Assembly: GCA_965218435.1 (NCBI GenBank)
Contig: CBDCKW010000009.1
Location: 2,784,001-2,848,000 of the forward strand
DNA length: 64,000 nucleotides
Direction of reading: 5' to 3'
Source: Truepera sp.
GTDB lineage: Bacteria; Deinococcota; Deinococci; Deinococcales; Trueperaceae
Shown here: positions 1 through 64,000 of the stretch, piece after piece
How positions within the stretch are numbered: position 1 is the stretch's first letter
Layout: the number at the start of each line of letters is the position of its first letter
Translations under genes and position numbers: made by a program
Notes under the pieces: generated by a model
Told to the model about the DNA's origin: nothing
Database searches by the model: none
What the model saw: the letters and a program-made list of their open reading frames with translations, nothing else

Positions 1-42
1 CCTCGTAAGAGGGTGTGGGTTCAAGTCCCATTCTCGGCACCA
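1..42 (+). tRNA. tRNA, 3' part only (probably tRNA-Leu)
   Basis: Long variable arm (cctcgtaagaggg), T-arm GTGGGTTCAAGTCCCAT, acceptor strand TCTCGGC, discriminator A and CCA. The anticodon lies outside the window. Confidence 0.85.
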
Positions 43-48
43 GCCAAG

Positions 49-78
49 GCGGACGCTTTTGATCGGCGTCCGTTTTTT
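49..78 (+). terminator. Intrinsic terminator after the tRNA
   Basis: Stem gcggacgc/gcgtccgt followed by a T-run. Confidence 0.75.
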
Positions 79-315
79 GCGCTACCTTTTTAACCGAGCC
101 GTAGCTGCTACTAGGGACTCGAGCACACAACTACTGATCGTGAAGACATGAACGTCCGTTCAGCTTTTGCTGCGAGCTTATGACTACTACAAACTTAGCA
201 AGCTCTCTAAACTACGCGCAAACCTTCGGCGTAAATCTAACCTCACTACGACGTTAGGCGGGCCTACAGTCAGCGTTGGGGTGAGCTTTTCACAATACTC
301 TGTAAGGAGGCAAGT

Positions 316-501
316 GTGACTGACTATGACGAGACTGACAACCAAAAAACCGCGCGCGACTTAGCCGAGGGTAAAGACTTAGAAGATTTAGAGCGTGACC
401 CGGAACAAGATGAGTTAGAGCAAGCCAGCACTGTTCCCGACCCCGAAGACGAGCTGTTAGAGAGCGACGACACGCACTACACCGACGAAAACGAGCTGTA
501 A
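316..501 (+). CDS. Small highly acidic hypothetical protein (61 aa)
   Basis: Strong SD TAAGGAGG before GTG; 25 of 61 residues are D/E. Confidence 0.7.
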   Translation: MTDYDETDNQKTARDLAEGKDLEDLERDPEQDELEQASTVPDPEDELLESDDTHYTDENEL

Positions 502-519
502 CGCCCGTTAGGAGACCCT

Positions 520-756
520 ATGGATAATCCTCAGAACCCCGACCTCGAGGGCGGCCTTATTCCCGATGAGGAAGCTCAGCTTAACCCCGACCTTCTGACC
601 GATGACACCCCTGACCATTTTGGCACGCCGATGGACGACGAAAATGTCGAAAACGAACTTCCTGAAGAGGGCGTTTACCCCGGCGACACCGAGTTTGAAG
701 AAGACTTGGAAGAAGAAGAAATTCGCCGCTACGAGGACGACTCAACGGACGACTAG
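520..756 (+). CDS. Small highly acidic hypothetical protein (78 aa)
   Basis: SD AGGAG before ATG; 31 of 78 residues are D/E; starts 18 nt after the previous ORF. Confidence 0.7.
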   Translation: MDNPQNPDLEGGLIPDEEAQLNPDLLTDDTPDHFGTPMDDENVENELPEEGVYPGDTEFEEDLEEEEIRRYEDDSTDD

Positions 757-854
757 ACGTATACACGCTAGCGAGAAAGGCTTAGACCTTTTGGTACGCA
801 ACCGGTTGACCTAATGGCCCATGCGGTAAGGGTGCAAAGCAGCTACTATAACCC

Positions 855-1151
855 ATGACCAGAACGGAAATCGCCTCGTTTATCCAGCGCCTGATGCGCC
901 GCGAACTCGGTGACGGAGAACTCTCCGCCCTAACCACCAGAGACTTAGACGACATCAACACCTACCTCGCCGAACGCGCCAAAGCCAGCCGGGATGCTAG
1001 GCAAGGTAGTGCTAGACAAAATAGCGCCAATAGTGCCAGACAAAGCGTTGAGCAGCGGGTCAAAACGGTTCAGGGAAGCTTGCAGGCGTTCAAGGCGGCC
1101 AGAAGCTACTCCGAAAAAGAGATTTTACTCGAGTTCGGGGTGCTGGACTAA
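855..1151 (+). CDS. Hypothetical protein (98 aa), probably leaderless
   Basis: TACTAT at 844-849, 5 nt before ATG; internal SARQ repeats; terminator follows. Confidence 0.65.
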   Translation: MTRTEIASFIQRLMRRELGDGELSALTTRDLDDINTYLAERAKASRDARQGSARQNSANSARQSVEQRVKTVQGSLQAFKAARSYSEKEILLEFGVLD

Positions 1152-1174
1152 ACCGGTAGAAACCTTGATAGAGC

Positions 1175-1211
1175 CTGCGGACTTCACCGAGTAGCGAAGT
1201 CCGCAGCTTTT
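1175..1211 (+). terminator. Hairpin terminator between convergent genes
   Basis: Perfect 11-bp stem ctgcggacttc/gaagtccgcag followed by T-run. Confidence 0.7.
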
Positions 1212-1238
1212 GCTTAAACGTCTGTTAAGGCTCGAGCC

Positions 1239-2201
1239 CTAGCTAAACAGTTTAAGCGGTAGATAAAACGACACCACCCAGTTCGGCGCGTCCACAATTT
1301 CACTGATCCGCAGGTCACACGCCACGCTGCAAAGAAGATACGCGTCTTCCGGCGAAAGCCCGTAGCGTTTGCCCAAATGTTCAATCATCGAGAGCACCGC
1401 GTCTTGGCTCGCCGTCATCAGGTCAGCGCCCACGCCCGTCGTGACGTAATAGCCCCTTTCGTCGAGGTGACGCATCACCGGCCCCGACGTTTCAAACTGA
1501 GGTGCGCGTAAGTTAGCCCCTTTAACGAGTTCAAACTGCACCGTCAGCGCCATCGGTGATTCGATAGCGGTGCCGCAGACCTCGCCGTCCCCTTGGGCGG
1601 CGTGCGTGTCACCGACCGAAAAGAGCGCACCGTCAACCTGGACGGGTAGGTGCAAGGTGCTGCCGACCGCCAGATCACGAATGTCGAGGTTACCGCCGCA
1701 CGCCCGTGGCGGGACGATGCTGTGCAGCCCCGGTTGGGCGGGCGCAACCCCGATGGTGCCGGGAAACGCTTTGAGCGGGACGCTGATTCCAGCGGCAAAA
1801 GCGGCGCTCTCCCCGCTAAACGTCCAGGTTTTGAGATAGGGGTCTCTAAAGTGTTCAGCGAGCAAACCGAAACCGGGAATGTTCGCCGTCCAGCCCCACC
1901 CGCTCGGCTTGAGCTCTAAAATCTTGACGCTGAGGGCGTCGCCGGGTTCGGCACCTAAAATTCTGATCGGCCCGGTCACCGGGTTGATCTTGCCGAAGTC
2001 GAGGGCGGTAACGTCAGCTACAGTAGACGACGCGCTCAGCTGACCACCCGAGGCGTCGAGGGTCTCGAGCGTGAGCGTGTCGCCGGGGAGGAGCTCCAAA
2101 ACGGGCTCGAGCGAATTGTCCCACCCCGTATGGCTGTGCTCACTGTGAATGGTTTTGATACTGCTGGACGCAGGTTTACTGGACGCGGGTTTATTGGACA
2201 T
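1239..2201 (-). CDS. Acetamidase/formamidase family protein
   Basis: Motifs TGPI..GAEPGD, GGNLD, GDTHAAQGDGEVCGTAIE. Start moved to ATG 2201, overlapping the end of the SBP gene. Confidence 0.9.
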   Translation of the reverse strand: MSNKPASSKPASSSIKTIHSEHSHTGWDNSLEPVLELLPGDTLTLETLDASGGQLSASSTVADVTALDFGKINPVTGPIRILGAEPGDALSVKILELKPSGWGWTANIPGFGLLAEHFRDPYLKTWTFSGESAAFAAGISVPLKAFPGTIGVAPAQPGLHSIVPPRACGGNLDIRDLAVGSTLHLPVQVDGALFSVGDTHAAQGDGEVCGTAIESPMALTVQFELVKGANLRAPQFETSGPVMRHLDERGYYVTTGVGADLMTASQDAVLSMIEHLGKRYGLSPEDAYLLCSVACDLRISEIVDAPNWVVSFYLPLKLFS

Positions 2202-3783
2202 AGACGTTTTCGTAGTCAACCGGCGTGTGGGTCGGGTCAACAAAGATACCTTCCGGCCCTGCCAACCGCGCCGCATGGACCGTATAACGCGTTTCGTTAA
2301 AGACCGGTACCCACGGCGCGTCTTTCATCACCGAAGTGTAAATGTCTGCCCACGCCTTTTCACGCTCAGCAGCTTGACCGGGTTGCACCATCGCGTCGGC
2401 CGCAGTCGCCTCTGCGTCAAGTTTTTCATTGCAGTACCAGGCCCAGTTCCACCCGCCCTGCACAGCGCCCGCACAGCCCAGAATCGGCCAGTAAAAGTTG
2501 CTCGGGTCGGGGTAGTCGGCAATCCACGCCATCCCGCCCGACCAGATCATCGGCGCACCTTCGGGTTCACCCCCGGCAGCGATGACGGTACTCTGCGCCT
2601 GCGTCCGCAGCTCAGCGGTAATCCCGACCGCCGCCAAATCTTGCTGCACGGCCTGCGCGATACGCGGGTTTGGATCTGTATTGGTGGCGTAGAGCTGTGT
2701 GCTAAACCCGTCCGGGAACCCCGCTTCAGCGAGGAGTGCTTTGGCCCCTTCAGGGTCATAAGCGTAACCCTTGTACGAATCGTTGTAACCGGGCATCAGT
2801 GGCGGGAGCGGCTGCGTCGCCGGAGTCGCACGGCCGTTGATAATTTGGATGATCCGGTCTTTGTTCACAGCCATGTTGACCGCTTGTCGGACCTTGACGT
2901 TATCGAACGGCGCGACGTTACCGTTCAGCGTGATATAGCCCGTTTGTAGCTGCGGACCGCTGGCAATGAGGTCTTGGTTGGCCGCGTTACTGGTAAATGT
3001 GACAAATTGTGCGGGCGGGATGCCGTCGCCTAAGATGTCAGCCTGACCGCGTTGCAGGCGTAACAGGGCGACCGTCGGTTCGACGCCAACTTCATACGTT
3101 ACCTCGTCTAAATACGGCAATCCTTTGTGAAAATAATCGGGATTGCGCTCGATCACGAGGCGCTGCCCGAGTTGCCACTCGCGGAGCTTAAATGCGCCCG
3201 TGCCGACCGGATGACGGCCAAAGTCCTCGCCGTAACGTTCGACCTCTTCTTGCGGTACGACATACGAAAAGTTGAGTGCCATCAGGTGCAAAAACGGGGC
3301 GCTCGGTTCGTCGAGCGTAATCTCTACGGTGGTGTCGTCAGGCGTCTGAATGCCGGACACTTCGGTGGCTTTGCCGTCAACGAACGCTTGTGCGCCGCTG
3401 ATGCCGAGGTAAAAGCCCTGACCGGGGCTCCGCGTGGCGGGGTTTAAGGTGCGCTCGAGCGAATACTTCACATCTTCCGCGGTCATTTCGCGGCCGTTAT
3501 GAAACTTGACGCCTTGGCGCAGCCCAAACGTATAGGTTTTGCCGTCTTTGGATACGGTATAGCTTTCGGCCAGGTTGGGCTCGAGGTCTGCCGTCCCCGG
3601 TTTGTAGCCCATCAGCCCGCTAAACATCGCCTTGATGATCGAAAAGTTCTGCCAGTCGTAGCCGATCGCCGGGTCGAGCGTCGAGATATCGTCTTTATAC
3701 GTCACCACGATGCTCCCGCCCTGCTGCTGGGCCATACCCAAACCACCTAATAGAAGAACTACACCGAAAACCAAACGCTTCAT
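2191..3783 (-). CDS. ABC transporter substrate-binding protein, peptide/nickel (family 5)
   Basis: Signal peptide MKRLVFGVVLLL; motifs LDP, KFHNG, PVGTGAF; SD before ATG 3783. Confidence 0.92.
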   Translation of the reverse strand: MKRLVFGVVLLLGGLGMAQQQGGSIVVTYKDDISTLDPAIGYDWQNFSIIKAMFSGLMGYKPGTADLEPNLAESYTVSKDGKTYTFGLRQGVKFHNGREMTAEDVKYSLERTLNPATRSPGQGFYLGISGAQAFVDGKATEVSGIQTPDDTTVEITLDEPSAPFLHLMALNFSYVVPQEEVERYGEDFGRHPVGTGAFKLREWQLGQRLVIERNPDYFHKGLPYLDEVTYEVGVEPTVALLRLQRGQADILGDGIPPAQFVTFTSNAANQDLIASGPQLQTGYITLNGNVAPFDNVKVRQAVNMAVNKDRIIQIINGRATPATQPLPPLMPGYNDSYKGYAYDPEGAKALLAEAGFPDGFSTQLYATNTDPNPRIAQAVQQDLAAVGITAELRTQAQSTVIAAGGEPEGAPMIWSGGMAWIADYPDPSNFYWPILGCAGAVQGGWNWAWYCNEKLDAEATAADAMVQPGQAAEREKAWADIYTSVMKDAPWVPVFNETRYTVHAARLAGPEGIFVDPTHTPVDYENVYVQ

Positions 3784-3829
3784 CTTTCCCCTTTCACGCG
3801 AGCAGCGGCTCACGGACCAACCAAAAGAG

Positions 3830-4750
3830 CTAATTGTAACGGAGCCTCGGGTCAACCAGTGGATACACGAGGTCGGCCAGCAAATTGCCTAAGACGATAA
3901 AAAACGCCGTGATCAGCACCGTGCCCATAATGACCGGAATGTCCAGAACCTGAATCGCCTGCCACGCGAGCTGCCCGATACCAGGCCACGCGAAGACCGA
4001 TTCAACGACGACCACGCCGCCCATAAGTAACCCGATATCGAGACCGATCATGGCGATAATCGGCAGCACCGCGTTACGCAGCGCGTGTTTCAGCACCACG
4101 CGCCGCCGCGCCAACCCTTTAGCCGTGCCGGTGCGGATGTAGTCGGACCCAAGGGTCTCGAGCATCGCCGCCCGCATCACCCGGGCGTACCACCCGGCCC
4201 CGGTCGTCGCTAAGGTCAAGGCTGGCAAGATCAGATGTTGCGGCGTCCCGTAACCGCCGAGCGGTAGGAGCGCCCAGTGGTAGGCAAACACGTAGAGCAA
4301 AATCAGGCCCAGGGCAAATTGCGGTGCGGACACCCCCACAAACGCGAAGACCATCACCCCTTTGTCAAGTGCGCGTCCTGCGTAGAGCGCCGCCAAAATC
4401 CCGAGGGGGACGCCGAAAAGCAGCTCGAGAAAAATCCCGCCCGCCGTGAGTTGCAAGGTTGCGGGCAAACGTGAGAAGAGGAGCGTCCGAATTTCGGTGC
4501 GCTGCTGGTACGAGCGGCCTAGATCACCCCGCGCCAAGCCGCCGACGTAACGCCCGTACTGGACGTAGAGCGGCCGGTCGAGCCCAAGCTGAGCCCGAAT
4601 CCCGGCGACGGTTTCAGCGTTCGCTTGACGACCCGCGAGCATCCGCGCGGGGTCAGCCGGAATCAGGTTGGTCAGCAAAAACGAGACCGTAACGACCCCT
4701 AACAACACAAAAATGGTTTGGGCCAGTCGAGAGGCGAGGTAACTCAGCAT
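3830..4750 (-). CDS. ABC transporter permease (DppB/OppB-like)
   Basis: GDLGRSY, DYIRT..AKGL, VESVFAWPGIG, C-terminal DPR. Confidence 0.92.
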   Translation of the reverse strand: MLSYLASRLAQTIFVLLGVVTVSFLLTNLIPADPARMLAGRQANAETVAGIRAQLGLDRPLYVQYGRYVGGLARGDLGRSYQQRTEIRTLLFSRLPATLQLTAGGIFLELLFGVPLGILAALYAGRALDKGVMVFAFVGVSAPQFALGLILLYVFAYHWALLPLGGYGTPQHLILPALTLATTGAGWYARVMRAAMLETLGSDYIRTGTAKGLARRRVVLKHALRNAVLPIIAMIGLDIGLLMGGVVVVESVFAWPGIGQLAWQAIQVLDIPVIMGTVLITAFFIVLGNLLADLVYPLVDPRLRYN

Positions 4751-4760
4751 AGCCCTAACC

Positions 4761-5645
4761 CTAAAGACCTTTCGGGTCGAGCGCGTCACGCAGCGCGTCA
4801 CCCACGAGGTTAAAGGCGACGGCGGTCAGCAAAATCGCCAGCCCCGGAAACGCCACGAGCCACGGCGCGGTAAAAAAGAACGACTGACTTTCGTTGATGA
4901 TGCCGCCCCAACTCGGCGTCGGCGGCTGCACCCCGACGCCTAAAAACGACAGGGTGGCTTCGAGCAGCACCGTCGTCGAAATCCCCAAAGTGCCGTACAC
5001 GAGCATCGTCGGCAACACGTGCGGAACGAGGTGCCGAAACAAAATTCGGCTACGGCTCGCCCCGAGGGAGAGGGCCGCACCGACAAACTCGTTTTCGGAT
5101 AACGCCAATACCTGCGCGTAAACGACTCGCGCAACCTGCACCCAGTTTACCAGCGCGATCACCAGCGCGACGATCCACAGACTCGGGCGCAAAATCGCCG
5201 AGAGCGCAATCGCTAAGAGCAGCGCCGGAAACGCCATCATCACGTCGGTAAACCGCATGATGAGAAACCCGACCCAACCCTTGAAGTAACCGGCCAGCAC
5301 GCCTAAAAACGTCCCTAACAGGAGCGCCGCAGCGTTCGCAGCGAGGCCGATGGTAAGTGAGACGCGAGCCCCGTAAAGGAGCCTCGAGAATAGGTCACGC
5401 CCGAGCAGATCGGTGCCGAGCAAGAAATGACCGTTCGGCGGCAGCGGCGAACCGGTCAGGGTTAAGCCGTCAAAAAATTGCTCGTCCGGGTTGTAAGGGG
5501 CGAGTAGCGGCGCAAAAACCGCGAGAACGACGACGACCAAAACTACACCGAAACCGAACAATCCCAAACCATTACGAAAGAGACGCCGCCAGACCCTGGG
5601 TAGCGTCCGCACCGGACGGCTCTGCGCAGCGTCTTGTATAATCAT
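4761..5645 (-). CDS. ABC transporter permease (DppC/OppC-like)
   Basis: LGTDLLGRD..SRLLYGAR, LSFLGVG.QPPTPSWG, FNLVGDALRD. Confidence 0.92.
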   Translation of the reverse strand: MIIQDAAQSRPVRTLPRVWRRLFRNGLGLFGFGVVLVVVVLAVFAPLLAPYNPDEQFFDGLTLTGSPLPPNGHFLLGTDLLGRDLFSRLLYGARVSLTIGLAANAAALLLGTFLGVLAGYFKGWVGFLIMRFTDVMMAFPALLLAIALSAILRPSLWIVALVIALVNWVQVARVVYAQVLALSENEFVGAALSLGASRSRILFRHLVPHVLPTMLVYGTLGISTTVLLEATLSFLGVGVQPPTPSWGGIINESQSFFFTAPWLVAFPGLAILLTAVAFNLVGDALRDALDPKGL

Positions 5646-5941
5646 GTGACGTTGTAGTGCAGGTTGATCTGAGCCACAGCCAGCCTCCGTTAGTCACAAC
5701 GTATCACCCGGACGAACATTTGACAACATGCCGGTTGAGTCATACCAAAAGACTTGGGTTTACTACGCAAACTGTATAAAGAAGATGGTACGGTCTACAT
5801 TTTAGGCTGTCATTAAGCTTTAACTTGGGCATTTCTCGAGCTCCAGCTGACACAGTTTTTACAGCGGTCTTTTTACCGCGAGTAAAAGGCTAAGCTGAGG
5901 ACTCACTGCAAGCCAGCCCAAACACAGCTGACATCAAAACC

Positions 5942-5972
5942 AAAAAAGCGTCCGACCTTTTGGGCCGGACAC
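5942..5972 (-). terminator. Terminator of the sugar ABC ATPase gene
   Basis: Imperfect hairpin gtccg/cggac with a T-run on the minus strand. Confidence 0.5.
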
Positions 5973-6002
5973 TGTGGCTATGCTGGGTTATGCTACACCA
6001 GC

Positions 6003-7100
6003 TTACGAGAAGCGGATGTTGTCTTCGCTCTCGAGCGTAAACGCGTGCATTTTTGCAGGATCGGCGAGCAGCTCAATCTGGTCACCGGGGCTCACGCGGG
6101 CGTGCGCGTCAACGCGGGCGACTAAGCTCTGGTCGCCGTCGACCGAGGTGATAATCTGCGTTTCCGAACCGAGCGGTTCCACGACCTCAACGGTGGCGCG
6201 GATGACGTTGTCACTCCCGGGAACGCCGTCAACACCGCGCAGGCCGAGGTCTTCCGGGCGAATGCCGAAGTACACTTTTTGGCCGTTGACCTTTTTGAGT
6301 TTTTGAGCAAGCTCGGCGTCGGGTGTGACGCTAAAGCTCTGGCCCGAGATTTTCCCGTCTTGCACCGTACCGACCAAAAAGTTCATCGCCGGAGAGCCCA
6401 TAAAACCCGCGACAAATCTGTTTTTGGGTTTTTCGTAGAGGTTAATCGGCGAATCTACCTGCTGAATCAGACCGTCTTTCATCACCACGATCCGCGTGCC
6501 CATCGTCATCGCCTCAACCTGGTCGTGCGTGACGTAAACGGTCGTAACGCCGAGACGCTGGTGCAGCTTGGTAATCGAGGCGCGCATCTCGACGCGGAGC
6601 TTAGCGTCTAAGTTCGAGAGCGGCTCGTCCATCAAAAAGACTTTCGGCTCGCGTACAATCGCGCGGCCCAAGGCGACACGCTGCCGCTGACCCCCGGAGA
6701 GTTCACGTGGGCGGCGCTGCAACAGGTGTTCGATCTGCAAGATTTTAGCGGCGTCGTTGACACGCCGGGTAATGTCTTGCTTGGGAGTTTTACGGAGCCG
6801 CAACCCGAACGACATATTCTGCTCGACGTTCATGTGCGGGTAAAGTGCGTAGTTTTGAAAGACCATGGCGATATCGCGGTCTTTGGGCGGGACATCGTTG
6901 ACCACCCGGTCACCGATACGGAGGTTGCCGTCGCTGATCTCTTCTAACCCGGCAATCATCCGCAGCGTCGTCGTTTTACCACATCCCGAAGGCCCGACGA
7001 AGACCATAAACTCTTCGTCTTTGATCTCCAAGTTAAAGTCTTTTACGACCGTGACGGGGCCGTAGCGCTTGTAGATATGGTCGAGCACTACTTCTGCCAT
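6003..7100 (-). CDS. Carbohydrate ABC transporter ATPase (MalK/MsmX/UgpC-like), stand-alone
   Basis: Walker A GPSGCGKT, VFQNYALYPHM, LSGGQRQR, DEPLSNLD, C-terminal TOBE-like region; SD AGGAGG. Confidence 0.95.
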   Translation of the reverse strand: MAEVVLDHIYKRYGPVTVVKDFNLEIKDEEFMVFVGPSGCGKTTTLRMIAGLEEISDGNLRIGDRVVNDVPPKDRDIAMVFQNYALYPHMNVEQNMSFGLRLRKTPKQDITRRVNDAAKILQIEHLLQRRPRELSGGQRQRVALGRAIVREPKVFLMDEPLSNLDAKLRVEMRASITKLHQRLGVTTVYVTHDQVEAMTMGTRIVVMKDGLIQQVDSPINLYEKPKNRFVAGFMGSPAMNFLVGTVQDGKISGQSFSVTPDAELAQKLKKVNGQKVYFGIRPEDLGLRGVDGVPGSDNVIRATVEVVEPLGSETQIITSVDGDQSLVARVDAHARVSPGDQIELLADPAKMHAFTLESEDNIRFS

Positions 7101-7277
7101 GCTTTCCTCCTGTTGCGCCCTGTTTGATTAGACCCCGAAAGGCCCCCGGACGCGGTAGTAAGCTGAGTTAGGCAAGTGTAGCACAACAGCTTTCGTAGCG
7201 ACAAGCTCTTTACAGCGCCTTTTGCCGTGACTCGTTGCCGAAACCAGGGTGATTCGACGCGCGTGGTTTGATACGCC

Positions 7278-8084
7278 ATGACCCCTTCCCTCCTCGCAGT
7301 CTTTGCCCACCCCGACGATGAAGTCTTTTCCGGCGGCACGCTCGCGCACTACGCTAAGCTAGGCGTCAAGGTCACGCTTTTATGCGCGACTAAGGGCGAC
7401 GCGGGTAAAGTGACCGACCCTGAGCTTAAGGTCAGTGGCCCCGAAGAACTCGCGGCGCTCCGGGAGGATGAGCTGCGGCGCTCGGCCGACCTGCTCGGGA
7501 TACAAAACGTCGTGATGCTCGGCTACGGCGATTCGGGGCGCGAAGAGCGGACCCGGACGGGCGACAAAAAAGCCCTGATGAACGTTGACCTGTTTGACCT
7601 CGAGGCCAAGGTGCGGGAGGTCATCGCTAGGGTGCAGCCGCAAGTGCTGCTGACCTTTGACCCCCACGGCGGCTACGGCCACGCCGACCACTTAGCCGTT
7701 CACCGGGCGACGAGCGCGGCGTTTTTCTCAACCGGGCATCTTGAACCCGCGCCCCAAAGACTGTTTTTCGGAGTTAGCCCGACTGCGGTGGCCAAAATGC
7801 TGGGGGAGGCTCGAGGGCTTGACCCGCTGCTCTACGGCGTTTCGGACAATACCGTTACCGTAAAACTAGATGTCAAGGCGCACAGGGAGAAAAAGCAGGC
7901 CGCGCTTAAGGCGCACCGCTCGCAGATGGGGCCGACCTCGAGGATGGCGCAGATGACCGAAGAGGCGAAGACCAAATTCGAGAGTTTTTTCGAGACCGAA
8001 GCGTTCGCTTTGGGCGGTTTTCGGGGACCGCTCGAGTTGCCCCTACGCGGCCTGTTTGACGGCTTGGGGTTGGACATTACCTAA
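7278..8084 (+). CDS. PIG-L family deacetylase (MshB/BshB-like)
   Basis: Motifs AHPDDE, GGYGHADH, HRSQ. Confidence 0.9.
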   Translation: MTPSLLAVFAHPDDEVFSGGTLAHYAKLGVKVTLLCATKGDAGKVTDPELKVSGPEELAALREDELRRSADLLGIQNVVMLGYGDSGREERTRTGDKKALMNVDLFDLEAKVREVIARVQPQVLLTFDPHGGYGHADHLAVHRATSAAFFSTGHLEPAPQRLFFGVSPTAVAKMLGEARGLDPLLYGVSDNTVTVKLDVKAHREKKQAALKAHRSQMGPTSRMAQMTEEAKTKFESFFETEAFALGGFRGPLELPLRGLFDGLGLDIT

Positions 8085-9587
8085 ACCGGTGTCGTTTAAG
8101 TAACCGTTTTCGGCCATGATACGTTTGCGCTCGAGCTGCGTTTCGGGCCGTTTCAAAAACATGGCGAGTTTACCTCTGGCCTCGGCCACCGCTTTTTTAT
8201 GCTCAACGATGGGGTGTGGATAGTCCCGGCCGATCACGCAACCGAGCATCGCTTGGGTAAGGGGCGGAAGCGTGTGCGGCTCGGCAAGATAATGCGTCGG
8301 TACCGGCGTAAGCTCCGGTACCCAGCGGCGGATAAACGCGCCCGTCGGGTCGTGCTCCCTAGCTTGTTTGAGCGGTGAATAAAGCCTCAGGGTATGAACG
8401 CTCGTTACACCAGCTTGCATCTGCAGCTGAAACCAGTGAATCCCCGGCTCGGTGTCGAGCCAATGACGCGCCAAAAACCTCCCCACCGGACGCCAGTCGA
8501 GCCACAGATGATGGGCGGCAAACGAAACCAGCATCGCCCGCATCCGAAAGTTGAGCTTTCCCTCTGCTAAAAGTGCCCGGATGCACGCGTCCACCATCGG
8601 GTAGCCGGTTTGTCCGGCACAAAACGCCTCGAAGCGTTCGCTCGAGAAATCAGCCCGCAAACCTTCAAAGGCGCGGTTAAGGGGGCGGAACTCGAGCCCC
8701 GGTTCACGTTCAAAGTGCTGCATAAAACCCTCTCGCCACCGTAAACGGTTGTGAAACATCGCCAATGAGCGCAGCCACGCGGCGTCTCGCGGTGCGCCTG
8801 CCGGACGCGCGCGTAGCACACGCTGTTTACGGGCACTCTCCTGAAAAACCTGACGGCTCGAGACGTTCCCCCAAGCCAGATACGGGCTCAGGTGCGACGC
8901 GCTGACACGGGAGCGTTCCGGGCTCGAGATGTCCCGCGCGTAGCTCAGGCCGCGCCGAGTCAAAAAGCTCTCTAACACCTCATGCGCCGCCGCTTCGCCT
9001 GCTACCGGCAAGGTCTTTCTCGTCGGTTTTAGGCCCAGCTCCCAGGGGGTTCGGTGGCGTTCAGCTGAAATAGACGCTGAAATCAGACGTTTGGGCGGCG
9101 CTAAGATGGGTGTATAAACCGTCCCAAACCAGTGCTCGCGCCACGCTTCGCCGCGCACGCCTGCAGCCCTTTGGCCCCGCAGCACCGCACCGTTTGCAAA
9201 CTCGTAAAACGGCACGCCCCTGGCCTTCGCCCACTGCCTGACCCGCTTGTCCCTCGAGAACGACACCGCGTTCCCTGTCTCTTCGTGCGCGTAAAGCCCG
9301 GCAATTCCGTAATCTTTACGCAGCGTTTCTAAAACGTCCGGCATAGACCCGACCCGGTAGAGCAGCCGCCCGCCTAATTTGACGAGCTCGGTCTCGAGGC
9401 TCAGCAAAGACTGATTGATAAACTCGAGGTGCGCCGCGTCAAACTCAGCGTCGTTATATACTTCGGGTTCGTAGACGTACAAGCCGACGACCGGCGCGTG
9501 CTTGGCTGCAGCTAGAAGCGGCGCGTGGTCGGCGAGCCGCAGGTCACGTTTATACCAGACGATGTGAAGGGGCGTCGACACAGGCAC
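8043..9587 (-). CDS. Photolyase/cryptochrome family protein
   Basis: WYKRDLRLADH, S.LSPYLAWG, GQTGYPMVDAC, NFRMRAM, DP.G.FIRRWVPEL; leaderless TACTAT at 9593-9598. Confidence 0.92.
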   Translation of the reverse strand: MPVSTPLHIVWYKRDLRLADHAPLLAAAKHAPVVGLYVYEPEVYNDAEFDAAHLEFINQSLLSLETELVKLGGRLLYRVGSMPDVLETLRKDYGIAGLYAHEETGNAVSFSRDKRVRQWAKARGVPFYEFANGAVLRGQRAAGVRGEAWREHWFGTVYTPILAPPKRLISASISAERHRTPWELGLKPTRKTLPVAGEAAAHEVLESFLTRRGLSYARDISSPERSRVSASHLSPYLAWGNVSSRQVFQESARKQRVLRARPAGAPRDAAWLRSLAMFHNRLRWREGFMQHFEREPGLEFRPLNRAFEGLRADFSSERFEAFCAGQTGYPMVDACIRALLAEGKLNFRMRAMLVSFAAHHLWLDWRPVGRFLARHWLDTEPGIHWFQLQMQAGVTSVHTLRLYSPLKQAREHDPTGAFIRRWVPELTPVPTHYLAEPHTLPPLTQAMLGCVIGRDYPHPIVEHKKAVAEARGKLAMFLKRPETQLERKRIMAENGYLNDTGLGNVQPQAVKQAA

Positions 9588-9631
9588 CCGTTATAGTACC
9601 TTAATTAATTAGGTATTTAGGCTGTTTCAGC

Positions 9632-9648
9632 TTACGCTTTAGACGTGA
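9632..9648. promoter_or_regulatory. RDRM-like (DdrO-type) 17-bp palindrome
   Basis: TTACGCTTTAGACGTGA matches the Deinococcus RDRM pattern and lies about 45 nt upstream of the photolyase start. Confidence 0.45.
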
Positions 9649-9774
9649 CAGCTACAGAGCTTGCCTGTAAAAAGTACAGCGTGATCTCTTGGCTTTAGGC
9701 TAAAGTTAAACAAGACGGCCGACAGCGCCGAGGCACAGAAAGCGGCGTAAAGTGTCGTGAAGGTGAGGTAAAAC

Positions 9775-10779
9775 GTGAAGGTTTTAATTACCGGGGGTGC
9801 GGGGTATATCGGCAGTACGGTGGCGAGCGCGTTAGAGGACACCGGCCACACCCCCGTTTTGCTCGATTCGCTCGTCAGCGGTCCGCGAGTATTTACCCAA
9901 GGGCGTATTTTTTACGAAGGCGACGTCGCCGATAAAGAACTCCTAACCCAAATTTTTAATGATCACCCAGACATTCACGCGACCGTTCACTGCGCCGCAC
10001 TGATCATCGTCCCGGAGTCGGTCGAGCACCCCTACCGCTATTATCACGAGAATGTCTGTAAGTCTTTGGAGCTTTTTAGGCTCTTAACTGAGTTGGGGCA
10101 TCCCAGGGTCGTCTTTAGCTCGTCGGCGAGTATCTACGACGCCGTGCCGGGGTTTAAGGTCACCGAGGACGCGCCGCTCAAGCCCTCGTCGCCGTATGCC
10201 CGGACCAAATACATGATGGAACAGGTGTTGTCCGACCTGGCGCACGCCACGCCTTTACGCGGGATTGCGCTGCGCTACTTTAACCCTATCGGGGCCGATC
10301 CCGAATACCGCAGCGGCATCTATGTCCCCGAACCCTCGCATGTCCTCGGCAAACTGGTAGACACGGCTTTAGGCAAACAAGCCGAGTTTAAGATTACCGG
10401 CGTGGACTGGCCTACGCGTGACGGCAGCGGCATCCGGGACTATGTGCATGTGTGGGATTTGGCCAGAGCGCACGTCGCAGCGGTGACGCGGTTTGATGAC
10501 GTGCTTGCTGAGGTTGACGCACCCTACGCAGTTATCAACTTAGGCACCGGCAACGGCGTCACAGTCAAAGAACTCGTCGCAGCGTTTGAACGGGTTTGGG
10601 GCAGCGAGATTGCCAAAGTCGAAGCGCCGCCGCGCCCCGGCGACGTAGCTGGAGCCTACGCGGACGCAGACCGGGCCAAAGCTCTCCTCGACTGGCAGGC
10701 AGAACTAAGCATTGATGAAGGGATTGAGAGTGCGCTCGAGTGGGGCCGCCGCCGCGAAAAAATCTTGGGGTACCCGTAG
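9775..10779 (+). CDS. galE: UDP-glucose 4-epimerase
   Basis: TGGAGYIGS, SSSASIY, YARTK, LRYFNP, DGSGIRDYVHVWDLA. Confidence 0.93.
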   Translation: MKVLITGGAGYIGSTVASALEDTGHTPVLLDSLVSGPRVFTQGRIFYEGDVADKELLTQIFNDHPDIHATVHCAALIIVPESVEHPYRYYHENVCKSLELFRLLTELGHPRVVFSSSASIYDAVPGFKVTEDAPLKPSSPYARTKYMMEQVLSDLAHATPLRGIALRYFNPIGADPEYRSGIYVPEPSHVLGKLVDTALGKQAEFKITGVDWPTRDGSGIRDYVHVWDLARAHVAAVTRFDDVLAEVDAPYAVINLGTGNGVTVKELVAAFERVWGSEIAKVEAPPRPGDVAGAYADADRAKALLDWQAELSIDEGIESALEWGRRREKILGYP

Positions 10780-10881
10780 GTAGGTATTATCTGGCAACAA
10801 ACGCTGATAGTGTAGTCGGAACCGCTTAGCACGCACGTTTTAGGGACGATACCGAAGTTCGTCAACTAGCTTTTTTAGACG

Positions 10882-10910
10882 AAAAAAGCCGAGGCTAAAA
10901 CCTCGGCTTT
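10882..10910. terminator. Bidirectional terminator between galE and ssrA
   Basis: Stem aaagccgagg/cctcggcttt flanked by A- and T-runs. Confidence 0.8.
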
Positions 10911-10911
10911 C

Positions 10912-11275
10912 TGGTGGAGGCGGCGGGAATCGAACCCGCGTCCGAAACCCCCTAAGACTGGCTTCTACGCGTGTAGTCGCTTGTCAATTGTCGGCGCAGG
11001 GCGAGCCCAGCGACCCGCTCACACCCTACGCTTACGCGCCTTTAGTTTCGCCTCAGCCCGACGCTAGAAGCTTTTGGCTAGCCTGTTTTAGGTCGTTCAG
11101 TCTAGCGAGCCACAGGCGGGGCTTCTAGTGAACGGAATAACTGCTCTTAAGCAGCCATTGCGTATTGCTGGTTATTGGTGCCAGTTAATGGCTTTACCGT
11201 TTTTTAGAGAGGCCAACGGCGTCCTCTACGCGCCACCACGCCCTTGGTGAGCCCCGTCGAAACCGGGACGCCCCC
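10912..11275 (-). ncRNA. ssrA: tmRNA; tag reading frame 11182-11147 encodes (A)GTNNQQYAMAA
   Basis: 5' GGGGGCG...TTCGAC; 3' GCGGGTTCGATTCCCGCCGCCTCCACCA; internal tag ending in AA-stop; extended -10 TGcTATACT at 11317-11325 on the minus strand. Confidence 0.97.
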
Positions 11276-11478
11276 AGACGTGCCCTTTGCCGATGGTTAA
11301 TCGGTAATGGAAAAGTAGTATAGCACAGCTTCGGCGCTAAGTTTTAAGGTGGGCTACTCGAGCTACACTCTAGCGTCATAAACATCTTTGAACTCGCTTT
11401 ACAACTTGGTACGGTTTTTCTAGGCGCGTTTTTAGCGTTTTGGCTCGAGAAGGCAGACCCCGAGTATATTAGGGCAAG

Positions 11479-12081
11479 GTGACGCTGCCAAACTTGACCT
11501 CCCAGCATCTGCGTGGGGTCTCCGCCTCAACCCTTATAGGTGCAATTTTTGCACTGATTTGGGGGATAAATGGCAGTTTAGCGTTGCCGAACAGCTGGCG
11601 CGTCGGAATCACCGCCATAGTCACTCTTATAACCCTTGGCCTGGTCGCGGTAAGCATCAATTTTTACCGAAGCGCCGGACGGGTTCCCTCGGGCACTGAC
11701 GCGCAAGCTACCAACCCGTTTCGGACGACGGCCTACCGCGTTGCGGTCGCGGCTATGCTGATCGCACTTCCGGTTGCGAGCAGAGTTCTGACACTAAACG
11801 GTCAGGGTGACGCCATCATGCCCACTGTTGCCATCATCGTAGGGCTTCATTTTTTGGGTCTTGTCCCAGCGTTTCGGAACGGTATTTTTGCCTGGATAGC
11901 CGGAGGGTTTTGTCTCATCGGACTTGTTGCGCTTTTCCTACCTGTGCAAGCCGGGAAGACGCTCGAGCTGCGCTACGCGGTCGTAGGCTTGGGCTGTGCC
12001 TTAGTTTTGTGGTTTAGTGCTTTGCCAAGCATAGCAAAGACGTTCAAGCAATTGGGCGCGGCAAAACAGGAACTTCGTTAA
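11479..12081 (+). CDS. Hypothetical integral membrane protein (about 6 TM)
   Basis: Multiple hydrophobic segments; IVGLHF motif. Confidence 0.75.
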   Translation: MTLPNLTSQHLRGVSASTLIGAIFALIWGINGSLALPNSWRVGITAIVTLITLGLVAVSINFYRSAGRVPSGTDAQATNPFRTTAYRVAVAAMLIALPVASRVLTLNGQGDAIMPTVAIIVGLHFLGLVPAFRNGIFAWIAGGFCLIGLVALFLPVQAGKTLELRYAVVGLGCALVLWFSALPSIAKTFKQLGAAKQELR

Positions 12082-12183
12082 CGGGCTGAAGGTGAGGCTC
12101 GAGCTGCTGGGCAAACATAACTTAGGCCGTTAAACCAAGCTGCTTTACGGTCAAGTCAACGTAAACATCTTTTGCTCGAGCCT

Positions 12184-12238
12184 TCAAACTTACTCTCAGC
12201 ACAACCCAAATAAAAGCTAAACAATCCGGTTTTATGGT
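12184..12238 (+). promoter_or_regulatory. Promoter with phased 11-bp repeats (site A)
   Basis: tcaaac 12184, ccaaat 12206, ctaaac 12217, then 10 nt and TATGGT at 12233. Confidence 0.65.
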
Positions 12239-12290
12239 GCTCAGTACGGCGCTGCGGTTAGGCCGCACCTAAACATGAGGAGAGTAGGGT

Positions 12291-13220
12291 ATGTCTCACC
12301 AGCATGACGAGAGTGGCATCAACGATTTGAGATTACAGGCTGACTTGTCTATGTGGCAAAAGAGGCCGCTCGAGCGCCGCCGCGTCTTGCAGCTGGGCGT
12401 GGTCGGTATCGGGGCACTGCTAGCGAGTTGTTCAGGCGCAGCGAAGGGCTCGAGTAGCGGTGCAAGCAGTAGCGTGTGCGTCACCGAAATTCCCGAAGAG
12501 ACGGCGGGGCCGTACCCGGCGGATGGGTCTGCGGGCTTCGGGGGTCCTGACGGCGACCCGACCGGAACCCCTCCCGGTGGCGGCCCCGGCGCACGGCCTC
12601 CCGGTGACTCGCCCCCTAGCTCGGTGAGTGCGGCGCAGACGGGCGGCGTCAACGTGCTCACGCGTTCGGGGATTGTCCGTAGCGACCTTAAGACGAGTTT
12701 GGGAACCGGCAATACGGCAGCGGGCGTTCCGACGACCCTCACCCTGCAACTTGTAAACTCGGCGGGTGCGTGTGCGCCTTTGGCGGGGTACGCCATCTAC
12801 GTGTGGCACTGTAACCGTGATGGTGAGTATTCGCTCTACTCAGCGGACGTGCTCGAGGAAGACTACCTGCGCGGTGTTCAGGAAACCGACGAAGACGGCA
12901 TGGTCACCTTCGAGACAGTTTTTCCGGCGTGTTACGCGGGGCGCTGGCCGCATGTTCACTTTGAAATCTACTCGTCACTAGACCAAGCGACGAGCGCCGA
13001 CAACAAGCTACACACCTCACAGTTGGCTGTGCCGCAAGCGATTTGCGAAGCCGTTTATCACAACGCCGAGGGCTACAGCCAGAGCGTGACCAACTTGTCG
13101 CAGATTTCGCTCGAGCGCGATAACGTCTTCAGCGACGGCTACGCCTCGCAACTTGCGGCGGTGACCGGGAGCATCAGCAAGGGTTACACCATGACCTTGC
13201 AAGTCGGGGTTGACGTTTAG
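12291..13220 (+). CDS. Intradiol ring-cleavage dioxygenase-like lipoprotein, Tat-exported
   Basis: RRRVL Tat-like motif, lipobox LLASC, ETAGPYP, WHC..DGEY, LRGVQETD, CYAGRWPHVH; Gly/Pro-rich insert. Confidence 0.85.
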   Translation: MSHQHDESGINDLRLQADLSMWQKRPLERRRVLQLGVVGIGALLASCSGAAKGSSSGASSSVCVTEIPEETAGPYPADGSAGFGGPDGDPTGTPPGGGPGARPPGDSPPSSVSAAQTGGVNVLTRSGIVRSDLKTSLGTGNTAAGVPTTLTLQLVNSAGACAPLAGYAIYVWHCNRDGEYSLYSADVLEEDYLRGVQETDEDGMVTFETVFPACYAGRWPHVHFEIYSSLDQATSADNKLHTSQLAVPQAICEAVYHNAEGYSQSVTNLSQISLERDNVFSDGYASQLAAVTGSISKGYTMTLQVGVDV

Positions 13221-13274
13221 CACCTTGAGTAGTCACACCGGGGCAGCTGAACACTTCAGGTTTTAGGAGAATGT

Positions 13275-13760
13275 ATGAACAAGTTAGGCGCGTGGACAAG
13301 AGATCATTTCATCACGCTGATTCTAGCGTTTACGGCAGGCGGGTTTGTGTTTATTCTAGCGGAGCTTTTGCTCGAGCGTCACTGGGGCGGCGTTCAGCTG
13401 GTTGCGCCGATCAGCGCAGCTGTCGGCCTCGTGTTGGTGCTTCTAGCTTTCACCTGGCGGCGGGCCGTACCGGTAGCCGTCCTTTTTTTACTGCTGGGCA
13501 TGACTGGACTGTTCGGCACCTTTGAACACTTCGAGGCGCGTACCGAAGAGCGTGACGGCCTACCTGGACAGGCGTCTCAGGTCGTAGTGCAGACCGTAAG
13601 TACCGTGCCTACCGGTACTGAAGGTGAAGCAAGGCCGCCGGACGGCGAACGGCGGGGTGGCCCTCCGTGGCTGGCTCCCCTCAGCCTGAGCGGACTCGCC
13701 TTACTCGGCGGTGCAGCAACACTGGCAGGTAAAAGTAACAGGGCGCAGCAAACATTGTAG
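13275..13760 (+). CDS. Hypothetical membrane protein (about 4 TM)
   Basis: SD AGGAG; hydrophobic segments; C-terminal PPWLAPLSLSG. Confidence 0.75.
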   Translation: MNKLGAWTRDHFITLILAFTAGGFVFILAELLLERHWGGVQLVAPISAAVGLVLVLLAFTWRRAVPVAVLFLLLGMTGLFGTFEHFEARTEERDGLPGQASQVVVQTVSTVPTGTEGEARPPDGERRGGPPWLAPLSLSGLALLGGAATLAGKSNRAQQTL

Positions 13761-13803
13761 ACGCAGTTCTTCAGACATTGCACGGTCCCGGCTTTCATCA
13801 AAC

Positions 13804-13836
13804 CCAAATGGCTTCCAAACACAGCTAGTGTAGGGT
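13804..13836 (+). promoter_or_regulatory. Promoter with phased 11-bp repeats (site B)
   Basis: ccaaat 13804, ccaaac 13815, then 10 nt and TAGGGT at 13831. Confidence 0.6.
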
Positions 13837-13995
13837 GTAGTTGCTTGACAAGGTATTTCCGGGGCAGCTCCCCCTCGCTAAACGTCGAGGCTCCAGTTAG
13901 TCAAGCAAGCACGACTGCCGTGACTTGGGTCTTTTGGCCGGACCGTAGGCAGCATCTTTAGAAGAGCTAAATCGTGCGGCTCAGAGGAGTAGCTG

Positions 13996-14535
13996 ATGAA
14001 AAAGCCTATGATAAAAGCCTTTTACGTTCTCGCATTGGTGGCTGGGTTTGCTCTGCCCGTCGGGTTTGCCCAAGTGTATCTCGGCGCGGAACTCGGTCAG
14101 CTGGCAACGAGTTACGCCAGCAACACTGCAGACTTGAGCAGCCGCGACATAGGCGCACAGCTGGGCCTCAATGTGTCCGGTCTCGGGTTACGCGCTGCGG
14201 TCGAGGGAAATATCGCGGCACGGAGTCTCGAGTCGGGTAGCCTCGACGCGCTCCTCAACGTACCGTTTGTCGCCGGAAGCAGTCTCTACTTGGGCGCGGG
14301 TGCCGACATTCTTGACCTGAGCCAGCTCCGCACCATTACGGCGCAGCAGACGGGCTTTAGTACGGCGCTGCAAGCAGGCGTCTTCGGGGCTCACGCAGTC
14401 GCCGGAGCTGAGGCGCGGCTGGGGCCGTTCGGGATTTTCGGAGAGGTTCAGCCCGTTTACCGGCTGGGTCAAGGGTTTACCGTTCAGAGCAACCCCTATC
14501 TCCGTACTCGAGCAGGACTCAACCTACATTTTTGA
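13996..14535 (+). CDS. Putative small outer-membrane beta-barrel protein
   Basis: Signal peptide, alternating hydrophobic strands (LYLGAGA, FGIFGEVQP), C-terminal Phe (RAGLNLHF); SD GAGGAG. Confidence 0.75.
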   Translation: MKKPMIKAFYVLALVAGFALPVGFAQVYLGAELGQLATSYASNTADLSSRDIGAQLGLNVSGLGLRAAVEGNIAARSLESGSLDALLNVPFVAGSSLYLGAGADILDLSQLRTITAQQTGFSTALQAGVFGAHAVAGAEARLGPFGIFGEVQPVYRLGQGFTVQSNPYLRTRAGLNLHF

Positions 14536-14577
14536 TCGTTGGTAGGTGGAGCATAGTAGTTGAGTAAGATAGAGAAA

Positions 14578-14620
14578 CAGAATACAGAGAATAGAGAAGT
14601 TTTACCTTCTCTGTATTCTG
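14578..14620 (+). terminator. 14-bp inverted repeat after the beta-barrel gene
   Basis: cagaatacagagaa/ttctctgtattctg, built from heptamer-like units. Confidence 0.5.
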
Positions 14621-14645
14621 ACTTCTAAAGAATTTTGTAAAAGGC

Positions 14646-14700
14646 TCAAACCAAAGCTAAACCTTAACGCAACTGTTTCTAAATGAGTGCCAGTTAAAAT
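14646..14700 (+). promoter_or_regulatory. Promoter with phased 11-bp repeats (site C, putative autoregulatory)
   Basis: tcaaac 14646, ctaaac 14657, ctaaat 14679, then 10 nt and TAAAAT at 14695. Confidence 0.65.
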
Positions 14701-14754
14701 TTTCTCATGGACGGCGCAGATGACACATTTTTAGCGGGTGCTACAGTAAACCTC

Positions 14755-15435
14755 ATGGCGTTGGTGCTCGTGGTTGAAGACGAACTTACGCTGGCGCAGA
14801 CGATTGAACTCTATTTGCGCCGCGAAAACTTTCGCACCGAACGCGCCGGGGACGGCAAACGCGCTTTAGAGCTGTTTGGAGCCGCGCGGCCCGACCTGGT
14901 GATTCTTGACCTCGGCTTACCGCAGCTTGACGGCCTCGAGGTCCTTAAAACCATTCGCGCGAATTCAGGTACCCCAGTCATTATTTTGACGGCCAGAGAT
15001 GAAGAAGTAGACGAGCTGTTAGGGCTCGGGCTGGGCGCGGACGACTATCTCGTCAAACCGGCGAGTGCCCGCAAGCTGATGGCGCGGGTAAAGGCCGTAC
15101 TCCGCCGCGTTCAAAACGTAGAAAACCAGGGGGACATATTGCGGGTTGGAGCGCTCGAGGTAGACACTTACGCGGTGGTCGCCAGAGTGGCGGGCAGGGC
15201 GCTCGAGCTGACTCCAACCGAGTTTAAGTTACTTCATCACCTCGCCCGGACGCCGGGGCGAGCGGTTTCCCGAACTGAACTCTACGAAGTGGCGATGCCT
15301 GAAAGTGACGCGTTTGAACGGGCGGTAGATATTCACATCACCAACTTGCGGCGCAAATTGCGGGACGCGGGCGCAGACGGTCTCATCGAAACGGTGCGCG
15401 GGCTCGGCTACCGGTTAGGGTCACAACAAGCGTGA
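14755..15435 (+). CDS. OmpR/PhoB-family response regulator (alternative in-frame start at 14707)
   Basis: VVEDE, DLVILDLGLP, LTARD, GADDYLVKP; winged helix LTPTEFKLL...HITNLRRKL...IETVRGLGY. Confidence 0.95.
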   Translation: MALVLVVEDELTLAQTIELYLRRENFRTERAGDGKRALELFGAARPDLVILDLGLPQLDGLEVLKTIRANSGTPVIILTARDEEVDELLGLGLGADDYLVKPASARKLMARVKAVLRRVQNVENQGDILRVGALEVDTYAVVARVAGRALELTPTEFKLLHHLARTPGRAVSRTELYEVAMPESDAFERAVDIHITNLRRKLRDAGADGLIETVRGLGYRLGSQQA

Positions 15436-16646
15436 ACCGGCTGGCGACTCGCTTACTGTTGGCGCTGCTGGCGGTGGCACTCTTGTCCCTTATCGCCGTA
15501 CCTACCCTACAAAGTATTGCAGCGCGGCGCATCTTCGGCGATCTCAGCCCCGAGTTTCGGGGGCGTATCGAAAGGTCTTTTAGAGGGCCGCCACACACCG
15601 GTTTAGACGGCCCCCCGCCCTTTCTCAGGTCAGCTCCACCAGATGGGCCGCCGGACGAAAGCTTTTTACAGCGAGAAAATACGCGTCTGCTCAGTGTTTT
15701 AAGCGACTACCGGGCGGCGCAGCGTCAGGCCGTTTTAGTTGGGGTTGGCGGCGCGGTCTTGGTGAGCGTTCTGCTCGCGCTGTTACTTTCAAGAACTATT
15801 GCCCGACCCATTGAAGCGGTCTCTAACGCCGCGTCACGGCTCGCAAGCGGTGACCTGAGTACGCGGGTAGACCTCGCTAAACTCCCCTATCCGGCCTCTG
15901 AGACGCGCACGCTCGCGCTCGACTTTAACCAGATGGCGACCGCGCTGGGGCAGCTCGAGGGTGAACGCAAAGCGATGATCGCCGACATCGCCCACGAACT
16001 CCGCAATCCGCTAGCCACCCTGCAACTCCGTCTTGACGCACTGTCTGACGGGCTCGTACAGTTTAACGATGACGAGGCCCAGCTGTTGCAGGGACAAGTC
16101 GGCTTATTGGCGCGGCTGATCGGCGATCTGCGCACCTTGTCGTTGGCCGACGCCGACCGGCTCACCTTGAACCGGCTCGAGCTCGACCTCAATACGCTCG
16201 CTGAGAACGCCGTGCAGCAGGCTCAGGCTAAAGCAAACAACGTAGGCGTCAGGCTCGAGTTCACCCCAGCCGATGAACCGGCATGGGTGGACGCCGACCC
16301 CGACCGCCTGACGCAAGTGCTTCATAACCTTCTCGACAACGCCTTTCGGGTAACGCCCCCCGGCGGCAAGGTTGACGTAACCCTGCTGAGCACCGCGAAC
16401 GAGGTGACGCTCCAGGTGCGCGACACCGGCCCCGGTATTGCCGAAGATGAACTGGGAACCGTTTTTGAACGCTTCGTTCAAGGTAGGCGTCGTGATACCC
16501 ACAGTAAAACCGGCAGCGGCTTAGGACTTGCGATTGTGCAAAGTTTAGTCAAATTGCACGGGGGCCGAGTTCAGGCTGAGAACTACCTTAGCGGTGACGA
16601 AAGCGGGGCGCAGCTCGAGGTTACCCTGCCCAGCTCCAGACCATAA
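15432..16646 (+). CDS. Sensor histidine kinase (BaeS-like, HAMP)
   Basis: Two TM segments with a Pro-rich loop, HAMP domain, AHELRNPL, NLLDNA, DTGPGI, GSGLGLAI; GTGA overlap with the regulator. Confidence 0.95.
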   Translation: MNRLATRLLLALLAVALLSLIAVPTLQSIAARRIFGDLSPEFRGRIERSFRGPPHTGLDGPPPFLRSAPPDGPPDESFLQRENTRLLSVLSDYRAAQRQAVLVGVGGAVLVSVLLALLLSRTIARPIEAVSNAASRLASGDLSTRVDLAKLPYPASETRTLALDFNQMATALGQLEGERKAMIADIAHELRNPLATLQLRLDALSDGLVQFNDDEAQLLQGQVGLLARLIGDLRTLSLADADRLTLNRLELDLNTLAENAVQQAQAKANNVGVRLEFTPADEPAWVDADPDRLTQVLHNLLDNAFRVTPPGGKVDVTLLSTANEVTLQVRDTGPGIAEDELGTVFERFVQGRRRDTHSKTGSGLGLAIVQSLVKLHGGRVQAENYLSGDESGAQLEVTLPSSRP

Positions 16647-16650
16647 AGCC

Positions 16651-16705
16651 CTAAACGAACTCTAAACAAACTCCATATCAAACCTTCTGGGTGACCCGTC
16701 ATGCT
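16651..16705 (+). promoter_or_regulatory. Promoter with phased 11-bp repeats (site D)
   Basis: ctaaac 16651, ctaaac 16662, ccatat 16673; CATGCT at 16700 in the same register as the other sites. Confidence 0.6.
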
Positions 16706-16763
16706 GCGACCTAGTGAGGCTGGCTCACGCCGACTCAACTACTTCACGAGGAAAGGAACCGTT

Positions 16764-17159
16764 ATGACTTTTCACACTATCTTTGCAGCAGCCGTTCTTT
16801 GGGGAAGCTTTGCCGGGGCGCAAACAGCGCCGAGCGCGGTAACGTCCCCCTACCTACAACTCAGAGATGACGGCAGCTTACGCGCTACGCTGGTTAGCTC
16901 CGGGGGTAGTACCGCTTCTATTCGCACTTCTACCCTCAAACAGAGCGGCACTTGGTTTGCGTCCGTTCACCCTCAAACCAGCCTTACCGAAGTGGCCGAC
17001 TACTACTGGGACGCGCTTACCCGGTTGGGTTTTGAGCGCACAAGCGAGTCAGCCACCGAAAAGGTCGTGATATGGACGTTGCAAAAGGACGGGCGTCAGG
17101 TGAGCGTGGTGTTTAACCAGCAGGGCGCGGGCGTCGTCGCCAACATCTCGTGGTTATAA
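16764..17159 (+). CDS. Hypothetical secreted protein
   Basis: SD GAAAGGA before ATG 16764; signal peptide ending in AGA-Q. Confidence 0.7.
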   Translation: MTFHTIFAAAVLWGSFAGAQTAPSAVTSPYLQLRDDGSLRATLVSSGGSTASIRTSTLKQSGTWFASVHPQTSLTEVADYYWDALTRLGFERTSESATEKVVIWTLQKDGRQVSVVFNQQGAGVVANISWL

Positions 17160-17217
17160 GACATAGTTTTGGGGCGCAGTTTTAGGACGCGCGGGTTTGA
17201 AACGCCCCGGCTGCCTG

Positions 17218-17272
17218 CCAAATAAACTCCAAACAAAAGTCATACGAAAGCCTTATATCGCCCTGACACACT
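17218..17272 (+). promoter_or_regulatory. Promoter with phased 11-bp repeats (site E)
   Basis: ccaaat 17218, ccaaac 17229, tcatac 17240; CACACT at 17267 in the same register. Confidence 0.6.
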
Positions 17273-17316
17273 GTTTTTAGGTAGCCGCATAGACGGCTCT
17301 ACCAGAAAGGAAAATT

Positions 17317-18123
17317 ATGAAAAAACTTATCGTCTTAACAGCAGGCAGCCTCCTCGTCGGCAGTTTGGGTTTTGTCGGGGCACAGGGTGCGCAGAGCGGC
17401 TCGGATACGCAGAGTCAGACCCAAGCGCCGCTGCAGATGCAGAATTTTCGCGGTTTCGGTCACGGCTTTGGGGAAGGGGACGATTTCGGCTATGGTTTTG
17501 AAGGCTCGCCCTTCGGACGGCACCTCGCGCTGGGAACGACCGTCAAGCTTACGTTCTACAACACCGACCCCGGCGCTTCGGGTAGTACCGCTAAACCAAC
17601 CCAAACGCTGACCTTCACCTATGGGCAAGACAGCGAGGCCGCTTTCGCGCAGAGTTTCGCCGAGGCGCGGGCGAACGCGGGCTACCTGACGGTCAACGTC
17701 GGTGAGCAGACGCAGACGCTTACGTTACCAAGTTCTGACACCGCATCCGACACCTCGGTTTTCGGCCAGGGCGACCGGCATGGCGGCGTCTACGGCGCAC
17801 TACCTCTGCAGGGACTGAATGAGGGCTCGAGCGTCAAAGCCACCTTTTACGACGGCGACCCCGAGGCGAACGGTAAGGTGGTGCAGACGCTGAATTTTAC
17901 CTACGGGAAAGACAGTGAAGCTGGTTTTGCCGACCAGTTCGCCAGTGCCGCGCAAAACGCCGCTTACGTCACCGTGACGACCAGCCCACAAACCTACACG
18001 GTCAACCTCGCAGCGGTACCGAACAGAAGTTTTATGGGACGCGGCGGTTTCGGCGGTCGGTTTGGCGGTGATGACGGCTTTAGCGGTGGTTTCGGGCACG
18101 GAGGCCCCGGACACAGACGCTAA
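17317..18123 (+). CDS. Secreted protein with a duplicated ~62-aa domain and Gly/Phe-rich tracts
   Basis: Signal peptide; two copies of G..VK.TFY..DP....QTL.FTYG.DSEA.FA..FA.A..NA.Y.TV; GFGG tracts. Confidence 0.8.
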   Translation: MKKLIVLTAGSLLVGSLGFVGAQGAQSGSDTQSQTQAPLQMQNFRGFGHGFGEGDDFGYGFEGSPFGRHLALGTTVKLTFYNTDPGASGSTAKPTQTLTFTYGQDSEAAFAQSFAEARANAGYLTVNVGEQTQTLTLPSSDTASDTSVFGQGDRHGGVYGALPLQGLNEGSSVKATFYDGDPEANGKVVQTLNFTYGKDSEAGFADQFASAAQNAAYVTVTTSPQTYTVNLAAVPNRSFMGRGGFGGRFGGDDGFSGGFGHGGPGHRR

Positions 18124-18139
18124 TCAGCCTTAGTCGAAC

Positions 18140-18180
18140 AAATAAGCTGCAGCGCCATCTGAGCACTGCAGCTTATTTTT
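18140..18180 (+). terminator. Intrinsic terminator ending the cluster
   Basis: Stem aaataagctgcag/ctgcagcttattt followed by T-run. Confidence 0.8.
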
Positions 18181-18406
18181 GGCGACGATACCGTTGACGC
18201 GCTCAATTTCCTGCCTCAGTCAAGGTGCTTATTCACCCTACAAAGCATGGTCACGCCTGTACAGCCCCAACTAAACTCGGCTTTCATTCGGTTATAGGGA
18301 GCACCGCTCGAGCAGGAATAGGCAAGAAAAGGAACGGTTTTGGCATTCACCTCACCCTGCGGCTGGCACTACGATTAGGTCAGCACAAGCTCGTAAGGAG
18401 GGCCGT

Positions 18407-19183
18407 ATGTCAACAGATACCGCAACCACAAAAACCAAGATCGCCATCATCACCGGCGGCAGCCGGGGGCTCGGCCGCAACACTGTACTCAGTCTCGCAG
18501 GGCGCGGCGTCAACTCGATTTTTACCTATAACTCGAGCCGCTCGGAAGCCGAAGCGGTCGTCGCAGAGGCGGAGAAAGCCGGAGTCAAGGCTGCCTCCCT
18601 ACACCTCGACACGGGCGAGGTCGGGACGTTTGCTAGTTTCGCCCAAAGTGTCCGCTCGGTCCTAGCCGAGATGGGGGCCGAGCGTTTTGATTATCTCGTC
18701 AACAACGCCGGTATTTCGGACCACACGCCGTTTAGTGAAGTGACCGAGGAGCTGCTGGACCGCGTATACAGCGTTAATTTCAAGGGCGTGTTCTTTTTGA
18801 CGCAGAAGCTCCTGCCCCTCATAAATGACGGTGGCCGGATTGTAAATCTCTCGTCGTGTGTGACCCGGTTTGTGAACCCGAACAGCTCTACTTATGCGTC
18901 TATGAAGGGTGCGCTCGAGGTGTTGACACGCTACCTTGCGTATGACCTCGGCCCACGTGGGATTACAGTCAACACGGTTGCTCCGGGTGCGATTGCGACG
19001 GACTTTAGCGGCGGCGTGGTAAGGGACAATCCAGAGGTGAACAAGCTGGTTGCGGGTAGCACTGCGCTCGGCCGCGCGGGTTTGCCTGATGACGTCGGGC
19101 CGATGATCGCCTCGCTGCTCTCCGACGATAACCACTGGGTCAACGCCCAACGCATCGAAGTTTCCGGCGGCATGATTCCTTGA
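18407..19183 (+). CDS. SDR family oxidoreductase
   Basis: TGGSRGLG, NNAG, YASMK; SD AAGGAGG. Confidence 0.93.
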   Translation: MSTDTATTKTKIAIITGGSRGLGRNTVLSLAGRGVNSIFTYNSSRSEAEAVVAEAEKAGVKAASLHLDTGEVGTFASFAQSVRSVLAEMGAERFDYLVNNAGISDHTPFSEVTEELLDRVYSVNFKGVFFLTQKLLPLINDGGRIVNLSSCVTRFVNPNSSTYASMKGALEVLTRYLAYDLGPRGITVNTVAPGAIATDFSGGVVRDNPEVNKLVAGSTALGRAGLPDDVGPMIASLLSDDNHWVNAQRIEVSGGMIP

Positions 19184-19393
19184 GGCAGCCCAAAAAACTA
19201 ACTTTTCAGCCCGCCCTCCTGCACGGAAGGCGACATTAGTGAGTACATAACCTGTACAGCAGCCGGTGCTCGCTTTAGAGAGCTCAGTAGCGGCAAGTCG
19301 GGTGTCGCGAGTTCAGCTGAGCTAGCATAGCTGCTGAAAGGACCGCATAGGCATAGCAGGGGTCACGAGCGAGAGGTTAGGGGATTAGGCAAG

Positions 19394-20311
19394 TTGGATA
19401 CGTTGTTACAAGCCGTCACGCGCTTTGCTGCAGCGCAGGTTGGAGAAAGTCCCTTCTTGACGGCCATCAGAGAACTTGGAATCTTACGGGTTCAGTACGC
19501 GAAACGGTCGTCACACATGATCTTTAAGCCGGTTTTGTGTATGGTCGTTCAGGGCGCTAAGTGTAGCATGTTCGGCTCCGAGCGGTTCGAGTACAGAGCA
19601 GGCCAAGCTTTGGTGGTCAACGTTGAGCTGCCGGCCTTTAGTCAGGTCACAGAGGCCAGTCCGAGCAAACCGTATCTCGCCGTCGCCCTCGAGTTTGACT
19701 TGGCCTTGATGCAGAACGTTTTAGAAAGTCTGGAAACGCCGCCGAAAGCCGACAGTGATGTGGGTCGGGGGGTCTTCGTAACTGACGTTGAAGGACCGCT
19801 TGCGGACTGTATGCTTCGCTTAGTCCGGCTACTCGAGACGCCCCAAGCGATTTCGACAATCTATCCTCTGATTGTGCGCGAACTTTACTACTGGCTCCTA
19901 ACCGGGCCACACGGCGGTCAGATTGCCAAGCTGACCTTAGCCGGTAGCCACGCGCAGCGCATACTCAGCGCCGTCCACACGCTACGCGAACGCTTCGCCG
20001 AGCCGGTCAGAGTCGAGGAGTTGGCCGCTACTGCGCGCCTAAGCCCGTCGGCGTTTCACCGCCAATTCAAAGCCCTGACGTCGCTGACGCCGCTGCAATA
20101 TCAAAAGCAACTCCGTTTGCTAGAGGCGCGTCGCCTGATGGTGTCAGACGCCATGAACGCCGAGCTGACCGCGTATGCGGTCGGGTACGAAAGCCCGTCG
20201 CAGTTTAGTCGTGAATATTCTCGGATGTTCGGGAGTGCGCCGCAGCGGGATGTTGCCGCCTTACGCGCCGAATGGCGTGAAGCCGCAAACCAGCAGTTAA
20301 GCCCTTTTTAG
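19394..20311 (+). CDS. AraC family regulator (YqhC-like N-terminal domain)
   Basis: VQGAK, ELYYWLL, SPSAFHRQFK...PLQYQK, VGYESPSQFSREY. Confidence 0.9.
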   Translation: MDTLLQAVTRFAAAQVGESPFLTAIRELGILRVQYAKRSSHMIFKPVLCMVVQGAKCSMFGSERFEYRAGQALVVNVELPAFSQVTEASPSKPYLAVALEFDLALMQNVLESLETPPKADSDVGRGVFVTDVEGPLADCMLRLVRLLETPQAISTIYPLIVRELYYWLLTGPHGGQIAKLTLAGSHAQRILSAVHTLRERFAEPVRVEELAATARLSPSAFHRQFKALTSLTPLQYQKQLRLLEARRLMVSDAMNAELTAYAVGYESPSQFSREYSRMFGSAPQRDVAALRAEWREAANQQLSPF

Positions 20312-20621
20312 GCGTGGTGGGGCGGTATAGGGCTGAGCCCGGACTGCAAGAGTTCTATTCTACAAGAGTTCTAATCTAAGGGACACGTGACATCCGTTCG
20401 CCGATCAACCGGTTCAAGTGCCGCTGCCTATCGTTTGGAGCAAAGCGAAGTAAGTCAGGTCTTCAAAATTATGTCCTTAGCTGTTTTGTTACGCAGTTTA
20501 CTGTAGGGCAAACCGGACACCACCGCGGTAGTGGCTCGAGCCGCAACATTTTTACCCACCAGCCAGTTTGGTCTTCTGGAGACAAGCCCGTGCTCAGCCG
20601 CCGACTGCTAAACTAAGCACC

Positions 20622-22217
20622 ATGACAACCGCCACGCCCACCGTACCTGCGGTGCTGATGCAAGACATCGTCAAGCGTTTTCCGCTGGTTTTAGCTAACG
20701 ACCAGGTGGACTTTGAAGTCGCGTGGGGCGAGGTTCACGCGCTGATCGGCGAAAACGGCGCGGGCAAATCTACGCTGATGAAGATTTTGGGCGGCGTCCA
20801 ACAACCCGACGAGGGCGCAATTTTAGTTGACGGTCAACCCGTAGAGATTAAGAGTGCGAAAGACGCCTTTGGCCTCGGCATCGGGATGGTCCACCAGCAC
20901 TTTATGCTTGTTGAGCCCTTGAGCGTCACCGAAAACCTGATCTTAGGCGCGGAACCGCACACCGGCCCGACGCTCAATGTGCGTGAGGCGCGGCGTAAAG
21001 CGCAAGCATTGATCAACCAATTCGGCTTTGATATTGATCCAAACAGCAAGATTGAAGACCTGCCGGTCGGGTTACAACAACAAGTCGAAATCTTAAAAAC
21101 GCTCTACCGGGGCGCACGTATCTTGATTATGGACGAGCCGACCGCAGTACTCACACCACAAGAGACGCGGGGACTCTTCGCCTTTGTCCGTGAGTTTGCG
21201 GCCGCCGGAAACGCCGTGATTTTTATCTCGCATAAGCTCGAGGAAGTTGTCCAAATCTGTGACCGGATGAGCGTGATGCGTGACGGCAAGATGATCGGCA
21301 CGGTGACGCGTGAAAGGACGAGTCAGCGCGAGCTGGCGAACATGATGGTCGGCCGTGAGGTGCTCTTAAGTGCGGAGAAAACACCTGCCAAACCTCAGGG
21401 GGTGAGGCTCGAGGTCGAACATGTCACCCTCCGGCAGGTGGGGCGGCAAAAACCCCTCTTAAACGACATCTCGTTTACGCTCCGGGCCGGTGAAATTTTA
21501 GGCATCGCCGGGATTGAAGGCAACGGTCAGTCCGAACTCGTCGAGAGTTTGACCGGGCTCCGCGCCGTCAATGAGGGCAGCATCCGCTTAGACGGACAAG
21601 ACTTAGCGGGGCGGAGTGCGCGCGAGGTCCGTGAGGCCGGGATGTCGCACATCCCCGAAGACCGCCTCGAGCGCGGGCTCGTCGGGGAGTACAGCGCGGC
21701 CTTAAACAGCGTATTGGGGGACGTTTATAGGGCACCGTACAGCCGCTACGGGTTTTTGCAAGAGGGCGCGATCGAAAGGCACGCCGAAAGGTGCATCCGC
21801 GATTTTGATGTGCGGCCCACTTCGACCGAGGTCAGTGCGCTCAGCTATTCGGGTGGCAACGCTCAAAAACTGATCGTCGCCCGGGAGCTCTCCTCAAACC
21901 CCAAACTGCTCATCGCCTCACAACCGACGCGTGGGGTCGACATCGGCGCAATCGAGTTTATTCACGGACGGATTATCCAAGCGAGGGACGAGGGTCTGGC
22001 AGTTTTGCTCGTCTCCGCCGACCTCAACGAAGTGATGAGTTTGTCCGACCGGATTATCGTGCTCTTTGAAGGCCGAGTGATGGGCGAACTCTTCCAAGCC
22101 GAAGCGACGGCTGAGACACTCGGGTTGATGATGGCCGGGTCAATAGATAACACTGCGGACGCGGGCGCAGTCAGGGTCTATAGTGCGGGGCTCGAGACCC
22201 CTCCCGGTACACTGTAA
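20622..22217 (+). CDS. Nucleoside/sugar ABC transporter ATPase (two ABC domains), stand-alone
   Basis: [38 protein letters not shown]; leaderless TGcTAAACT 7 nt before ATG 20622. Confidence 0.92.
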
Positions 22218-22351
22218 TCACCGTAAACCGCGAAACAGCGCCGCAAACAGCAGGCCGAGCAGGGTGCTGCGTCATCCTAAACATGAGAAAACGTTCAGAA
22301 ACTGTGTAAGGAGGCGTACACGTCACCGTTTTTGCAGGTATAAATGAAAGT

Positions 22352-24193
22352 GTGAGCGCATTCTCCCCCCTGACCTATTTGGACGGCTACCTCCCTACCG
22401 AAGACTTTGGCCTCATCGGTGACTTGTCAACGGCGGCTTTGGTCGGGCGTGACGGCAGCATCCCGTGGCTCTGTCTGCCACACTTCGATTCGCCGCCGGT
22501 TTTTTGCGGCATTTTAGATAAAGATAAAGGCGGCAGTTTTTCGGTCGCCCCCGAAGGTTTAGAGTCGTCGCGACAGTTTTATATCGAAGACAGTGGGGTC
22601 TTAGTGACCGAGCTGCGCTGCGCGGGCGGTACGGTCAGCGTGACCGACGCACTGACGCTGCGGCTGGGGGCGGATATTGCCGAAGGGACGCCCGCCGAGC
22701 GAAGCGAACTTTTACGGTGTATCAGGGTGCTTACCGGGAAGGTGACGCTCAGGGTCAGCTGTGCGCCGCGGGGCGGCGCAGAAGGGATAGCGCGTAGTGG
22801 GGGGCTACAGCTTAAACTTCACGAACGCCCTGAACTCACCTTACATTTGCAAGCCTCGAGGCCACTCACCGGTCTATCCTCGAGCTATACCCTGCATGAA
22901 GGCGAAGAGCTGCACCTGCAGCTTACCTGGGGGAGACCGCCGCAACGCCATCAACCGGTCCATCCGGAAGAGATTTTGGCGAGCACGGTCGCGTCGTGGC
23001 GGCGCTGGCTCGGCTGCTTCGATTATGACGGGCCAAGGGCCGAGTTAGTTCGCCGCTCGGCGATTACCCTCAAGCTTCTAGATTACAGCCGCTCAGGAGC
23101 CATCGTCGCCGCGCCCACCTCGTCGCTACCTGAGAAAATTGGCGGCGAACGCAACTGGGACTACCGCTACGCCTGGGTACGCGACGCGGCCTTTTCGGTC
23201 TACGCGCTCCGGCAGGTCGGTATCACCCGAGAAGCGTGGGCGTTTTTAGGTTGGGTGCTAGACGCTTTGGAGCGTCACGGCGGCCCAAAAATCCTCTTTA
23301 CGATTGACGGCGAACTGCCGCCCAGCGAGGTGACTGACGGGGCGTTAAGCGGCTACCGCAACTCAGCGCCGGTGCGCTGGTATAACGGCGCAGCCGAACA
23401 AGTGCAGCACGACGTTTACGGCGAGATTATTGACTGCGCCTACCTCTGGGCGCTCGGCGGCGGCACGATTGACGCGCCCTTGTGGGAGCAGCTACATAAA
23501 CTGATTGAACGTGCCCGCGACGCGTGGCGTGAACCCGACCAGGGCATCTGGGAGGTGCGCTCTAACGGGCGGCAGTTTACCTATTCGGTGGCGATGTGCC
23601 AAGTCGCGCTCGACCGGGGCGCGAAGCTCGCCGAACGTTACAACCTCCCCGGCGACATTGACGGCTGGCGCGCCGACGCCAAACTTATCCGAGAGACGAT
23701 TTTAGACGAGGCTTGGGACGAAGCGCAGGGTTCGTTTACCGAACATATCGGCTCGGACGGTGGGATTGACGCCTCGCTTTTGGCGTTGCCGCTGCGCCGC
23801 GTGATTGACGCAGATCACCCGAAGATGAAAGCGACCACCGAGGTCATCGCTAAGCATTTGGGTGCAAAAGGTGCTTACGGAAACGGTCTCTTGTACCGCT
23901 ATTTGCCCGCTGAATCCCCGGACGGGTTAAACGGCGACGAGGGCGCGTTCGTCTTGCCGTCGTTTTGGCTGGTTGATAACTTAGCCGACCAAGGACGCTT
24001 TGATGAAGCCGAGGCGCTGTTTCACTCGCTTTGTGACCGGGCCAACCACGTGGGGCTGCTAGCTGAAGAGATCGACCCCGACTCGGGACGGTTTTTAGGC
24101 AATTTCCCACAAGCCTTTTCACATATCGGCGTGATTACCAGCGCGACCAACCTAGTCAAAAGGAAGAGAGAGTACCGTGACCAAAGTCATTGA
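22352..24193 (+). CDS. Glycoside hydrolase family 15 (trehalase/glucoamylase-like)
   Basis: AAPTSSLPE, RNWDYRYAWVRD, GIWEVR, GLLAEE, GNFPQAFSH. Confidence 0.92.
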   Translation: MSAFSPLTYLDGYLPTEDFGLIGDLSTAALVGRDGSIPWLCLPHFDSPPVFCGILDKDKGGSFSVAPEGLESSRQFYIEDSGVLVTELRCAGGTVSVTDALTLRLGADIAEGTPAERSELLRCIRVLTGKVTLRVSCAPRGGAEGIARSGGLQLKLHERPELTLHLQASRPLTGLSSSYTLHEGEELHLQLTWGRPPQRHQPVHPEEILASTVASWRRWLGCFDYDGPRAELVRRSAITLKLLDYSRSGAIVAAPTSSLPEKIGGERNWDYRYAWVRDAAFSVYALRQVGITREAWAFLGWVLDALERHGGPKILFTIDGELPPSEVTDGALSGYRNSAPVRWYNGAAEQVQHDVYGEIIDCAYLWALGGGTIDAPLWEQLHKLIERARDAWREPDQGIWEVRSNGRQFTYSVAMCQVALDRGAKLAERYNLPGDIDGWRADAKLIRETILDEAWDEAQGSFTEHIGSDGGIDASLLALPLRRVIDADHPKMKATTEVIAKHLGAKGAYGNGLLYRYLPAESPDGLNGDEGAFVLPSFWLVDNLADQGRFDEAEALFHSLCDRANHVGLLAEEIDPDSGRFLGNFPQAFSHIGVITSATNLVKRKREYRDQSH

Positions 24194-25592
24194 ACAGGCC
24201 AAAGAAGAAGCTAACAAGACGCTGCTAAATAGATTTGCGATTTTAGGCGCAGCGGGTGACCTGACCTCGAGACTCCTCATGCCCGCGCTCGCCAACTTGC
24301 TGAAAGACGGTCTTTTACCGGACGACTTTACCGTCGTCGGGATGGGGCTCGAGCCTCTCACCACGGGCGACTTTCGAAAGCACATCGCCGAAACGCTCGC
24401 CGACTTTGCCGCCCCGGTCCCCGAGGCCGTGCGGCAAAAACTGGTCGGCATGCTCGGCTACGTCCAGGGCGACGTTACGGACGCAGCGGCACTTAAAAAA
24501 GCACTTAAACCTGAAGTGGGGCCACTCGTCGTGTATTTGGCGCTACCCGCGCCGGTGTTTGAACCTGCAGTGAAGGCCGTTGCCGCCGCTGGCGTCGGCC
24601 AAGACAGCCGGATCGTGATCGAAAAACCGCACGGTACCGACCTCGAGGGGACCCAAGCGTTAGACGCCCTCTTGAGCAAGACCTATACCGAGGATTCAGT
24701 TTTTAGAATTGATCACTTTTTAGGCAAACAGACCGTGCAAAACGTGCTCGGACTCCGCTTTGCCAACCGCCTGTTTGAACCGCTCTGGACGGGTGAACAC
24801 ATCGAGCGCGTGGATATTATCTGGGATGAAGAGCTGACGCTCGAGGGCCGCGCGAGCTACTACGACCGCGCCGGGGCGCTGCGCGACATGCTGCAAAACC
24901 ACCTCTTGCAAATTTTATGCATGATCGCGATGGAACCCCCCGCCTCACTAGGTGAACGCGACCTGCGCGACGCTAAAGTCGAAGTTCTGAAAAACGTTCG
25001 TGACCTCTCCCCCAACGATGTCAAACGCCAGACCGTCCGGGCACGCTACACCGCCGGTACCATCGGCGACCGCCAGGTGCCCTCATACGTTGACGAGGAG
25101 GGCGTTCAACCGGAGCGGGGCACCGAAACGTTCGCGCAGATCACGCTGCATATTGACACCTGGCGTTGGGGCGGCGTCCCGTTTGTGCTCAGATCAGGTA
25201 AGGCGCTCGGCGACACCTGCCAAGAAGCTGCCATCACCTTTCGCAAAGTTCCCGCGCTGAGCATGTGGCACCACTCTCACCCCCGGCAAAATATCTTACG
25301 GCTGCGGCTGCGGCCCGACGAACTGAGTTTAGACCTCAACCTAAATGGCGCGGGCGACCCCTTCGTTTTGGAACCCGCCGAACTCGACCTTAAACTGGCT
25401 CCACAAGAGATGGGGGCGTACGCCCGGCTGCTCCTAGACATTTTAGAGGGCGACAACACGCTCTCGATTCGCGCCGACGAAGCCGAAGAAGCGTGGCGGA
25501 TTATGACGCCCATTTTAGAGGCGTGGCGAGCAAACGAAGTGCCGATGCAGGAGTATGCAGCAGGGAGCGAGTTCGAGCCGAAAACGGTCTAG
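24177..25592 (+). CDS. zwf: Glucose-6-phosphate dehydrogenase
   Basis: GAAGDL, IEKP, RIDHFLGK, RDMLQNHL, RWGGVPF.LRSGK. Confidence 0.93.
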   Translation: MTKVIEQAKEEANKTLLNRFAILGAAGDLTSRLLMPALANLLKDGLLPDDFTVVGMGLEPLTTGDFRKHIAETLADFAAPVPEAVRQKLVGMLGYVQGDVTDAAALKKALKPEVGPLVVYLALPAPVFEPAVKAVAAAGVGQDSRIVIEKPHGTDLEGTQALDALLSKTYTEDSVFRIDHFLGKQTVQNVLGLRFANRLFEPLWTGEHIERVDIIWDEELTLEGRASYYDRAGALRDMLQNHLLQILCMIAMEPPASLGERDLRDAKVEVLKNVRDLSPNDVKRQTVRARYTAGTIGDRQVPSYVDEEGVQPERGTETFAQITLHIDTWRWGGVPFVLRSGKALGDTCQEAAITFRKVPALSMWHHSHPRQNILRLRLRPDELSLDLNLNGAGDPFVLEPAELDLKLAPQEMGAYARLLLDILEGDNTLSIRADEAEEAWRIMTPILEAWRANEVPMQEYAAGSEFEPKTV

Positions 25593-25651
25593 CGTGAACG
25601 TATACGCCGACCTACTGCAAGCTTCGACCACATCTCTATTAGGAACGGAAC

Positions 25652-26129
25652 ATGGGTGTCAAAAACTACTTAATCGAAGGCGTTTCCGGCACCGGCAAAA
25701 CCTCTGTCTGCGACGAGCTGAGGCGGCGCGGCTACCACGCCGTTCACGGCGACAGGGAGTTGCGATCCAAAAACCGGTGAGCCCTTGGACGGCTCTGCTC
25801 ACGAGCATCATCTCTGGGACGCCTATAAGGTCAGGGCTTTGGTGGCTGACCAAAGTTATGCGGCATCGTTCTTTTGCGGCGGTTCCAGGAATTTCGACCG
25901 TTTCATAGGTCTATTCGATGGAGTTTTCGTTCTCGAGGTTGACCTGGACACGTTGAACCGGCGTCTTGCCGTCCGACCTGAAGACGAGTGGGGCGGACGA
26001 GAGAGCGAACGGGAATTCATCACGCGGTTACATGCGACGAAAGAAGATATTCCAAAGAACGCAATCATGATTGACGCTACGGCACCCCTTTCACGCGTCG
26101 TCAACGCAATTCTTGAAAATGCCAGCTAG
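25652..26129 (+). pseudogene. P-loop (nucleoside-kinase-like) gene split by a frameshift near 25763
   Basis: Frame 1 reads MGVKNYLIEGVSGTGKTSV...HGDREL and stops at 25778. The continuation DPKTGEPLDGSAHEHHLWD... is in another frame up to 26129. Confidence 0.75.
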
Positions 26130-26281
26130 ATATCACTTTAAGAACCGCGAACGCGGAAGACCTTAACGTGAACTTTGAGTACAGTCAGCGGACGATAAGA
26201 GAGGTTTTGTCGCTTACTATACGCCCTTCGGTCCGGCACACGGGACAGTTAGCGGCGCTACCAGCACGTTAAAATGCAAGA

Positions 26282-26836
26282 GTGACCCGAGAATCCCGCC
26301 TGACCCCTTTATTCGTAACGCTTGGACTGCTCACCTTATGCCTCGGCGCGTGTGCGCCGACCGTTACGCCTAGCGCCGCACACCTCACCTTCGATCCCGT
26401 AAGAGCGTTTGCGGGCCGTAGCCACGGCAACGGCACACTCGAGGTCATTTTTCAGGTGCCGCAGCCCTTTCACGTTGAAAGCCGCGGGTTTACCCAAGCT
26501 GACGGTACTTTTCGCCTCGAGCAGACGGTCAAGTTTGCCGGAAAGCCGCCGCAACAACGGTACTGGCTGCTCAAAAAAGTTTCACCGACCGACTACGCAG
26601 GCACGCTGAGTGACGCGGCGGGTCCGGTTGAGGGCCGGACAGCAGGGCCACAACTGAGTCTCGTCTACCCACTTCCGGGAGACCTCACCATGCACCAAAC
26701 CCTGACGTTAGAACCCGGCGGCAAGGTCATTGATAACGTTGGGCGGATTACGTTTTTGGGAATACAAGTTGGTTACTTGCATGAGACGATCGAGCGCAAG
26801 CACGCACTCAGGCAAGCTGTCTCAAGCAAGTTGTAA
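26282..26836 (+). CDS. Lipoprotein, DUF3833-like
   Basis: Lipobox LGAC; beta-rich body; leaderless TAAAAT 6 nt before GTG. Confidence 0.7.
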   Translation: MTRESRLTPLFVTLGLLTLCLGACAPTVTPSAAHLTFDPVRAFAGRSHGNGTLEVIFQVPQPFHVESRGFTQADGTFRLEQTVKFAGKPPQQRYWLLKKVSPTDYAGTLSDAAGPVEGRTAGPQLSLVYPLPGDLTMHQTLTLEPGGKVIDNVGRITFLGIQVGYLHETIERKHALRQAVSSKL

Positions 26837-26863
26837 TCGGGTGAACCCTTACCTAGGAGAGTT

Positions 26864-27238
26864 GTGATTTACGCCGAGCTTTTACAAGCCGCCAACTTCG
26901 ACGCCTGGGAATCTGTGCAGCGTGCGTTAGACAAAATGCCTGACGACCCGCCTGAACGTGCGCAGTGGCTCGAGCAGCATATCTTAGCGACAAAGCTCGA
27001 GTACGCCGCGCTCATCACCCAAGCCCTCTCTTGGCCTAGTCCACCTGAAAACTTGAGCCGAGACCTTTCTGCGCTGATGACCTGGGAAGTCGAAGAAGTC
27101 GCGGCGTTGACCCCGGACAACCTCGAGGTAGAACTTCAGTACGGCCAAAGGAAGATGACGATTGGCGAAGTCGTGTCGCTCAACATCCGCCATTCAGTCT
27201 GGCACGCAGGACAGCTCGCGGCGGTACTTGCAAGTTAG
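26864..27238 (+). CDS. DinB/YfiT-like four-helix protein
   Basis: His residues in EQH and RHSVWHAGQL; SD AGGAG. Confidence 0.7.
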   Translation: MIYAELLQAANFDAWESVQRALDKMPDDPPERAQWLEQHILATKLEYAALITQALSWPSPPENLSRDLSALMTWEVEEVAALTPDNLEVELQYGQRKMTIGEVVSLNIRHSVWHAGQLAAVLAS

Positions 27239-28074
27239 CGTGTCCAGTTGCCCAAGTCATCTTTGACGTAACCCCAACTCGTCAGCTTACGCGCCGCCTC
27301 ACCGCTGAGCCAAGCACCAAAATTTTTTATAAAGTCTGTAGCAGGGCCGGTTTCTGGATTGACGGCCAACGTCAGGGCGCGGTACATCTGCGGGGCCTGC
27401 TCGGGATAGTGCTCCGCAAAGCTCTCATAGCAGAGGTAGAGGTCGCGGGTATAACGCTGTTCGTCAAGCATGACAAGCTCCATCCCCAACCGTAAAAACC
27501 GCCGCAGCAACCAGGCGATAAACGCAGGTCTGTCCGCTTCCGGCTCAGCTGCGTAGTCGTCCGTAAATTGTTTTAGGTGACGCTCAAAATACCTGGTTTG
27601 GATGGCAATCTCCGGGCTCAGCTTGTAAGGGTCTACGCTCTCAATAAGGCTCTTGCCGTAAACACACGCCGCCTCTGTTTTAAGGATAAAGGTGTAGGGA
27701 TTGTCTCTGTCTTGAATGTTCTGGAAGGACTCGAGGCCAACCTCAACCCCGGCAACGAAGGGGAAAGCCTTTTGCATATCTTGCTCGATCTTCTCCGCCC
27801 AGACGCCGAACTCGTCATAAGAAGCCGTTTGCGCCTCGCCCGGCCTCAGCACTGCAAAGCTGTCAATATCCGACACGCCTTTGGCGGCTAAGCCTTTAGG
27901 GAGGGAGCCGCGAACGTAGATGCTGTGAATGTTGCTCCAGCTTTGCAGATAAGCGTTGACAAGCTGCGCGACTGCCGAGCGCCAAGCACCGGTGATATTC
28001 GCAGCGTCGGCGCGACTCTGTAGATAACCGTGCGCGTCAACTTCCAGGTAGCTGCCGATACGTTTAATTTGGAT
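27235..28074 (-). CDS. Nucleotidyltransferase-domain protein with no canonical start (ATC at 28074) or an interrupted 5' end
   Basis: The frame stays open 66 codons upstream of the track start and contains HSIYVRGS...G.SDID; SD GAGGAG lies 6 nt before ATC. Confidence 0.7.
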   Translation of the reverse strand: MQIKRIGSYLEVDAHGYLQSRADAANITGAWRSAVAQLVNAYLQSWSNIHSIYVRGSLPKGLAAKGVSDIDSFAVLRPGEAQTASYDEFGVWAEKIEQDMQKAFPFVAGVEVGLESFQNIQDRDNPYTFILKTEAACVYGKSLIESVDPYKLSPEIAIQTRYFERHLKQFTDDYAAEPEADRPAFIAWLLRRFLRLGMELVMLDEQRYTRDLYLCYESFAEHYPEQAPQMYRALTLAVNPETGPATDFIKNFGAWLSGEAARKLTSWGYVKDDLGNWTR

Positions 28075-28261
28075 AGAGGTCTCCTCGAAGAGTGCTCGAG
28101 CTCACAGGCTCTTTTTTGAGTGTCTAGCCCCGTACCACCGATTATTGTCGTCAAGACGCGGGAGATTCATAAGCTGAACTATAGCATTTAGATATATGCA
28201 GGGCAACTGCTATTGTCGAACAGCTAGCTGGCTCAAAATCACAGGTGAACCAAGTTCGTTT

Positions 28262-29305
28262 CTAATAAAGGTCAAAGAAACTGAAGCCGAAATCATGATT
28301 GAACATTGTTGCCTGATTCGCCTTTGCGTGAGTTATTATTTTTTCGATATTGTTGGGCAGCTTAGAATGCAGTAGCTTAGATACGCACCAATCTTCAATC
28401 TGCGCAATAAGCATATTCGATATTGCAACTTTGAGAGCGTCGATACTCGCCGATTGCGTAAATTCTTGAAACTTTTGAGAGCTGTCATCTGCTTCTTTAT
28501 GGGTGGCGGAAATCATTATTGATGACGAATTTAGAGGAAACAAATTGATGATGTTAAAAGAATTACGGCTGATTTTAGTAGCTTGCCGCAGCTTTTCGGG
28601 GACATCAGACATGGGTATAGCTCGCATAGCTATTGGGCGTAGTAATATAGAGGATGCACACACCTCAATTCTTGGCAGTTCTCGCACAGAATAATCGATG
28701 ATAGTGTCGTCAGTCAATCCGTTAACAAGAGATTTTGCGATTGACTCCAAAAGTTCAACGCCGAGAATATTTTGGTTGAGTGGAGATAGTTCAGGAATAG
28801 CATAAGGCTTGTGTTTATCAAGCTGCCTCAAAAAGAAAATATTTCCCTGCTTTTTTCTTATTTCGTGTACCACTGGTCTTAAGGAATAAAGACATGCTTC
28901 TGATACCTTTGAAGGCAGTAATGGGGTTGGGTTCTCTATAGATGAAAACAATTTTCCATCACAAGTTGGGCAGTATCCGTACATGCTAATTGATTGCTCC
29001 CAACCGATTCGTTCAAAGGAGTAATATTCATTGTAACGAAACCTGTTGGTTCTAAGCTCCCGGACATGATTGTCCAAACCACATATTTGGCTGACAATAC
29101 CCTTTTGTTTTAGAAGATGATTTCTGGAACTACGGTTTGAACAGCCATTTGTGTAACAAACAGGTCTATACTCTTGATGGTGTGGACGAGTCTTTTTCCA
29201 GAGCTTGCCGAATTTAGAGTAATCGAGAAGCTTTTTTTCCTCTTCAGACATAATTGAATTTACACCGCCGGACATACCAATGCCATTCTTGCGATTCCGG
29301 TTCAC
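28262..29305 (-). CDS. Low-GC hypothetical protein with Cys/His motifs (start uncertain)
   Basis: 347-codon AT-rich ORF; CYTNGC...NH and YCPTCD..LF..IE motifs. Confidence 0.75.
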   Translation of the reverse strand: MNRNRKNGIGMSGGVNSIMSEEEKKLLDYSKFGKLWKKTRPHHQEYRPVCYTNGCSNRSSRNHLLKQKGIVSQICGLDNHVRELRTNRFRYNEYYSFERIGWEQSISMYGYCPTCDGKLFSSIENPTPLLPSKVSEACLYSLRPVVHEIRKKQGNIFFLRQLDKHKPYAIPELSPLNQNILGVELLESIAKSLVNGLTDDTIIDYSVRELPRIEVCASSILLRPIAMRAIPMSDVPEKLRQATKISRNSFNIINLFPLNSSSIMISATHKEADDSSQKFQEFTQSASIDALKVAISNMLIAQIEDWCVSKLLHSKLPNNIEKIITHAKANQATMFNHDFGFSFFDLY

Positions 29306-29338
29306 CAGTTTGTGGCTTGCTAAGGAATTCTATCTCCG

Positions 29339-30832
29339 TCAACCCTCACGCTCCCAATCTCGAGAGCGTTCAACCGCCCGCCGCCACCGACTTAAGAGCC
29401 GTTCACGCGCCTCCTTAGCCATAGTCGGTTCAAACCGCCGGTCTTCCGTCCAGTTTTCAGTAATTTCGCGCTCACTACTCCAGTAGTCCACCGCTAAACC
29501 TGCCAAATACGCCGCGCCCAAGGCCGTCGTCTCGGTCACTTGCGGGCGCACCACCGGAATACCCAAAATGTCGGCCTGAAACTGCATCAGCAGGTCGTTC
29601 GCGCTCGCGCCGCCGTCTACGCGGAGTTCGGGAATGTCGAGCTTCGCGTCCTGCCGCATTGCGCCCAAAAGGTCGGCAACTTGATAGGCGATGGCCTCGA
29701 GCGCAGCCCGCGCAATATGTCCCGCCGTACTCCCCCGCGTCAGGCCGACCAGCGTCCCACGCGCATAAGCGTCCCAATAGGGTGCACCGAGTCCCGTAAA
29801 CGCCGGGACGAGATAGACGCCGCCGTTATCGTCAACGCTCCCGGCCAGAGCTTCAACGTCACTGCTCGAGCGGATAATCCCCAGCCCGTCCCGGAGCCAC
29901 TGCACCACCGCCCCGGCGACGAAAACACCGCCCTCGAGCGCAAACGTCCGCGCGTCCCCACGCTGCCACGCTACCGTCGTTAGGAGTTTGTGCTCACTTG
30001 CGACCGGTTCCGCGCCGGTATTTAAGAGCATAAAACAGCCTGTGCCGTAAGTATTTTTGACCATGCCGGTCTCGAGGCATGCCTGTCCAAACGTCGCCGC
30101 TTGTTGGTCGCCCGCAATGCCAGCCAGTTTAATCCGGCTGCCGAACAGCCCCGGCGCGGTTTCGCCGTAAACTTCGCTGCTGCTGAGGATTTCCGGCAAC
30201 ATTGTGCGGGGAATGTCTAGCAGCCCCAACAGCTCATCGTCCCAAGTCCCTTGACGGACGTTATAGAGGAGTGTCCGGCAAGCGTTGGTGGCGTCGGTGA
30301 TATGTAATTCGCCGCCCGTTAAGTTATAGACGAGCCACGAATCCACGGTGCCGAAGGCCAACTCACCGGCTTCCGCTCTCCCCCGTAAACCGTCTACGTT
30401 GTCCAAAAGCCACTTGAGTTTCGTCCCGCTAAAGTACGGGTCAATCAGGAGCCCGGTCCGCTCCCGCACCAGCGCCTCGTGTCCGGCTTCGCGGAGTTCG
30501 TCGCACATGGCGGCGGTGCGGCGGTCTTGCCAGACGATGGCATGATGCACAGGTTTGCCCGTCTTTTTGTCCCACACAACGACGGTCTCACGCTGATTGG
30601 TGATGCCGATGGCGGCAATGTCCCCGGCCCGAACGCCTGCGTTCGCCAAAGCTTCTTGCGCCACGCCAATTTGGGTACTCCAGATTTCGCCCGCATCGTG
30701 CTCGACCCAGCCGCTTTTAGGAAAATACTGTTTGAACTCTTTTTGTCCGGTGCCGCAAATTTTGCCCTCGGCGTCAAAAACGATGGCGCGGCTGCTCGTC
30801 GTGCCCTGGTCGAGGGCCAAAATGTAGTGCAT
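29339..30832 (-). CDS. glpK: Glycerol kinase
   Basis: [49 protein letters not shown]. Confidence 0.97.
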
Positions 30833-30925
30833 TAAATGCCTCCTTGTGTGAGGCTAAAATAGCACGGGTTCAAGCGGTAGACACATCCCAGCTGCGGTGA
30901 GCCGGTGCCGTGCTAGCGTAACCAG

Positions 30926-31417
30926 GTGACGCTCGAGCTAGAACGACTGCAACAGCAAACCACTGCGGACGGCAAACTTTGTGTTGTATCCGCGCTAATC
31001 AAAAATAAACGGGGTCACATCTTCGTACAAAAGAGAACTTTAGATAGACAGCTCTTTCCCGGCTGCTGAGACGTTGTAGGTGGTCACGTCGAGACAGGTG
31101 AAACACTTTTTGAGGCTTTAGCTCGAGAGGTCAAAGAAGAAACCGGCTGGCAGCTTACCCGCTTAGTGGCCCTACTTGATACCGTCGCTTGGGAAGCGCA
31201 TAGAATAGCGCGGCGGGAGTTCAGTTTTCTAGTTGAGGTAGAGGGAGACCTCGAGCACCCGGTACTGGAAAAAAACAAAGTCAGTGAGCACCGCTGGCTC
31301 AGCCCCGGACAGCTTGACATCCTTAAAGAGAACCGCTCAGCAGACGACCTGACGATTCTGCGTCTTGTAGAGAACGCGCTAGCTTTCAACCGACCTAAAA
31401 ACGACGGCCTATACTGA
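30926..31417 (+). pseudogene. NUDIX hydrolase with an in-frame TGA at 31067-31069
   Basis: Reads ...QKR...LFPGC*DVVGGHVETGETLFEALAREVKEETG; the stop sits where Trp is expected; leaderless TGcTAGCGT before GTG 30926. Confidence 0.8.
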
Positions 31418-31421
31418 AACC

Positions 31422-32156
31422 ATGCTCATCTACGGAAAACAAGCCGTCACCGAAGCCCTGCAAGAAGGAGGCGCAGAACGCGTCTACGTCGCGCACGGCG
31501 TTCAACTCGGAACCGTCAAACAGCTCCAAACTTTAGCCCGTAAAGCCGACGCGGACTTTCAGCTCGTCCCCCGCACCCAGCTCGACCAGACCCTTAAAAC
31601 GACGCGGCATCAGGGGATTGCCGCCGAACTTCCCGACCTCACCTACGCCGAGCCGGACGCACCTTTCAAACTGGCCGAGCAGCGCGGTGAAAAACCCCTG
31701 CTGGTTTTGCTCGACCAGATTACCGACCCGCACAACTACGGTGCGATTATCCGCAGCGCCGAAGTGTTAGGGGCGCACGGCGTCGTCACCGAAGAGCGGC
31801 GGAGCGCGAGCTTGTCGGCGGTCGTCGCTAAGGTTTCGGCGGGGGCAAGCAGTCACTTACCGCTGGTGCAGGTTAAAAACTTGCCGCGTTATATGGACGA
31901 GCTTAAAGAACGGGGCGTGTGGCTTTACGGCGCGTCGGGCGAAGCTCATTTACGCCCCGAGCAGATTGATTGGGACCGGCCCGCCGCGCTCGTGATCGGG
32001 TCGGAAGGCACGGGGATGCGGCGGCTCGTACGCGACAAATGTGACGACCTCATCGCCATTCCGATGCAAGGCAAAGTGGCGTCTCTCAATGCGTCGGTGG
32101 CAGCCGGGATTTTGCTCTACGCAGTGGTGGGCTCGAGACCCCAAGCCAGTAGATAG
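31422..32156 (+). CDS. rlmB: 23S rRNA 2'-O-methyltransferase, TrmH/SpoU family (RlmB-like)
   Basis: HQGI, DQITDPHNYGAIIRSA, IGSEG.G, SLNASVA. Confidence 0.85.
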   Translation: MLIYGKQAVTEALQEGGAERVYVAHGVQLGTVKQLQTLARKADADFQLVPRTQLDQTLKTTRHQGIAAELPDLTYAEPDAPFKLAEQRGEKPLLVLLDQITDPHNYGAIIRSAEVLGAHGVVTEERRSASLSAVVAKVSAGASSHLPLVQVKNLPRYMDELKERGVWLYGASGEAHLRPEQIDWDRPAALVIGSEGTGMRRLVRDKCDDLIAIPMQGKVASLNASVAAGILLYAVVGSRPQASR

Positions 32157-32194
32157 TATGGCGTAAGGTAACGGCTTTTAGAGACGCAGCCAAG

Positions 32195-32243
32195 TCTGTA
32201 TTCTCCATTCCGTATTCTTAATTCCTCCTTCTTGCTTCTGTAA
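32195..32243. repeat. Degenerate heptamer tandem repeat x7
   Basis: tctgtat tctccat tccgtat tcttaat tcctcct tcttgct tctgtaa. Confidence 0.6.
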
Positions 32244-32348
32244 TTTAAGCAGCTACCCCCTGAACGCGTGTACCATTTTTCAGAAAGCTGACGGCAACAC
32301 CTCGCTTCTCTCAATATACGGATGCTACCTGCTGGTGTATAAGAGAGC

Positions 32349-34319
32349 ATGGCCAAACTCAAGGCAAAACACCTTTTAGACCTGGTATTCGTCTCAGACG
32401 CGCAGCTCAGCCCGGACGCCAAGCAAGTCGTCGCCGTCCAAACGACGATTCAGCAACCGGACGACCAGAAATCAGACGACCGGGACAAACCACCCGAATA
32501 TCAGAGTCAGCTGTTTCTTTACGGCGTAGGCGACGAACCGCGTCAGCTGACCTACAGCGGCTCCAATACGCAGCCGCGTTTTAGCCCGGATGGAAGCCAA
32601 TTGGCGTTCGTTTCTCAGCGTCCTGGAAAAACAGGTGACGAGGAAAAACCGCAGCTCTGCCTTTTACCTCTAAGTAGCGGCGAAGCGCAAACCTTGACCG
32701 ACTTCAAGGCGGGCGTCGGTGAAATCGTCTGGCACCCGTCGGGGGATAAGATTGCGTTGGTCTCGAGGGGTGACTTTGAGGATGAAGCGGGCAAACGGGG
32801 CGAGGCTCGAGTGATTGACCGGGTGTTTTACAAAGGCGACGGAATCGGCTTTCGCTCTACCGAACCCGCGCAGATTTATCTCTATGACTTAGAGACTCAG
32901 AAGACCGAAAAACTCACCAAACTTAAAAGCAGTCCCGACAGCTTAGCGTTCAGCCCGGACGGTGAACTGCTCTACTTCGTCGCCGCCAAAGACTCTGACG
33001 CCGAAGACGCGTGGGAGAGCAGCGTGTGGGTTTGCGAGACCTCGGGTAAAGGTAAACCGCAGCGGCTGGCACCGAACCTCTCACGCGCGTTTACGGTCAC
33101 GCCAAGCCCGGATGGGACGCAGCTTGCCATTCTAGCCGCAACCGCCCAAGACAACTTTGCCAGCCCGGTCGGGCTCTGGTTGGCCCCGGCTGACGGGAGT
33201 GACGCAACCCTCCTCACCGGTGAGTTAGACGCCGCGCCGAGCAGCGGCGGCGACAGCCATTACGGGGGCTACCCGAACGCGCCCCTTTGGGCAGACGACG
33301 GGAGTATCTACGTCAACGTCAATCAAGAGGGGCGGAGCGGCGTGGCGCGGGTTACCTTAGACGGCAAACTTCGGACTGTGCAAAAAGGTGAACGCGTTAT
33401 GACCGGGTTTCATCACCAGGATGGGCGTTTTGCTTTTACGGCGGAAACGCCCGACCGCCCCGGCGAAGTTTTTTTTCGTGACGCAAGGGGCAAAGAGACA
33501 CAGCTCAGCTCCGCAAATACGGCCTTTGCCGAAACCTATAAACTCGCCGAGGCTAGCCCAGCGCAGCGCGCCAAAGCCAAGGGCGGCCCCAAGCTCGAGT
33601 ACTGGACGCTTTCCCCCCGTAAACCCCGTAAAGACAAGGCGCTGGTGCTGCAAGTTCACGGCGGCCCGCACACAAACTACGGCTACGGCTTCTACTTCGA
33701 GTTTCAACTGTTAGCGGCGCAGGGCTACACCGTCGTGTACGGCAATCCGAGGGGCTCGAGCAGCTACGGTGCGGACTTCTCCACCACCATGCAAGGGCGT
33801 TACGGCACCGTTGACGCCGCTGACGTCATGGCGATTGCCAACACGGCGAGGGCGGCACATACCGACCCGGACGCGCCCATCCATCTGACCGGCGGCTCGT
33901 ACGGCGGCTTTATGACCAACTGGCTGGTCACGCAAACGAGCATGTTTCGTTCGGCGGTGACGCAGCGGAGCATCTGTAACTGGCTGTCGTTTTACGGCAC
34001 TTCGGATGTCGGTTACGGCTTTGCTAAGCAAGAGGTCGGCGGCAACCCGTGGAATGACCTCGAGAAACTCTGGGAGCAGAGCCCCCTCAAGTACGTGGCG
34101 AACGTCGAGACCCCACTGTTAATCATCCACGCCGACGAAGATCACCGCTGCCCCGTCGAACAAGCCGAGCAGCTGTTTGTCGCACTTAAACAGCTTGGGA
34201 AAATAACGCAGCTGATCCGCTTTCCAGCCGAAGGGCACGAACTTTCACGTTCAGGTCGCCCCGACCGCCGAGTGGCCAGGTTAGAGGCCATCTTAGGCTG
34301 GTTTGACGCTCACGCCTAA
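32349..34319 (+). CDS. S9 family peptidase (acylaminoacyl-peptidase-like)
   Basis: Propeller repeats (PRFSPDG), HGGPH, GGSYGG, D.RCP, EGHELSRSG. Confidence 0.93.
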   Translation: MAKLKAKHLLDLVFVSDAQLSPDAKQVVAVQTTIQQPDDQKSDDRDKPPEYQSQLFLYGVGDEPRQLTYSGSNTQPRFSPDGSQLAFVSQRPGKTGDEEKPQLCLLPLSSGEAQTLTDFKAGVGEIVWHPSGDKIALVSRGDFEDEAGKRGEARVIDRVFYKGDGIGFRSTEPAQIYLYDLETQKTEKLTKLKSSPDSLAFSPDGELLYFVAAKDSDAEDAWESSVWVCETSGKGKPQRLAPNLSRAFTVTPSPDGTQLAILAATAQDNFASPVGLWLAPADGSDATLLTGELDAAPSSGGDSHYGGYPNAPLWADDGSIYVNVNQEGRSGVARVTLDGKLRTVQKGERVMTGFHHQDGRFAFTAETPDRPGEVFFRDARGKETQLSSANTAFAETYKLAEASPAQRAKAKGGPKLEYWTLSPRKPRKDKALVLQVHGGPHTNYGYGFYFEFQLLAAQGYTVVYGNPRGSSSYGADFSTTMQGRYGTVDAADVMAIANTARAAHTDPDAPIHLTGGSYGGFMTNWLVTQTSMFRSAVTQRSICNWLSFYGTSDVGYGFAKQEVGGNPWNDLEKLWEQSPLKYVANVETPLLIIHADEDHRCPVEQAEQLFVALKQLGKITQLIRFPAEGHELSRSGRPDRRVARLEAILGWFDAHA

Positions 34320-34501
34320 GCAGCCGAACCTAAGTTGAGCCTGAACGCCTATACCTGGGCCTTCAGCCAAATTTACCGATAACTCAGCGGCTACACTTAC
34401 AGCGTGTGAAGTTTCTCGCACTTCGCACGTGAAACTCAGCTGCTTTGTCTGGTTGTGCTTATTGTGACATATGCCTCACAACAAAGTGCTAATTTAATCC
34501 C

Positions 34502-34591
34502 ATGAAGTTCTTAAGCGCACCACATTTGCCACAGTCACATTCACCACAGTCACACTTACCGCAACCGCATTTACCGCAGTCAGCTTGCTAG
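34502..34591 (+). CDS. Putative leaderless leader peptide MKFLSAPHLPQSHSPQSHLPQPHLPQSAC
   Basis: TGcTAATTT 6 nt before ATG; the stop abuts the SD of the next gene. Confidence 0.4.
   Translation: MKFLSAPHLPQSHSPQSHLPQPHLPQSAC
34521..34580. repeat. 15-bp tandem repeat x4
   Basis: cacatttgccacagt cacattcaccacagt cacacttaccgcaac cgcatttaccgcagt. Confidence 0.85.
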
Positions 34592-34602
34592 AGGAGACGA
34601 GG

Positions 34603-35871
34603 ATGAGCGCAGCTAAACTCAAGGTCACTACCTTTGTCAAAAACTTGCTCGGGGGCGGCGCTGAGCGGGTCGCCGTCAATCTGCTTCAAGGACTACCCCG
34701 CGACACCTTTACCCAAGAACTCGTGATGGTTGACGCGTGGGGACCCTTTTTAGAACAGGTTCCGGCAGACGTAAAGCAGGTCAATCTGGGCCTCGGGAAC
34801 AACGTCTATAAGGCGGTTCCGCAGCTGGTCCGCTATCTGCGGCAGCATAAACCCGACGTGCTCGTTTCGCATTTAGCCCACGCCAACGTCGCAGCTGTCG
34901 TCGCGGCGACGTTGGCAGGGACCGGTACCAAGGTTGTCTTAATCGAACATAACGACAACTCGCTGGTTGACCAAGAACGGACGCGCTCACGTATCAGCAA
35001 GGCGCTGCAGCAGGTTAAGTCTCTGGCTTACCGGCGCGCCGATATGGTTGTCGGGGTTTCAGGCGGGGTCACAGCGTATGTCGGCCGCACCTTCGGGGTG
35101 CCTTACACAAAGCTGAAAACAGTCTACAATCCGGTGGTTAGTCCGGCGATGTTGGAGCGTTCACATCGCCCCTTGACGCACCCGTGGTTTGCCGCCGGTG
35201 AACCGCCGGTGCTCTTAGCCAGTGGCCGCTTACGTGAACAAAAAGATTTTAGCACGCTTCTTAAGGCGTTTGCGCAGGTGCGAGCGGCGCGTTCTTGCCG
35301 TCTGCTGATTTTAGGTGAAGGCGCGCTCAGGGCAGAACTCGAGGCTGAAGTCGCCGCACTCGGTTTGCAGGGTGACGTGGCGCTGCCGGGGTTTGTTGAA
35401 AATCCTTACGCCTATATGCGTCACGCGGCGCTTTTTGTCCTCTCGTCACAGTGGGAAGGTCTTCCGACGGTGCTGGTCGAGGCGATGGCGTGCGGCTGCC
35501 CGGTCGTCGCAACCGACTGCCCAAGTGGTCCGGCGGAGATTTTAGAACACGGGCGGCTCGGCCCGCTGGTCGAGCTGGCGAACCCTACGGCGCTCGCAAA
35601 TGCGATTCTAGAGACGCTTCAAACACCGACGCCGCGTGAACTGCTGGAGGCTAGGGCTGCACATTTTTCATTTGACAACGCGATTGCCGCCTATACCCAA
35701 CTGTTTTTAGAGCTGGCTCAACCTCAACCGTCGGCACCCGGCGCTTTAACAGCGTCTCAGCGTGCCCTAGTTAGCTCAGCGGCAAAACTTATCCGACTTA
35801 GTACCCGTATCAAACGCATAAGCCGAAATCGTCGCAGCCGCAAGCTGGGACCACTAGAAAGTCAGGAATAA
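34603..35871 (+). CDS. Glycosyltransferase family 4
   Basis: GGAER, GRL..QKD, SS.WEGLPTVLVEAMACG; SD GAGGAG before ATG 34603. Confidence 0.92.
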   Translation: MSAAKLKVTTFVKNLLGGGAERVAVNLLQGLPRDTFTQELVMVDAWGPFLEQVPADVKQVNLGLGNNVYKAVPQLVRYLRQHKPDVLVSHLAHANVAAVVAATLAGTGTKVVLIEHNDNSLVDQERTRSRISKALQQVKSLAYRRADMVVGVSGGVTAYVGRTFGVPYTKLKTVYNPVVSPAMLERSHRPLTHPWFAAGEPPVLLASGRLREQKDFSTLLKAFAQVRAARSCRLLILGEGALRAELEAEVAALGLQGDVALPGFVENPYAYMRHAALFVLSSQWEGLPTVLVEAMACGCPVVATDCPSGPAEILEHGRLGPLVELANPTALANAILETLQTPTPRELLEARAAHFSFDNAIAAYTQLFLELAQPQPSAPGALTASQRALVSSAAKLIRLSTRIKRISRNRRSRKLGPLESQE

Positions 35872-36780
35872 ATGAAATACGCCAGTTTTTGCTACGACAC
35901 CTCGGTTAATCTGGGCGATCAGGTGCAGAGTTTTGCCGCCGAGCAGTATTTGCCCCGTTTAGATGGTCACGTTGACCGCGATTCGCTCAACAAACTGAGC
36001 GGCCCTGAAAAAACGCTCGTGATCATGAACGGCTGGTTCAGTGACAAACCGCAGAACTGGCCCCCGTCCGGGGCGCTCGAGCCCGTTTTCTTCGGCTTTC
36101 ACGCTACTTATTACAACGGTTTTAATAAACGCTATTTGGAACCGGATTCGGTCGCCTACCTAAAAACGCAGGAACCGATCGGCTGCCGTGACCAGCAGAC
36201 GTGCGACTGGCTCCGTGAACGGGGCGTTGACGCGTTTTACAGCAAATGTTTGACGCTGACCTTTCCTAAACGCGAGCACACACCCGAAAACGGCAAGGTC
36301 TTTCTGGTTGACGTCGAGTATTACCCGATCCCTAAAAAGCTGCGAAAAAAAGGCGTCAAGGTCAGTCAGATGACGGTACCGTTTTACGACGACGAAACCA
36401 AACGTAAGATGATGAAACAGCTGTTGGAGAGCTATAAAAATGAGGCGTCACTGGTTATCACCTCAAAACTTCACTGCGCGATGCCGTGTTTGGCGATGGG
36501 GATTCCGGTTGTTTTTATCGGCAAACCCGACGACTACCGCACGACGATTCTTAGAGATATGGGGCTTACGATTCAACCCTACCGTTTGCCCAAAAGCAAA
36601 CCGCTCCGGCTGCTCAAATGGGCGCTCTACGAAACGCTGGGGCTCGGGTACGTGCGGAAAAACATCTGGAACCCCAAAGTGCTCGATATCGAAGCGGAAA
36701 AAGAGTCAATTCGTTCACGGCTAAAAGCGCAACTCGTCAAGCACCTCGGTGCCCGCGAAGAGGTCGGCGAACTGGTATAG
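35872..36780 (+). CDS. Polysaccharide pyruvyl transferase family protein
   Basis: NLGDQVQS, MNGWF, IGCRD, ITSKLHCAMPCLAMG. Confidence 0.85.
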   Translation: MKYASFCYDTSVNLGDQVQSFAAEQYLPRLDGHVDRDSLNKLSGPEKTLVIMNGWFSDKPQNWPPSGALEPVFFGFHATYYNGFNKRYLEPDSVAYLKTQEPIGCRDQQTCDWLRERGVDAFYSKCLTLTFPKREHTPENGKVFLVDVEYYPIPKKLRKKGVKVSQMTVPFYDDETKRKMMKQLLESYKNEASLVITSKLHCAMPCLAMGIPVVFIGKPDDYRTTILRDMGLTIQPYRLPKSKPLRLLKWALYETLGLGYVRKNIWNPKVLDIEAEKESIRSRLKAQLVKHLGAREEVGELV

Positions 36781-36818
36781 CTCACCCAACTCAGTTACCG
36801 CACCGAACGGAGCGTAGC

Positions 36819-37247
36819 CTAGAGCCACGCTCCGTTTAACGTCGCGCTCAGGGTGCGGCTGCCCCCGTTGTTACGGTGCTCACAAAGATAAATCCCTTGC
36901 CAAGTGCCGAGTAACAGCGCCCCGTCCTTGACAGGGATCGTCAGCGAAAATCCTAGAAGCGAGCCTTTAAGGTGCGCGGGCATATCGTCGGGACCCTCGA
37001 GCGTGTGCTCAAAGTAAGGTTCATTCTCGGGCACCAGCTCATTAAAAAACCGCTCGAAGTCGCCGCGAACCGCTCGTGAGGCGTTTTCGTTGAGGGTCAA
37101 ACTCGCCGAGGTGTGGTGAATAAACACGTTAAGTAGTCCGACCCTGACGTCACGCAGCTCAGGGAGCTGCGCCGTAACGTCGCGGGTGATGAGGTGAAAG
37201 CCCCTGGGTTTCGGCGGCAGCGTAAAAGTTTTTTGGGTCCAAGCCAT
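36819..37247 (-). CDS. yjbQ: YjbQ (UPF0047) family protein
   Basis: HTSASLTLNEN, DDMPAHLK, LGTWQGIYLCEH; leaderless TAGCCT before ATG 37247. Confidence 0.9.
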   Translation of the reverse strand: MAWTQKTFTLPPKPRGFHLITRDVTAQLPELRDVRVGLLNVFIHHTSASLTLNENASRAVRGDFERFFNELVPENEPYFEHTLEGPDDMPAHLKGSLLGFSLTIPVKDGALLLGTWQGIYLCEHRNNGGSRTLSATLNGAWL

Positions 37248-37313
37248 GCCCCAGGCTAGCGCCAAAGCATGCGCAGGTTTAGAGGCTACACCATCATGTT
37301 GCTTGTAATCGCC

Positions 37314-38246
37314 CTAAAGCCGCCGCAAGTAAACCCCGGTCGCGCGGTGGCCGAAACCTTTTTCTAAAATCAGCCGCGCCCGCGCCCGCGTCGGTGCGAT
37401 ATTTTTACGCAAATTGAGCAGGTTGATGTCTTCCCAGATCCGCGCCGCCGTCCTCTTCGCCTCAACTTCAGGTAGATCGGCAAGGTGATGAAAGTATGAC
37501 GACGGATTTTGAAATGCCGTCTCTTTGAGTTTCATAAAGCGTGCGGTGTACCACGCTAAAAGCTGCTCTTCGTGCGCGTCTACATAGACTGAAAAATCAA
37601 AAAAGTCCGAGACGAAGACCCGGTCACTGGGACTGTCACCCGCGCCGTCGCCGCGGCCCAGGACGTTAAGTCCCTCTAAAATCACGATGTCGGGCCCCTT
37701 GACCTTGACCGCCTCCCCCGGCACGATGTCGTAACTCAGGTGCGAGTACACGGGCGCACTCGCCTCCGCGCCGGATTTGATGTCGGCGACAAACCGTAAA
37801 AGTCGCCGCTGATCGTAGCTTTCCGGGAACCCTTTACGGTGCATCAGGCCCCGCGCTTCTAAAACTCGGTTCGGATACAAAAAGCCGTCGGTCGTAATCA
37901 GGTCAACTTTCGGGTGGTCGGGCCAGTGCGACAGGAGCGCCTGCAACACCCGCGCCGTCGTGCTTTTGCCCGCCGCCACGCTGCCCGCAATGCCGATCAC
38001 AAACGGCACCATCTGCGTGGGCTTGCCCAAAAAAGCGTCGGTGACCCGGAACAGCTCTTGCGCTTTAGACACGTAGAGGTTTAAGAGACGTGACAGCGGC
38101 AGGTAAACCTCCGCCACCTCATCTAGCGAGAGGTCTTCGTTGAGACCTCTGAGCTCGTCTAAATCTTCTTTAGAAAGCGTAAGCGGCGTGGCGTCGCGCA
38201 GCGCAGCCCAGGCCGCACGGCCAAAGTGCATATAAGGGGACGGCAT
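37314..38246 (-). CDS. coaA: Type I pantothenate kinase
   Basis: [36 protein letters not shown]. Confidence 0.95.
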
Positions 38247-38269
38247 AGAGGTCAGCTTACTGTGCTCGC

Positions 38270-39193
38270 TTAACTTTTGGGGATCGCAGCTTCAGCCCGC
38301 CCGTAAAGCGCCGCCAGTTGCGCACGTCCCTGCCTTTCAAAGTCGGCGTCGTGATGTTCTCTGGCCCAAACGACGGTTGAAAGGGCGGACAGGGCGAGAC
38401 GTTGCCCTAATACTTCTCTTTCAACCTCGCTCAGCACGCGTCCGTAGCCCTGCCAAAACGCGTCTTCCAAGCTGCGCTCCCAGAGGCCGGCGTAAAGTCT
38501 TTCTACGTCAACGAGCCAAAAGTCAGGCCGCGCGTGTTCAAAGTCAATGACCGAGAGCTGCACGCTGCCCACGGAAACGTTAGCAGAGAGGTCTACGAGC
38601 CAGTTGCGCGGCGAGTAGTCGCGGTGACAGGGAACGCGAACGGCCCGTAACTGCTCCAGTAGCGCCACTGCACCCTCGACTTGTTCGACGACCCAGGAGG
38701 TTGTGTTTGGCTCGAGCAGGCCCGCAGCACGTCCCAGCCACGCTGCGCCGCGCTGTGCGTAAGCTTCGGGTAGGGGCACCGGGTCGTTGTCAGTAGAGGG
38801 CAAGGTGTGAAGCGCCCGCAACCATGCGCCTGCTTGCCGGTACATCTCTAACCGCTGCACTTTGTTGAGGTAAGTGTCCTCTACCGGTGTACCTGGGCAA
38901 ACTGAGACGAGGAGCGCCTGCAGGTCTGAATTCTCGGCCAATAGGCGTGGCGTCAAAGGAGGCTCGAGCTGAGGTAACCACGCCCGGTACGCCTGCCGCT
39001 CCTGGACAAACTTGCGCGGTTGCCGAAACACTTTTAAGAACGCCTGCTCAACGCCCGTGACCGCCCACACCGACGATTCGGCGTGCGGCCAGCCGCAAAA
39101 GTGCACCTCTTGCAGCGGCCCCAACTGCGCTTCGGCAAAAGCGCGGAGTTCCGAAGTTAAATGGTACGCCACTGTTTGAACCCTCCCTTCCAA
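38270..39193 (-). CDS. Aminoglycoside phosphotransferase/choline kinase family protein
   Basis: [16 protein letters not shown]; start uncertain. Confidence 0.85.
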
Positions 39194-39212
39194 GCGTGCT
39201 AGACTAGCATGT

Positions 39213-39305
39213 TAGGCAAAGCGGGGCCACCTTATCCGGCCCACACCGCTTACCAAGTAAGGGGCATAAGGTTACGTCCACCCTATCCGGGCGCGGCTTT
39301 ATCTA
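39213..39305 (+). promoter_or_regulatory. Structured rpsO 5' leader (putative S15 autoregulatory element)
   Basis: Outer stem 39213-22/39296-305; arm accttat/ataaggt enclosing gccc/gggc and cttac/gtaag; arm cgtcc/gggcg. Confidence 0.55.
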
Positions 39306-39321
39306 CCAGAAAGAGGCAGCT

Positions 39322-39588
39322 ATGATTACCAAAGAGCAAAAAAGCGAGATTTTTACCGAGTTCGGCGGCAGCGCCGAAAACACCGGTTCAACCGAGGTGC
39401 AAGTCGCAATGTTGACGACCCGCATCAACCAGCTGAGCCAGCACCTGCAGGCCAACCGCAAAGACCATCACGGCCGCCGTGGTCTGCTGACGATGGTCGG
39501 ACGGCGTAAACGGCTCCTCAAGTACCTCGAGGCCAAAGATTTCGAGGGTTACAAGGCGCTGATCGCCCGGTTGGGACTGCGGCGTTAG
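39322..39588 (+). CDS. rpsO: 30S ribosomal protein S15
   Basis: [17 protein letters not shown]...[20 protein letters not shown]. Confidence 0.98.
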
Positions 39589-39631
39589 GTTGTTCCTTTC
39601 AGGTCAAACACGGCACTATCCAAACTAATAC

Positions 39632-39669
39632 GAAACCGGGCGGGGCAGCAGGCGGCTCTACCCGGTTTC
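39632..39669 (+). terminator. Hairpin in the rpsO-pnp spacer
   Basis: Stem gaaaccggg/cccggtttc. Confidence 0.5.
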
Positions 39670-39766
39670 AACCTATTTTGTGAACGTAGTACAGCACCCA
39701 GAACCTATTTGCAACTACATACCAACTATCTTGTGACAAACACTATCCAAATTCAAAGGAGTTTAA

Positions 39767-41947
39767 GTGGATATTCCAGCAGGTAAACGCTACAGCACCA
39801 CCTGGGGTGGGCGCGAGCTCGTCTTAGAGACCGGCAAATATGCCAAGCTCGTCTCCGGCAGCGTCACAGTGCGCTACGGCGACACACTCGTCCTAGTCAC
39901 CGCGCAGATGTCGGATTCAGCCGGAACAGCCGACTTTTTGCCTCTCACCGTCGAGTACGAGGAGCGGCACTACGCTATCGGCAAGATTCCAGGATCATTT
40001 ATGAAACGCGAGGGGCGACCCGGTACGCAGGCGACTTTGAACGCCCGGATTACCGACCGGCAGATTCGTCCGCTTTTCCCTAAAGGGTTGCGCAACGAAG
40101 TGCAGGTCATCATCACGGTCTTGTCCGCCGATCAGCACAACGACCCGGCGATGATCGCGGCTATCGGCGCGTCGGCCGCCCTCAGCATTTCAAATATTCC
40201 CTGGGATGGGCCGACCGCGTGTGTCAGTGTGGGGTACGAGCAGGGACAATACGTCCTCTATCCGACGCTGCAACAGTTAGAGAGTTCGGCGCTCGAGCTC
40301 ACCGTCGCCGCCTCCAAAGACGCCGTGTTGATGGTCGAGGCGAGCGCCGACGAGTTGCCTGAAGACGTGATGGTCGGGGCGATTGAGTTTGCGCAGCGCG
40401 AGATGCAACCCGTTTTAGAGCTGATTGAAACGATGCGCCAAGAAGTCGGTCACGAGAAGGCGACCTTCGAGGCCAAAGCGTCGGCCTCCGACGAAGACAA
40501 AGAGAGCATCTATCAGAGTGCGGTTCACGCCGGACTTAAAGATGCGCTCTTGACGCCGAGCAAAAAAGAGCGCGGCGCAGCGACCAAAACGCTCCGCGAC
40601 ACCTTGATTGCGGCGCGCGTCCCGGACGACACCGCAGACGAAGACAAAGCGCAGATTGCGCTCTTAAAAGAGGCGTTTGCAGCGGCGGTGCAGCGCGAAT
40701 CGCGGCGGATGGTCTTAGAAGACGGCCTCCGCGCTGACGGCCGCAAACCCGATCAGATTCGGCCCATCTGGATTGAAGCGGGCGTGCTTCCTAAAGCGCA
40801 TGGCTCGGCAGTCTTTACGCGCGGTGAAACGCAGGTGTTGGGCGTCGCCACGCTCGGTACCGGCAAAGACGATCGGCTGATTGACGATTTAGGCATCGAG
40901 ACCAGCGAAACCTTTATGCTTCACTACAACTTCCCGCCTTTTTCGACCGGTGAGGCCAAACGGCTCCGGGGTATCTCGAGGCGTGAACTCGGCCACGGCA
41001 ACCTAGCAAGGCGTGCGCTCGAGCGGATGATTCCCAGTCAAGAAGACTTCGGCTATGTGATCCGGGTCGTGGCTGAGACCTTAGAGTCAAACGGTTCCTC
41101 ATCGATGGCGTCGGTGTGTGCTGCCACCCTGTCCATGATGGACGCAGGCGTTCCACTCAAAAAGCCCGTCGCCGGAATTGCGATGGGGCTGATTAAAGAG
41201 GGCGACGACTACCAGATTTTGTCCGACATCTTGGGTTCGGAAGACGCGCTAGGCGATATGGACTTTAAGGTCACCGGTACCCGCGACGGCGTGACGGCCT
41301 TACAGATGGACATCAAGATTCAGGGTATCACCGCTGAGATTATGAAAGCGGCGCTGGGGCAGGCCCGCGTCGGCCGCACCCATATTTTGGGCATCATGGA
41401 CGAAACCCTGAGCGCCCCACGTAGCGAAGTGTCGCGGAACGCGCCGCGCATCGTCACCGTACAGATTCCGGTTGAAAAGATCGGCAGCGTCATTGGGCCG
41501 GGCGGCAAGCAGATTCGTGAACTCGAGGCGATGGGCGTGCAGATTGACGTGGGTGAAGACGGTCTCATCAAAATCTACAGCGAAGACGCCAGCGCCGCCG
41601 ACGCCGTCAAAGAACAGATCGAAGGATTGACCGCGACGCCGGAAGTGGGCAGAACCTACGACGGCAAAGTTGTGAAGATTGCCGACTTCGGCGCGTTCGT
41701 CAACATCTTCCCCGGCACCGATGGGCTCCTGCACATCTCCCAGATCGCCGAAGAACGCGTGAATAACGTCGAAGACTTTCTTAAAGTCGGTGACACGTTG
41801 CCGGTCAAAATCGCCGGGATTGACAACCGCGGCAAGTTGGACTTGATCCGGCCTGAGCTAGAAGGCAAAATCGCGCCACGTACGCCGCGTTCAGGGCCGC
41901 CACGGGGCGACCGCTCCGGCAGCCGCGACCGCGGACCCCGCCGCTAA
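39767..41947 (+). CDS. pnp: Polyribonucleotide nucleotidyltransferase (PNPase)
   Basis: [43 protein letters not shown] and S1 domains. Confidence 0.98.
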
Positions 41948-42203
41948 AGCAGCTCGAGCTGCTGTAATTCGGTTACCAACCAAGCTGCAGCAGCTCTACG
42001 CAAGAAATACGTCTTATCTACCGGATACCCAACCGGCATCTGAACTGTAAGGCGGTAGGGCCACACCGCTAGGCAGTTTGTTCAATCAAATGCTATGGCC
42101 GACAAATCACTAAGGCCGCTCGTCTCCCCTGACGGCCGCGCCTGTCTACCAAAGCTGTACTTAATAGGGGGCCGTAAACCCTGCGGCATCCACAAGGAGA
42201 ACT

Positions 42204-43934
42204 ATGAACCGTCCACGCAGACGTGAAAACGGAGACCGCCACCGTGCGGTACCCGGTACACCTGAAGAAATTAAAGACCTCGACGCGCCGAATAAGGCGC
42301 TCCGCATCATCCCGATTGGCGGGATGGGCGAAATCGGCAAAAACATGTTCGCTTTAGAGTACGAAGACGAAATCTTACTCATCGACGGTGGTTTAGCCTT
42401 TCCCGACGCCGACATGTTAGGCGTAGATATTTTGGTTCCCCGGATCGACTGGGTCATTGAAAACGCCGCCCGGATTAAAGGCTGGGTTTTAACCCACGGT
42501 CACGAAGACCATATCGGCGGGTTGCCGTATATGATCAAACTCTTGCCGAAAATCCCGATGTACGGCGCAAAGCTGACGTTAGGGCTGTTACGCGGCAAGT
42601 TCGACGAATTTCGCCTTAAAGAGTCCGACGCCGACCTCCGCGAAATCTCAACAGATGAGCGCGTCAAAGTGTCCAAATACTTTACCGTAGACTTTTTCCG
42701 CATGACGCACTCAATTCCCGACAATTCCGGACTAATTATCCACACACCCATCGGGCGTGTGGTCCACTCCGGTGACTTTAAGCTCGACCATCACCCCGCT
42801 GACGGCAAAACGAGCCACCTGCATAAGCTTGCGCAAGCCGGACAAGAGGGCGTGCTGGCGCTCATTTCAGATTCGACCAACGCTGAACGCCCCGGTTACA
42901 CCCCGAGCGAACGCGACGTGATGAACGCTGTAGACCAGCTCGTTTCGCAGGCCAAGGGCCGCGTCATCGTTACAACCTTTGCCTCGCACGTGCACCGGCT
43001 ACAAAACTTTATCCGGATAGCGGAAAAGTACGACCGGCGCGTCGTGGTCGAAGGCCGCTCGATGGTCAAGAATACGAAGATTGCCCAAGAGCTCGGCTAC
43101 TTAGAGGTCAAGCATCCGCTCGTCAGCTCCGACGAGATGAATAACTTAGCCGACGATAAGGTGCTCTTTTTATGCACAGGTTCGCAGGGACAACCGATGG
43201 CGGCGCTTTCCCGGCTCGCAGCGGGAACACACCGCAAAATCAGCCTTAAACAGGGCGATACGGTCATCTTGTCGTCCAATCCGATTCCCGGTAATGAGGA
43301 GGCGGTCGGGCGCGTGATCAACGAGCTGTACGGCAAAAACGTCGCCGTTTTTTACCCGCCGACCTACCGCGTGCACGCGTCGGGGCACGCCTCGCAAGAA
43401 GAACTCAAACTTATTCTCGACCTGACTCGGCCCAAGTTCTTTATCCCCTGGCACGGCGAGGTGCGGCATCAGGTCAACCATAAACGCTTGGCTGAGCAGA
43501 TGGCGACGCCACCGCAAAAGGTGGTCGTAGCTGAAAACGGCGACATCTTAGAGTTGACCCGTAACGACCTTAAAAAAGTTGGGCAGATTGACGCGGGCAT
43601 CGTCTTGATTGATTCGGTCGGTAAAACCGGCGAAGAGGTGACTGAACCGATTATCCGCGACCGGCAGACGCTCTCTTCGGAAGGTGTGGTCGTGATTATG
43701 GCGCTCATGGGCAAATCGCCCTCAGTTGAGGTTATTACTAGGGGTGTATCGCAAAACCACCGCGAACTCAACGGGGAGATTGAAAAGATCGCCTTAGAGA
43801 GTCTGAAACGCGGCGTCCGTGAAAAACGCACCTTGTCAGACATCCGCGACGATATCTTTTATCCGGTACGGCGACACCTGCGTAAAGCGACGGGTCGTAA
43901 TCCGCTGATTGTACCGACGGTGCTCGAGGGCTAA
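42204..43934 (+). CDS. rnj: Ribonuclease J
   Basis: GGMGEIGKNM, THGHEDHIGG, HSIPD, GDFK, DSTNA, TGSQG, HASGH. Confidence 0.96.
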   Translation: MNRPRRRENGDRHRAVPGTPEEIKDLDAPNKALRIIPIGGMGEIGKNMFALEYEDEILLIDGGLAFPDADMLGVDILVPRIDWVIENAARIKGWVLTHGHEDHIGGLPYMIKLLPKIPMYGAKLTLGLLRGKFDEFRLKESDADLREISTDERVKVSKYFTVDFFRMTHSIPDNSGLIIHTPIGRVVHSGDFKLDHHPADGKTSHLHKLAQAGQEGVLALISDSTNAERPGYTPSERDVMNAVDQLVSQAKGRVIVTTFASHVHRLQNFIRIAEKYDRRVVVEGRSMVKNTKIAQELGYLEVKHPLVSSDEMNNLADDKVLFLCTGSQGQPMAALSRLAAGTHRKISLKQGDTVILSSNPIPGNEEAVGRVINELYGKNVAVFYPPTYRVHASGHASQEELKLILDLTRPKFFIPWHGEVRHQVNHKRLAEQMATPPQKVVVAENGDILELTRNDLKKVGQIDAGIVLIDSVGKTGEEVTEPIIRDRQTLSSEGVVVIMALMGKSPSVEVITRGVSQNHRELNGEIEKIALESLKRGVREKRTLSDIRDDIFYPVRRHLRKATGRNPLIVPTVLEG

Positions 43935-43962
43935 ACACCGTTAGAGCAGCACGCGCATGTAT

Positions 43963-43993
43963 AAGAGACAGGGCTGAAACCCCTGTCTTTTTT
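43963..43993 (+). terminator. Intrinsic terminator after rnj
   Basis: Stem agacaggg/ccctgtct followed by T-run. Confidence 0.8.
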
Positions 43994-44284
43994 CGTAGCT
44001 TCGGTTCTGTGTGCGCTAGCGCACACGAACACTATAGTACCCGGCAAACTGTGAAAAATCTGACACCCACGTATTTTTGAGTTATCTTCATCAAACCTTT
44101 AACTTAAATAAACTTAAGGTTCGCTTAAGCTCGAGTTCTTAAGCTCTGCACATAAAGCTCTAAGAAAGGAAAACTCAAGCCGCCGTTTTAGCTAAGCAAC
44201 ATCTTATCTTATAGCTACCAACTCCAGCTAAAGTGGCCTTTGCCCTCTCGTTGAAATGACGCGCAAACGTCAGAAAGGTTTACC

Positions 44285-45496
44285 ATGAAACGCGTTTTAT
44301 TTTTTGGACTTTTGCTGTTAGCCGCCTGTTCACAGGCTCCTACCCCCGCCACGAACCCCGAGCTTTTGGCGCAGCGACTCGGAACACGCGCGGACGACGC
44401 AGCGACCGGCGTCGCCATAGACACCAAACTCGGCGCAGTTTATGTGCTGGGCGTAACCGAAGGCTCGCTTGGTGGCACTAACAAGGGTAAGACCGACGTC
44501 ATCTTGCAGCGTTATACACGCGGCGGCGAAGTTGTTTGGAAACGTCAGCTAGGAACAGGCGGCTATGACAGTGCGGGCGGCGTTGCCACCGACAGTAAAG
44601 GTTTTGTATACGCCGGTTATAACGCAACGTTAAGCAAACTCGGGGCAAACGGCAACTCTGTCTGGAAGCGTACTCTCCAGGTCGAAACTCCCTACGGTAC
44701 TGAAGCAGTTGAACTATCTGCCTTAGCTACCGACAAAGACGGCAACGTCTACGCTGCTGGTGCTACTTACGAAACGATGGTTTTGTTTAAGTACACGGGC
44801 ACGGGTGCGCTGCAGTGGACAAAAAGCGCCCAAGGCAACGGGATGTTCTTCTCTCCAACAGGTATCAGCACCGACACTAACGGTAACGTTTACGTTACAG
44901 CGAACGACGTGGACGACTGCTGCCTTGCCAACGCAATCTTGAAATACAGCCCTAGCGGAACGCAGCTTTTTAACAAATCCATCAGCACTAAGACGAACGA
45001 CCTCGAGCTAACTGGGCTTCAGGTTCAGAATAACGCACTCTACTTGGTAGGAACCAAGCACTACAACTGGGGTGGTGATTACGGCAGAAAATATGAAGGT
45101 GACGGCTTTGTCGCCCGGTACTCACTAAACGGTGCCAGAGAGTGGCAAAAAGGGTTCGGCACTATCAGCTACGACGGCGCACACGGTCTTTCAGTCGGTG
45201 CAGATGGCAGCGTGTACGTCACGGGCTATACCTACGGAGCGTTGGACGGAACCAATCAAGGCGGCAGCGACGCCTTCATGAGTAAATTTAGCAGCAGCGG
45301 CAGCGCGCTCTGGACCAAACAGATCGGTTCTAAAGGTGACGACCGGGGCAACGCAGTCGTAGCGTACAGCAGCAGTGAACTCTACCTCGCCGGTGGTGCA
45401 GGCGGCGCACTGAAAGGTGGCACGTACCGCGGCGGCGAAGACGGGTTTTTACGCCGCACTGATGGGAACGGCAACCGGGTTTGGACAGATCAGTAA
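44285..45496 (+). CDS. SBBP-type beta-propeller repeat lipoprotein
   Basis: Lipobox LAAC; repeated ATD..GNVY..G and KY...G...W motifs. Confidence 0.85.
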   Translation: MKRVLFFGLLLLAACSQAPTPATNPELLAQRLGTRADDAATGVAIDTKLGAVYVLGVTEGSLGGTNKGKTDVILQRYTRGGEVVWKRQLGTGGYDSAGGVATDSKGFVYAGYNATLSKLGANGNSVWKRTLQVETPYGTEAVELSALATDKDGNVYAAGATYETMVLFKYTGTGALQWTKSAQGNGMFFSPTGISTDTNGNVYVTANDVDDCCLANAILKYSPSGTQLFNKSISTKTNDLELTGLQVQNNALYLVGTKHYNWGGDYGRKYEGDGFVARYSLNGAREWQKGFGTISYDGAHGLSVGADGSVYVTGYTYGALDGTNQGGSDAFMSKFSSSGSALWTKQIGSKGDDRGNAVVAYSSSELYLAGGAGGALKGGTYRGGEDGFLRRTDGNGNRVWTDQ

Positions 45497-45525
45497 GTAC
45501 CAATAAGTAATCGTCAAATAAAAAC

Positions 45526-45552
45526 AGGGGCTCGAGACTGAGCCTCTTTTTT
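45526..45552. terminator. Terminator between convergent genes
   Basis: Stem aggggctc/gagcctct flanked by A- and T-runs. Confidence 0.6.
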
Positions 45553-45946
45553 AGCTGCTGGGAATAAGCCAATCTCCTTCAGCAACCCTAGTTACTCCGG
45601 CAGCCGCCAGCCGCGCCCTGTTGACATAGACATAGGTCCAAACCGTGTCACCGGAAGGTTGCACGGTGACGAGCACACGCGCGTATTCGGGTGGGCTGAG
45701 GGCGAGGCCCTCGAGCGCGTCAAGCACCGGTAAAGCCGCTCCAATATTTTCAAAGGTCAGTACGACGCCGTAAACGCGGCCCGTACCGGGGACGATAGCC
45801 GGATACCTTTCCGGTTCAAAATGTAGCAGGTCGTAGCCCTCGAGATAGGCCGGAGCTGTGCAGGTGACACCCTGGGCCAGCGCGTAGTTGGAACCGCCTG
45901 GTTTGAGGGTACCGTAAACGAAAATATCAGAAACAAGTTGTGTCAA
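45551..45946 (-). CDS. Gamma-glutamylcyclotransferase (AIG2-like) family protein
   Basis: FVYGTLK.G..N, YPA, LDALEG. Confidence 0.88.
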   Translation of the reverse strand: MTQLVSDIFVYGTLKPGGSNYALAQGVTCTAPAYLEGYDLLHFEPERYPAIVPGTGRVYGVVLTFENIGAALPVLDALEGLALSPPEYARVLVTVQPSGDTVWTYVYVNRARLAAAGVTRVAEGDWLIPSS

Positions 45947-45955
45947 AAGGCAACC

Positions 45956-46432
45956 TCAAGGATCGACTAAATCCGTATCGGGTTTGCCCGAATGAGGATA
46001 ACCAAGTGCTCGAGCCAACGCTAAAGCCTGCCCTTTATGGTGGAATTCGTGGGTTATCGGGTGGAGAACGAGCCAGCGCCGGGACAGTTTAACGTTTTCT
46101 CCGGCGGGCGACGTCCAGACAAAAGGTGCGTCCAGGTCGGTAAAGCTGTCTAGTGCTTGTAGGACGGTGGCGTCTACCTGGGCAAACGCGCCCCGTAACG
46201 CCTGAACGTCATTCACTTTAAGCTCGAGCTCTTCAGCACCGCCGAGTCCGACTGTGCCTATCCACCAAAGGTAACAATCAGCTACGTGAGCTTGGACGCT
46301 ACTCAGGCTGCCGTAAGCGAAGCCTTCATCTCGCATGGTAAAAACGTCGGGCGGCAGGGTCTCGAGCCAATCCAGCACTTTCGCTCTGGTGCGCTGCGTG
46401 AGGTCGTAAAAGATTTTCAAATCTTCGTTCAT
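45956..46432 (-). CDS. DinB family protein
   Basis: HVADCY..W, HPITHEFHHKGQ; leaderless TACGCT 6 nt before ATG 46432. Confidence 0.88.
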   Translation of the reverse strand: MNEDLKIFYDLTQRTRAKVLDWLETLPPDVFTMRDEGFAYGSLSSVQAHVADCYLWWIGTVGLGGAEELELKVNDVQALRGAFAQVDATVLQALDSFTDLDAPFVWTSPAGENVKLSRRWLVLHPITHEFHHKGQALALARALGYPHSGKPDTDLVDP

Positions 46433-46484
46433 AGGCGTAGCGTAAACCTTTTGGGCACTGACTTCATAGGTTCGCCGTATCTCA

Positions 46485-47048
46485 CTATTTAAGTGCAATG
46501 ACTTGAAACGTCCAGTTCGGCAGTTCAGCTAAAAGGTTCACCACCGAACTTTCAGACAGCAGGAGTTTTCGGTGTCCGTCTCGTACCAAGCCCTCTTTAA
46601 CGGCGTGGTCAACCCAAACAAGCAGCGCGTCGTAGTAGCCGTTTACGTTGAGGATACCGCACGGTTTTACTTGTGCCCCGATTTGTGTCCAGGTCAACAT
46701 CTCAAATAACTCGTCCAGCGTTCCGTAACCACCGGGCAGGGCGATAAAGGCGTCTGCCAGCTCTGCCATACGCGCTTTACGCGTGAGCATGTTAGGGACG
46801 ACCTCGAGCCGCGAAAGCTTGGTGTGGGCGATTTCACGGTCAACCAGACTTTGCGGCATTACACCGACGACCTCACCGCCCGCAGCGAGTGCTGCGTCCG
46901 CCAAAGTTCCCATCAGCCCGATGTGACCGCCCCCGTAAACGAGGGTCAGGCCGCGCCCTGCGAGTTCACGCCCGACCTCTTCAGCAGCTTGCGTGTACGC
47001 CGGGTTCGTACCTGCGCTACCGCCGCAAAAAACTGCGACAGCTTTCAT
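46485..47048 (-). CDS. LOG family (TIGR00730-type) nucleotide phosphoribohydrolase
   Basis: [21 protein letters not shown]. Confidence 0.92.
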
Positions 47049-47473
47049 AAAGCCTTTTTCAACGCGGTTAGGGCACGCTGAGCCGTAAGTGTGAGCTTGT
47101 CCGGCAACGCGTTTAACGAGAAGAAGCGGATAGCTTCGGTTTTGTCCGGTTCGGGGTTAGAGAGCGTTCCGCCAACGATGCGGGCGTGATAGGCGGGCGC
47201 GACCCAGTGATCTTGCTCATCCGGTAGGAGATGGTTGGTCACGCATAAAAGGCCGGTGAGTTCGACGTGCAGACCGGACTCCTCGAGCGTTTCACGCCGT
47301 GCGGCGTCCTCGAGGCGCTCCATAAATTCGACTTTACCCCCGACAATGCTCCAGCATCCTGCTTCCGGCGCACGTTTACGCAGCGTGAGCAAGACGTCAC
47401 CTTCTCTGTTTGTTACGAGTACGCCGACACCAACGCGAGGTTCAGCTGTTTGAAGCTTTGAAGAGAGTGTCAT
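47045..47473 (-). CDS. NUDIX hydrolase
   Basis: Nudix box [23 protein letters not shown]. Confidence 0.9.
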
Positions 47474-47549
47474 AAAGATGTTGTAACACTCTTTCAAACT
47501 CAGCTGTGCGACCAGAAGTTGAAACTACGACCGAGCGATGACTCTAGGG

Positions 47550-48266
47550 CTACGTCCCGAGCGTCAGCACACAGAGCGGCACCTCGCCCGTCCCGTCAAC
47601 CTGTAACAGCCGCGCCAGCTCATCGTCGTAAAACTCGGCGCGTACGGTTGCGGCGAGGCCGAGCCCGACAGCGGCTAACATCGCACACTGCGCCGCCGCA
47701 CCCGCCTCGAGGTACAAGTAGCGGTACGCCCGACTTTTCGAGCCGTCGTCAATCCGGCCCGGTACCCCCGTATAGGCGACGATCGCAGCGCACGCCGAGA
47801 TGTCGGTGTCGCCCAAAAGGGCGTCGGCAAGGTCTAAACTAGGTTCGGTGCGGCGCAGGTGCTCTAGGGCGTGCTCACGCGGGTTGTAGTGGTACACACC
47901 GGGAAAGACGTCTTCAAGCTGCCGGACGATCAGGTAGGTCTCGAGTCCTGCAATTGGTACCGCCGTCGCGTGGGTACGCTGGCCGCCGTAGGTAAACCCT
48001 GAGGTTGCCCAAAGCAGCTGCGATACGTCGCTCTGACGCAAGCGGCCGCCTTCAGGGATGCTTTCACGCGTCGTTGACAGCGTAGCCCACAAACCTTTAC
48101 CCGCCGAAAGTTCAGGAACCGGGAGAGAGGCGACCTCGAGCGGATTCGCGTAGACCTTAAAGGGGCTGACGACCTTTCCTGTTTTGGGCGGCAACGCGCC
48201 GCGGCGGTATTTGGTCTGCGCCTGAAAGCTCTCCCCTATCGTTTTGTCGCGGCTACTGGACAACAC
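47550..48266 (-). CDS. SagB/ThcOx-like nitroreductase-fold protein (divergent)
   Basis: SQLLWA, GVYHYNP..H.L, RAYRY..LEAG, FYDD; SD AAGGAG. Confidence 0.8.
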   Translation of the reverse strand: MLSSSRDKTIGESFQAQTKYRRGALPPKTGKVVSPFKVYANPLEVASLPVPELSAGKGLWATLSTTRESIPEGGRLRQSDVSQLLWATSGFTYGGQRTHATAVPIAGLETYLIVRQLEDVFPGVYHYNPREHALEHLRRTEPSLDLADALLGDTDISACAAIVAYTGVPGRIDDGSKSRAYRYLYLEAGAAAQCAMLAAVGLGLAATVRAEFYDDELARLLQVDGTGEVPLCVLTLGT

Positions 48267-48395
48267 GGCTCCTTAACGGTTTCTTAACCCTCCGCACTAG
48301 TGTACCATCCCGGCCGGTAGAGACGAATCAGCACTCGAGTCGGGCGCGGCATATGAGAAGACAGCAGCAGTCGCCAGAGCGGGTTACCTTAACGT

Positions 48396-49370
48396 ATGAC
48401 GCGTTTTGCTGACGAGCTGTTAGCTTGGTTTACCGCGCGGCAGCGGCTCTTGCCGTGGCGTAAGGCGCGGACGCCTTACCGCATATGGGTTTCTGAAACG
48501 ATGCTGCAGCAGACGCAAGTAGCGACCGTCATCCCCTATTTTGAACGCTGGCTGACGCGTTTTCCCACACTCGCGGCGCTCGCCGCTGCGCCCCTGGAGG
48601 ACGTGCTTAAAGCGTGGGAAGGGCTCGGCTATTATCGCCGCGCCCGTCTGCTTCATGCGGGCGCACAGCGGGTGGTCGAAGCTTATGGCGGCGAGTTACC
48701 GGACACTTATGACGAACTTTTAGAACTACCGGGGATCGGTCCCTATACCGCAGCGGCCATCGCATCACTCGCATTTGGGGAGGCTGTTTTGGCCGTAGAC
48801 GGGAACGTCAAACGGGTGGCCTCGAGGCTCTTTTGCCTTCCCGGAGAACCCACACCGCGCACAGTCAGGGTGAGACTTGAGCCCTATTTACCGCCGACCC
48901 AAGCCGGTGCCTTTAACGAAGCATTGATGGAACTCGGCGCAACCGTATGTATCCCGCGCACTCCCCGCTGTAGCGAGTGCCCGGTCAGTAGAGATTGCAG
49001 CGCGTTTCAGGCGGGACGAGTCGGAGAGTTTCCGCATCCCAAGGTGCGTAAACAGGTGCCGCATCACCGCCGCTTTGCACTCGTTTATCAGCAAGAGGGC
49101 AAACTTTGGCTCCGCAAACGCGCGGAGAACGAGATGTTGGGCGGCTTGTGGGGGTTTGTCCTCAGCGACTCGGCTCCGCAGGGTCAGCAGCTCGAGCCCG
49201 TACAGCACGCTTACACCCACTTCAAAGTCACCGCGACGCCGGTTTTGATCGCAACGCCGCCGGAAGTCGGAACTTGGATCGAGCTGAGCTGCCTTCCGTC
49301 TTTAGCCATGTCGAAGCTGGACTATAAGATTTACGCCAAGGTGTCACCGGTCACAGCGCCCGCTCGGTAA
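48396..49370 (+). CDS. mutY: A/G-specific adenine glycosylase
   Basis: LPWR, WVSETMLQQTQV, WEGLGYY.RA, LPGIGPYTA, VDGNV; Fe-S motif C-X6-C-X2-C-X5-C. Confidence 0.95.
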   Translation: MTRFADELLAWFTARQRLLPWRKARTPYRIWVSETMLQQTQVATVIPYFERWLTRFPTLAALAAAPLEDVLKAWEGLGYYRRARLLHAGAQRVVEAYGGELPDTYDELLELPGIGPYTAAAIASLAFGEAVLAVDGNVKRVASRLFCLPGEPTPRTVRVRLEPYLPPTQAGAFNEALMELGATVCIPRTPRCSECPVSRDCSAFQAGRVGEFPHPKVRKQVPHHRRFALVYQQEGKLWLRKRAENEMLGGLWGFVLSDSAPQGQQLEPVQHAYTHFKVTATPVLIATPPEVGTWIELSCLPSLAMSKLDYKIYAKVSPVTAPAR

Positions 49371-49650
49371 GCTCCGTGTAGCACTGTAGCAGAGCATCAA
49401 CTCATTCCAAAGTTAGTTGAGGACGATTACAGCGTGTCTTACAAGAGAAGTGAAAGTCCAGAATAAAAAAGTTAGAAGTCAGTAGGTTGGCTAAAAATTT
49501 CTCGAGTGCTCAAGGCGTGACGACAAAAGCAAATGTCAACACAGCTTGAGACGACTGCCACTCAACATAGATTTGTATAAAAAGTCACATCTTAAAACTT
49601 AGGGTTAATTTCACGTTGCCTTCCGGAGCGAGCTGCCTAAACTTGTGGCT

Positions 49651-50232
49651 ATGTACGGACTTATCCGCTGTCCGGTGTGTAACCGCGACCCCAGCAACTA
49701 TAACGGCCTCTGTAAACGCTGCGCCGAAGGGTTGTTCGAGCCGCAGATTGGTCAGTTCGAGCTCTCTTTAGGGACCTACGGGGGGCAGCTCGAGCGGGCC
49801 GTACGCGCCTACAAGTTTCACGGGACTCGGCAGCTCGGGGGGCTGTTCGGGCGGCAGTTGGCTGAGACGCTTGAGGAAGCGGCGTGGCCCGTTGACACCC
49901 TCTGCGCCGTCCCGCTCCACGTAACGCGTTACCTGCACCGCGGCTACAACCAGTCGGCGCTCGTCGCGCGGAGCGCCGCAGAGCGCCGCGCACTCCCCTA
50001 CCGCCCCCTGTTACGGCGCGTCCGCACCACCAAGCAGCAGGCCAAACTCGGCGGGGCCGCGCGTGAAGAGAACGTCTCCGGCGCGTTTCAGTCACAGAAG
50101 CTGAGCGGCGAGCGGGTGCTACTCGTTGATGACGTGATGACGAGCGGCGCAACCGTGACCGAATGTGCGTTGACGCTACTGGGGGCCGGAGCAAGACAGG
50201 TTTACGTTGCGACGGTGGCTCGAGCCGCTTGA
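49651..50232 (+). CDS. comF: ComF family competence protein (Zn finger plus PRTase fold)
   Basis: Two CxxC motifs, VPLH, RGYNQS, LLVDDVMTSGAT; leaderless TAAACT before ATG 49651. Confidence 0.88.
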   Translation: MYGLIRCPVCNRDPSNYNGLCKRCAEGLFEPQIGQFELSLGTYGGQLERAVRAYKFHGTRQLGGLFGRQLAETLEEAAWPVDTLCAVPLHVTRYLHRGYNQSALVARSAAERRALPYRPLLRRVRTTKQQAKLGGAAREENVSGAFQSQKLSGERVLLVDDVMTSGATVTECALTLLGAGARQVYVATVARAA

Positions 50233-50290
50233 GGTATACAAACTCAGCCGGAGGCACTTTTGTTCAAGAAGCTGACGACTGCAAAACGGT

Positions 50291-50746
50291 TCAGCGCGGA
50301 TAGTCGTGAGGCTTGAGCAGATGCAAAACACACTCAGGTAGACCCTTTTCAGCGAGGTAGTTGACCAGTACGCTGGGATAAACCTCATGCTCAGCGAGTT
50401 CTTTGAGAGGTATCCAAACAGGCTCGTAGCTGCCGCGCTGTTCCGCACGAGAAAATTCTTCGCCTGTGCCGGAACCAAAGACACCACCGATTATTGCGGC
50501 GTGGTAGTACAGCTGCAGGTGCGTAACTTTATTCGCTTCAACCCTTTCAACGACCGCTATCAACCTCTGAATGTCAACGTCTACACCTAGTTCTTCTTTA
50601 GCTTCGCGAGTAGCGCCGTTTTCCGTGTATTCGCCCTCTTCGACGCCCCCACCGGGAATGACAAAATACTGGCGACTAGGCTTGACGCGTCTGATCAGCG
50701 CGAGACTGTCTCCATGCAATAAGATGACACCCGCACGAATTCTCAT
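50291..50746 (-). CDS. NUDIX hydrolase
   Basis: PGGGVEEGE....GATREAKEELG. Confidence 0.88.
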   Translation of the reverse strand: MRIRAGVILLHGDSLALIRRVKPSRQYFVIPGGGVEEGEYTENGATREAKEELGVDVDIQRLIAVVERVEANKVTHLQLYYHAAIIGGVFGSGTGEEFSRAEQRGSYEPVWIPLKELAEHEVYPSVLVNYLAEKGLPECVLHLLKPHDYPR

Positions 50747-50769
50747 CAGTTTATTTTTACAGAGCGTAG

Positions 50770-51753
50770 CTAACGCTTCACATTCCGCGCCAGCCGGTTT
50801 TGCAAGAGCACCACTAGCAGCAAAAACCCGCCGCGAATCACCGATTGCCAGTACGAACTGAGGCTGATCACGCCTCGGCCGTTTTCAAAGTTGAGCATAT
50901 TGAAGATCAAGCCCAGCAGTAGCGCCCCGGCAAAGGTGCCGCCGATACTGCCCAGACCGCCGGTCAGCAGCGTTCCGCCGACGACCACGGACGCGATTGC
51001 GGAGAGTTCCCAGCCGAGCCCTTCAGTCGGCTGACCGGCCCCGAACTGCGACGCTAAAATCACCCCGGCAAGCCCCGCCAGAAGCCCTGAAAGCACATAG
51101 ACGACGACGATCACGCGGTTTGTCGGGAGCCCCATCAAGCGGCTTGCCTCTTCGTTGTCGCCGATGGCGAGCACGTGCCGACCAAACGCCGTGTAGTTGA
51201 GCACGATAACCCCCACAATAAACGCAGCGAACATCAGCCACGCCGGAACCGGGAAACCAAACCAGTTACCCTGACCGAGCGCAATAAAGTTCGTGTCGTA
51301 AGACACGCCAACCGACTGATTGCGGGCGAGCGTCAGTGCGCCGCCACGCGCCGCGAGCATCATCGCTAACGTAGCGATAAAGGGCAAGACGTTGAGTCTA
51401 GCAATGACCAACCCGTTGATCAGCCCTAACGCACCTCCGGCAAGTACGGCGGCGAGCGTCGCAGGCCAGAGTCCGTAGGGACTAAGGAGGGCAGAGACAA
51501 CGCTCGAGAACGCCACTACACTCCCGACCGAAAGGTCGATCCCGCCCGTCATAATGACAAACGCCATCCCGAGTGAAATCAGCGCGAACATCGAGTTATA
51601 GCGTAAAAAACTCTCGATATTGTATGCAGACAAAAACCGCTCGTAACGCAGGCCACCGATGACAATCAGGGCCAAAAGCGCCACCCATACACCCTGACGC
51701 GTTAAAAATCCGAACCGGCGCACGGCCGGACGTTTCGTTGTTGAAGCAGTCAC
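50770..51753 (-). CDS. Sugar ABC permease (YjfF-like)
   Basis: GGIDLSVG, IGDNEEA, WELSAIASVVVGGT; SD AGGAG before GTG 51753. Confidence 0.9.
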   Translation of the reverse strand: MTASTTKRPAVRRFGFLTRQGVWVALLALIVIGGLRYERFLSAYNIESFLRYNSMFALISLGMAFVIMTGGIDLSVGSVVAFSSVVSALLSPYGLWPATLAAVLAGGALGLINGLVIARLNVLPFIATLAMMLAARGGALTLARNQSVGVSYDTNFIALGQGNWFGFPVPAWLMFAAFIVGVIVLNYTAFGRHVLAIGDNEEASRLMGLPTNRVIVVVYVLSGLLAGLAGVILASQFGAGQPTEGLGWELSAIASVVVGGTLLTGGLGSIGGTFAGALLLGLIFNMLNFENGRGVISLSSYWQSVIRGGFLLLVVLLQNRLARNVKR

Positions 51754-51779
51754 ATCTCTCCTAGCATCTGTGGCCGCGG

Positions 51780-52772
51780 CTAGCTTTTGCGTGGCCGCAA
51801 GAAATAAACCGCCGCGATAATGATGGCCGCTTTGACGACGAGCGCCGCTGCGTCCGGTACACCCCGAGCCAGCAGCGTGTAACGGATAAGCTGCAAAATA
51901 CACGCGCCCAACAGGGTACCGATCACGTAAGCGCGGCCCCCTGTCAGGGCAGTGCCCCCGACCGCGACAGCGGCAATCGCGTCGAGTTCCATGTTGAGGC
52001 CGACCTGATTGGCGTCCGAGGCGCGGTTGATTGCGACGACAATCAGCCCCGCGACCCCGGCCAGCAGACCGCTTAGCGTGTACACCGCGAGCTTGACCCG
52101 GTTGACCGGTACCCCGGCGAGCCGAGCTGCAGCTTCATTGTCTCCGATAGCCAGCAGATGACGCCCAAACACGGTTGCCCGTACGAGCCAAGCTGCGCCG
52201 AGCGTAATGACGAGCATCAGCCAGACCTGAAAGGGAATGCCTAAAAAACGGCCGTACGCGATCGTCTCAAAGGCCGGATTGCGAAACGACTGTAAGTTGC
52301 CGTTGGTTAAAACTTGGGCAATGCCGCGACCGGCGATATAGAGAATCAGCGTCGCAATAATCGGTTGAATCCGAAACCGAGTGATCAGCGCACCGTTAAA
52401 AAGACCACCGACGCCAGCGGCGAGCACCGGCAAGATAAAGGCCAGCACCAATCCGAGCGCGGGCGACCAACCGGGATAGGTAAAAAGCATCGGCGCGAGC
52501 GCCCCACTGATCGCCATCAGCGACCCGACCGAGAGGTCGATGCCACCGGTGGCAATCACGAGCGTCATCCCAACCCCGACAATCGCAACTGTCGCAACTT
52601 GCGTGAGGTTGACGTTCAGGGTGCGGAGGCTTAAAAAGTTATGGGTAAAGGCGATGTTAAAAGCGATCAGAGCGAGCAGCGCAAGCAGCGCCGCGACAGT
52701 TGGCTCAACGCGCCAGGTGCGCCTGGGCCTAGCTGCCGCCGGGGTTGCCGGGCGGCTCGCTTCAGGACGCAT
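51780..52772 (-). CDS. Sugar ABC permease (YtfT-like)
   Basis: GMTLVIATGGIDLSVG, IQPIIATL, ELDAIAAVAVGGT. Confidence 0.9.
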   Translation of the reverse strand: MRPEASRPATPAAARPRRTWRVEPTVAALLALLALIAFNIAFTHNFLSLRTLNVNLTQVATVAIVGVGMTLVIATGGIDLSVGSLMAISGALAPMLFTYPGWSPALGLVLAFILPVLAAGVGGLFNGALITRFRIQPIIATLILYIAGRGIAQVLTNGNLQSFRNPAFETIAYGRFLGIPFQVWLMLVITLGAAWLVRATVFGRHLLAIGDNEAAARLAGVPVNRVKLAVYTLSGLLAGVAGLIVVAINRASDANQVGLNMELDAIAAVAVGGTALTGGRAYVIGTLLGACILQLIRYTLLARGVPDAAALVVKAAIIIAAVYFLRPRKS

Positions 52773-54369
52773 AAGGCTCTCCGGTCGTAGCCGCCGGATC
52801 GATACCGTCCGTCTTTGCACCTTCTGTTTCGGCACCAGTTGCAATCAAGTTCATCATCGCCGCCTCGCTGACCTCATCGCCGCCGAGTTCAGCGACGCTG
52901 ACACCGTCGCGGAGGACGACTACCCGGTCACAGCCTTCGCTGAGTTCTTCTAGCTCCGACGAGATCATCAGCACTCCGAGCCCCGACTCGGCCAGGTCGT
53001 CGATCAGTTTTTGGATTTCACCCTTGGCTCCTACGTCAATCCCCCGGGTCGGCTCGTCTAGGATCAGCAGCTTGGGGTTCAAACAGAGCCAGCGGGCGAG
53101 GAGAACTTTTTGCTGATTGCCCCCGGAAAGCTCGCCGATAGGTTGCTGCGCCCCCGCCGTTTTCACCCCCAGCTTTTCGATAAACGTTTCGACAATTTCA
53201 TGCTGGCGGGCGCGGTCAACCACGCCTGCGCGGGCGAGTTGAGGTAGCAACGCCAACGTCAAGTTTTCCTGGACCGACATCTGCGGGATAATACCCTCGG
53301 CTTTACGGTCTTCTGAGCAAAAGCCGATGCCCGCGCGAATCGCGTCGGCGGGCGTGTCAAACTGAGCAGCTTGCCCAGCAAACGTCACAGTGCCTTCTTG
53401 AAGCGTATCCGCGCCGAAAATCAGCCGCGCCGTTTCAGTGCGGCCCGCACCTAAAAGCCCGGCTAAACCGACGATTTCGCCACTGCCGACGCTCACATTC
53501 ACGCCGCGCACTTTGGGTTGGTGAGTCAGGTTCTGCGCCTCGAGCAGCGTTTTAGCACCCCCACCATGACGCGTCTTAAAGGCCGTTTGGCCACCCTTGG
53601 CCACGTCTTGCGCATTTTTCCCGAGCATCTGCGCGACCAGCTCGAGCCGCCCCAGCGCGGCCATCTCCCCTGAAAAAACCGTCTCACCGTCACGCAACAC
53701 GGTAATCCGGTCACACACCGCGTAAAGCTCGTCCAGGCGGTGGGTGATAAAAAGCGTCGCCACCCCGTCAGCTTTAAGTTGCCGAATTACCCCGAAAAGC
53801 AGTTCGACCTCGCGGTCGTCGAGTGATGAGGTCGGTTCGTCCATCACCACGAGCCGCGTCTGAAACGACACGGCCCGCGCGATGGCGACCATCTGCTGCA
53901 CCGCGATATTGTAGGTGCCGAGCGGCTGCGTCACGTCAATATGGATGTTAAAGCGGGTCAGCAGCGCCTCGGCGTCACGGTTCATGGTGCGCCAGTTGAG
54001 GAGCCCCCAACGTTTGGGTTCGCGGCCCAAAAAAATATTTTCAGCGACCGAGCGGAGCGGCACGAGATTCACCTCTTGATAAATCGTGCTGATACCCGCC
54101 GCTTGTGCCGCGCCCGGTGAGGTGAAATCAACCTCTTGACCCAAAAACCGAACACTACCCGCGTCGCGGCGGTACGCCCCGGTCAGGATTTTAATCAGCG
54201 TTGATTTGCCCGCGCCGTTCTGCCCGACGAGCGCGTGAACCTCGCCGGGGGCGACGCTCAGCCGCGCCTCATTCAGTGCTCGAACACCGCCAAAAGCCTT
54301 GATGACGCCCCCAACCTCGAGCAGCGTCCCGGTTTCGGGGGTTTGGTGAACGGTTACAGAACGGGTCAC
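52762..54369 (-). CDS. Sugar ABC ATPase (YtfR/RbsA-like)
   Basis: GQNGAGKST, IYQEVNL, LSGGNQQK, DEPTRGIDVG. Confidence 0.93.
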   Translation of the reverse strand: MTRSVTVHQTPETGTLLEVGGVIKAFGGVRALNEARLSVAPGEVHALVGQNGAGKSTLIKILTGAYRRDAGSVRFLGQEVDFTSPGAAQAAGISTIYQEVNLVPLRSVAENIFLGREPKRWGLLNWRTMNRDAEALLTRFNIHIDVTQPLGTYNIAVQQMVAIARAVSFQTRLVVMDEPTSSLDDREVELLFGVIRQLKADGVATLFITHRLDELYAVCDRITVLRDGETVFSGEMAALGRLELVAQMLGKNAQDVAKGGQTAFKTRHGGGAKTLLEAQNLTHQPKVRGVNVSVGSGEIVGLAGLLGAGRTETARLIFGADTLQEGTVTFAGQAAQFDTPADAIRAGIGFCSEDRKAEGIIPQMSVQENLTLALLPQLARAGVVDRARQHEIVETFIEKLGVKTAGAQQPIGELSGGNQQKVLLARWLCLNPKLLILDEPTRGIDVGAKGEIQKLIDDLAESGLGVLMISSELEELSEGCDRVVVLRDGVSVAELGGDEVSEAAMMNLIATGAETEGAKTDGIDPAATTGEPYAS

Positions 54370-54495
54370 ACGGTTTCCAAAACAGCTCTCAGCCTAAATG
54401 TTGTTACACATGTTGTCATAAACGTCATTGCAAGCGTCATCAGCGGGTCCTCGTAAAATACAGCAGATATTTCTCGTGTGAACTTCACGCGTAAA

Positions 54496-54519
54496 CAGGC
54501 AGGGCGAACCCTGCCTGTA
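54496..54519. terminator. Hairpin after the sugar-binding protein gene
   Basis: Stem acaggcaggg/ccctgcctgt; typical differential-stability hairpin in an ABC operon. Confidence 0.6.
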
Positions 54520-54539
54520 AGTTAGGTAAAACCTAGGTA

Positions 54540-55493
54540 CTAGTACGCGCCTGCGAGACCCTCGGCGGCGTTCGCGGCGGTGTAGTCACGGTCTTCGAGG
54601 ATGAGTTTAGGCGGAATTGTTTCGCCGCTGGCGTAAGACGCCAGCGTATCAAAGGCGATCGGCCCGAAGCGCGGGTTTGATTCAACAACGTAGTTGATTT
54701 TGCCGTCAACCACGAGTTGCACCGCTTCTTTACCGCCGTCAATCGAGAGCACCATCACATCTTTGCCGGGGGTGCGGCCCGCCGCCTCGAGCGCGGCTAC
54801 GGCCCCAATCGCCATCTCGTCGTTGTGCGCGTAGACGACGTTCACCTCCGGATGCGCTTGCAGCAAAGTTTCCATTACCTGACGACCGGTGTCACGCGCA
54901 AAGTCACCGGACTGCGACGCAACAATCGTCATGTTGTCATGCTGGGCGATCACGTCGTCAAAACCTTTTTTACGGTCGTTGGCGGGCGAGGAACCGGTTG
55001 TGCCCTCGAGCTCGATAATCTTGACGTCACCGCTCGAGTTCTCGACTAGCCAGTCGGCGACGCGTTGCCCCTGCTGAATAAAGTCCGACCCGATAAAGGT
55101 CACGTAGTCTTGACCGGCTTCGGCGATCGACTGATCGACATTACGGTCGAGCAAAATCACCGGAATCCCAGCGTTTTTCGCCTCCATGACCACGGGTGCA
55201 AGTGGCTTTTCTTCGCGGGGCGCTAAAAAGATCATGTCCACGCCTTGGGCAATCATCGAACGCACGTCGGCTACCTGTTTGGCCGCCGACCCTGCCGCGT
55301 CGGTATAGACGAGCTGATCGCCGCGTTCTTTGGCTGTTTCTTGCATCGAATTGGTTTCGGCGATACGCCAGGGGTTGTTGCTCTCGGTTTGGGCAAAACC
55401 AACCGTGTAGCTGTCCTGCTTTTCCAACGCCGGGGGTTGCGCGAAGGCAGCGCCCAAGAGTAGCAAGCTTAAAAGTCCACAAATTCGTTTCAT
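54540..55493 (-). CDS. Sugar ABC substrate-binding protein (YtfQ-like)
   Basis: Signal peptide; VGFAQ.E...WR.AET.S, GIPVILLDR, HNDEMA.GA, SIDG. Confidence 0.9.
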   Translation of the reverse strand: MKRICGLLSLLLLGAAFAQPPALEKQDSYTVGFAQTESNNPWRIAETNSMQETAKERGDQLVYTDAAGSAAKQVADVRSMIAQGVDMIFLAPREEKPLAPVVMEAKNAGIPVILLDRNVDQSIAEAGQDYVTFIGSDFIQQGQRVADWLVENSSGDVKIIELEGTTGSSPANDRKKGFDDVIAQHDNMTIVASQSGDFARDTGRQVMETLLQAHPEVNVVYAHNDEMAIGAVAALEAAGRTPGKDVMVLSIDGGKEAVQLVVDGKINYVVESNPRFGPIAFDTLASYASGETIPPKLILEDRDYTAANAAEGLAGAY

Positions 55494-55817
55494 ATCCGTT
55501 CCTTTCGTCGTGCTCCTAGGGAGTAAGTAGAGCACTGAGCAAACCTGAAGGGCCAACCAGCCGGTAGTAACGACGCCTCCTAAAAACAGATGATTGACCG
55601 GGTGCAAGCCCGTAGGTATACGAACAATTTATCCGGCGCTCGCATAAAAGTCAAGTTTTTTGGTGCTAAAGTCTTCATCTAACCGTAGCTGCGAGGTTAC
55701 GCTTGCTACGCGCTACCAGCTAAAGACGAGAAAAAGCGTTACCGTACGGTTTCTTTTTAGCCGGTTATGTGAAAGAATAGGTCAAAATATTTTACGGAAT
55801 GGATAGTTATCATTCGT

Positions 55818-56792
55818 TTGGAGCAGCTGATGATTGTAGCCGGGAATAAAACGCTGACGGTTGATGGGGACGGAGCCCTTGGTGTACTGCAAGCTTTAAG
55901 TTCAGAGACGCGCCTGTTGATGCTGAGTTTGCTGTCGCACCGCGTGATGAACGTCTCCGACCTGACCAAGGCGCTGGGATTGCCGCACTCGACCGTTAAC
56001 TTTAACTTAAAGCAGCTCGAGGAGGCCGGACTTTTGCAGGTGCAGTACACCCCCGGTACCCGTGGGCGGCAAAAACTTATCTCAAAACGTTACGACGAGG
56101 TGCTCTTAAAACTCCCCGGTATCGGGATTGAAAGCTCACCGGACGTGGTCGAGGTCTCGATGCCGATCGGTAACTTTAAGCGGTTCGAGGTGCGGCCCAC
56201 CTGCGGGCTCGCGTCCGAGCGTAAATTTATCGGGATGATTGACGACCCGCGCAGCTTTTACGAACCCGAACACGTCTTCGCGCAGATTTTGTGGTTTCGT
56301 GAAGGTTTTGTCGAGTACGACTTTCCCAACAACGTCCCTTACGGCGCGTCGGCGACCGACCTCGAGTTATCCGTTGAACTCTGCTCCGAAGCGCCCGAAT
56401 ACGACCTCGACTGGCCCTCGGACATCACCTTATGGATCAATAATATTGAACTCGGAACCTGGACGGTACCGGGCGACTACGGCGGTGAACGTGGTCGCCT
56501 GACGCCCCCGTGGTGGCAGACCGAGCAGACGCAGTACGGCCTTCTGACGCAGTGGCGCGTCACGGGGCACGGCGTAACGGTCGGCGATAAAAAACTCTCG
56601 AGCCTGACCTTAAACGACCTGAATCTAGACGCGCACAACCATATCTCGGTGCGGTTCGGCATCAAAGCTGACGCGGCGCATGTCGGCGGCGTCAATCTCT
56701 TTGGCCGTAAGTTCGGCAATCATCCGCAAGACCTGCTCCTCCACACCCGTTACGCGTTTCGTGAAGGGGAGCGGCCTTACAAGCTCAAGTAG
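55818..56792 (+). CDS. ArsR-type HTH regulator with a large C-terminal domain (start possibly ATG 55830)
   Basis: ALSSETRL..L, HTH, PGTRGRQK; C-terminal PTCGLA, ELCSEAP, WPSDIT, QYG.L; divergent from the sugar ABC operon. Confidence 0.85.
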   Translation: MEQLMIVAGNKTLTVDGDGALGVLQALSSETRLLMLSLLSHRVMNVSDLTKALGLPHSTVNFNLKQLEEAGLLQVQYTPGTRGRQKLISKRYDEVLLKLPGIGIESSPDVVEVSMPIGNFKRFEVRPTCGLASERKFIGMIDDPRSFYEPEHVFAQILWFREGFVEYDFPNNVPYGASATDLELSVELCSEAPEYDLDWPSDITLWINNIELGTWTVPGDYGGERGRLTPPWWQTEQTQYGLLTQWRVTGHGVTVGDKKLSSLTLNDLNLDAHNHISVRFGIKADAAHVGGVNLFGRKFGNHPQDLLLHTRYAFREGERPYKLK

Positions 56793-56795
56793 CCG

Positions 56796-57761
56796 TCAAT
56801 GCGTCAACGGCTCAGCGTTACGGACACAAGCGGTCTCGAGCGCTTGAACTCGAGACGTCACCCGGTAGCGGCCGGGTGGCTGCGAACGGGCACGGCTGAA
56901 AGCGCGGCTAAAGGCGTAAACAGAGGTGTACCCGACAGCAGCGGCGACGGTCTCCAAGTCGTCATCGGTATCCCTAAGCCTCAGGGCCGCAAGGTCCATA
57001 CGCCACCTCTTGAGGTAAGCCGCAGGCGTTTGACCGATTACAGTGGGAAAGCGCCGCGACAACGTAGCTCGGGACACGTGAATCTCTGCCGCTAGGTCGG
57101 CGGTCGTCCAGTCCCTGGCGGGGTCTTGGTGAAGTTTGGTCAGTGCTTTTTGAATCATAGGGTCACCGAGTACCCCCAGCCAGGTGCCCTCTAATTGAGC
57201 GGGTTGAGTCTCGAGCCACACCCGCAAAAGCTGAATCAGCAAGATATCAACCAAACTGTTGAGGACGACCTCGGTGGCCAGTTGCGGGTACGCCAGCTCC
57301 CTCGCCAGGAGCCGCACTGTATCGCCCAGAGAGCTGCCGCCGTGGTCGGCGCGGAGGTGAACGACCTCGGGCAGTAGGGTCAAAAGCTGAGTCGAGACCG
57401 CCGGGTCATGTTGATAGTGTGCACAGAGAATATGTGTCTGAACCGGCCCGGAACCGATCCTTACAAGCCTACCGTCAGACCACCGTAAGGCCGCGTTGGG
57501 ATCGCCGGGGAGCGGCACACTGCCGGGGTCACTCGACAAACTGTGTTCCGTACCCGACGGCAGCAAAACGACGTCACCCGGCATCAGTTGTCTCGGCGGC
57601 TGACCGCTCAGGCTAAGCCAAACGGTGCCGGAGGTAACCGCGTGAAACGCAGCTCCAGGAAGGTCATGGGTCCGCCAGCCCCACGCGGCCCCAGCCTCGA
57701 TACGGGCCGCGACAGTACCGCGCACGCCGGACACCGCGAGCACCTCGGCAAGTAAATCCAT
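56796..57761 (-). CDS. AraC family regulator (cupin N-terminal domain)
   Basis: FHAV..G, GDVVLLP.G..H, SRATLSRRF, WRMDLA, VGYTS..AFSRAF; leaderless TATCTT. Confidence 0.92.
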   Translation of the reverse strand: MDLLAEVLAVSGVRGTVAARIEAGAAWGWRTHDLPGAAFHAVTSGTVWLSLSGQPPRQLMPGDVVLLPSGTEHSLSSDPGSVPLPGDPNAALRWSDGRLVRIGSGPVQTHILCAHYQHDPAVSTQLLTLLPEVVHLRADHGGSSLGDTVRLLARELAYPQLATEVVLNSLVDILLIQLLRVWLETQPAQLEGTWLGVLGDPMIQKALTKLHQDPARDWTTADLAAEIHVSRATLSRRFPTVIGQTPAAYLKRWRMDLAALRLRDTDDDLETVAAAVGYTSVYAFSRAFSRARSQPPGRYRVTSRVQALETACVRNAEPLTH

Positions 57762-57956
57762 AAGCGCAAGATACTAAAAACGAATCTGAGAAGCAAGCGG
57801 TTGCAAAACCTAGCTGAGCAGAAACGTCACATTGTTGAGGCATTTAGATATTAAATTGACTCAGATAAGCATTGTAACGATCATTTTAAGATGCATATAA
57901 TAATCCGTGTCGGCGGCGTCAGTCACCCCTAGCCCGACAGTTAATAGGAGTTCGTT

Positions 57957-58661
57957 ATGAAATTATCCGGTAGTACAGCCCTCGTCACCGGAGCCAACCG
58001 AGGTTTGGGCCGACAGTTTGCCGAACAGCTGCTTGGGCGAGGCGCGAAGGTCTACGCAACAGCGCGTAATCCTGAACGTATAGACGTCCCCGGCGTCGAG
58101 ACCCTACAACTCGACATCACCGATGCAGCGTCCGTTGCCGCAGCAGCGGCGGCAGCTCCCGACGTCAACCTAATTATCAACAACGCCGGTGTCATGACCT
58201 CTCAAAACCTGGTGACCGGCGACTTGGGGAACATCCGGCTCGAGATGGAGACGGCCTACTTCGGTACACTCAATATAGTTCGGGCGTTTGCCCCCAGCTT
58301 GGCGGCAAACGGCGGCGGGGCGATCCTCAACGTCTTGTCGGCGCTGTCATGGTTTTCTTACGACGGTACGAACGCTTACAGCGCGGCCAAGGCTGCCGAG
58401 TGGAGTCTGACCAATGGGATTCGCCTCGAGCTTGCAGGGCAAAAAACATTGGTTACAGGGTTGCATCTAGGCGCTGCCGATACCGACATGATGGCTGGCT
58501 ACGAGGGGGAAAAGAGCGACCCCGCCGACATCGTACGCACCGCACTAGGCGGCCTCGAGGCGGGTAAGCTAGAGGTTCTCGCTGACGACTGGAGCACCTA
58601 CATCAAGGCTTCGTTAGCTGGTGATCCAAAAAACTTTTACTTTCCCGAGCCGGTCACCTGA
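57957..58661 (+). CDS. SDR family oxidoreductase
   Basis: TGANRGLG, NNAG, YSAAK; SD AGGAG; TATAAT at 57896. Confidence 0.93.
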   Translation: MKLSGSTALVTGANRGLGRQFAEQLLGRGAKVYATARNPERIDVPGVETLQLDITDAASVAAAAAAAPDVNLIINNAGVMTSQNLVTGDLGNIRLEMETAYFGTLNIVRAFAPSLAANGGGAILNVLSALSWFSYDGTNAYSAAKAAEWSLTNGIRLELAGQKTLVTGLHLGAADTDMMAGYEGEKSDPADIVRTALGGLEAGKLEVLADDWSTYIKASLAGDPKNFYFPEPVT

Positions 58662-58697
58662 ACAGGTCGTAAGCCTGTCTACTGCTGTAGATACCAG

Positions 58698-58726
58698 ACC
58701 ACCTCTCAGCAGCGGGAGGTGGTTTT
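58698..58726 (+). terminator. Intrinsic terminator after the SDR gene
   Basis: Stem accacctc/gaggtggt followed by T-run. Confidence 0.65.
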
Positions 58727-59113
58727 ACCTTGGCCGCCGAGTGGGTTTTTTTAGCTGCGGCTTACTATGAACCGGGCTCGCGCTCTACCTTTGGCAAGTG
58801 CTGCACTAAACCCGTCCATCCACAAACGCATGTTAGAGACTTCGGCGTCCCTAATGAGCGCACCGACACGGGTGTGACCGAGCAGAGATGTTCAGCAGCC
58901 AGCTGACTGCCCAAACGGTTGTCTGCAGCGACCGACACTTAACCCGCTACGGGCCAATCTAAAAAACACGGGCGTCGCGCTGCGAGCTCGAGCAGCCCCG
59001 GATTTACGCTACACGGTTTATCGTCCTTCGCTGCGGCAGCTATTCAGCTGCTAGTTGTCTCTGAGAAAACGCCGTGAGCATACAGTCGCCCGCCGCTACG
59101 CTAAACTAGCCAG

Positions 59114-60493
59114 ATGGAGTTACCCGTTAATGTTTCACCTGAATTTCACGCTGATGGTCGCAGAGTGCACGTCATCACGCACGGCTGTCAGATGAACGAA
59201 TACGACACGCACACCGTTTTGTCCGAACTTGCGGCGGGTGGGCATCAGATTGTGGGCACCCCGGAAGACGCGGACGTGATTATCTTAAATACCTGCGCGG
59301 TACGCGGCAAACCCGTCCAAAAAGTCGTGACCATGTTAGGCGAATACCGCAAACAAAAACTTGCGGGACGTGACCTGACGGTCGGGATGATGGGCTGTTT
59401 GGCGCAGCTTGACGAGGGTCAAGAGATTGCCCGCAAGTTCGGGGTAGACATCTTGGTCGGGCCGGGGGCGATTACCGATATTTTAGAGGCGCTCGAGTCC
59501 GTTCAGCAAAGTCACAAGCCGTACTGGAGCCTTGAGTTCAAAGATAAACTGCACGAACACCTGACGCCTGCACCCAATACGCTAACCGGCTTTTTAACCA
59601 TCATGCGCGGGTGTAACCATCACTGCACCTACTGCATCGTCCCGCAAACGCGTGGGCCGGAGGTCTCGAGGTCACTGGAAAGCATCTTGTACGAAGCTAG
59701 AGCGATGCAAAAAAACGGCGTTCAAGAAATCTATCTGCTCGGGCAAAACGTCAATTCTTACGGCTTGGGCCGGGACGATTTACCGTCTTTTGCCGAGTTA
59801 CTCCGGCGCGTCGCCGACACCGGGATTCCGCGCGTTAAGTTTACGACCTCGCACCCGATGAACTTTACCTCGGATGTGATTGACGCGGTAGCCGAGCACG
59901 AAAACATCTGTAAATACATCCACCTGCCGGTGCAATCGGGGTCGGACCGGATTTTACGGCGAATGGCGCGTGAATACCGCCGCGAGCGTTATCTCGACAT
60001 CGTGACTGAGATCAAAGCCAAAATCCCGGATGTGGTGCTCTCGACTGACATCATCGTCGGCTTTCCCGGTGAGACCGAGGAAGATTTCGGGGCTACGGTG
60101 TCACTTTATGAAGAAGTGCAGTACGATACCGCCTATATGTTTATGTACTCGGCGCGGCCCGGTACCCCGTCGTATACACATTTTGATGATCAACCCAGAG
60201 CGGTTAAAACGGAAAGGCTCCAGCGGCTGATCGAACGGCAAAAATATTGGGCGCACCTGAAAAACCAGCGTTGGGTCGGGCGTGAGTTGCGCGTACTCAT
60301 CCGTGAGGCGGCGACCGACTCGCAGTACGTGGTTGGGCATTCGGATCAAAATCATACGGTCTTGGTGCCACGTGAGCAAGTGGGTGAGATGGGCCTTTAC
60401 AGCGTCAAAGTCGAGACGGCGACACCGCACACGCTTTACGGGAACGTTGCCGGAACGGTGCAGGAGAGTATTCTGCTGCTGATGGCGTCGTAA
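59114..60493 (+). CDS. miaB: tRNA-2-methylthio-N6-isopentenyladenosine synthase
   Basis: [14 protein letters not shown], radical [38 protein letters not shown]-terminal TRAM region. Confidence 0.95.
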
Positions 60494-60494
60494 C

Positions 60495-60950
60495 TTGTCT
60501 GGCATAACGAGGGATTTTACGGCGACGACGTTCGTCGTCTGGCGGGGCGGCGTGCTCTTACACAAACACAAAAAGCTGGGGCACTGGTTTCCCCCCGGCG
60601 GCCACGTCGAACCGAACGAACTCCCTGATGACGCCGCTGTGCGCGAGGTGTTAGAAGAGTCGGGCGTGCCGGTCGCGTTGATCGGTGAACGGGCGCTCCC
60701 GCTCGCTGAACCCCGGCAGCTCGTTCGGCCCAGAGGGGTGCAGCTCGAGACCATCACGCTAGAGAACGGCGTACCAAGTCATGAGCATATTGACCTGATC
60801 TATTTTGCCCGGCCTCTCCCCCACTACAGCGGCAGCTTGCTCGAGGCAGATAAGACACTCGATTGGTATGGCAGCGAAGGCTTGGCAGGGCTCGAGCTGA
60901 CCGAGGAAATCCGCTACTGGACGACGCTCGCGCTGTTAGAACTCGGCTGA
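60495..60950 (+). CDS. NUDIX hydrolase
   Basis: PGGHVEPNELPDDAAVREVLEESG, HEHIDLIY. Confidence 0.88.
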   Translation: MSGITRDFTATTFVVWRGGVLLHKHKKLGHWFPPGGHVEPNELPDDAAVREVLEESGVPVALIGERALPLAEPRQLVRPRGVQLETITLENGVPSHEHIDLIYFARPLPHYSGSLLEADKTLDWYGSEGLAGLELTEEIRYWTTLALLELG

Positions 60951-61033
60951 TATCTCTTCTGTTCAAGCTAGAAAGGGCTAGGGGAAACAACCAGCCATCA
61001 TCTTTACGTTGTGTTTTGAGGATCCACTTGACA

Positions 61034-61483
61034 CTACTCGGCTATGCCAACCTCTTTGCGAAACATATAGCTGGTTTTAGCCGGTTTGTAGCCCACAGCA
61101 GCGTAAAACTCGTGTGCGTCCAGCCAGTGTAAGCCTGAGCGCAGACGCAGCTCGAGGTAACCACGCGCCGCCGTCCATTTTTCAGCACGGCCGAGGAGTT
61201 GCCGACCGATACCCTGCCGCCTTGCCGACACGTCAACCACCAGGCCGCCGATTTCGGCGTAGCCGTCAGTCTCGAGTAATCCGACCCCGTAAACGTGAAT
61301 CCAGCCCACGACCTTTGCGCCTTGCACTACCACAAAAAGACCATCATCAGGGCTTTGGTGCAGCCTTAAAAATCGCTCTATCACTTGCGCTGTGCTCGAG
61401 CTGTAACCAAGCTGACCACTTAGTTCGGCGACCGCTTCAGCGTCCTCGAGGCGCATTTCATGCACTCCTATAGCCGAGCCCAT
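61034..61483 (-). CDS. GNAT family acetyltransferase
   Basis: LVV...RRQGIG..L, AHEFY...GY; start uncertain (61483 or 61456). Confidence 0.85.
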   Translation of the reverse strand: MGSAIGVHEMRLEDAEAVAELSGQLGYSSSTAQVIERFLRLHQSPDDGLFVVVQGAKVVGWIHVYGVGLLETDGYAEIGGLVVDVSARRQGIGRQLLGRAEKWTAARGYLELRLRSGLHWLDAHEFYAAVGYKPAKTSYMFRKEVGIAE

Positions 61484-61487
61484 CAAC

Positions 61488-62456
61488 CTACGAAACGTTC
61501 TTAAGCCTCGGATCAAGCACATCCCGGATCGCGTCACCCAAGAGGTTGAAGCCGACAACTGACAGGAAAATCGCCAACCCCGGAAAGATGCTCATCCACG
61601 GCGCACGTGAGAACTGCCGGTAGCCGTCACGAATCATCACGCCCCATTCAGGGTTCGGGGGCTGTGCGCCGAGCCCTAAAAAGCCGAGTGCCGCCACCTC
61701 TAAAATCACCGAGCCAATCGAAAGCGTGAGCTGCACCATGATGGGCGACAAGCTGTTGGGGAAAATATGCCCGAAGACAATCCTCGGCCCCCCGCTCCCG
61801 AGCGCCTTAGCCGCCTGCACGTATTCAGAGCCGCGCAAACCTAGCACCACCGACCGCGTAATCCTGACGTAGCTGGGAATCTGGGTGATGCTGATGGCGA
61901 TCAGCGCGTTCGTCAAACTTGGGCCGAGCGTGGCGACGATGGCAATCGCCAGCAAAATCCCTGGAAATGCCTGTAAGATATCCATCAGCCAGACGACGAT
62001 CAGATCAACGCGCCCACCGACGTAGCCGGCAAAAAGCCCCAGCAGTACCCCGATAATAGACGAAATCGCAACTGCAGCAATCCCGATACGAAGGCTGATA
62101 CGTCCGCCGTGCCAGACCCGTATCAAGAGGTCGCGGCCGTTTTCGTCGGTACCAAAGGGCAGTGTCCAGCGGTCAATCTCCATATTCGCGTCGTCGCTGA
62201 GTTCGGTGCGTTCGGCGGCGCTCAGCGTCCACGACGGGGGCGAGAGCCGGAGCCGCAGGTTGCGGTCGGTTGTCGCGTCGTAGGGGCGCAACACGGGGGC
62301 GAGCAGCGACATCAGGACAAAAAAGAGTACAACGACCAAACCGACGACGCCGGTCGGATTACGAAAAAAGCGGCGCAGTGAGTCTTGTAAGAGCGAGCGG
62401 CTGCGCACTTCTTCTGGGTTCACCGGTGAACTCGTCGCAGCTGCGTCTATGCTCAT
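61488..62456 (-). CDS. Peptide ABC permease (DppC-like)
   Basis: FGTDENGRD, AFPGILLAI, LGFLGLG.QPP.PEWG, FNLLGD.IRD. Confidence 0.92.
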   Translation of the reverse strand: MSIDAAATSSPVNPEEVRSRSLLQDSLRRFFRNPTGVVGLVVVLFFVLMSLLAPVLRPYDATTDRNLRLRLSPPSWTLSAAERTELSDDANMEIDRWTLPFGTDENGRDLLIRVWHGGRISLRIGIAAVAISSIIGVLLGLFAGYVGGRVDLIVVWLMDILQAFPGILLAIAIVATLGPSLTNALIAISITQIPSYVRITRSVVLGLRGSEYVQAAKALGSGGPRIVFGHIFPNSLSPIMVQLTLSIGSVILEVAALGFLGLGAQPPNPEWGVMIRDGYRQFSRAPWMSIFPGLAIFLSVVGFNLLGDAIRDVLDPRLKNVS

Positions 62457-62487
62457 AAATTCCCTACCGTTTTTGTCTGTATAGGCT

Positions 62488-63543
62488 TCATGTGTACTGG
62501 ATCCTCGGGTCAATCACAGCGTACGAGAGGTCAACGAGCAAGTTGACAACGACGAAAACAAACGCTACAAAAATGACCCCGCCTTGGACGACCGGGTAGT
62601 CTCTAGCGCCAATCGCGTCGTAAATCCATTTCCCGATCCCCGGCCACGAAAAAACCGTTTCAGTCAGAATTGCGCCCGATAACAGCGAGCCGAACGACAA
62701 CCCGACAACCGTCACCACCGGCAAGAGCGCGTTTCTGAGCGCGTGTTTGTTGACGACCAAACGCCGCGCCAACCCTTTGGCCTTAGCGGTGCGGACGTAG
62801 TCTTGACCCAACACCTCGAGCATCGCACTCCGCGTCATCCGCACGATAATCGCTAACGGAATCGTTCCGAGGGCAATCCCCGGCAAGATCAGGTGCCGCA
62901 GCGCGTCCCACGACACGGCGGGCCGTCCCCGGAGGAGGCCGTCGAGCACATATAACCCTGTCACAGGCTGAAAACTGAGCGACACGTCGAGCCGCCCCGA
63001 GGGGGGCAACCAACCCAAGTTGACCGCGAACACATAGATCAAGATAATCGCCAGCCAAAAGACCGGAAACGACACCCCGGACAGTGCGCCGATCATCAAT
63101 AGGGTGTCTACAAAACTGCCTCGGTACAGCGCGGCCAACACGCCTGCCGGAATCCCTAAGACGAGCGCAAAAAGCATAGCGATCAGGGTCAGCTCGAGCG
63201 TTGCCGGAAACCGCCGCCGCAAACTCTCGCCCACGTCAAGCCGTGAAAAGTACGAACGTCCGAGGTCACCGGTGAGCGCCCCACCGACAAAATCAAAATA
63301 TTGCGAATCAAAAAAGTTGAGCGGTTTCCCGGTCTCAGCAGCCTCTGCCGGGTTAAAAAATAAGGGTTGGTTAAGACCTAACTGCTCTTGCAGCCGCGCC
63401 CGCGCTTCGGGCGTCGCCCGCTCGCCCAAAATAAGGAGCGCCGGGTCCGCCGGGATAATTCGCGTCAAGGTAAATACCAACAAGCTGACACCGAACAAGA
63501 CCGGGATGAGACCTAAGATGCGCCGAAAAATATACTGCGTCAA
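62488..63543 (-). CDS. Peptide ABC permease (DppB-like)
   Basis: GDLGRS, FPATLEL, DYVRTAKAKGL, ETVFSWPGIG, DPRI. Confidence 0.93.
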   Translation of the reverse strand: MTQYIFRRILGLIPVLFGVSLLVFTLTRIIPADPALLILGERATPEARARLQEQLGLNQPLFFNPAEAAETGKPLNFFDSQYFDFVGGALTGDLGRSYFSRLDVGESLRRRFPATLELTLIAMLFALVLGIPAGVLAALYRGSFVDTLLMIGALSGVSFPVFWLAIILIYVFAVNLGWLPPSGRLDVSLSFQPVTGLYVLDGLLRGRPAVSWDALRHLILPGIALGTIPLAIIVRMTRSAMLEVLGQDYVRTAKAKGLARRLVVNKHALRNALLPVVTVVGLSFGSLLSGAILTETVFSWPGIGKWIYDAIGARDYPVVQGGVIFVAFVFVVVNLLVDLSYAVIDPRIQYT

Positions 63544-63619
63544 GCGTGCACCTCGCTAGTAGAAAAAATAAGGATGCGGCAAAATAGTGCGGGCCAGCCT
63601 CAGCTGGCCCGGTAAAGAC

Positions 63620-64000
63620 TTAGTTTGACTTGGTAATCGTGCTAAACGGAACCGTGCTCCCGAGCGGGCTCGGCATAAAGCCTTTGACCCCGACGCGCAC
63701 AGCGTTTAAGACCGGGTTATGGTCAACCGGAATCGCCGGAACCTGATCGTAGATAATCTGATTGATCTGATGATAGAGGTCAGCTCTGGTGTCCTCATCC
63801 GGCTCTTGACGCGCTTGGTTGAGTAAGTCTTTAACCTTGGCGTTGTCCCAGCCGAAGTTGCGTTTACCCTCTTCAGAACCAAAGAACGTGTAAACGAAGT
63901 TGTCGGGGTCGGCGTAGTCGGCGCTCCACCCGAGCATGTAGATCGGAAACTTACCGGTGTTGTTGTCGTCTAGGTAGGTACCCCAATCTTCAGTCTGCAG
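63620..64000 (-). CDS. Peptide ABC substrate-binding protein, C-terminal part (truncated by the window edge)
   Basis: DW..YL, GW.ADYADPDNF, R..LY.QI..I...P.IP. Confidence 0.85.
   Translation of the reverse strand: MQTEDWGTYLDDNNTGKFPIYMLGWSADYADPDNFVYTFFGSEEGKRNFGWDNAKVKDLLNQARQEPDEDTRADLYHQINQIIYDQVPAIPVDHNPVLNAVRVGVKGFMPSPLGSTVPFSTITKSN

Follow-up and report, generated by a model that had tools for sequence, protein, structure and literature searches.

Which regulator reads a phased repeat that recurs at five promoters around a two-component system of Truepera sp. is the question raised by this locus. The window analysed is a stretch of 64,000 nucleotides, and a preliminary description of it had listed five promoters, A to E, each with hexamers on an 11-bp period, a 10-nt spacer and a −10 box. 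From sequence, the response regulator encoded next to them, a BaeR/AdeR-like protein, is very probably what binds the five CYAAAY arrays, and in its phosphorylated form it would activate all five promoters, its own included. The features of the cluster are collected in Table 1.

Table 1. Features of the cluster, with positions of the window
Feature	Coordinates	Strand	Description
Array A	12184..12238	+	Four 11-bp-phased units (12184, 12195, 12206, 12217); 10-nt spacer; −10 TATGGT 12233-12238; tcaaac-ttact-ctcagc-acaac-ccaaat-aaaag-ctaaac-N10-TATGGT
Intradiol dioxygenase-like protein	12291..13220	+	PF00775 over cut-off; homologues; solved relatives; motifs
Membrane protein, no named family	13275..13760	+	Atlas match 0.92 to an unnamed, mostly Deinococcota cluster
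Array B	13793..13836	+	TTTCAT 13793, CCAAAT 13804, CCAAAC 13815; 10-nt spacer; −10 TAGGGT 13831-13836
Exported protein ending in Phe	13996..14535	+	Outer-membrane beta-barrel-like by eye; three genome paralogues
Array C, the regulator's own promoter P1	14646..14700	+	Units 14646, 14657, 14668, 14679; 10-nt spacer; −10 TAAAAT 14695-14700; tcaaac-caaag-ctaaac-cttaa-cgcaac-tgttt-ctaaat-N10-TAAAAT
OmpR/PhoB-family response regulator	14707..15435	+	242 aa from 14707, 226 aa from 14755
Predicted basal promoter P2	14720..14747	+	ATGACA-N16-TACAGT with TG extension, 7 nt before ATG 14755
Sensor histidine kinase	15432..16646	+	HAMP, HisKA with His188, HATPase
Array D	16651..16705	+	Units 16651, 16662, 16673, 16684 (weak); 10-nt spacer; −10 CATGCT 16700-16705; ctaaac-gaact-ctaaac-aaact-ccatat-caaac-cttctg-N10-CATGCT
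Small exported protein, no known family	16764..17159	+	
Array E	17218..17272	+	Units 17218, 17229, 17240, 17251 (weak); 10-nt spacer; −10 CACACT 17267-17272; ccaaat-aaact-ccaaac-aaaag-tcatac-gaaag-ccttat-N10-CACACT
Exported Gly-rich protein	17317..18123	+	Two copies of a small beta-beta-alpha-beta-beta domain
Terminator-like hairpin, then T run	18140..18181	+	Closes the cluster; read by eye

All arrays, spacers and −10 hexamers described for A to E were found in place. The proposed YYAAAY grammar held exactly for 12 of the 18 listed hexamers, and did not extend to the promoter-proximal units CTTCTG of D and CCTTAT of E. Both units given for array B are present; a third phased unit, TTTCAT, had been missed and is kept in the relative G005. 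The linker is rich in A, which occupies linker positions 2, 3 and 4 in 9, 11 and 8 of 15 cases, and the suggested operator YYAAAY-N5, supported as the predicted site of the regulator, is better written as CYAAAY followed by an A-rich linker. A −35 consensus was detected at none of the five array promoters. The −10 boxes of A, B and C are of TAnnnT type, and those of D and E of the weak CAnnnT type. The array grammar itself is the ordinary one of OmpR/PhoB regulators.

The bare pair YYAAAY-N5-YYAAAY occurs 48 times genome-wide, and a period of 11 shows no enrichment, the counts for the various spacings ranging from 25 to 65. Of the 48 pairs, five share one strand within the 5.1 kb from array A to array E (binomial 7e-11, for a motif chosen post hoc). 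As a control for the post hoc choice, all patterns of the same class were compared across upstream regions, using gene starts from our own rough gene caller. YYAAAY at period 11 was the sole pattern of its class common to all five regions, and no such common pattern turned up in any of 2858 runs of five upstream regions in a row, nor in any of 200000 random sets. Of 2893 upstream regions, 7 contain the pair. When the genome (9.61 million positions) was scanned with the array matrix, leaving one array out each time, A, B, C, D and E ranked 3, 274, 4, 9 and 5. A model made from 24 units of other loci, with the own genome, G004, G005, L366 and L294 left out of the training set, placed the five arrays at ranks 1, 2, 3, 8 and 10. 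The arrays are far beyond chance, and a chance origin is excluded.

Outside the cluster, no convincing distal member of the regulon was found in the own genome. The five non-window matches in the top ten of the 24-unit model lie antisense within predicted genes or lack a downstream ORF, with the exception of a weak candidate, C9:2934968(-); an ORF of 110 aa that lacks a Shine-Dalgarno sequence begins about 100 nt downstream of it. Strict patterns scanned in five relatives gave few extra matches, near control counts, and the literature search found no paper on this box or regulon. The regulon is best read, from sequence, as a small local set of exported and membrane proteins with positive feedback.

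The regulator contains a receiver domain (PF00072) and a winged-helix Trans_reg_C domain (PF00486), both over cut-off, with the phospho-acceptor Asp68 and Lys117; its predicted recognition helix reads R205-A-V-D208-I209-H-I-T212-N213-L-R215. The kinase carries a short Pro-rich loop flanked by two hydrophobic stretches. The regulator stop and the kinase start overlap at 15432-15435, placing both genes in the same operon, and the kinase gene, which has no array of its own, would be the second gene of operon C. A receiver/Trans_reg_C regulator with its Asp, a HAMP-HisKA-HATPase kinase in the same operon and conserved repeats at fixed distance are together as expected of an OmpR/PhoB two-component system with direct-repeat operators. 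The regulator start had been set at 14755; this was refined by a second in-frame start, ATG 14707, which stands 6 nt after the −10 box of array C and is predicted to be leaderless. An in-frame ATG or GTG exactly 6 nt past this box was found in 19 of 39 loci, and TAnnnT at the place of P2 in 23 of 38. In PMC12340547, the same 6-nt spacing is reported for leaderless Deinococcus genes, and TAnnnT boxes are described as able to work alone in this phylum. Leaderless promoters of Deinococcus-Thermus have TANNNT some 6-7 nt ahead of an in-frame start codon, and P1 (6 nt) and P2 (7 nt) both show this arrangement at predicted starts.

The dioxygenase-like protein begins with a twin-arginine motif plus lipobox, as read by eye, and has iron-ligand positions Y180, Y215, H221 and H223. 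The membrane protein gene, which lacks its own array, is likely the second gene of operon A; a likeness of the protein to a gene of the G046 operon is tentative at best (E 0.14). For the exported protein behind array B no Pfam match was obtained, and the conserved leader of its gene folded no better than shuffles (z 0.38). The Gly-rich protein was found in 33 of 363 genomes of the order searched, all within the family of the window (f1). Its model has pLDDT above 90 across most of both domains; it gave no Atlas match, a best structural Z of 5.4 and no Foldseek match at E 0.001. The closing hairpin is absent from the list of the terminator scan, of which the loop limit is 8. The Rfam search over 10-20 kb of the window detected tmRNA only.

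Conservation upstream of orthologous clusters had been named as a check, and the arrays proved to be kept there, also where the targets sit far from the regulator. Array C is kept in G004, G005, G046, G053, G009, G061, G112-114 and G006, and in 5 of 7 close metagenome loci. An equivalent of array A was found in 6 of 8 other genomes having the dioxygenase gene, which in these is unlinked from the regulator. Array B is kept in G005, where the −10 box is TAATCT, array D upstream of the orthologue in L366, and array E in G004, G005, G083 and L366 and at unlinked orthologues. In G059, G058, G056, G057 and G008, the neighbour of the Gly-rich gene is a different OmpR regulator (helix VVKVCVHH); here the boxes at the promoter of the Gly-rich gene are of CGTAAC type, with the 10-nt distance unchanged. 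Among loci of VVKVCVHH-type regulators, a CGTAAC pair was present in 25 of 30 and a YYAAAY pair in 0 of 30. In G126, G084 and G003, where the examined regulators are of Lys/Arg type, the boxes preceding these target genes mostly have C at position 4. Paralogues in the own genome have the same geometry with the hexamers CTTCAC, CTTCAT, CTCAAC and CGTAAC. On the ground of conservation at orthologous promoters, the change of box with the regulator, the hexamers of the paralogues and the in-frame start after array C, the arrays are assigned to the adjacent regulator, in support of the original proposal.

Among known systems, the pho boxes of PhoB are 11-bp repeats that end about 10 bp before the −10 box. 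PhoB resembles the window regulator, to which its helix was aligned, in geometry and probable mode of activation, but differs in hexamer, in helix residues and in controlling a global phosphate regulon rather than a local one. AdeR of Acinetobacter baumannii shares the OmpR/PhoB fold and the 11-bp period, and its repeat on the other strand, CTCCAC plus an A/T-rich linker, falls in the same frame as CYAAAY (PMC5766154). No gap is needed to align the recognition helix and the segment that precedes it; the helix is D-S-H-V-S-K in AdeR versus D-I-H-I-T-N here, and the core is CC versus AA. The AdeR repeat departs from the window arrays at positions 3 and 4, and the cluster here has up to four units per promoter. 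The window regulator reached 198 bits against the AdeR cut-off of 340 (NF012227), and the cluster has neither an adjacent RND efflux operon nor the AAGTGTGGAG repeat. BaeR is among the best family matches for both regulator and kinase, and its envelope-protein targets can be likened to those of the window, although the target genes themselves differ. Its consensus in Escherichia coli and Salmonella, TCTNCANAA (as cited in PMC3799227), has C at position 4, and in this and in its helix, D-S-H-I-K-N, BaeR resembles the Lys-type paralogues here. The window boxes depart from the BaeR core CTNCA because they have A at position 4, no strong unit having C, and the regulator scored 184 bits against the BaeR cut-off of 380 (NF007982).

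The more distant regulator PmrA/BasR has the box CTTAAT-N5-CCTAAG (PMC3973317 and PMC4660055), in which the hexamers are likewise spaced by 11 bp and have A at position 4; the protein also has Asn where the window regulator has Asn213. Its His195, which corresponds to Thr212, has been modelled in contact with a T, THY43, that by our own numbering lies opposite position 4. It differs by T at position 3, K at position 6 and a regulon of lipid A modification. CopR of Corynebacterium glutamicum likewise has a small local regulon; the reverse strand of its box TGAAGATTTnnTGAAGATTT, as given in PMC3140484, is AAATCTTCA, the box at several paralogues of the window regulator's family. The window arrays lack the TGAAGATTT repeat of CopRS, and no copper ATPase or oxidase is encoded in the cluster.

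In a set of 70 Deinococcales loci, changes at box positions 3 and 4 go along with changes at helix residues 209 and 212-213. With a scorer blind to these two box positions, A was counted at position 4 in 37 of 43 units at Thr-Asn loci versus 3 of 97 at Lys/Arg-Asn loci; in the first locus set, a site above threshold was found at 13 of 20 and 18 of 40 loci, respectively. Exceptions exist: of 12 units at the regulator promoters of four Val-Asn loci, 8 have C; the units at that promoter in G083 (Ala-Asn) show C, G and T; and both C and G occur at a Thr-Ser locus. Three of 20 window units scored better under the Lys-type model. The 74 distant regulator loci outside Deinococcota, of which 5 were above threshold, were uninformative. 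The number of independent events is about three, because A-type boxes belong mostly to one clade of 31 regulators plus two lineages (the own C5 paralogue and L413), as judged from a quick tree including the helix columns and a FastTree cut before the helix. The C5 paralogue, also Thr-Asn, could cross-bind. A rule that the absence of Lys means A was dropped because Gly-Asn and x-Ser helices keep C or G.

For AdeR, contacts of Ser209 with 16C and of Lys213 with 9G' are described in PMC5766154, and by our own mapping they fall on box positions 3 and 4. The base-reading Lys of AdeR is at 213, where the clade of the window regulator always has Asn; Lys/Arg212 may have taken over its role. The pairing of box positions with residues rests on few independent lineages. 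There is about an even chance that, in BaeR/AdeR-like regulators of Deinococcales, a two-position code insulates six paralogous systems of the same genome that use one promoter geometry. Residue 209 would set position 3 (Ile giving A, Val/Ala T or A, Ser/Gly G or C), and residues 212-213 would set position 4 (Lys/Arg-Asn giving C or T, Thr-Asn A, Gly-Asn relaxed). Joyce and Havranek reportedly treated the protein-DNA code of OmpR-type factors in 2018, which may already cover part of it.

The arrays could also be bound by the local regulator for repression of some or all promoters, or for both effects according to occupancy, since the boxes span the −35 region, where bound protein can also block polymerase, and the TAnnnT boxes of A, B and C might work alone. 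This is very unlikely: the 10-nt distance is kept over five promoters, many genomes and three box types, a −35 consensus is lacking throughout with weak −10 boxes at D and E, and the regulator has the separate predicted promoter P2, as expected of positive feedback. Equally to be weighed is service to another OmpR-family regulator, the neighbour being incidental or cross-talking. The genome encodes 16 OmpR-type domains; two copies on C5 share Thr212-Asn213 and have CTCAAC boxes, and the VVKVYVHH regulator at C9:3568767 is of the type controlling the same target genes in other genomes. The promoter of each candidate, however, carries a box of another type, CYAAAY tracks the Ile209/Thr212 orthologue across genomes, and G053 and G062 carry CYAAAY arrays yet have no VVKV match at 1e-70, so that such a regulator is a highly improbable reader.

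The confinement of the arrays to this cluster and the retention of the flanking C and Y positions argue against phased A-tracts that bend DNA or act like UP elements without a specific regulator, even though AAA cores and A-rich linkers do recur once per helical turn. At sister loci, a changed regulator helix goes with a core of TC, GC or TG in an unaltered geometry, and we consider this origin extremely unlikely.

Activation by the adjacent regulator is the preferred reading, based on the arrays, their 11-bp period, the 10-nt gap to a −10-like box, conservation and co-occurrence with one regulator clade; we infer the direction of control from position only. In this classical, textbook mechanism, the leaderless promoter P2 would supply basal regulator and kinase. 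The kinase would phosphorylate the regulator, perhaps on envelope or extracytoplasmic stress, which is a guess at the signal. Head-to-tail dimers would then cover one or two box pairs over the −35 region, from about −61 to −23, and take the part of a −35 element in recruiting RNA polymerase. At P1, where a leaderless transcript would begin at ATG 14707, the result would be positive feedback. Promoters D and E combine strong distal units with weak proximal ones and a CAnnnT box, and may need more phosphorylated regulator than A to C. Ile209 and Thr212-Asn213 would select the AA core and Lys/Arg-Asn paralogues C or T at position 4, a selectivity by which the regulons of the paralogues would stay separate from this one.

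For an unstudied two-component system of Trueperaceae, this proposes an operator together with a map of promoters and a feedback layout, and it would tie several exported proteins of no known function, one without a clear solved-fold match, to one switch. More widely, the regulators paired with their self-promoters yield a residue-to-base code that can be put directly to the test in the BaeR/AdeR branch of the OmpR family, and they provide a case in nature of target genes passing from one regulator to another. If the code is true, changing two or three bases in each box could rewire a target module to another regulator, and operators would be predictable from protein sequence.

Five phased hexamer arrays, A to E, lie upstream of genes in a cluster that includes a response regulator of the OmpR/PhoB family, and direct reading of the window, G000:C9:2784001-2848000, confirmed the sequences and positions assigned to them in the preliminary description. 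The reading of their hexamers as YYAAAY was exact for 12 of the 18 units, whereas the other six deviate. The genome holds 48 copies of the bare YYAAAY pair, five of them inside the cluster, and no genome-wide enrichment of period 11 was detected for this bare pair. When each array was held out and ranked by a leave-one-out matrix among 9.61 million positions, A, B, C, D and E took ranks 3, 274, 4, 9 and 5, respectively, and with a model trained on 24 units from other loci (the own genome, the relatives G004 and G005, and loci L366 and L294 left out) the five arrays took ranks 1, 2, 3, 8 and 10 in the genome. The post hoc choice of motif was controlled by comparing sets of five upstream regions, defined with a rough gene caller, for any phased pattern of the same class. 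YYAAAY with period 11 was the only such pattern common to all five regions of the cluster; none of the 2858 sets of consecutive regions and none of the 200000 random sets had any in common. In the genome scan with the 24-unit model, the five arrays and five other sites made up the top ten. Apart from one weak candidate, these others are antisense within genes or have no downstream gene; within the reach of these scans, the regulon is therefore local in this genome. The weak distal candidate (G000:C9:2934968, minus strand; L446) precedes a 110-aa ORF by about 100 nt.

Features of the cluster and its upstream flank (window positions)
Feature	Position	Strand
tmRNA gene (RF00023)	10912-11275	-
Membrane protein	11479-12081	+
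Array A	12184	
Dioxygenase-like gene	12291-13220	+
Membrane protein	13275-13760	+
Array B (distal unit)	13804 (13793)	
Leader of barrel-like gene (two blocks)	13843-13995 (about 13859-13896)	
Exported barrel-like protein	13996-14535	+
Array C	14646	
OmpR/PhoB regulator	14707 or 14755-15435	+
Sensor kinase	15432-16646	+
Array D	16651	
Small exported protein	16764-17159	+
Array E	17218	
Gly-rich exported protein	17317-18123	+

All genes of the cluster (12.3-18.1 kb) are carried on the plus strand, and the predicted targets of the arrays are exported or membrane proteins throughout. The dioxygenase-like protein has a twin-arginine motif, a lipobox and four iron-ligand positions; in relatives a DUF2202 gene also belongs to the target set, as does a SHOCT-like gene in the G046 operon. 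AdeR/AdeS and BaeR/BaeS are among the best NCBIfam matches for the regulator and kinase, every one below cut-off, and the nearest relatives of the regulator are Trueperaceae records. As to the signal, extracytoplasmic stress is our guess. The Gly-rich protein, itself family-restricted, contains two copies of a small domain that was modelled with confidence, and structure comparison found no clear counterpart of the protein among solved structures. The tmRNA gene precedes array A by about 900 bp, and no island edge was seen in the GC content; the membrane protein gene between them lacks an upstream array, and its product shows a weak DUF7010 likeness below cut-off. In G005 (L032:6350-6560) two blocks of the barrel-like gene's 150-nt leader are kept, and this leader folds no better than shuffled sequences.

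Conservation at orthologous clusters, also named in the preliminary description as a check, was found: C and E are retained in G004 and G005 (regulator identity 86% and 80-82%), B in G005, where its -10 box is better, and D and E in the metagenome locus L366. The G005 kinase (L032:8110-9346), the G004 dioxygenase-like gene (L281:1096-1821) and the L366 regulator and kinase (L366:5001-6468) align only in pieces, by frameshift or deletion that may be assembly errors, and the promoter arrays of these genes are intact. Among close metagenome loci, the regulator-promoter array was among the sites above threshold (16.2, the 97.5th percentile over 1500 own upstream regions) in five of seven; it is below threshold in L289, and in L290 an array is present only downstream of the kinase. 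Of 128 family genomes, 9 gave a match to the dioxygenase gene. In six of the eight other genomes (G004, G046, G112, G113, G114, G127) it does not adjoin the regulator and is preceded by an array with A at hexamer position 4 (A-core), 10 nt before a TAnnnT box; in G006 it is cut off by the contig end, and G003, in which all four regulator matches are of Lys/Arg type, carries CCACAC/CCGTAT instead. Among 363 genomes of the order, 33 had a match to the Gly-rich gene, and all of these belong to the family of the window. Unlinked copies carry CYAAAY-type arrays in G046, G060, G061, G062, G112, G113, G114 and G127; in G009 and one G127 copy, C-core units are interspersed with them.

In five genomes (G059, G058, G056, G057, G008) the neighbour of the Gly-rich gene is another OmpR regulator, whose helix is VVKVCVHH; in three of these a dioxygenase-like gene is also at the swapped locus. 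The Gly-rich promoter there carries units of the CGTAAC type, likewise 10 nt from the -10 box; in G055 this type of box is present and the VVKVCVHH regulator is not in the locus. Among 30 loci of this regulator, many of them close kin, the box pair was found in 25 and the YYAAAY pair in none. The window genome's own VVKV-type copy, located elsewhere, has its own CTTAAC/CGTAAC array. In G126 and G084, whose regulators are of Lys-Asn type, the units ahead of the Gly-rich gene are mostly C-core. The box thus goes with the regulator rather than with the target gene. This sequence evidence argues for the earlier interpretation of YYAAAY-N5 as the putative operator of the adjacent regulator. A second undescribed-looking operator, GTTACG...CGTAAC, stands back to back for divergent promoters (L243-L272; L038:10340-10480; L043:7810-7950) and accompanies the VVKVCVHH regulator in 25 of 30 loci, most of them in family f4. 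In L038 and L043, as in genus g26 loci, a Lys-Asn and a VVKV system face each other about 3 kb or less apart, next to a dioxygenase-like gene. Contig C5 holds two near-identical copies of a regulator-kinase region (G000:C5:38770 and C5:280854), and at each of them a divergent gene is faced by a CTCAAC array.

The relation between box and recognition helix was surveyed in 350 bp upstream of 80 related regulators, using a scorer that ignores positions 3 and 4 of the hexamer and counting bases only at loci with an above-threshold site. Position 4 was A in 30 of 35 units for helices with Thr-Asn at residues 212-213 (site in 13/20 loci), in 1 of 47 for Lys/Arg-Asn (18/40) and in 4 of 15 for Ala/Val-Asn (5/9). 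For a second set of 66 further loci, three helices unparsed, it was A in 2 of 50 for Lys/Arg-Asn (19/34) and 7 of 8 for Thr-Asn (3/5); Gly-Asn (8/13) gave G 8, A 5, C 3 and T 2, and Ala-Asn (1/2) gave CTTAAC twice. A correlation between residue 209 and position 3, noticed only after the data were in hand, was counted at 70 loci with site and parsed helix: Ile (19 loci) with A in 41 of 52, Val (32 loci) with T 49 and A 26 of 84, Ala (7 loci) with T in 12 of 14, and Ser (6 loci) with G 10 and C 4 of 16.

With the 242-aa form of the regulator numbered as AdeR, comparison was made with published reports. The structure of AdeR on DNA has Ser209 in contact with 16C and Lys213 with 9G' (PMC5766154), bases which on the published 25-mer are, by our numbering, positions 3 and 4 of CTCCAC; the Lys of the Deinococcales helices, however, stands one residue earlier. 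PmrA His195, in the place of Thr212 of the window regulator, contacts THY43 in a docking model (PMC3973317), which by our numbering pairs with position 4 of the box CTTAAT, and the crystal paper places His195 among hydrophobic base contacts (PMC4660055). The BaeR helix is D-S-H-I-K-N and its box, as cited in PMC3799227, TCTNCANAA. The non-Lys orthologues form a single clade of 31 (SH-aLRT 98, quick tree), outside which only the C5 paralogue (D-S-H-I-T-N, CTCAAC) and L413 (Ala-Asn, CTTAAC) are separate cases, and the rule is broken at the regulator promoter of four Val-Asn loci and G083. This single clade, the few separate cases, these exceptions and the shifted Lys relative to AdeR speak against the residue-to-base code, which is a supported hypothesis rather than a result. 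Work by Joyce and Havranek from 2018 may be relevant to it.

The regulator appears to have two promoters. An in-frame ATG (14707) is located 6 nt after the -10 box of array C (P1). Among 39 loci with a same-strand site, which are related to one another, 19 have an in-frame ATG or GTG exactly 6 nt after the -10 box, and in 23 the distance from this box to the first in-frame start is 5-7 nt; leaderless genes of Deinococcus radiodurans carry TANNNT about 6-7 bp upstream, according to PMC12340547. A promoter scan detected ATGACA-N16-TACAGT with a TG extension, 7 nt before ATG 14755 (P2), and TAnnnT is present at this position in 23 of 38 loci; none of the five arrays was listed in the -35/-10 promoter scan. 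We infer that P2 is the basal and P1 the regulator-driven promoter.

The grammar of the arrays is the classical OmpR/PhoB one, and no description of a CYAAAY box was found in the literature searched, which covered few subscription papers. Setting the -10 box at -12 to -7 places the units at about -61, -50, -39 and -28. By analogy with PhoB, dimers of the phosphorylated regulator would bind these units head to tail, the wing would read the A-rich linker, and the proximal pair would stand in for the -35 element. Of Thr-type and Lys-type unit models built from other genomes, the former gave the better score for 17 of the 20 units in the window; the three that fitted the latter better are B's distal unit and the proximal ones of D and E. 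As these proximal units are Lys-like and followed by CAnnnT boxes, D and E may be the harder promoters to switch on. The regulator swap, together with the testable residue-to-base correlation, lifts this system above an ordinary OmpR/PhoB case.
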